This document shows positions 1-32,162 of a stretch of DNA of 32,162 nt, piece after piece. The position numbers and the translations under genes are program-made. Origin of the DNA: Promethearchaeota archaeon (GTDB lineage: Archaea; Asgardarchaeota; Lokiarchaeia; Sigyniarchaeales; SOKP01); the NCBI GenBank assembly GCA_048940925.1, contig JBHLOC010000051.1, forward strand, positions 1,395-33,556, written 5' to 3'. Each line of letters starts with the position of its first letter. Within the stretch, counting starts at the first letter, position 1. Under the pieces are notes generated by a model. It was not told where the DNA came from and ran no database searches. It worked only from the letters and a program-made list of their open reading frames with translations.

Positions 1-1845
1 CATACTATATATGTAGAAGTTGAAAATAATGATGGATTTTTAGGATCTAACTCTGATTCTATTGTTATTATCGATGATGATGATATAGATCCAGAAATAT
101 CTTATATATATACTGGTGATGGAACTGATGGAAATCCAGGAGAAATTATTATAACTGCTTTTGATGAATCAGGTCTTTCTGTAGATCCTACTGGAAGTTA
201 TCCTGTTCCTAATACTCTTGAAACTCACAATTTTCTATTTATTGCTACTGATAATGATAATGATAGAGCAAATGATGCATCGACAGCAAACATAACTGTT
301 TCAATTTCTATAATTGATGATGATGATACACCTCCAGAAATTAATTATGTATATACCGGTGACGGAACTGATGGAAATCCAGGAGAAATTATCATAACAG
401 CGTATGATGAATCAGGACTTTCTGTTGATCCTACTGGAAGTTATCCTGTCCCTAATATTCTTGGAGCTCATAATTTTGAATTTACTGCTATAGATAATGA
501 TACTGATAGACCAAATGATGCATTGACCAGTTCTCTACCTATTTCAATTACTATAAATGATGATGATGACACGCCTCCAGAAATTAATATACTATATTTT
601 GGAAGCGGTTTTGACAATGATCCTGGGTATTTCGAATGGTATGTTTTTGATCTAGATTCTGGGATAAGCGAAATAAACATTACCATAACTTATGAATCTA
701 CAGAAGGTTTAGACGATTATATCATCGCTCTCCTGGGAACTGAGATAGGATCATGGAATTTACCACCAAATTTAGGTGTTTACACAATTGAAATTTCTGC
801 GAGAGATAATGATGATGATCGAACATTAATTATGGATTCCCTAACAGCTGAATTAGCAGAAGAGCAAGAAATAATAGATGATGATATTATTCCCCCAGAA
901 TTATCAAATCTAATAATCATCCCAGATGTTTTTGAAATAAATGTTACTTTTAATGCGATTGATGAAAGTGGAATAGGTAACATATCAACTTATATTAATG
1001 GACAATTAATTGAACCTTTTATACAAGTTCAATATGGAAATACGTATTCTTTTGTTTTTGAGAATGAATGGCTTTTCGAAAGTGGTATATCTGAAGTCCT
1101 TATACAAGTAAAAGATGGAGATGATGATCGCCCAAATGATGCTCTAACTTCTTCTATCACTGGAACGTTCGAAAATGTTTTATTTCAAAAGTATGAATAT
1201 GTCATTTGGCAATTAGAAGAATTAAAGAATTATATCGGAGAGAATTTAAGTCCATGTCTTAACTATTCTCTTAATAAAAAATTAACAGCAGCACAGGATT
1301 TTTTATACGAAGCATTTAACTATATTGAGAATGGAAAAATTACAGGCGGTCTCTTTTATGATTGTCTCGCAATATTATTTATAGGGTTTGCTGAACATAA
1401 AACTAAAATTTTCAATAAAATTGGTTGGATAGATGATAATGATGCTGAATATATAATTGATACTAGCCATGAAATCAGGAATAATATTGTGCTTTTAAAG
1501 GGAATGTCTATTGGACTAGAACTCTCTTATAATATCGCACTTATAGAAGTTGAATTACTTAATCTAAAGGATTTTATTAATGATGTAATTCAATGCTGTA
1601 GTGGAAAATATCTTAGTAACATGATTTCATTCTCTGCTGGACTTCTAGAACTGGCATTATTTAAGATTTCAATGGGTCATAATATTGAATATATTTTAGA
1701 GTTTACCCATTGGAAATTAGAGAAAATCATATCTAAAATTAATTTTTTCTTAGAAAAAGGCAAAATTTCTGAAGATATTGCTAATTACCTGATTGAAAGA
1801 ATTTCCAACCTAATTGAAAATATCGAACAAATTGAGTCAAATTAA
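1..1845 (+). CDS. Large surface/secreted protein, 3' part, with tandem acidic beta-sandwich-like repeats and a helical C-terminal domain (5'-truncated by window edge)
   Basis: Frame +1 is open from base 1 (HTIYVEVENNDGFLGSNSDSIVIIDDDDIDPEISYIYTGDGTDGNPG...), so the 523 start in the track is an internal TTG. It has repeated DDDDxxPEI, DESG and DNDxDRPND motifs typical of Ca-binding extracellular Ig/cadherin-like repeats. Confidence 0.75.
   Translation, partial: HTIYVEVENNDGFLGSNSDSIVIIDDDDIDPEISYIYTGDGTDGNPGEIIITAFDESGLSVDPTGSYPVPNTLETHNFLFIATDNDNDRANDASTANITVSISIIDDDDTPPEINYVYTGDGTDGNPGEIIITAYDESGLSVDPTGSYPVPNILGAHNFEFTAIDNDTDRPNDALTSSLPISITINDDDDTPPEINILYFGSGFDNDPGYFEWYVFDLDSGISEINITITYESTEGLDDYIIALLGTEIGSWNLPPNLGVYTIEISARDNDDDRTLIMDSLTAELAEEQEIIDDDIIPPELSNLIIIPDVFEINVTFNAIDESGIGNISTYINGQLIEPFIQVQYGNTYSFVFENEWLFESGISEVLIQVKDGDDDRPNDALTSSITGTFENVLFQKYEYVIWQLEELKNYIGENLSPCLNYSLNKKLTAAQDFLYEAFNYIENGKITGGLFYDCLAILFIGFAEHKTKIFNKIGWIDDNDAEYIIDTSHEIRNNIVLLKGMSIGLELSYNIALIEVELLNLKDFINDVIQCCSGKYLSNMISFSAGLLELALFKISMGHNIEYILEFTHWKLEKIISKINFFLEKGKISEDIANYLIERISNLIENIEQIESN
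73..600 (+). repeat. Intragenic 243-bp (81-aa) tandem repeat: two full copies plus the start of a third
   Basis: GATGATGATGA(T/C) recurs at 73, 316 and 559, exactly 243 apart. Copies 1 and 2 share blocks such as GGAACTGATGGAAATCCAGGAGAAATTAT and GATCCTACTGGAAGTTATCCTGT. Confidence 0.9.
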
Positions 1846-1884
1846 ATAAGTAGAATATATCATTTCTATTTGAAAAATTAAGAT

Positions 1885-3681
1885 TTACTTACTTTTTTTC
1901 GGTTTTTTAATCTTAACTTTTTCTCCGATTTCTTCTTTAACATAAGGTTTTATGGGTTTTGACATATCAATGGGAGCACCACATACCCAACACGCGTTTT
2001 CTAAATCAGTTAATGCTCGAGCACAGTTCTCACAATATATAGCATTACATGTGCAGCTGAACATAAATCCTGATATTGCACCTTTACAGACTATGCAGAT
2101 TTTCCTTTCCTTATGTACTGTTATTTGATCTTCTGTAACTTGAATATTCAAAGAAACACGATTGTGGAGGAGATGTTCCATTTGTTTTTCCATTCCTGCT
2201 AAATTTATTCGTTCCGACAAAGAAATTTCTTTCTCACTTAAATCATCCCACAATCTTATTTGGTTACTTAATTTTTCGTGTTCCAGAGAAATTTTGGTTG
2301 CCAACTGATTATAACCCCATCTTTCTGCGATTCGCTGAGCTTGAGTTAAATTTTTTCTTGCTTCTTTAACATCTAAAGTCAACAAGGCCATTTTTCCTTT
2401 TAAAAAATAGGTTTCAGCTAAGTGGGGATATGAATTACATTTTTCAGCAAGATCCAATAGTTGAGCAACTAGAGAATCCAACTCTTCTAACACTTCTAAA
2501 CTATTAAGCATACGCGCCTCGGTTAGAAGTAATTCACATAAATTAAGTAGTACATTATAATTGAGTTCGTAATTACCAAATTTCTCATCAATGATTTGTT
2601 TTAAAATTATTTCAGCTTCTCCTCGACTGGGAGCCCTTAGACTTGTTTTTAATAACAAAGCTTTACAAAATTTATACCATAAATTGATGTTTTTATCTTT
2701 CGAGCAAATTTTCATTTGCTCCAAATCATACAAATATTGATTCGCCTTTTCAAGATCATGGTTTTTAATTAAATTTATAGTGATGTCTATCAAACTATTT
2801 GCAGTTTTCCAATTAATACCTAACTCACGGTTTAATCTTAAACTTTGTTCTAAAAACTCCAAAGAACGATCTATTTCTCCTCTTTCAGTATAAAAAAATC
2901 CAATATCGTGAAGAGCATTACTAATTCTTTCTTTATTCTCATACTCTTCATAGGTAGATAAACACTCTTTTAGAATCTTAAGCGATTTTTCCCAATCTCC
3001 TTTGTATTGATATAATAATCCTAAATTTAATAGGCACTGAGCAATTATAAACTTATTTTTACTATCTTTAGCAATATTTACTCCTTGTTTTACATATTCG
3101 AAAGCTTGTTCCATGTCTCCTTTAAAGCGTAGAATACACCAACCAAGAACTCTTAGAATTATGGCATTTAACCTTTTAAAATCTGTTTTTTCGACCAATT
3201 CTAAACTCTGTTTAAGATACTTCAGACACAATTTTCCCTCAGTTTTTCTCTCAAAAACTAATCCTTTTAAAAATATTATGAAAGCTTCTCGTTTCATAAT
3301 TTCTGTGGATAATTCACATGAAACACTTTTCAATAATTCTTCTCCTTGAGTAATTACATCAAGAGCTTTATTTATTTTATAAAGGTAAATAAAAGAACGA
3401 GCCATGAATATCAAACAATCAACTGAGTGAAGAATGTATCTATTTTCACTACACTCTTTATACGTTTGTTCTGCAAGTATAAGAATTTCTTTATAACGAC
3501 CTTGATGGAATAAGAGGTCACACTGGAGAAGGTGGCAAGACACTCTATCATGAAGTGTAAGTCCTTTCTTTCTCTCGTAATTTGTTAACAGTGCCTGAGC
3601 TTCATGTATTTTCGCATCATTAATGAGTTGTTCTGCTTGAATTAATTCTTCAGGTCTGTTTTTTATTTTACTTTCGCTCAT
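1885..3681 (-). CDS. TPR-repeat protein with C-terminal Cys8 RING-like zinc finger
   Basis: TPR-like helices (e.g. AQCLLNLGLLYQYKGDWEKSLKILKECL; SNALHDIGFFYTERGEIDRSLEFLEQSL) are followed by CIVC-x10-CTC-x4-CENC-x10-CWVC. Confidence 0.85.
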   Translation of the reverse strand: MSESKIKNRPEELIQAEQLINDAKIHEAQALLTNYERKKGLTLHDRVSCHLLQCDLLFHQGRYKEILILAEQTYKECSENRYILHSVDCLIFMARSFIYLYKINKALDVITQGEELLKSVSCELSTEIMKREAFIIFLKGLVFERKTEGKLCLKYLKQSLELVEKTDFKRLNAIILRVLGWCILRFKGDMEQAFEYVKQGVNIAKDSKNKFIIAQCLLNLGLLYQYKGDWEKSLKILKECLSTYEEYENKERISNALHDIGFFYTERGEIDRSLEFLEQSLRLNRELGINWKTANSLIDITINLIKNHDLEKANQYLYDLEQMKICSKDKNINLWYKFCKALLLKTSLRAPSRGEAEIILKQIIDEKFGNYELNYNVLLNLCELLLTEARMLNSLEVLEELDSLVAQLLDLAEKCNSYPHLAETYFLKGKMALLTLDVKEARKNLTQAQRIAERWGYNQLATKISLEHEKLSNQIRLWDDLSEKEISLSERINLAGMEKQMEHLLHNRVSLNIQVTEDQITVHKERKICIVCKGAISGFMFSCTCNAIYCENCARALTDLENACWVCGAPIDMSKPIKPYVKEEIGEKVKIKKPKKSK

Positions 3682-3870
3682 TTTAATAATTCTTTCTTAG
3701 AAAAAAAATGGTTAAAGAATCTTTAAATTACTTTAAGTAATTAACCTTAAAATTTTTTAATGTTAATATAAAATTAAAAAGAAGAACTAATCTTATTCTA
3801 ATAATCTTCCTAATTATATAAAAAAACTCTAAGATAAAATATGCTTATGATATAAAAATGGAGAAATCTT

Positions 3871-4158
3871 ATGAAAAAAATTACAATTTATGATTACAAA
3901 AATAGGGATAATGAAACACATAATCTTTTTGCAGAAGTAAAGGATAATGGTGATCTGGTTCTTTCTGGATATGATTGTGGCCAGTCAGTAAAAAATTTTT
4001 TTGGAGATTTTGATCATGAATATTGGTTAAAGGTGAACAGTGAGAATGTACCTTCAATATTATTATATTTAATAAAGGAGCGTTTTAAGGATGACACAGA
4101 ACTTAGAGAATGGCTTGATGAAAAGAATATTAAATTCGAGTTCTCTTCATTTACCTGA
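3871..4158 (+). CDS. Hypothetical protein (95 aa)
   Basis: ATG preceded by GGAGA; globular protein-like composition; no recognised motif. Confidence 0.7.
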   Translation: MKKITIYDYKNRDNETHNLFAEVKDNGDLVLSGYDCGQSVKNFFGDFDHEYWLKVNSENVPSILLYLIKERFKDDTELREWLDEKNIKFEFSSFT

Positions 4159-4260
4159 GATGCAAACTGTATATTTTAAATATGAAAATCTTACAAAGTG
4201 CTTTTCTAGAAGTATGGATTTAAAAAAGTATAAATAATATATAAAATAAGGTGTTATAAT

Positions 4261-4464
4261 ATGCCAGTTGTTCATGTAAATATGTGGAAAGGAATTTCTG
4301 AAGAGAGCATTAGACAAATCATAGCTGGAATAACTCAAGTTTTTGTTGATATGGGTATTCCAGCACAAGCAGTAGAGGTTCTTGTCCATGAAGTTCCAAA
4401 AGCTCATTGGGGTATAGAAGGTAAACCAGCTACAGAAGCTCGTCCAGATGCAAAACTTCCTTAG
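4261..4464 (+). CDS. 4-oxalocrotonate tautomerase family protein
   Basis: 67 aa with catalytic Pro after Met (MPVVHVNM), the beta-alpha-beta pattern ending in HEVPKAHWGIEG, and SD AAGGTG upstream. Confidence 0.9.
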   Translation: MPVVHVNMWKGISEESIRQIIAGITQVFVDMGIPAQAVEVLVHEVPKAHWGIEGKPATEARPDAKLP

Positions 4465-4560
4465 TAGATATAGAAAACAAAATTAATTAATAATATAAAG
4501 CAGATTTGCTTTTTCTTTATTGGAAAATTTCAAATAGTAGTATTACATAAGCGTATTTGG

Positions 4561-4578
4561 AAAAAAAAAGAAAAAAAG
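4561..4578 (-). terminator. Archaeal oligo(T) terminator candidate after cdhD
   Basis: The minus strand reads CTTTTTTTCTTTTTTTTT immediately after the cdhD stop. Confidence 0.5.
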
Positions 4579-4579
4579 T

Positions 4580-5773
4580 CTAACGCTTTAAATTAGCATT
4601 AACCCAATCTGTATATCCTTTTTCTTCTAAGACTTTCGGAACTTCCGCGAAAAATTCGGCTGTGATTTCTTTTACATGTTTAGCTGCTACAGGATGAAAC
4701 ATCATAGCGAGATCCAAACCTACAAGACTCAAGCAAAGAGCATTGATGATTTCCCATATAGGCCCTCTATATTGTCGTAAACCCCATTCAGGTGCTACTT
4801 TTTCACTCATCCATGCTTCTCGTGCACCCCACGCATTTGTTGTACCTCCACTTATAGGGTATGCTAAATCAGTTTCACCAAGAAGTCCGGCAACCCGCAT
4901 GCGCTGATAAATGCTAAAACTATACTCCATTCCATAACCAAGCGTAGCACATGTCGGATCCATTACTATTCTATTGCGAGGCAATCCCAATTCGAGTGCA
5001 TCTTTATTCATTTTAATTTGATTATTTAAATCTAAGCTTGTCCAAAGGAGGCAATTATGATCGTGTTTTACAGCTAAAGGAATAACTTCTTCCCATGTAG
5101 CTTTATCTGCTGCTGAGAGCATTAGGACTTCACTTTCTGAGATAGCGGCTAATTCTGTGAACATCTCAACATCTTTCTTTTTATTTCCTGAACAGCCGAT
5201 AATGACTGGCACATCAACTGCTTGAAGAATATCTTCGAAAAGTTTTCTAGATTTCGAAATCGGCCAATCTAATGTTCCTGGATCGATACCTAAACTATGA
5301 AATGTTACGCATTCTGCACCAAACTTATTAACAGCAAATTTTGCCCATTCAGGGGGATCAGCTAGAACCTCCTTATACTCTTCTTTTATGGGTTTTGGCA
5401 ACATCATTTTAGATCCCATGTCGAAGACATCATAAGTTACAAGTGGAGGATGAGGATTTCTTTTTTCAAGATTTAGAAAGTTATAAAATGGTGGAACCAC
5501 CTCTCCACCAATTACAATTCTTTTTCCATTTGATCTTACAAATTCAATTGTTTCAATTTTCCCAGGATATTCTAAATCGAGTGAAAATTTTGCGGGGGTC
5601 CATTCAGCTTTCCCAGGAACTCCCGGGAGGACTGCTTGAGCAGCAGAAGTAACAAGGCCTGGTAACATTTGGAATTCAAGGTATTCTGCAAATAAATCTA
5701 CATCTTGAAGTTCGATCTCTTCAGTATCTTTCATAAATTCTGCTAATTTTTTACTTAATTCATCGAAGGAAAT
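4580..5773 (-). CDS. cdhD: CO dehydrogenase/acetyl-CoA synthase complex delta subunit (corrinoid Fe-S protein small subunit); start is either ATT at 5773 or ATG at 5734
   Basis: Motifs IGGEVVPPFY, VTYDVFD, DPPEWAK, RIVMDPTCATLGYGMEYS, NAWGAREAW and MMFHP match CdhD/AcsD. The frame stays open upstream of the ATG. Confidence 0.92.
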   Translation of the reverse strand: MSFDELSKKLAEFMKDTEEIELQDVDLFAEYLEFQMLPGLVTSAAQAVLPGVPGKAEWTPAKFSLDLEYPGKIETIEFVRSNGKRIVIGGEVVPPFYNFLNLEKRNPHPPLVTYDVFDMGSKMMLPKPIKEEYKEVLADPPEWAKFAVNKFGAECVTFHSLGIDPGTLDWPISKSRKLFEDILQAVDVPVIIGCSGNKKKDVEMFTELAAISESEVLMLSAADKATWEEVIPLAVKHDHNCLLWTSLDLNNQIKMNKDALELGLPRNRIVMDPTCATLGYGMEYSFSIYQRMRVAGLLGETDLAYPISGGTTNAWGAREAWMSEKVAPEWGLRQYRGPIWEIINALCLSLVGLDLAMMFHPVAAKHVKEITAEFFAEVPKVLEEKGYTDWVNANLKR

Positions 5774-6048
5774 TTTTACATCACTTAGTATGTTTTATTT
5801 GTTAATGATAATGAAAAAAACATTATAAAAAATATAAAATTTGTTTATTGAAAACCTCAATGTTTTATAAGACATATATGTCGATATTCGTCATTTCAGA
5901 TTCTTAGAGGTTGTGGTAATTAAATATCGATAGATTTAAATAGAATATAATTAAAAAGAGTAGTGAAGTCTGATTAACTTTTGATAATAAATGCTCAATT
6001 TATATTAGAAATATGAATTTGATTAATCTTGCTAAAAACTGGTGAATT

Positions 6049-7776
6049 ATGAAAGGAAAAAAGATTTTTATTATAGTACTAATCTGTATAATTGTTGCTA
6101 GTGTACCAGTGATTTATTGGATAATAAATCTCGTAAGTGAGAGAGGTGGTAATGGTAATGGCGGTTATAATCACGCTCCTGTGATCAATAGTTATTATCC
6201 TTTAAAAGATCCCTTTATAGAGGAATCTGAAACTCAAAAATTCAATATTAGCGCGACTGATCCTGACGGTGATCCTCTTACTTATGGGTGGTTTCTAAAC
6301 GGAGCCGAAGTAGGAGGGAATAATTCCAACTATATATTCGATGCAAACTCTAATCCTTACGGTACTTATACTGTAAAAGTCAATGTAACTGATGGAGACA
6401 AAGTAGCTGATCGATCTTGGACTTTATCAGTCCAATATATTTGGAGCGCTGAAGATTGTCCCGGAGCTCCAACTGATATCACCTTGGGCCAGATAATTAA
6501 GTTAGGGATAATAGCTGATACAGAACGATTCCAAGGTGAGGGATCGTGGAATGGTTCATATATGGCAGTAGAGGAAATAAATAAAGCTGGTGGTGTTCAC
6601 GTTGATGGTGAAACATATTATTTTGGAATAACAAGTGAGAATACGGATGAAGCTAATCCGATATTAAATACTGTAAATGCAGTTGCTGCCGCAAATAAAC
6701 TTATTAATTATAAAAGAGTTCAATATGCAGTGGGAGGATTCAGAACTGAATGTGTTATAGCATACCAGCCATTATTTTGTGAAAAAAAAATTGTATTCAT
6801 TAATACTGGAGTCGCAGCTGATTCTTTAGCACAGAAGGTACTTGATGACTATAACTCCTTTAAATACTTTTTCCATCCTAGTCCACAAAACACATCTACC
6901 TTAGTAACGGAATTAATACAACTATTAATATTTACATCATTGCAACTATCACAACCTAAGGCAGCTGGTGGTTTAGGACATAATATTTCTCGATTCAGTT
7001 TTATGATAGAAGATTTACCCTGGACTGCGCTGTTTGCGAGCGCTATCACAGAAGCTTTAGAATCTAATGAATATTGGAACATGACTTATACAGGGGTAAG
7101 TATTGCTGTACCCGTAAATGCAACATTCATACAATTAGAAGGATATTGGGATGATATTGAAGATGCCAATACCCAAATAGTAATTCCGATATTTTCTGGT
7201 GCAACAGGACAAAAATTTTCGATATCATATGGTGCTAATCAGCCACATTGTCTGCCTTATGGGATTAATGTTATATCACAATCTTCTAGCCACTGGGATG
7301 ATACTGCAGGAGCCTGTAATTATTCAATTACTATGGAGTCTGTATATGATACCAACAAAACCAGCAAAACTAGAAAGTTTCTTTACGACTATAATGACAA
7401 ATATAGCACCGATCCTATTTATACAGCTACAGGTAGTTATGATGCTGTGTATTCATTAGCATGGGCAATTGAAGACGCTGATTCATTTGATCCTGACGAC
7501 ATTGTTACAGCATTAGAATCTATACAAAAATCCGCACCCCTAATGGGTGCTGGTGGAGGTACTGCTTATACTCCAAGTCATTGTAATTATTATGAATGGC
7601 CAATAGGCATAGGTTTAGCTATTCAATGGGTTAATGGCTCAAAACATTTAATTCCGGGAATCTCAGTTTATCCAAGCGATCCATGGTCTACTTATTTTGG
7701 TATTCCTCCTTTTGGAACTTTATTAAACATGACTAGCATAGCTATACCATACTGGGGTTTATACTACTTCGATTAA
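6049..7776 (+). CDS. Membrane-anchored branched-chain amino acid-type ABC substrate-binding protein with N-terminal cadherin/Ig-like domain
   Basis: N-terminal basic plus hydrophobic anchor, then an NHAPVI...ATDPDGDPLTYGW...VNVTDG domain, then the LivJ-type fold (IKLGII, AVEEINKAGGV, VGGFRTE, YDAVYSLAWAIE). SD is GGTGA. Confidence 0.85.
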   Translation: MKGKKIFIIVLICIIVASVPVIYWIINLVSERGGNGNGGYNHAPVINSYYPLKDPFIEESETQKFNISATDPDGDPLTYGWFLNGAEVGGNNSNYIFDANSNPYGTYTVKVNVTDGDKVADRSWTLSVQYIWSAEDCPGAPTDITLGQIIKLGIIADTERFQGEGSWNGSYMAVEEINKAGGVHVDGETYYFGITSENTDEANPILNTVNAVAAANKLINYKRVQYAVGGFRTECVIAYQPLFCEKKIVFINTGVAADSLAQKVLDDYNSFKYFFHPSPQNTSTLVTELIQLLIFTSLQLSQPKAAGGLGHNISRFSFMIEDLPWTALFASAITEALESNEYWNMTYTGVSIAVPVNATFIQLEGYWDDIEDANTQIVIPIFSGATGQKFSISYGANQPHCLPYGINVISQSSSHWDDTAGACNYSITMESVYDTNKTSKTRKFLYDYNDKYSTDPIYTATGSYDAVYSLAWAIEDADSFDPDDIVTALESIQKSAPLMGAGGGTAYTPSHCNYYEWPIGIGLAIQWVNGSKHLIPGISVYPSDPWSTYFGIPPFGTLLNMTSIAIPYWGLYYFD

Positions 7777-8179
7777 GAATATTAGACATAATTTTATATT
7801 TATATTAATTTTTTTTTCTTTGTTAGTAGCACTAATATTTAACACAAATCAACAGTATTTATTTACCTAATTTTTTTTAATTTTATATTGATTCATTTTA
7901 ATAATATAACAATTTGTCATAAGAATTAGATCATATAATTATTATCATTAAGAACAAGGTTAAATGAGTAAAGGAAAAAAGCAACAAAGTTAAATGTTTA
8001 AAAGGATTATTCTCACGTCTGTTATTAATTCAGAAAAAGTTATTTGCGTTGAGATGTAAACCCATTCTATTTAGAATAAATATATTATTTCAATTATGCA
8101 TTTACTTTTTCCATATTATAAAAATTACTCCTATAATAAAGTTATTTATTTGAAACTGTTACTAATGTTCAATTTAATG

Positions 8180-9853
8180 TCATTCTCCGAAATATTTTCC
8201 TGCTGCTTTTAATTTCGCTATTTCTTTTTCTTCTAATTGTTTAAAGTCAATTTTTCCGACTAAAGTTTTTGGTAATTGGTCAGTGAATTCAATTTCGCGT
8301 GGACAGCTCCATTTGATCAAATTTTCTTTACAGTAGTCAATCAATTTTTTTTCCATTTCAATACTGGCTTTTTTAGGATCTTTTAACACTACAAATACTT
8401 TTACTTTTTGGATTTGTTTTTCATCGGGTACTCCAATAACACAAGCTTCAAGAACATCTGGATGTTTATAAAAGATATCTTCGACTTGAGCTGGATAAAC
8501 ATTAAAACCAGATGATTTTATCATACGTTTTAGTCTAATTTTAAAATAGAAAAACCCATCTTTATCCATTGTAGCAATATCTCCTGTATGGAGCCAGATT
8601 TTTCCATCGCTGTGTTTTCTTAGAGTTTTTGCAGTTTCTTCGGGTTTATCTAGATATCCTAACATAACAGCAGGTCCATGAATACATAACTCACCTTCTT
8701 GACCAATTGGAGCTTCTTCTAATGTATCAATATTTACTATTTTCATCATCATATCGGGAAAGGGAATTCCGATACTACCTTCTCTATATTCACCTAATGG
8801 CATTGCGCATATTCCAGTAACTGCTTCTGTTAATCCATATCCTTCCCTGAGCTGAACATTTGAGCCATTATTTCTACAAATTTCTTCGAATTTTTCTTTT
8901 GTTGTACGTGGTAGAGTATCAGCTCCACAAAAAGCAGCTTTTAAAAAACTTAACTCTGTGGTTTGAAATTGTGGGTTTCGATTAAGAGCTTCATATAATG
9001 TAGGCACTCCAAATATTAAGTTTGGTTTTTTAGTTTTAATTAAATCAGCAACTTGATCTGGTGTAAATGATGGAACTAAGATGCTTTTACCTCCTCCCAT
9101 AAATACAGCATTAACACATACACCAAGTCCAAAACCATGAAAGATTGGTAATATTGCAAGCGCTGAATCTTTATCTGATAAATCCATCCAAGTGGCAACT
9201 TGTGTCCCCTCTGCAATAAAGTTGTAATTTGAAAGCATGATTCCCTTTGGAACCCCAGTAGTTCCGCCAGAATATAAAACTACAGCTAATTCATCAGAAC
9301 CCATGTCAGATTTAGGTATATCTGAGTATGATCTAGCCATAATATATTTCCACCATTGGATTTTGGGATTTTCAGGAATATCTACTCGTTCTGGCCCTAA
9401 TTGAGTCAGAATTATCATTTTTAGAGGTGTGTTGTCAATAATTTTCTCTACATTATTGTAAACTTTATCAATAGTAAGCATAAAAGAACTATTACTCAAG
9501 TTTAAAAAAAATTCAATTTGTTTTGGCGGACTTAGGGGATGGATCATACTTGCAATAGCTCCTATCTTATTTATTGAATAAAAACAGATAATGCCTTGTG
9601 GGGATGTAGGCATTGCTATTGTCATCCGATTACCCTCTCTTAATCCTAAATTATATAAAGCTTTTGCACATTGATCAATTTCTTCAATCAATTGTTTATA
9701 AGTTGATTCATATCCCATAAAGTCATAAGTTATTGAATTAGGATATTTTTCAGAGGTTTTTAATAAAGTATTATACATCGTAGTTCTTGGATAATCAATA
9801 CACTCAGGTACATGTTTATCGTAAAATTTTAACCAAGGTTTTTTCTCATACAT
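8180..9853 (-). CDS. Long-chain fatty-acid--CoA ligase (AMP-binding family)
   Basis: YSGGTTGVPKG, EGYGLTE, WLHTGD, IKSSGFNVYPAQVE and LPKTLVGK motifs. Confidence 0.93.
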   Translation of the reverse strand: MYEKKPWLKFYDKHVPECIDYPRTTMYNTLLKTSEKYPNSITYDFMGYESTYKQLIEEIDQCAKALYNLGLREGNRMTIAMPTSPQGIICFYSINKIGAIASMIHPLSPPKQIEFFLNLSNSSFMLTIDKVYNNVEKIIDNTPLKMIILTQLGPERVDIPENPKIQWWKYIMARSYSDIPKSDMGSDELAVVLYSGGTTGVPKGIMLSNYNFIAEGTQVATWMDLSDKDSALAILPIFHGFGLGVCVNAVFMGGGKSILVPSFTPDQVADLIKTKKPNLIFGVPTLYEALNRNPQFQTTELSFLKAAFCGADTLPRTTKEKFEEICRNNGSNVQLREGYGLTEAVTGICAMPLGEYREGSIGIPFPDMMMKIVNIDTLEEAPIGQEGELCIHGPAVMLGYLDKPEETAKTLRKHSDGKIWLHTGDIATMDKDGFFYFKIRLKRMIKSSGFNVYPAQVEDIFYKHPDVLEACVIGVPDEKQIQKVKVFVVLKDPKKASIEMEKKLIDYCKENLIKWSCPREIEFTDQLPKTLVGKIDFKQLEEKEIAKLKAAGKYFGE

Positions 9854-9971
9854 TTACAATTTTACTCCTTATGTTCATTTAATATATAAATCTTAAGATA
9901 TAACATTCGATATTTAAATTTCTAAAAAATATCTAAAAGAAGATATTTCTGGATATATTTATAATATTATT

Positions 9972-10487
9972 TCATTTGCTCATTTTCTTTCTAATTAGTA
10001 AAAATGTTATTCCTACTGTGAATATGAGTGAGATTAATAAGAATTCCAAACGAAAACCAGGTATTATTGGAAGATAATATCTTGTTAAGTCTTTATCGCA
10101 AGTTAGTGTAAAAGAGTCTGGACCACCTTCAACTAAAATAATTTCAATATAATATACTTTTGCCTGGAGAGCAGTATAATTTATATAAGGGTTATCATCT
10201 ACACTATAAGCTACTGTTCCACGATGATTAAAAATCTTATTATTCAAAGTTTTATCACTTTTCACAAATGATTCGATGGGGCGTCTATTAAAGAGGAAGA
10301 GAGTGAAGTTTCCGCTTTCTTCATGGGATACAGTAAATTCAATATTTTCACTTACATTTAAATCAAATAAAAAGAAGATGTAATTTCCATCTTTAATATA
10401 ATCAACATGCGAGAATGCAACACTATTAGTAATTGGAAATAAAAGAAAAAAGAATAGACAAGATATAAATATCTTTTTACGATTCAT
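9972..10487 (-). CDS. Secreted protein with C-terminal IPGF-TM-basic sorting signal (PGF-CTERM/Loki-CTERM-like)
   Basis: N-terminal signal peptide; C-terminus IIPGFRLEFLLISLIFTVGITFLLIRKKMSK. Confidence 0.75.
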   Translation of the reverse strand: MNRKKIFISCLFFFLLFPITNSVAFSHVDYIKDGNYIFFLFDLNVSENIEFTVSHEESGNFTLFLFNRRPIESFVKSDKTLNNKIFNHRGTVAYSVDDNPYINYTALQAKVYYIEIILVEGGPDSFTLTCDKDLTRYYLPIIPGFRLEFLLISLIFTVGITFLLIRKKMSK

Positions 10488-10681
10488 TAATCAATTATAA
10501 GTAGAATTATTTTAAAATAGATATTATAAATTACATTTTAAAAGTTTTCATTTTTAAGTTTGGGTATTAACATGATAAAATTACTTCCCTTAAAATAATC
10601 ACCTTTAATTTTATCTTTAACCTTAATTTTTCTATATAAGAATCAATGATTTTTTGAATTATTATTGGATATTAAAATTAT

Positions 10682-11590
10682 ATGTTTAGAGATTTAGTTG
10701 ATTCAAAGATGGATAATTTTGTCTTGGAAAATTTGGAATTTGGAAAGTATCATGGTTTAGGTAATGATTATATCATAATTAATGATATTAAATGGAAAAT
10801 TCCTGAACTAAAAAAATCAGATTTAGCAGAAAAGTTATGTGAATTTCATTTCTCTATTGGAGCAGATGGATTGCTTTTTGTATGTGAATCTAAAGATGCA
10901 GATATCAAAATGAGGATATTTAATAATGATGGAGTAGAAGCTGAAATGTGTGGAAATGGAATCCGATGTTTTTCTAAGTATATTTATGAGAACGATCTTG
11001 TAAAAAAGAATGAGATCAAAATTGAGACTCTCAAGGGTATTATAAGTACGAACCTTAATATTATCAATGGGAATGTAAAAAGTGTTTTAATTGATATGGG
11101 AGCCCCTATTTTAAATTGTGAAAAAATACCTGTTATTTCAGATAGTTACATAAATCAATGCGTAAATGAATCAATAGTCATATTGGATAAAATATTTAGT
11201 TTTACAGCTGTTTCTATGGGAAATCCGCATGCTGTTATTTTTATAGACCAACAACTAAATGACCATAAATTAAATATGTACGGTGCTGCAATAGAATCTC
11301 ACGAGCGATTTCCAAACAAGACTAATGTTGAATTTGTAAAAATTATTTCTGATAATGAGATAATTGTCAGAGTATTTGAAAGAGGAGTAGGTATTACTAA
11401 ATCATGTGGCACTGGGGCATGTGCTTCTGTTGTTGCGGGTTCTATTTTAGGTGTATTAAAAAAAAATGAGCTGATTACTGTACATAATGATGGTGGTGAT
11501 TTAAAAATCACATATACGGGTAAAACTGTTCTTATGGAAGGTCCTATCGAAAAAGTTTTTACTGGTGTATTAAACAGAATTGAGATTTAA
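10682..11590 (+). CDS. dapF: Diaminopimelate epimerase (start may be the ATG at 10709)
   Basis: KYHGLGNDY, IGADG, EMCGNGIRC, MGNPHAV, NVEF and ERGVGITKSCGTG motifs with both catalytic Cys. Confidence 0.96.
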   Translation: MFRDLVDSKMDNFVLENLEFGKYHGLGNDYIIINDIKWKIPELKKSDLAEKLCEFHFSIGADGLLFVCESKDADIKMRIFNNDGVEAEMCGNGIRCFSKYIYENDLVKKNEIKIETLKGIISTNLNIINGNVKSVLIDMGAPILNCEKIPVISDSYINQCVNESIVILDKIFSFTAVSMGNPHAVIFIDQQLNDHKLNMYGAAIESHERFPNKTNVEFVKIISDNEIIVRVFERGVGITKSCGTGACASVVAGSILGVLKKNELITVHNDGGDLKITYTGKTVLMEGPIEKVFTGVLNRIEI

Positions 11591-11669
11591 ATAAAATTTA
11601 ATAATAATTATGAAGTAAATTATCCCAATTTATTATAATAAATAATTAATAGACTGAATATAATTAATT

Positions 11670-12983
11670 ATGAAATACATTGATTGGTTGAAAAATAAGG
11701 ATTTAGAGTATAAGAGAGAGGTTTTACACTTTGCTGATATAAGCACGTTAAATCTTGTTGAGAAATTCGGTACTCCTATTTATGTAATTAGTGAAAAATT
11801 AATTAGAAAAAGATATTGTGAATTAAAAAAATTATTAGATTCAGTGTATGAAAAGAATCAGATATATTTTGCAGTTAAATCAAATTCTAATCTCTCAATT
11901 TTGAAAATATTAAAGTCAGAAGGATCGAATTTTGATTGTTCATCGACTGGAGAAATATACACATGCTTTAGCGCGGGAATTTCTGCTGATCAGATAATCT
12001 ATACAGGAAATATGTTTACTAATGATGATTTTGAATTTTCTGTTGAAAATAATATTTTAATTAATTTAGATAGCATAAGTCAACTTGAGAGACTAGTAAA
12101 AATTTATGAAAAGAAGGGAAAAGATCCAAATATCGTATCATTTAGATTTAATCCGGAAATTGGAGCGGGACATCATCCTCATACAATAACAGCGGGAAAA
12201 GAAATAAAGTTTGGCATTTTAGAGGAGCAGATTATAATGGCATACTCAAAAGCTAAAAAACTTGGTTTTAAAAAGTTTGGTATTCATCAACATATAGGGT
12301 CAGGTATTATAGATCCTAGAGATTTTCAAAAACCAGCTAAAAAATTTCTATCTGCTATAGAAAAGGTTGCTCAGACCTTAAATATACAATTTGAGTTTGT
12401 AGATTTCGGTGGCGGTATCGGTATACCTTATCATCCAGAAGAAGAGCCTATAGACTTGATAAAATACGGTGAAATTTTATTTAAAGAATTTAAAGAGTAT
12501 GTTAAGAAAGGAGACATTGGGGAACCTGCTCTATATATTGAACCTGGACGCTATATAACCGCTGAATCAGGCATTATTTTAACACAGATTAATACAATTA
12601 AAGATAATGGATTTAAGATGTTTGCTGGAATCAATGTCGGTTTCAATACATTAATTAGACCAACACTATATGGAGCCTATCACCATATTATTCCTTGTAA
12701 TGAAAAACGTAAAGGAATAATGCAACAATATGATATTGTTGGTCCTATTTGCGAAAGTGGTGATGTTATTGGAAAGGGTCGATCCTTACAGGAGTTATTT
12801 GAGGGAGATTATCTTGCTATACTTGATGCTGGCGCCTACGGTTTTACAATGAGCAGTAATTACAATTCAAGACCTAAACCTGCAGAGATCTTATTATCAA
12901 ATGGGCAATGTTTTAAAATACGTAAAGAAGAGTCCTATGATGATTTGATTAGAAATGATATAATACCAGATTATTTAATATAA
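11670..12983 (+). CDS. lysA: Diaminopimelate decarboxylase
   Basis: FGTPIY, FAVKSN (PLP Lys), HIGSG, DFGGG, IEPGR, GPICESGD, AGAYG and MSSNYNSRP; adjacent to dapF. Confidence 0.95.
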   Translation: MKYIDWLKNKDLEYKREVLHFADISTLNLVEKFGTPIYVISEKLIRKRYCELKKLLDSVYEKNQIYFAVKSNSNLSILKILKSEGSNFDCSSTGEIYTCFSAGISADQIIYTGNMFTNDDFEFSVENNILINLDSISQLERLVKIYEKKGKDPNIVSFRFNPEIGAGHHPHTITAGKEIKFGILEEQIIMAYSKAKKLGFKKFGIHQHIGSGIIDPRDFQKPAKKFLSAIEKVAQTLNIQFEFVDFGGGIGIPYHPEEEPIDLIKYGEILFKEFKEYVKKGDIGEPALYIEPGRYITAESGIILTQINTIKDNGFKMFAGINVGFNTLIRPTLYGAYHHIIPCNEKRKGIMQQYDIVGPICESGDVIGKGRSLQELFEGDYLAILDAGAYGFTMSSNYNSRPKPAEILLSNGQCFKIRKEESYDDLIRNDIIPDYLI

Positions 12984-13237
12984 ACAAAATAAAGTTTATC
13001 TAAACCATATCCATTAAAACTTTAAATGATTATATTCTTATTGAGATAAAATTATAAAAAATGAGAAAATTAGGGCATGGATACCCCTTAGTATTCTCGA
13101 TGAAGTGTTGGCATTATGAAATCGATATTTAGTTATTAAACTAAAGAGATTAATGAAAATACTGATCTGCACTGATACCATTTATAATTTTATCTCATTC
13201 TTCTAACGATTTGAAAAAATAAAAGTAATCTACTTTA

Positions 13238-14059
13238 TTATAGATCAAGCACTTCGCTCGTAGTATAAATCTTTGCCTTTTTTATCTTAGCAACAAATTT
13301 AATGGCATTAATTGCCCCATTTGCAAAACACTCCCGACTATGAGCTTGATGTTTCAATTCTATCCTTTCTCCCGGCCCAGCATATAATATTACATGATCA
13401 CCTACAATATCTCCGGCACGAATTGAATGAAATCCAATCTCTTTTTTTGCTCCTACAAATCTTTTATTTGGACCTCGCTTTCGACCAAATTTAGCAATTT
13501 TTTCAAAGTCAGAGCCAACTGTATTACTTATTAAATATCCAATTTTTAAAGCTGTGCCACTTGGGGCATCAATTTTTCTATGATGATGTGTTTCTAATAT
13601 TTCAATATCCCAGTCCTGTAAATATTGGGTTAATATTGAAGCCATTTTGAAAAGTACATTTACGCCAGTTGCCATATTTGGTGATATTACAGCAGGAGCA
13701 TTATGTTCTCCTACTAGTCTTTCAAATTTATTAAGGAATTCTTGAGACAACGCAGTGGTTCCGATTACACATCGAATTCCATTCTTAACGCAAATTAAAC
13801 AATTTTTTTCTGTAGCCGAAGCTACAGTAAAATCAACAGCTACCTGAGGTTTTGTTTCATTAATTATCTCATTAAGCCTTCTTACATCAGTAATTTTTAT
13901 TTTATTAGTGTCTATAATACCAGAGATAAAACCCAATTCATCACCAATATTATTGATATCACAAGCAGCAACTACTTCAATTTCTTCATCCTCTAAGGCT
14001 AACTTGCTAATTAATTTTCCCATTACACCGGTAGGCCCTAAAACCAATAGTTTAATCAA
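13238..14059 (-). CDS. dapB: 4-hydroxy-tetrahydrodipicolinate reductase
   Basis: GPTGVMG, VDFT, VIGTT, PNMATG, ETHHHRKIDAPSGTA, RAGDIVGDH and HQAHSRECFA; TTG start. Confidence 0.96.
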   Translation of the reverse strand: MIKLLVLGPTGVMGKLISKLALEDEEIEVVAACDINNIGDELGFISGIIDTNKIKITDVRRLNEIINETKPQVAVDFTVASATEKNCLICVKNGIRCVIGTTALSQEFLNKFERLVGEHNAPAVISPNMATGVNVLFKMASILTQYLQDWDIEILETHHHRKIDAPSGTALKIGYLISNTVGSDFEKIAKFGRKRGPNKRFVGAKKEIGFHSIRAGDIVGDHVILYAGPGERIELKHQAHSRECFANGAINAIKFVAKIKKAKIYTTSEVLDL

Positions 14060-14080
14060 TTTTTATCCCTCTAATATTTA

Positions 14081-14995
14081 TTAAATTAGATTTAAATTTT
14101 CTAATACTTGTTTAATTTTGAGTTGATTTACTTCTAATGGAGGAGTAAGAGGTAGTCTCATTCTTTTATTCATTAACCCTATGATCTCAGCTGCAAATTT
14201 CACAGGTCCTGGATTTGTCTCACAAAACAAGATTTTAAATAAGTCGTATAATTTTATTTGCATTTCTCGAGCTTTCAGCCATTCATTATTAAGCATTGTG
14301 TTAGTAAATTCAACCATCTTGGATGGTATGATATTTGAAGCGACACTAATAACTCCTTTTCCTCCTAAAGCCATGATATGATACGTCATGCTGTCATCAC
14401 CACTTAAAACTATAAAATCTTCTGGCGTTGTCTTAATGATTCTTGTTATTTGATCAATATCTCCACTTGCACATTTAATTCCTACAATGTTGTCTTTAGA
14501 ATATGCTAATTTTGAAACCGTTTCAGCTTCCAAATTTCTGCCAGTCCTGCTTGGAACATTATAAAGTATTATGGGTAAAGAGACAGAATCTGCTATTGCA
14601 GAATAATGATCTATTAAGGAATGCTGAACAGGTTTATTATAATATGGTACAACTATCAATAAACCATCAGCTCCTGTCTTTTCAGCATATTGAGAGAGAG
14701 AAATTGCCTCTTTAGTGGAATTACTTCCGGAACCTGCCAATACAAATGGATCCTTCCCACTTTTTTTTGCTTCATCTATAGCTATGTCCATAGCAAAATG
14801 ATGCTCTTCATGTGATAAGGTAGCACTCTCACCTGTTGTTCCCATGGTTAAAATTTGACACTCATTTTTTATTTGAAACCTGATAAACTCTCTATATTTC
14901 TCTTCATCTATTGAAAGGTCATCCTTAAAGGGGGTAATCATTGCTGTGATAACATTGTTAAGTTTATCAATTTTAGCCATAAGACACTCTCTCAT
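14081..14995 (-). CDS. dapA: 4-hydroxy-tetrahydrodipicolinate synthase (start may be the ATG at 14980)
   Basis: TAMITPF, GTTGES, PYYNKP, LYNVPSRTG, GIK, SGDD, ISVASN and ETNPGPVK motifs. Confidence 0.96.
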   Translation of the reverse strand: MRECLMAKIDKLNNVITAMITPFKDDLSIDEEKYREFIRFQIKNECQILTMGTTGESATLSHEEHHFAMDIAIDEAKKSGKDPFVLAGSGSNSTKEAISLSQYAEKTGADGLLIVVPYYNKPVQHSLIDHYSAIADSVSLPIILYNVPSRTGRNLEAETVSKLAYSKDNIVGIKCASGDIDQITRIIKTTPEDFIVLSGDDSMTYHIMALGGKGVISVASNIIPSKMVEFTNTMLNNEWLKAREMQIKLYDLFKILFCETNPGPVKFAAEIIGLMNKRMRLPLTPPLEVNQLKIKQVLENLNLI

Positions 14996-15022
14996 TTAAT
15001 TTTAATTAGTAGATTAAAACAT

Positions 15023-15127
15023 AAATTAGTAAAGTTCCCTTATAAGATTTTTTAATTAATTTATAATCCTTCTTAAATATAATTTGTAGTGTTTCAAAAG
15101 ATGTTAATCCTATTCATATTCAAAGAA
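15023..15127. repeat. Copy 1 of a 105-bp diverged direct repeat (promoter region upstream of dapA)
   Basis: Aligns without gaps to 15800-15904, 82/105 identical by manual count. The minus strand carries AAAAAATC-TTATAAGG, a BRE/TATA-like element. Confidence 0.85.
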
Positions 15128-15199
15128 TAAATTCAGAGTGGATTCAGAATTCAGTGAAATACCCTCATAAAGTAATTTTAGCTATTTTTTACTAATAGT

Positions 15200-15781
15200 T
15201 TATTTCTGAAGTAGTTTTGCTACTTTTAGAATATTTAATCCAAGAATTTCTGCTTGTTTTAATCGATTCTCTTGGTTTAAAATATCACTCGGCTCGTCGG
15301 CTACTGCTGTTACACCATTTAATTCACCAGGAACACATATAATTCCACACGAAAGCATCCATGTATAAATGGAATTAATTGTGATTGTTTGACCTCCACA
15401 CGTTCCACGGCCAACTGCAATAGCTCCACCTACTTTCCCTTCTAGAGGCTTATCAAATCTTACCGCATAATGCCTGTCAAGTACAGAGAGTAGTTGGGAA
15501 CTTACATTTCGAGAGTAAACTGGACTTGAGATTATAATGGCATTGCACCATCGAAACGCATCATAAATAATTTTCATATCATCATCAATAATACAAGTAC
15601 CAGTTTCACTACATGACTCGCATGCATTACAAGGTTTTACTGATAATTCACTTAAAAGAAAAATTTTAATATTCCATCCATTAATTTTAAAAGGTTTTAA
15701 AGCATACTTTAAAAGGATTTCACTATTTCCTTTTTTCCTAGGAGTCCCAGAGATACCCATAACATTCATTTTTTTGTACAA
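15200..15781 (-). CDS. Iron-sulfur flavoprotein / NADPH-dependent FMN reductase family
   Basis: ISGTPRKKGNS, CNACESC-x5-C, DDM, SSPVY and LEGKVGGAIAVG motifs. Confidence 0.9.
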   Translation of the reverse strand: MYKKMNVMGISGTPRKKGNSEILLKYALKPFKINGWNIKIFLLSELSVKPCNACESCSETGTCIIDDDMKIIYDAFRWCNAIIISSPVYSRNVSSQLLSVLDRHYAVRFDKPLEGKVGGAIAVGRGTCGGQTITINSIYTWMLSCGIICVPGELNGVTAVADEPSDILNQENRLKQAEILGLNILKVAKLLQK

Positions 15782-15799
15782 ATAAATGATTTTGTTAAC

Positions 15800-15904
15800 A
15801 AATTAGTAAAGTTCCTATATATAACTTTTTAATAACCTTATAATCCTTCTTATACTTGCTTTAAAGCTTTTTAGAAGATATTAATTCTATTCTTATTTAA
15901 AGAA
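15800..15904. repeat. Copy 2 of the 105-bp direct repeat (promoter region upstream of the flavoprotein gene)
   Basis: Shares AAATTAGTAAAGTTCC and TTATAATCCTTCTTA with copy 1 at a constant 777-bp offset. The minus strand carries AAAAAG-TTATATAT. Confidence 0.85.
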
Positions 15905-15981
15905 AAAAGCTATTGAAAACCAAAAAATTAAAAGTACTAAAAATGACTAATTTATATTCTAAAATTTGGGAATAAATTATT

Positions 15982-17001
15982 ATGCCAGAAGATATTCTAG
16001 ACAAATTTCAAGGCACATTGTTAGGTGTTACTATTGGTGATACATTAGGTCATCCTTTTGAAGGAAAAATTCGTTCGGAAATATATTCATTTTTCGATAA
16101 TTTTGAAGAATTCATCCAAAATAATAAAAGATTGTTCAACACCTATACTGACGATTCACAATTAACATTACACACAGCGAAAGCTTTAATTGAAGGTAAT
16201 GGATTTAATGTTGAGAATTTTATCAGAGAATATGTAAATTGGTTAAACGATCCTCCAATAGGTCCTGGTTATGGTTGTATCTCATCAATAAGAAAATTAA
16301 GATATGGTATACCATGGCAACAAGCTTCTTCAAACTCTGGTGGAAATGGAACTGCAATGCGAATAGCACCAATTGGTCTTTTCTATTACAAAAATATAGA
16401 AGCATTAAAAAATGCCGCGATAAAATCTAGTATAATTACTCACTCCCATCCCGCAGCTTCAGCAGGAGCAGTCGTAATAGCGAGAGCAATAGCTTTTTTA
16501 ATCGATAAAAATCCAGAAGAAGGTTTTTCTATAGATGATTTTTTTAATGTAATTATTAATTCAATTTCTAATTCGCAAGAAGAGATATGGGAAGAATTTA
16601 TTACAATTCTAAACAAATTAAAATCAAATTTAGGCATACCTATTGAATCAGGGTTAATTAAATTTTCACAAGTTGGGGTTAAGTCTCCTTATTTCATAGA
16701 ACAATTTCTTGGTAAAGCTTTTGTTCACCCTTATACAATAAGCACTGTTGTGTGTTCACTGTTTATCTTTTTAAACAAATTAACTTCTTTTAAAGAATGT
16801 ATTTTCGAACTTGCAACAGCTGGTGGAGATAGCGATACGATTGGAGCAATTGGGGGAAGTTTAGCTGGTGCTTATTTTGGTTTTAAACAGATTCCAAATG
16901 ATTTGATAAAATTAGTAAAAAATAATAAAAAAGTTTTGAAAATCAGTCAAGAACTCTATAATAAATTTATGGAACGTTTCGAAAGTAATTATTCTTTATG
17001 A
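15982..17001 (+). CDS. ADP-ribosylglycohydrolase (DraG/ARH family)
   Basis: IGDTLG, YTDDSQLT, GNGTAMRIAP, THSHP and GGDSDTIGAIGGSLAGA motifs. Confidence 0.93.
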   Translation: MPEDILDKFQGTLLGVTIGDTLGHPFEGKIRSEIYSFFDNFEEFIQNNKRLFNTYTDDSQLTLHTAKALIEGNGFNVENFIREYVNWLNDPPIGPGYGCISSIRKLRYGIPWQQASSNSGGNGTAMRIAPIGLFYYKNIEALKNAAIKSSIITHSHPAASAGAVVIARAIAFLIDKNPEEGFSIDDFFNVIINSISNSQEEIWEEFITILNKLKSNLGIPIESGLIKFSQVGVKSPYFIEQFLGKAFVHPYTISTVVCSLFIFLNKLTSFKECIFELATAGGDSDTIGAIGGSLAGAYFGFKQIPNDLIKLVKNNKKVLKISQELYNKFMERFESNYSL

Positions 17002-17567
17002 TATAAATAACTTTTCAGTTTATTTAGACATGATGCACAAAATTCTTTCGGTTTATTATCCGTATCTCGTAAAGAATTTGAAAATTTCATAATACAATAA
17101 TTATTACAATGTTTTAAACCGAATGTATGTCCAAGCTCATGAATAGCTTCTTTTAATACTCTTACTTCAAAAAGAGTGTTATTTATAGATCTTCTATAGA
17201 ATTCTTCTCTAAGTCGCGTTATTGAAATTAAAGCTATTATAGGAAAATTTAAATTTTTAATATTCGGGCTCATTGCTAAGCCAAATACGAAATTTAATGA
17301 ACCTGAAAAAGTATCCTTGTCTAATATCCCTAAAATTCTAAAATATTGGATTTCTTGTAATTGGTATGCAAGTTTATTTAAAATTGAGTTGGCGTTATAT
17401 TGTCTTCTTATCGCATTGTAGTCTGATTCTTCTAAAGGAATCTCATTTTCGGCAACCTGGAAAGATATATCAAATTCTTTAAATTCTCTTATTAATTGGT
17501 TTTTCAATCGTATTAATATTTTCTTATTAAAATCTCCTAATTGCTGTAGATATATTGTTTTTTGCAT
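16989..17567 (-). CDS. amzA: Archaemetzincin zinc protease
   Basis: RRQYNA, NFVFGLA and KEAIHELGHTFGLKHCNNYCIMKFSNS...KPKEFCASC (metzincin site plus Cys4 Zn site); overlaps the ARH 3' end by 13 nt. Confidence 0.9.
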   Translation of the reverse strand: MQKTIYLQQLGDFNKKILIRLKNQLIREFKEFDISFQVAENEIPLEESDYNAIRRQYNANSILNKLAYQLQEIQYFRILGILDKDTFSGSLNFVFGLAMSPNIKNLNFPIIALISITRLREEFYRRSINNTLFEVRVLKEAIHELGHTFGLKHCNNYCIMKFSNSLRDTDNKPKEFCASCLNKLKSYLYHKE

Positions 17568-17724
17568 TTTGAAATATAAAAAATAGGGTGATTACGAATA
17601 AGAATATCAATTTTAATTTATAAATAAAATCAAAGATGCTAATTATTAAATAAGTAAGCAATTTATAAATTACTTGTATCAAAAGATCAAAATTTCGTAA
17701 TTAATTAACTATATATCAATATTA

Positions 17725-17796
17725 TTTTGGGTTGAGTCTGAAGGGAGAAATAAAGGTGCTAAATTTAGTTTTTCGCTTCCTTTTACTATGGAATAA
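17725..17796 (+). pseudogene. 3'-terminal remnant of a histidine kinase (HATPase_c G2 box)
   Basis: Translates FWVESEGRNKGAKFSFSLPFTME*. An in-frame TAA lies at 17698-17700 with no start codon between. Confidence 0.7.
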
Positions 17797-17903
17797 CATA
17801 ACTTTCTCAAATAAAATAAATTTTAGATTTTATATTGAATTTGATATATTAAATCGATAAAAATAAAATTGCAATTTAATCAAAGAGAGAATGTGATTAA
17901 AAA

Positions 17904-19079
17904 TTGAAAGAAAAAATCATTAGAATTGAATTGATACCCGTTCATGTTCCATTCAGGGAAGCCGTTCGAAAGGCTATGCAATCAGGAGAAGGAGGATTGG
18001 GAATGGCTATTGGTGCAGAAGAAGAATGGGAGGGAGGGGATTTTGTAATTTGTAAACTAATTACAGATGAAGGAAATATTGGCTTGGGTGAGTCTTACGT
18101 TTGGTTACCAGAAACAGGTATATCTCCAAATCAAATTATTGATTCAATTCAAAATAGTTTATCAAAATATCTATTGGGAGAAAATCCTTTTAATATTGAA
18201 AAAATTAACTATAGAATGGATATAAATGTAGCTCGTACAAATGTGGCAAAAGGTCTTTTAGATATTGCCTGCTATGATTTAATGGGGAAAATATCGGGAT
18301 TATCTGTTTGTAATCTTATTGGTGGTGAAACAACCGATGAAATTCCATTAGCAGCTTTGATTTCACTTGCTGATGTGGATTATATGATAGACATGGCGAA
18401 AAAGTTATGGAAATTGGGATATAAATCATTCCGATATAAGCTTGGAAAAAGTATTTACGATGATATTAAAATTTCTGAAGGACTTCGGAATCTATTAGGC
18501 CAAGATATTAGATTAAGAGTAGATTACAATCAGGTTTATCGACCAGATGAAGCTGTGAAAGCTATTAAAGCGATTGAACAATATAATATCGATTTTGCTG
18601 AGCAACCGGTAAATATTAATGATTTTTTAGGTATGGCATACGTTCAAAGTCGCGTAAATATTCCTTTAATGGCTCATGAAGGCTTTTTTACGATGTATGA
18701 TTTTGTAAATTTAGTAGAGATGGGAGCTGTCCGAGTTCTCGGTCTTAATACTGAACGACCTGGAGGAATCACAAAAGCACTTAAGTGTTTACATTATGCT
18801 GAATTAAGAGGATTGAGTACAGTTATACATAATCAAAATCTGGGTATTGGTACTGCAACACTTCTACATTTTGCAGCTGCAAATTATAATTCTCTGGGTC
18901 ATACTCCGGAATTATTTGGTTATGCAATGATGGAAGATGATTTAATTATAGAAAAGATTCAACAAGAAAACGGAATAGCTAAAGTTCCTAAAGGACCAGG
19001 ATTTGGTGTAAAATTAGATGAAAAAGCTCTTGAAAGATATTCAACTGGTCCAACAATTACAATAAAAAGCAAAAATTAA
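17904..19079 (+). CDS. Mandelate racemase/muconate lactonizing enzyme (enolase superfamily) protein
   Basis: LITDEGNIGLGE, LDIACYDLMGK, RVDYNQ, EQP and VPKGPGFGV motifs; TTG start 6 nt after GTGAT. Confidence 0.9.
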   Translation: MKEKIIRIELIPVHVPFREAVRKAMQSGEGGLGMAIGAEEEWEGGDFVICKLITDEGNIGLGESYVWLPETGISPNQIIDSIQNSLSKYLLGENPFNIEKINYRMDINVARTNVAKGLLDIACYDLMGKISGLSVCNLIGGETTDEIPLAALISLADVDYMIDMAKKLWKLGYKSFRYKLGKSIYDDIKISEGLRNLLGQDIRLRVDYNQVYRPDEAVKAIKAIEQYNIDFAEQPVNINDFLGMAYVQSRVNIPLMAHEGFFTMYDFVNLVEMGAVRVLGLNTERPGGITKALKCLHYAELRGLSTVIHNQNLGIGTATLLHFAAANYNSLGHTPELFGYAMMEDDLIIEKIQQENGIAKVPKGPGFGVKLDEKALERYSTGPTITIKSKN

Positions 19080-19281
19080 TTGCTTTGAATCAATGACTCT
19101 AGGCAATATTTATAAACAACAAATAAAAATCTCAATATTTAACGATAAAACTTTTTTAGAATACTAATTATATTTATCTATACCAGCATATAAATAAGAT
19201 TACCTATTTAATTTTTAGTTTATCTTAATAATAAGAGAGGCATTGAATAAGATCTCTGAAAAGAAAAGCCCACTTCTAAAA

Positions 19282-19383
19282 GGGAGGGTGGTCTAGCCTG
19301 GTATGATACTATAGGGAGTTTCTCTATAGCATAATTCTTGGTTTGGGACCAAGGGGTCGGGGGTTCAAATCCCCCCTCTCCCA
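19282..19383 (+). tRNA. tRNA-Pro(TGG) with a 28-nt intron at 19308-19335 (position 25/26)
   Basis: Acceptor GGGAGGG/CTCTCCC plus discriminator A; D-arm GTCT-AGCCTGGTA-TGAT; anticodon arm CTTGG-TTTGGGA-CCAAG (TGG at 19344-19346); T-arm GGGGG-TTCAAAT-CCCCC. CCA is not encoded. Confidence 0.95.
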
Positions 19384-19515
19384 TATTTTAAATCTTATAT
19401 CTTATTGATCGAATTTCTATATATCTATGACCTCTTCTATTTTTGTCGAATTTTCATTATCAAAGTAAACTTTTCAGAACTTTCCGGAATAAAAAAGGAT
19501 TCAGTTTGACAAATA

Positions 19516-20019
19516 TTAAGATGTAGAACTCCATTCTTTTAATTCATTAATATCATCAGGAAGATTATCAATTCCACCAAATTCTTTAATAACAATTGAT
19601 TTTATTTTAGATTTCAGTTCTTGTCTAAGGTTAGGATAAGTCATTTGATATACACCACCGATACTCTCACAATCATCTTCAATTAATATATCTGGTTTAG
19701 ATTTTTTAACCGGTGAATTCCAAGTTTGGTTTTTTCGGTAAAATATTGGTCCTTTCGGAAAATCATATTTTTTTAGAACCATTTTATCTATTTTAATATT
19801 TTCCAGAGTTAAATGAGAACTTAGATACAAAATTGTAGCTCCTTGATTGTGCCACGAAGACAATTTCTCAACGACATTACCAATTGGAATATATGAAGCA
19901 AAATCATATATAGATTCATCAATATCTTCAATAATTTGCTGAACAATTTGTCTTCTTGAAAGACCTAAGGCATTCTTATGCATAATACAAGTTCCATGCA
20001 GAAATATTAAAATTCTCAC
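19516..20019 (-). CDS. Hypothetical protein, possible degenerate HAD-superfamily fold
   Basis: RILIFLHGT (motif I-like, Asp absent), ILYLSS (motif II-like) and PDILIEDD (motif IV-like); GTG start. Confidence 0.6.
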   Translation of the reverse strand: MRILIFLHGTCIMHKNALGLSRRQIVQQIIEDIDESIYDFASYIPIGNVVEKLSSWHNQGATILYLSSHLTLENIKIDKMVLKKYDFPKGPIFYRKNQTWNSPVKKSKPDILIEDDCESIGGVYQMTYPNLRQELKSKIKSIVIKEFGGIDNLPDDINELKEWSSTS

Positions 20020-20094
20020 TTATCTGTTCCAATCAGTCATTTTTTTATAATCAAGTTCATAAGTTATTATTAAGATTTAATTAGTTATACATGA

Positions 20095-20526
20095 ATAAAT
20101 CCTTTATGCTACCTACTTTTTAACATTCTATCAGCAATTTTTATTCTTTCATTAACTCTGATAGGTTTAATTCCAATGGAGTCATACTTTATTTTTGGTT
20201 TACTTTTTATAATTGGATTAGCAGGATGCTTAGGCGGTTGGGCTTTATTTTCACCAATTATTTATGCAGATATTGCTGAAGATGATGAGAAAAGAACGGG
20301 AGAATTAAAATCAGGTATATATTCCGTTTTTCCAAGTATAACTTTAAACTTATTTCAAGCTTATGGCATAATTATCATAGGAATGATTTTAGAATTACCT
20401 AGCATAGGGGCTTTGTCTTATGCTATTGGTTTAATATTATGGGGTCTCCTTTGCTCATTTATATTTATTATTACTTATCTGTTTACGAGAAAATTCATTC
20501 AACTTGATTTTAAATGGGAGAAATAA
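20095..20526 (+). pseudogene. C-terminal fragment of an MFS/GPH-family transporter
   Basis: Only about 4 TM helices plus YADIAEDDEKRTGELKSGIY (GPH loop motif). The hydrophobic frame runs upstream of ATG 20176 to a TGA at 20092-20094; the N-terminal two-thirds are absent. Confidence 0.75.
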
Positions 20527-20612
20527 TCGTAAAAAAAGATAGAAACCAAAATTCTTTACATTTTTAAGAAAAGAATATAAGATTCAAAATTAAAATTTGT
20601 TATTTATTAATT

Positions 20613-20915
20613 TTATTTTAATATATTGTCTTTATCAATAAAATCATCTAAATTAATAGAATTTTCTTTATTAAAATAAACTTCAGGAATTGATTCTTGA
20701 ATAGAAGTAAAGAGGCTCAAGATTATTGCAGGATTTTCAGATGTAACTACGTTATAGTTTAGAATTTTACTAATTTTGGATATTTTTATATCATCTTGAA
20801 ATATTTTGAAAAATTGTCTGACATCATCATTAAAGTCGGGGTGTTTTTTTATCCAAGCAATAATTCTTTTTTTTTTAGATGGTTTATTAGGTTTAATTTT
20901 TAATATTAATTTCAT
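20613..20915 (-). CDS. Hypothetical protein
   Basis: The ATG at 20915 (MKLILKIK) follows GGAGA and is a better start than the GTG at 20942; no recognised motif. Confidence 0.6.
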   Translation of the reverse strand: MKLILKIKPNKPSKKKRIIAWIKKHPDFNDDVRQFFKIFQDDIKISKISKILNYNVVTSENPAIILSLFTSIQESIPEVYFNKENSINLDDFIDKDNILK

Positions 20916-21127
20916 TAAAAATTCTCCAAAATTGATTTTCACATTTAATATATTTATTAGATTATATATTTAAACAAGAAGAAATTTGATAAAGAAAATA
21001 AGAAATTTTAAGAAACACAGTGTATTAGTTAAGGATTTTAATCAGAAAAATAATTATACTTTTCTAATATAATATGGATTCTGAACTGTGCAGTATTAGA
21101 AGAATAATAATTCGAAAGATAAAATCA

Positions 21128-21289
21128 TTAATGAGTAAAAATTTTTGATCCTGATCTTAAACATTTGTCAAGATTTTCTCTTATCTTGGGTTTTTCAAGG
21201 AGTTTAAAGATCTCATTTGTATCAATACATGATTGGATGGATTCATTTTTAAATCCAATCTCAATAACTTTTTCTTTTTTTTCATCCAT
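21128..21289 (-). CDS. Putative small protein (53 aa), not in the ORF track
   Basis: MDEKKEKVIEIGFKNESIQSCIDTNEIFKLLEKPKIRENLDKCLRSGSKIFTH*; GAGGA upstream; lies in an otherwise empty 700-bp gap. Confidence 0.4.
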   Translation of the reverse strand: MDEKKEKVIEIGFKNESIQSCIDTNEIFKLLEKPKIRENLDKCLRSGSKIFTH

Positions 21290-21658
21290 TTTTGACAAAT
21301 CTTCCTCTTGGTTCTAATTAGAATCTTATTACAGTTTGTATCAAGTAGGATATTTAAATGTAATTTTAATATTCTATGTAAAATTTGATTAAATTCATGA
21401 AATTATATAATTGATATGAATTTTTTTCTAATTAAAAGTAATTAAACATGATATTCTATTATTATTTAGTTAGTTTAACCGATTGCAATGCCTTCCAATT
21501 TTTACCCTTATTTGAATGTGCGTTAATTTAAACAATTTTATTCAATATTTTAAAAGCCTTTTTAAGATTTTCCCCTAAAAACTATTATATAATAGGGTAA
21601 AATATAGGAGTAGTCAAAAAAATTTATTCAGAGATTTAATTTTAATTTATTTTTACAT

Positions 21659-22729
21659 CTAATTTAAAATTTCATGTAATTCTTTTACTATTTTATTTGT
21701 TTTCTTATCCTTTATCCAATACCTAATTTTAGAAGACCTGAGAAATTCTTGGATTTTTTCATTTAATTCATTTAATTTTATTTTATCTTCTTTAGATAAT
21801 TGAGGTACCTTTTCTTCAATTTTCTTTTTTACTTTTTTAATCTCTTCTTCTATGAGTGGAATTTTAATTTGTTCTTTTTCAAGAATTAATCTTTTTCTGA
21901 GGATTTCTTTAATACTTTTTGTCCATCCTCTAATCCAGGGGTAATTTCCAGGTTTTTTAGGGTCATTAATTTCAATATCATTTCTTTTAACAATTATTAA
22001 ATCATCTGGGCAGGAGTTTTCACAGGCTCCACAATAAAAACACTCATCTTCTTTGCATGCAATTTTTCCAAATTTTTTAACATCTTCTGCACTTTCGGGA
22101 ATAAAAAAAGATTCTGTAGGGCATATATAAACACATGCTTTACAACCTTGAGGATCACATTTGTGAAGCATATTCTTTTTTATAATTACTTCTCCCTTTA
22201 TAGGTGATTCAATATGAAAACATTGTGTTGGACACTCTTTTTGAATCTTAAAATATTCCTTCACTTGATTTCTTTCTCTAACAGTTAGACAAAGTTGACA
22301 CACTTCATTTTTGGAGTCCTCAATACATTTATCTAGATCAATTTTATAAAATTTACCAATCGAGGGGTATTCATTTAAATCAATTTGTTCTTCTGGAGTA
22401 ATGTTTTCATGAAAAGCGTCATTAGGACAGACAATAGCACATAACATACAATAACAACATTTTTCATAATCAATCAATATTTTTGGATTACTTTCTTCTA
22501 GTATTTTTTGAGCGATTTCTGGAATTGGTCCAAGCTCAATTGCTTCAGTTGGGCATACAAATTTACATAATGAACAACCTATGCATTTTTCTATGTCATA
22601 AACAAGCTTTTTATCAACATTTTGAAATTTCCATTTAAGGATTAATTGTTCTGGCGTGATTTCTATATCTTTTTCTATTTCTTCTTTATCTTCTTTATGA
22701 ACAATATTTTCTGGTGATGAGTCTGAGAT
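21659..22729 (-). CDS. FwdF-like polyferredoxin (formylmethanofuran dehydrogenase subunit F-like), about 356 aa, with charged helical C-terminus
   Basis: The frame extends 84 codons upstream of the track start and includes CIGCSLCKFVCPTEAIELGP, followed by CCYCMLCAIVCP, CKACVYICP and CFYCGACENSCP. Inferred start is ATC at 22729. Confidence 0.8.
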   Translation of the reverse strand: MSDSSPENIVHKEDKEEIEKDIEITPEQLILKWKFQNVDKKLVYDIEKCIGCSLCKFVCPTEAIELGPIPEIAQKILEESNPKILIDYEKCCYCMLCAIVCPNDAFHENITPEEQIDLNEYPSIGKFYKIDLDKCIEDSKNEVCQLCLTVRERNQVKEYFKIQKECPTQCFHIESPIKGEVIIKKNMLHKCDPQGCKACVYICPTESFFIPESAEDVKKFGKIACKEDECFYCGACENSCPDDLIIVKRNDIEINDPKKPGNYPWIRGWTKSIKEILRKRLILEKEQIKIPLIEEEIKKVKKKIEEKVPQLSKEDKIKLNELNEKIQEFLRSSKIRYWIKDKKTNKIVKELHEILN

Positions 22730-22990
22730 TTTTTATCAGCCACCTTATAATTAATTATGTTGAAAGCTATTATAAGACTTAAAAAAAATGCCCATTAAAA
22801 ATGATTTTCTCTAATTTTGTAAATATCTAATTTAAAAAAAACTTTCTATTAATAATTTAAAATATAACTATGACAAAAAAGCTGAAATACATAAACATAT
22901 ATATTACTTTTTCTGTTGATGATTTGCAGAATTATATTTAGTAATTTATACTAGGGGTTTTATATGAATTACTAATGCTGGAGGCGTTCT

Positions 22991-23373
22991 ATAATAATAA
23001 GGATTTTTATTGCTGAGGATGACAGAGATCTTCAAAGATTGTATGAATTAATTTTAGAAATGTCGGGATTTCAAGTAATAGGTATTGCAAGTAATGGGAA
23101 TGAAGCAATAGATATGTTTATATCCTTCTCCAATAAACCAGATATTATAATACTGGATTAGAGGATGCCAATCAAGAATGGAATCGATACTTTAAGAGAA
23201 ATAATAGAATTTGATGGCAATTCAAAAATTATTTTTGCGAGCGCAGATAAGACAATAAAAGAAAGAGCCTATCATTATGGAGCAATAAGATTTTGGATAA
23301 ACCATTTACCCATAATAAATTAATATCCACACTTAATAAATGCATGATTATTTCGAATTCTTTAAAAGTTTAA
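22991..23373 (+). pseudogene. Single-domain response regulator (CheY-like receiver) pseudogene
   Basis: IRIFIAEDD...KPDIIILD*RMPIKNG...IIFASAD...GAIRF/LDKPF. There is an in-frame TAG at 23159-23161, a frameshift in the TTTT at 23291-23294, and ATA in the start position 6 nt after GGAGG. Confidence 0.88.
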
Positions 23374-23466
23374 AATTTAGATATTTAGTTTTCTATTAGG
23401 GTAAAATTTTCTATAGATATACTAATATATCTATATTTTAATTTCAAATATCACTTTTGAGATTAT

Positions 23467-23967
23467 TCATGAATAATAATCATAACTTTCTTTATCAAAA
23501 TTATAAATATATTCAATAGGAATTCCCTCACGTTGAAGATCGGGAGGTGCATAAATTAAATGCAAATTTGGAAAAAAAGCGCCAATTCCATTTTTAGCTA
23601 TTGTTATTGTAGGATGATCGGTTTCCTTAAAAATCTCCTCACTAATTTTAAGGGTGATAACTTTGCATTTTTGTTCATCCATAATTCCTAAAGAATGAAT
23701 ATATTCATGTAATAGAATGTGATATGTGTAAGCCCAAACAATCTCATATGGTTGTTCTTTGAGGATTATTTCCAAAGGTGTTTTATTCATCACAATATCT
23801 GTACCAGGATGGAAATGCATACCTCCTATAAATCCTCCTCTATACATTCCCATCTCAACAATCCCTAAACTTAAGCCTGCTCGATGTCTACCATACACTT
23901 TCTTTACGTCGTTTTTAACTTTTTTAAATATCTTGGGCATTTCTTTTTTTAATTCTTGAAGATTCAT
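23467..23967 (-). CDS. Small HEXXH zinc metallopeptidase-like protein
   Basis: HILLHEYIHSLGIMDE preceded by a GGFIGG strand; SD AAGGT. Confidence 0.75.
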   Translation of the reverse strand: MNLQELKKEMPKIFKKVKNDVKKVYGRHRAGLSLGIVEMGMYRGGFIGGMHFHPGTDIVMNKTPLEIILKEQPYEIVWAYTYHILLHEYIHSLGIMDEQKCKVITLKISEEIFKETDHPTITIAKNGIGAFFPNLHLIYAPPDLQREGIPIEYIYNFDKESYDYYS

Positions 23968-24021
23968 ATATGATACCTTTAAATGTGTAAATTATAATAT
24001 TGAAATTAAAAAAAAGAGTAT

Positions 24022-24816
24022 TTAAATTTCAAAAAACCAACTATCTTCATCCTCTCGTAAGAAATCCATTAAATTTGATAAGTCTCGTAATAGATGTCTT
24101 ATTGAAACTTTATGTTGATCGCGCCTTATAGGACCCATTTCAGAGAAAAACATATCATCAAGTAATTTATCGATATTTATTCTTTTAAAGTATTTTAGAG
24201 GATCGTAGAAAAGAGTATAAAAAATCTCTTTTTCTAGATTTGGTTGTTCTTTTGTACTTAGAGCATCCTCATATTGTTCTCTCATCAAATTTTTTAGTTC
24301 TATAATAAAACATTCCTTATGTTGAATCAAGGTATTTCTTTCATCCTCTAAATTTCTGAGGTTTTGTTCTATTGATTTTATTTTCTCACCTAAAAATCTA
24401 AGTTTTTTATTTACATTCTTAAGTTTTTTATAATCCAAGTCAAATCCTGTATTCTTAAACTCTAAATTTTCTCGAGTTTCATCAATTTTAACAATACTGT
24501 AATTCATATTGTAATAATCTGGAGTAATGTCAATTCTTAATGAAATATTATTCTTAATACGATATTTAATATTTCTGGGATCCTCACCGTAACTTTCAAT
24601 TATTCCAGAATCAGAAAGCATTTTAAGCTGGCTGTGAATCGCTTGTCGTGAAATGCTTTTGCCAAATGAGGCTGCTAATTCAGATGCACCTAAAGGTACC
24701 TTCGATAATTTTGATAAAATAATTCTTCGAGTGGGATTCCCTAAAATTTCAAGTAAATTATCTAAACTAAGAAAAGCATTCTGTTCTTCTTGTTCTTCTA
24801 ATTCCAAAACAATCAC
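24022..24816 (-). CDS. ArsR-type wHTH transcriptional regulator with coiled coil (Phr/HSR1-like heat-shock regulator candidate)
   Basis: LEILGNPTRRIILSKLS...SELA...ISRQAIHSQLKMLSDSGII followed by a heptad segment; directly downstream of hsp20-cdc48. Confidence 0.82.
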   Translation of the reverse strand: MIVLELEEQEEQNAFLSLDNLLEILGNPTRRIILSKLSKVPLGASELAASFGKSISRQAIHSQLKMLSDSGIIESYGEDPRNIKYRIKNNISLRIDITPDYYNMNYSIVKIDETRENLEFKNTGFDLDYKKLKNVNKKLRFLGEKIKSIEQNLRNLEDERNTLIQHKECFIIELKNLMREQYEDALSTKEQPNLEKEIFYTLFYDPLKYFKRINIDKLLDDMFFSEMGPIRRDQHKVSIRHLLRDLSNLMDFLREDEDSWFFEI

Positions 24817-24862
24817 TTCTTTTTTTATTTATAATTCGATTTATTTTCATATAATAAATTCA

Positions 24863-27088
24863 TTATCTGTATAATTCTTCTGAAGGTTCTTTAGAATATC
24901 TTTCATGCGATATCTTAGCTTTATCAGCTGATTTTAAAATTTTTTCAATGGCTTCGTCGAACTCCGCTTTTGTAATTTTCACAACTTTAACAGAATCAGC
25001 ATCCTGAGTATTGATATTTGTATCGTTAACAGCTTTACGTATTGTTAACAGCGTAGCTTCTTCACATATTGCTTGGATATCTGCTCCAGTATATCCTTCT
25101 AGATCTTGAGCCATTTGAGTTAAATTCACATCTTTAGCTAACGGTTTATTTTTAAGATGAATTTTAAATATTTCTTTACGTGCATCTTTATCGGGCATAG
25201 GGATTTCAATATGTCTCCCAAATCTTCCAGAACGTAGTAATGCAGGATCAAGCATATCTGATCTATTTGTAGCAGCAAGTAGAATAACATCTTTTAATCC
25301 TTCTAATCCATCCATCTCTGTCAATAATTGCGATACAACTTGTTCCGTTACTTGAGAACTGGCAAATCTACCTCTCATTCCTGCTATAGCATCAATTTCA
25401 TCAAAGAAAATGATGCAAGGGGCTGCGGCTCTAGCTTTTCGAAATGTTTCTCTCACTGCTTTTTCACTTTCACCAACCCATTTTGATAGGAATTCAGGTC
25501 CTTTAACTGATATAAAATTAACTTCACTTTCATGAGCTAAAGCTTTTGCTAGCAAGGTTTTTCCTGTTCCAGGTGGTCCAAAAAGCATAATCCCATTTGG
25601 AGGTTTCGAGTTTAAATGGTTATATAATTGAGGAAATTTCAAGGGCCATTCAATAATTTCTCTTAATTGTTGTTTAGCCTCTTCTAAACCACCAATATCT
25701 TCCCAAGTCTCAGTAGGCTGACTGATTAATACTTCTCTTAATGCTGACGGTTCAATACTATTTAGAGCAGATTCAAAATTTTTCATTTTAATTTGAAGAT
25801 CTGCTAAAACTTCTGGAGGAATTGGTTTATCTAAATTAATTTTTGGTAAAATTTCTCTTATTGCTAACATTGCAGATTCTTTTGCTAAAGATTCGACATC
25901 TGCACCTACAAATCCATGAGTCTTTTCAGCCATTAACCGCAGATCTACATCACTATATAAAGGCATTCCACGAGTGTGAATTAGTAAAATTTCATAACGC
26001 CCATCAGTATCTGGAACCCCTATTTCTATTTCACGATCAAATCTCCCAGGTCGTCTAAGTGCGGGATCTATATCATTAACTCTGTTTGTTGCACCAATGA
26101 CAATAATTTCACCTCTTCCTTCTAATCCATCTAATAACGAGAGTAATTGAGCTACAACCCTTCTTTCTACTTCACCAGTAACTTCTCCTCGCTTTGGAGC
26201 AATTGAGTCTAATTCATCAATAAAAATGATTGAAGGGGACATTTCTTTAGCTTCTTCAAATACTTTCCTAAGATTTTCTTCACTTTGACCATAAAATTTG
26301 CTCATAATCTCTGGTCCGCTAATTGTAATAAAATGAGCTTCAGTTTCATATGCAACTGCTCTTGCAAGAAGTGTTTTCCCAGTACCAGGAGGACCATGAA
26401 GTAAAACTCCTTTTGGAGGTTCAATTCCTATTCTTTTAAACAATTCAGGATGTCTTATTGGTAATTCAATCATTTCACGGATTTTTTGGATTTCTTCTTC
26501 CAATCCACCTATATCTTCATAGGTTACCCTCCTTGCCTCTATTTCTATAAGTTCTTTGTGAGTTTTTTCTGAAATTGTAATTTTAGTATCTAAATGAATC
26601 CTAACGGCGGCTGCTTTAGGAAAATAATCTATTACAATAAAATCAATCCTCCGCCCCATTGCATTGAAACTCAATATATCTCCTTTAGTAATGACTCGAT
26701 TCTCTAACATTCTAACTAATTGATCAGATCTTCTTAATATAACTGATTCTTCTACTCCCGCAAAGGTAATTCTTTCTGCTAAACTTGCCTCAATTTTTCT
26801 AATTTCTACGATATCATCTAAAGAAGCACTCAAATTCCTCCTTAATGATGAATCTATCCTGATTGTGTTAGTTCTTGTATCTTCTATTTTTCCAGGATAT
26901 AATAACGCAGCAGTTTTCTTTCCAACCATTGGATGAATAATTTCAATAACATCTCCAGTTCTAAGATTCATCTCCTCGATTACGCTAGGATCAATCCTAA
27001 TTCTACCTCTTCCAGCATCACCTTTATATGCATCCTTTATTTTTACTTTTCTTCCATCTCCTTTATATTCTCTTGTGATACCACTCAT
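24863..27088 (-). CDS. cdc48: CDC48/p97/VAT family AAA+ ATPase
   Basis: N-domain ([10 protein letters not shown]) and two AAA modules (GPPGTGKT twice, [30 protein letters not shown]); C-terminal HbYX motif LYR. Confidence 0.96.
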
Positions 27089-27119
27089 ATTGTAATCAAC
27101 CTTGGTTTAATTTTATTAA

Positions 27120-27731
27120 TTATTTATATTTATTGAGTTTTATATTTGCTATACCATTATTTACATCAAGTTTAACTTCTTTTTTTGAAGAGTTAAAAGA
27201 TAAGGATATATTTTTTGTATACTTATGGGTTTCATTTTCAGCATTAAAAATAAGCTCATTTCCTTCTTCATTAAAACTTATTTTAACATTATCTTTATCC
27301 ATTCCAGGAATTTCAAAAATAATCTCTAAAGTATCATTTGTATCAATTATTTCTGTGTATGGTTCTAAAAAATCAATATCTTTATTTCGATTATTAAATT
27401 CTAATGATAGCTCACCAGCATCTATTTCATTCTTAGGGACAAGGTTAAATAATTCCTTTAATTTTGGATATTTACTTATATCTATATTTTTTAGGTAATT
27501 ATGAAGTTTTTTATCATCAAGATTTCCTTCTACTTTTATCTCAGGCTTATCCATTCCTGTTTCGTAATGAAATGAGATCTTAAATCCTTTAACATTTTTA
27601 TCATTAAATATTTTATCTCTATAGATTTCAGATTCAGGTAAAAAAAGAAAATCTACATCGAATATATCTGAATCTATTTTAAAATATTTCTTAATTTCAT
27701 CAATAAAATCGTCAAAATCATCCCTCATCAT
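27120..27731 (-). CDS. Hsp20/alpha-crystallin small heat-shock protein
   Basis: EPYTEIID...IIFEIPGMDKDNVKI...VNNGIANIKLNK; archaeal-type N-terminal GFKISF...KPEIKVEGN. Confidence 0.88.
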   Translation of the reverse strand: MMRDDFDDFIDEIKKYFKIDSDIFDVDFLFLPESEIYRDKIFNDKNVKGFKISFHYETGMDKPEIKVEGNLDDKKLHNYLKNIDISKYPKLKELFNLVPKNEIDAGELSLEFNNRNKDIDFLEPYTEIIDTNDTLEIIFEIPGMDKDNVKISFNEEGNELIFNAENETHKYTKNISLSFNSSKKEVKLDVNNGIANIKLNKYK

Positions 27732-27757
27732 TTACTACCTTAATATTTGGAAACTTT

Positions 27758-27809
27758 TTGTTGTCAACTAATATTTGACAATAATATAATATAAATTAGA
27801 ATATATAAA
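27758..27809 (-). promoter_or_regulatory. hsp20-cdc48 promoter: TATA box plus palindromic operator candidate
   Basis: Minus-strand TTTATATA at 27809-27802; inverted repeat TTGTCAA(27761-27767)-N7-TTGACAA(27775-27781), extendable to 9/10 bp. Confidence 0.6.
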
Positions 27810-27896
27810 CTTCTTCCATATAATGTATAATTATAAACTGTATTGAGTAAGTTATTATAATATTATATTAAACTTAATTCTTTCTGAGAGAATATC

Positions 27897-28883
27897 ATGG
27901 GACGAGGCTCCGCTCAAATCTTGGATGACGACGAAGAAATCGATTTAGCTACCTTTATGTTAGATGCTTGCGGTATTGATTATTCCGATTTCTATTGGGA
28001 TGAGAGAATTTTGACAAGGGGTAATTTCGAAAAAAATTTCAAATTCCTCAAAAAAATGGTTGAAAATCGTTCTTTTCGAAGAGCACCCTATTTTGTTCTA
28101 GGATACTTCATTCTCATAACAGGTTTCAGAATGCCCGAGGACCTACGGCAGAAAATGCTAGAAGTCGCAAAATGGGAACATGAAGAGGGAATTTGGGCAA
28201 ACCATTTTATACCTGAAAGGAAGATTTGTCTTAAAGATTTTAGGGAAAAAATCAAAACTCATAGACCAAATCTAAAGTTTCGACCAGTAAAACTAAAATA
28301 TTTTAGTAATCTAAACCTCTCAGAAGCTATTTTTGGGCTTAATGATTTCAGAAACGCATTAAAATCAGGGGAGATCGATAAGATTAGACATATCAAACTA
28401 GATGGCTGGAATCTAAAGACTATGCCTGAAGAGATATATGAGTTAAAAAGATTAGAATCATTAAGTCTTGAATTTAACCAAATGACTAATATCCCAATAG
28501 AGATTTCAGAATTACAGTCATTAAAGTATTTAAATTTAGATTATAATGAAATAACAACTCTTCCCTCTTCACTCTTAAATTTATCATCTTTAACATACCT
28601 TGATCTAGACCATAACTTATTCAAGCATATTCCAGAATCAATAATCAGATTACCCTCCATAGAAGTCTTAGGATTAAACTATAATTCTATTTCATCTATT
28701 CCAGAGTCAATAGAAGATATGAAATCACTGAAAACTCTTGCTTTAGATTATAATTACATTTCAGAATTACCAAGAACGATATTTAATCTTAACTCTCTAA
28801 GATTTTTAAATATAAGAAAAAATAAAATAAAAGAAATTCCTGAATTTCTTAGAAATATTAAATATTCAATTATATTGAAATAA
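27897..28883 (+). CDS. Leucine-rich repeat protein with uncharacterised N-terminal domain
   Basis: Six complete 23-aa LRRs (e.g. ITTLPSSLLNLSSLTYLDLDHNL) after an N-terminal region of about 160 aa. Confidence 0.88.
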   Translation: MGRGSAQILDDDEEIDLATFMLDACGIDYSDFYWDERILTRGNFEKNFKFLKKMVENRSFRRAPYFVLGYFILITGFRMPEDLRQKMLEVAKWEHEEGIWANHFIPERKICLKDFREKIKTHRPNLKFRPVKLKYFSNLNLSEAIFGLNDFRNALKSGEIDKIRHIKLDGWNLKTMPEEIYELKRLESLSLEFNQMTNIPIEISELQSLKYLNLDYNEITTLPSSLLNLSSLTYLDLDHNLFKHIPESIIRLPSIEVLGLNYNSISSIPESIEDMKSLKTLALDYNYISELPRTIFNLNSLRFLNIRKNKIKEIPEFLRNIKYSIILK

Positions 28884-28906
28884 AAACTAAGTTAAAAATA
28901 AAGTTA

Positions 28907-29302
28907 TTAGTCATCTCCTAAATAACCATTGAAATACTTAACCTTCGCCTCCTCATATGACATGTCAAATAGTTTAAAGATCCTATCCTCAACTAGACGA
29001 ATTCCTCTCTCATTTATTTCACCACTCGATAACCTGTATAGTGAGGTTGTTGGAATGTCCCATCCAATCTTTATCAATAAATCATGTGCATCTTTAGAGT
29101 TCTCTAATGTTCGAATAGCAAGAGGGGTTAGATAATTCTCGTATATAATATTTTTCAACCCGCCCATATCCTTAACGAGTGTTCGTAGGCTTCTAGGAAT
29201 GGCCCTATAAAGCCTTGTAGGTTGCATACCTAGATGTTCCAATAAACCTGCGTAACTATCGACCCCATACCTACTAATTATAGAAGCTACTAGGACTTTC
29301 AT
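28907..29302 (-). CDS. Hypothetical protein, possibly the C-terminal fragment of a larger gene
   Basis: 131-aa ORF, visibly less AT-rich than its neighbours; the frame stays open upstream of the ATG (...VRSEKSRRY-MKVL). Confidence 0.5.
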   Translation of the reverse strand: MKVLVASIISRYGVDSYAGLLEHLGMQPTRLYRAIPRSLRTLVKDMGGLKNIIYENYLTPLAIRTLENSKDAHDLLIKIGWDIPTTSLYRLSSGEINERGIRLVEDRIFKLFDMSYEEAKVKYFNGYLGDD

Positions 29303-29355
29303 ATATCGCCTACTCTTCTCACTCCTTACTATAAAGCTAAAGAAACGTAAATTTA

Positions 29356-31311
29356 CTAAAAGCTGTAATATTTTTCTAATAAATAATCTATATTATTTTC
29401 ATCTAAGTCGAATAATTGAAAAATTAATTTATCTAATGTTGTTTGTATGAAATCTTTGTTATAGTTTTCTATAGCATGAATGAGTCTTGATCGAAATTGA
29501 CTATTTCCGAGTGAGTAAAATATTTTTAAAGTATCTAGTTTTTGATAAGTTCTTTCTACAGAATGATTTTGATTAGAAATTTGATTTTTTATTAAATAAG
29601 AGGTTAAAATTTTTATTAATTTTACAATATTCTCTTTCTCTTCAGAGTTGAAGTTTTTTGTATTTGGTATAGGTAACCCATATTCTAATTTGGTTTTACT
29701 TCTTTTTAAAGATATATTTTTAGCGTTATATATAAAACCTACTAGCTTAGAATTTAGATAAGCTAATATAAATAAATAATCAATCTTACTTTCTACAAAT
29801 TTTGGCCACAGAAAGTAGGTATCTGATGTGGCATAATACTGAGCATTTGTATAACCAAAAATATTCTGATTTGAAATATATTTAAAAAAAATTTTTGGCT
29901 CGTTATCGTAGAAAGGCTCGAGATCAACTAAATTTTCTTTATTAGATTTCTCAAAATTACGAATAAATGATCCTCTTCTGGGAAAATAAAAATCTTCAGG
30001 ATTCTCTTTTGCATTAACTAATATCTTCCGTAGTTCTGTTTCAAATTGTTTTAAATATTTAATAAGAGTTGGGTATTTCTTTTCATAGAACTGAATTCTC
30101 TTTTTCGAAGATTTCGTTTTACATTCATTCTTATTAAAATAAATTAAATATCCTATAGAACTTTTTCGTGAATATCCATATGCCTTAATTGATTTGCTTT
30201 TATATAACTTTTTAAGTCTTAATTTTTCTGTTTTGGTTAATTTCACAAATTTACCATTAACCTTAAGGTAAAAATCCTTATTCTCAACCTTATAACGTGT
30301 TCCTTTTTTCAAAACAAATATATCATCATTTATCAGAATAATGCCATTACGAATAAGGAAGTAATCTTTCAAAAGAGAAGTTTTACCATCGATTTTACAA
30401 AAATCCTCAATTTTGTTTATTACATTTTTAACTTCGCTAGGATACATCAAATTCCAGCTCTGATCTTGTTTTAGATCAAAATTAGTTAAAGCTGATTTAT
30501 ATCTTCTAATAAATCTAGAATCATTATTATAAATCATTTCCTTGAAGATCTTCTTATTAACTGAATCATTACTTAGATTAGATCCCTTATCTCTTAAAAA
30601 TTGGATAATTTCAATTTCTTTTTTTCTAGTTAATACTTTTTCTTGTTCGGTTTTTTTTTGTAGTACAAAAATACAATTATGTTGCCCTTTAGCTCCTTCA
30701 AACAATCTCAAATGTGATAGATCTATATATTGTATTAAATCGCAATCATCTAAAATATGTGGTTTAAGCAATTTTATTCCAGTTTTTTTAGATTTCGTAA
30801 TCCAGTAATTAGTAGTGATGAATGAAAGGAATCCACGAGAATTTAATTTTTCTATTCCTAAATGTATAAAGAAGTAAAAGAGATCCATATTTCCGACAAA
30901 AAATTTAGTGCATATGGGATAAATCTTAATATACTCCTGAAAGATTTCAGCATTATAATTCTGGCCTAAATATGGGGGATTTCCAATTATTAGATCATAT
31001 TTTTTATTCGGATCAGAACCTAAGAAATTTTCAAATTTAAATTCTACATTTGGATAAGAATTTAAAAGATATTCTTTCAAATTAATATCCATTTCATAAG
31101 CTGTTATATTACAAAAACCATTTTTTAGAAGGAAATTTAAAAAAATGCCTTCTCCGACTGATGGTTCTAAAACTTTTAAAGTTTGAGGTTCATAACCGCA
31201 AGAATCGATAAACCTTAAGATATTATATACCATGAATTCAGCAAGATAACTTGGGGTAAAGATTTGCCCAATTTTATCATTATCTTTAGCATTAAAGTTT
31301 TTCAATGCCAT
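29356..31311 (-). CDS. N6-adenine DNA methyltransferase, gamma class (TaqI/Eco57I-like) with target-recognition region
   Basis: GQIFTP (motif X), VLEPSVGEGIF (motif I), IIGNPPY (motif IV), DLFYFF, and C-terminal LAYLNSKL. Confidence 0.9.
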   Translation of the reverse strand: MALKNFNAKDNDKIGQIFTPSYLAEFMVYNILRFIDSCGYEPQTLKVLEPSVGEGIFLNFLLKNGFCNITAYEMDINLKEYLLNSYPNVEFKFENFLGSDPNKKYDLIIGNPPYLGQNYNAEIFQEYIKIYPICTKFFVGNMDLFYFFIHLGIEKLNSRGFLSFITTNYWITKSKKTGIKLLKPHILDDCDLIQYIDLSHLRLFEGAKGQHNCIFVLQKKTEQEKVLTRKKEIEIIQFLRDKGSNLSNDSVNKKIFKEMIYNNDSRFIRRYKSALTNFDLKQDQSWNLMYPSEVKNVINKIEDFCKIDGKTSLLKDYFLIRNGIILINDDIFVLKKGTRYKVENKDFYLKVNGKFVKLTKTEKLRLKKLYKSKSIKAYGYSRKSSIGYLIYFNKNECKTKSSKKRIQFYEKKYPTLIKYLKQFETELRKILVNAKENPEDFYFPRRGSFIRNFEKSNKENLVDLEPFYDNEPKIFFKYISNQNIFGYTNAQYYATSDTYFLWPKFVESKIDYLFILAYLNSKLVGFIYNAKNISLKRSKTKLEYGLPIPNTKNFNSEEKENIVKLIKILTSYLIKNQISNQNHSVERTYQKLDTLKIFYSLGNSQFRSRLIHAIENYNKDFIQTTLDKLIFQLFDLDENNIDYLLEKYYSF

Positions 31312-31574
31312 ATGATATAATTATTGGATTAAGAATCTAAATAGTTAATGGTTGGTTTAAGTAATATTAATGAAAAGAAGGAAAATGATATCTAAAATAT
31401 AATCTATTTAAATTGCACTCTGGAATTAATAAAAAAAATTTATTTACTTTTTAAAAATCTCAACTTCTTGATAGATCAATCTGGAATTCGATATAAACCT
31501 AAACTTAAGCAACGATTTAAAAAAAGAACAAAAATTAAACTTAAGAAAAAGAAAGAGTAAATTATAGATTGACT

Positions 31575-32162
31575 TTAACTATGATGATGTTCATGATGTT
31601 CCATTTTAATGTTTACCGGTTTCAAATTCCCGATTGCCCATCCAGTTACTTCATTAAGAGAAGGGTGAATGACCATAGAATGATAAATAGGCATGAATGA
31701 TCCCGCTTCAGGACAAGCTTTTTCTATTTTAGTTATATCTATTTCATCTTTATATTCTGGTAAGGTACAAGAAAAACCTGAATTCATCAAATAAACGAAA
31801 GGTTGTACTAAAAGAGCCGCATTTGGACCGATTACATGAGCACCAAGAATTCTATAAGACTTATCAACAATGAGTTTTACAAATCCATCATCTTCTTGAC
31901 CACTTTCAAATCCCATTGCAAATCCTTTTGCTACAGTTGAATAATTTTTAATAGCAACATAAATTTCATAGCCTTTTTCAATTGCTTCTGCTTGAGTCAT
32001 TCCCACATGACCTATTTGAGGATAAGTAAATATCGCCCATGGAACTGCTGAATAATCAACCAATCTCTTCTGATCTTCTGATCCAAATATATTATTAGTA
32101 CAAATTTCAGCCTCATAATTGGCTTTATGACGGAATTGATATAGTCCATTAGCATCTCCAAT
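31575..32162 (-). CDS. Pyridine nucleotide-disulfide oxidoreductase (dihydrolipoamide dehydrogenase/mycothione reductase-like), 3' part (5'-truncated by window edge)
   Basis: Frame open to the window end: IGDANGLYQFRHKANYEA...VPWAIFTYPQIGHVG...GFVKLIVD...ILGAHVIG...IHPSLNEV. Confidence 0.88.
   Translation of the reverse strand: MGDANGLYQFRHKANYEAEICTNNIFGSEDQKRLVDYSAVPWAIFTYPQIGHVGMTQAEAIEKGYEIYVAIKNYSTVAKGFAMGFESGQEDDGFVKLIVDKSYRILGAHVIGPNAALLVQPFVYLMNSGFSCTLPEYKDEIDITKIEKACPEAGSFMPIYHSMVIHPSLNEVTGWAIGNLKPVNIKMEHHEHHHS

Follow-up and report, generated by a model that had tools for sequence, protein, structure and literature searches.

The evidence assembled here suggests that a polyferredoxin gene of an Asgard archaeon is translated as a protein of 356 residues from an AUC codon at 22729-22727 on the minus strand (with a probability of roughly 0.85), and that initiation at ATT, ATC or ATA behind a Shine-Dalgarno (SD) element is common in the same genome, with roughly 115 such starts. 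The single polyferredoxin gene is one more member of a class; what appears unusual is the class, which takes in about 3% of genes, that of the initiation factor aIF1 included. The window, meaning the whole analysed stretch of 32,162 nucleotides, belongs to an uncultured Promethearchaeota (Loki-type Asgard) archaeon with a 4.8-Mb assembly of 29.6% G+C. Its features at this locus are:

21659..22729, minus strand: coding sequence of the FwdF-like polyferredoxin, with an ATC start, 356 codons and then a stop (translation, Pfam Fer4 families, identical 356-aa public product)
22475..22477, minus strand: first canonical start, a TTG at codon 86 of the open frame, internal to the gene (ORF listing)
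22550..22585, minus strand: first CxxCxxCxxxCP [4Fe-4S] motif, CIGCSLCKFVCP, upstream of any canonical start and invariant in orthologues
22727..22729, minus strand: proposed start codon ATC (AUC), an Ile codon at the same position in 41 distinct orthologues
22729..22734, minus strand: A6 run that had been suspected of a missing base; 0 differences and no indels in contigs of runs X1, X5, X6 and X8
22733..22738, minus strand: in-frame stops TGA and TAA, which close the frame two codons before the ATC (sequence)
22736..22746, minus strand: SD-like element AAGGTGGCTGA, which can pair with the 16S 3' tail GGAUCACCUCCU (predicted duplex -9.1 kcal/mol)
22741..22743, minus strand: out-of-frame GTG that belongs to the SD-like element and does not serve as a start; GTA in L002/L022, and its frame closes after 22 codons
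22768..22776, minus strand: TATA-like CTTATAATA, approximately 40 bases upstream of the ATC, a putative promoter read from the sequence
22980-23340, plus strand: receiver gene divergent to the ferredoxin gene, with intact orthologues and a broken copy in the window

Along the minus strand, AAGGTGG (22746-22740) is followed by TGA (22738-22736), TAA (22735-22733), AAA and ATC (22729-22727), the region reading ...TTATAAGGTGGCTGATAAAAAATCTCAGAC... The polyferredoxin frame is open for 357 codons, from 22732 to 21662, begins AAA ATC TCA GAC and ends in a stop codon at 21661-21659. The first-pass annotation had claimed that this FwdF-like gene has no ATG, GTG or TTG before its first Fe-S motif, and all of its coordinates were found to be correct, with the motif at 22585-22550 and the TTG at 22477. 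Orthologues carry a TTTATATT-type box at a distance similar to that of the window's TATA-like CTTATAATA, which may be the promoter of the gene.

Repeated CxxCxxCxxxCP motifs matched by Fer4 models place the product among the polyferredoxins. Pfam Fer4 (PF00037) matched three stretches of it with 61.6 bits and PF12838 (Fer4_7 dicluster) matched residues 49-106 of the open frame (P0001) with 62.5 bits, both above cut-off. The best NCBIfam match was FwdF (NF042909), the polyferredoxin subunit of tungsten formylmethanofuran dehydrogenase, at 129 bits and so below the cut-off of 375, and no fwd genes were found among the neighbours, which are a receiver pseudogene, an ArsR-type HTH gene, a CDC48 ATPase and unknowns. 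Because of this score and these neighbours the product is named a FwdF-like polyferredoxin and not FwdF. Several CxxCxxCxxxCP motifs are common to both proteins, but the window protein departs from FwdF in its score, in the lack of a fwd gene cluster and in a Lys- and Glu-rich C-terminal tail of approximately 100 residues. As a separate observation, contigs of runs X5 and X8 contain a joint that skips 140 bases between two similar Fe-S motifs (window 22467-22608); with a shorter side of only 20 letters, the joint probably reflects a repeat or a contig from another organism.

The length of the product depends on whether the open stretch before TTG 22477 is coding. When the 61 codons from the PEQL motif to the TTG-equivalent position were compared between the window and 12 distinct orthologues, differences at codon positions 1, 2 and 3 numbered 84, 38 and 309, synonymous codon changes exceeded non-synonymous ones (238 versus 127), and 35 of the 61 residues were invariant, those of the entire Fe-S motif among them. 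Such a pattern exceeds chance and indicates that the stretch is translated. Translation from TTG 22477, or from an ATG ten codons later, with the upstream stretch left untranslated, is what a gene caller limited to ATG, GTG and TTG would produce, and the public product of the nearest relative (P0103, 263 aa) does begin at the downstream ATG. However, the 85 codons upstream of the TTG are open in every orthologue, changes in them are mostly at third positions, and their CIGCSLCK..CP motif is invariant. In two-cluster ferredoxin domains each cluster takes cysteines from both motifs, and a start at the TTG would leave half of such a domain; the Pfam dicluster domain, at residues 49-106, would not be complete without the codons upstream of the TTG, an argument that rests on Pfam. 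A start at the TTG is thus considered highly improbable. Even less credible is the view that the gene is a pseudogene in decay, its start codon lost. The receiver gene next to it has indeed become a pseudogene in this genome, but the polyferredoxin frame is intact across 356 codons, and 32 of 41 orthologues share the lack of a canonical start while clearly evolving under purifying selection.

The position of the start was judged from orthologues. The first-pass annotation had favoured ATC 22729 behind the SD, with the product MSDSSPEN, and comparison of ortholog start codons agreed with it. Genome and related-locus searches yielded 41 distinct same-genus orthologues whose 5' end could be used. 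In these the position of ATC 22729 is ATT in 35, ATC in 5 and ATA in 1, though it should be noted that these are kin and that such counts, like the codon-choice P values, overstate independence. In all 41 the Ile codon is followed by Ser, Thr or Pro and lies 22-26 codons before the PEQL motif. No in-frame canonical start is found anywhere upstream in the open frame in 32 of the 41, and 15 have an in-frame stop at a distance of just 1-3 codons before the Ile codon. In the window no canonical start could give the conserved N-terminus. The choice of codon is also unlike that of ordinary Ile codons, because ATA occupies the start position in 1 of 41 genes but accounts for 33% of Ile codons elsewhere in these genes; at two conserved Ile positions inside the gene ATA predominates (34/41 and 30/39).

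The start has not stayed at one place in every relative. An in-frame GTG or ATG lies 4-5 codons upstream of the conserved Ile codon in L012, L015 and L019, and an ATG lies three codons downstream of it in the subclade L020, L059 and L042, so the start of this gene appears to have moved more than once. The ATG of that subclade means that the start is not fixed at ATT, ATC or ATA in every species. In other families of the order, the orthologous gene starts with an ATG preceded by a GAGGAG-type SD, and GGGAGG ATG AAA ATT (MKISQT) is found in the genus member that diverges most. The genus has probably lost an ancestral ATG that lay two codons further upstream, with initiation then settling on ATT or ATC. 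Initiation at some other near-cognate codon further downstream, for instance the ATT at codon 10 or an ATA, ATC or ACG before PEQL, was also considered; several such codons are present in the acidic, length-variable N-terminal stretch, and the subclade with the downstream ATG would fit a shifted start. However, the first Ile codon is the only one that keeps its position, favours ATT and follows an SD in nearly all orthologues, and a downstream near-cognate start is regarded as unlikely. Since further ATT, ATA and ATC codons do follow in this stretch, the exact placement at ATC 22729 is by conservation and the SD only.

The genome's 16S rRNA ends ...GGATCACCTCCT, and its predicted duplex with the SD-like element of the window (-9.1 kcal/mol) can be compared with background codons, of which about 4% reach -8 or below. 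A predicted duplex of -6 or below precedes the start codon in 18 of 20 orthologues versus 10.7% of background codons, and SD-like elements (GGAGG, GAGGG, GGTGG, GTGAT) precede it nearly everywhere. The SD in the window, AAGGTGG, is at a working distance. Its core AGGTG lies 10 bases from the ATC, where the genomic optimum is 6-7 and the range for ATG is 4-11, and a second register, CTGAT, gives a spacing of 6. A mechanism can be proposed in which a short leader with the SD-like AAGGUGG(CUGA) would pair with the 3' tail of 16S rRNA, this pairing would place the AUC in the P site, and initiator Met-tRNA (anticodon CAU) would be accepted despite the third-position mismatch, giving a product that would begin with Met as MSDSSPEN. 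We infer the pairing, the use of initiator tRNA and the first residue, as well as the efficiency of initiation at AUC. The AUC start would be one instance of a genome-wide habit in which AUU, AUA or AUC (rarely ACG) is read behind an SD in approximately 3% of genes.

The first-pass annotation had offered a second explanation for the absence of a standard start, namely that translation begins at GTG 22743 (MADKKISD) and either slips by -1 on the A run or appears to do so because the assembly is short of one A. The GTG does lie in the frame that one extra A would join, and in three orthologues an in-frame GTG or ATG gives MEEKKIS or MEKKIS, which resembles MADKKIS. However, Logan contigs (not raw reads) covering 22705-22758, from four runs representing four samples and two studies, all have A6 and not A7 at 22729-22734, with no indel, and two of the four samples are not marked as a possible source. 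Additionally, in L002 (the same as L022; 91-92% identical), one of the two closest relatives, GTA replaces the GTG while A6 and ATC are unchanged, and A6 is also found in L021. Most orthologues contain no out-of-frame start to slip from and have stops directly upstream of the ATT, and in the GTG frame the A run reads T AAA AAA, out of X XXY YYZ phase. A start at the GTG with slippage or a missing base is thus very improbable, and on these contigs and orthologues the frameshift or assembly-error reading appears largely refuted and is rejected. Programmed -1 ribosomal frameshifting was tried as a class and rejected as well, since it calls for a conserved 0-frame start and an in-phase slippery heptamer and the locus offers GTA in L002/L022 and T AAA AAA.

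Two further genes of the window had been named as starting at such codons. For cdhD an ATT start had been claimed, and this was supported: among 20 orthologues the codon at 5773-5771 (minus strand) is ATT in 17, ATA in 2 and ATG in 1. Two codons ahead of it is the TGA of a GTGA element, or else a TAA immediately precedes it; the one orthologue with ATG here amounts to a natural substitution and identifies the position as the start. The claim of an ATA start for the receiver gene was only partly borne out. In 28 distinct orthologues the gene reads (GGTGAT or GGAGG)...ATA AAA ACA ATT TTT ATT GCT GAG GAT GAT, and no conserved canonical start was found in those 28, which agrees with an ATA start. 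The window copy, however, has a TAG at 23159-23161 where orthologues carry Tyr (LDYRMP), and its C-terminal KPF motif, near 23295, is in another frame. Because of the in-frame TAG and the change of frame it is a pseudogene and taken alone is poor evidence for an ATA start.

The suggestion that SD-guided initiation at ATT, ATC and ATA is routine in this lineage was upheld genome-wide. From the 4.8-Mb assembly, 3,905 non-overlapping ORFs of at least 100 codons were taken. The first canonical start lies at least 40 codons after the upstream stop in 117 of them, when geometric decay predicts about 23, and nearly all of the upstream stretches of those 117 score as coding. Codons found 4-9 bases from a perfect 5-base SD core (from GGAGGTGATC) were then compared with those at a control spacing of 12-17. 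ATT, ATC and ATA together occurred 173 times at SD spacing versus 49 at control spacing; the corresponding numbers were 312 versus 19 for ATG, 86 versus 5 for TTG, 28 versus 6 for GTG and 536 versus 472 for other sense codons (ATG, TTG, GTG and ACG set aside). When scaled by the background ratio, this gives approximately 115 extra ATT, ATC or ATA starts, equal to about 3% of ORFs and, among all starts preceded by a perfect SD core, to about one in five. This number is a floor because weaker SDs are left uncounted.

A test free of any gene set gave the same picture. At 108 places where GGTGA and then six bases precede a codon that opens at least 120 codons, this codon was ATG in 19, TTG in 16, GTG in 3, ATT in 17, ATA in 18, ATC in 8 and ACG in 3, compared with 1 AAT, 0 TAT, 2 TTT and 0 ACT among look-alike controls, and frames at 12, 15 and 18 bases from GGTGA had ordinary codon usage. 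ACG was itself enriched at SD spacing (7 versus 0 with perfect cores, and the 3 of 108 above); by these counts it is a minor fourth near-cognate start. Other versions of the analysis were less informative. The share of codon types with a predicted duplex of -6 kcal/mol or below is a test of little power, because only a minority of genes use an SD and the set is contaminated by shadow ORFs; a position-weight version of the SD test gave a modest signal (7.0% versus 3.7%), and a raw trinucleotide tally after all SD-like words mainly reflected coding periodicity. It was the comparisons by spacing that decided the matter. Candidates with ATT, ATC or ATA starts include actin, aIF1, ribosomal protein L10e, GPN-loop and small GTPases, universal stress proteins, a BcrAD/BadFG-type ATPase (ITAGIDCGS) and an alcohol dehydrogenase (IKAVIF). 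Judged by their conserved N-terminal motifs, the named candidates are beyond doubt.

Inspection of aIF1 and the initiator tRNA, which had been proposed as a check, was consistent with this. In the main aIF1 copy of the host genome (G000:C31:2212-2526; L067/L102) the CPxC zinc motif comes before any canonical start, the earliest of which is at codon 56 of 107. In 25 of 25 distinct orthologues of the genus the gene reads GGTTGTGATAA-GAG-AGT-ATT-AAA-GAC with the ATT invariant, and at 34 further aIF1 loci across the class (relatives L103-L169) the start is ATT, ATC or ATA, TTG or GTG, and never ATG. The initiator-like tRNA is a normal one, with anticodon CAT, A1 and a GGG anticodon stem. A second aIF1 paralogue (G000:C58:42821-43135; L068/L131) shares 62% identity with the main copy; a perfect GAGGTGAT element lies within its 5' end, and its start is ambiguous between GTG and ATT. 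A second copy is also found in G007, G054 and G064. Aragorn called 34 tRNAs in G000 when introns were allowed and 13 without intron handling, so that many tRNA genes appear to be intron-bearing or unassembled. Its calls include a tRNA-Sec with anticodon TCA.

Starts of this type are known in bacteria, where infC (IF3) and pcnB of E. coli are initiated at AUU behind an SD. The genes described here resemble them in that a near-cognate AUH would be read as a start when the SD places it in the P site, and aIF1, with its ATT in 25 of 25 orthologues, resembles infC in that the gene of a factor that proofreads start codons has such a codon itself. They differ in number, with approximately 115 genes here versus two or three per bacterial genome, and in machinery, which here is archaeal and of eukaryotic type (aIF1, aIF1A and aIF2). 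The AUU start of infC is autoregulated by IF3, and in eukaryotes eIF1 is autoregulated through a weak start context. Eukaryotes scan, and their near-cognate starts are mostly CUG or starts in a poor Kozak context, whereas here the codon is set by the SD and is ATT, ATC or ATA. As with eIF1, the mRNA of the stringency factor itself has a weak start, and aIF1 never starts at ATG across the sampled class. Since this holds throughout the sampled Lokiarchaeia-level genomes, aIF1 may autoregulate through its weak start. The resemblance to infC and eIF1 is a lead and not a test. It is possible, although on balance doubtful, that start-codon stringency is relaxed across the lineage and is tied to such autoregulation, with aIF1 setting the cellular level of near-cognate initiation. 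If this is true, about 3% of genes, ribosomal proteins and actin among them, would depend on the level of near-cognate initiation that aIF1 sets.

The first-pass annotation had also predicted systematic mis-annotation of N-termini, and this was supported in part. Public relatives of the polyferredoxin are annotated inconsistently, with lengths of 263-392 aa (P0003-P0121). In 45 of 119 of them the N-terminus has at most 35 residues before the first Fe-S motif, 7 lack the motif, and some start at an internal Ile codon just before it (MKKCIGC...). The mis-annotation is not universal, however, because the public protein collection already holds a 356-aa product for the window's contig that starts MSDSSPEN from the ATC; some gene caller has therefore already used the ATC. 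The correct polyferredoxin would be 356 aa long with all of its Fe-S motifs, whereas callers restricted to ATG, GTG and TTG give 272 aa and miss the first cluster.

A comparable case is the Asgard tubulin Kari AtubA, for which a 'rare ATT start codon' was proposed when the deposited product was found to be too short and an upstream ATT at a plausible distance from a ribosome-binding site restored the conserved N-terminus (PMC13394414). Both cases involve an Asgard gene with a too-short product in public annotations and a near-cognate start behind a ribosome-binding site. However, Kari AtubA is a single gene from another Asgard lineage, Kariarchaeaceae, with no orthologue or genome-wide test, whereas here the codon is conserved in the genus and belongs to a genome-wide class. 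In the literature searched, no systematic account of ATT, ATC or ATA starts in Asgard or other archaea was found, only the AtubA case.

The data suggest that about one gene in thirty, and about one in five of those preceded by a strong SD, starts at ATT, ATC or ATA in this genome, including those for aIF1, actin and L10e. The protein catalogues of Loki-type Asgard archaea are therefore systematically truncated at the N-terminus, which affects their use in phylogeny, structure prediction and expression. More broadly, reliance on near-cognate starts appears possible in archaea whose initiation factors are of eukaryotic type, and to an extent that is undescribed in the literature searched.
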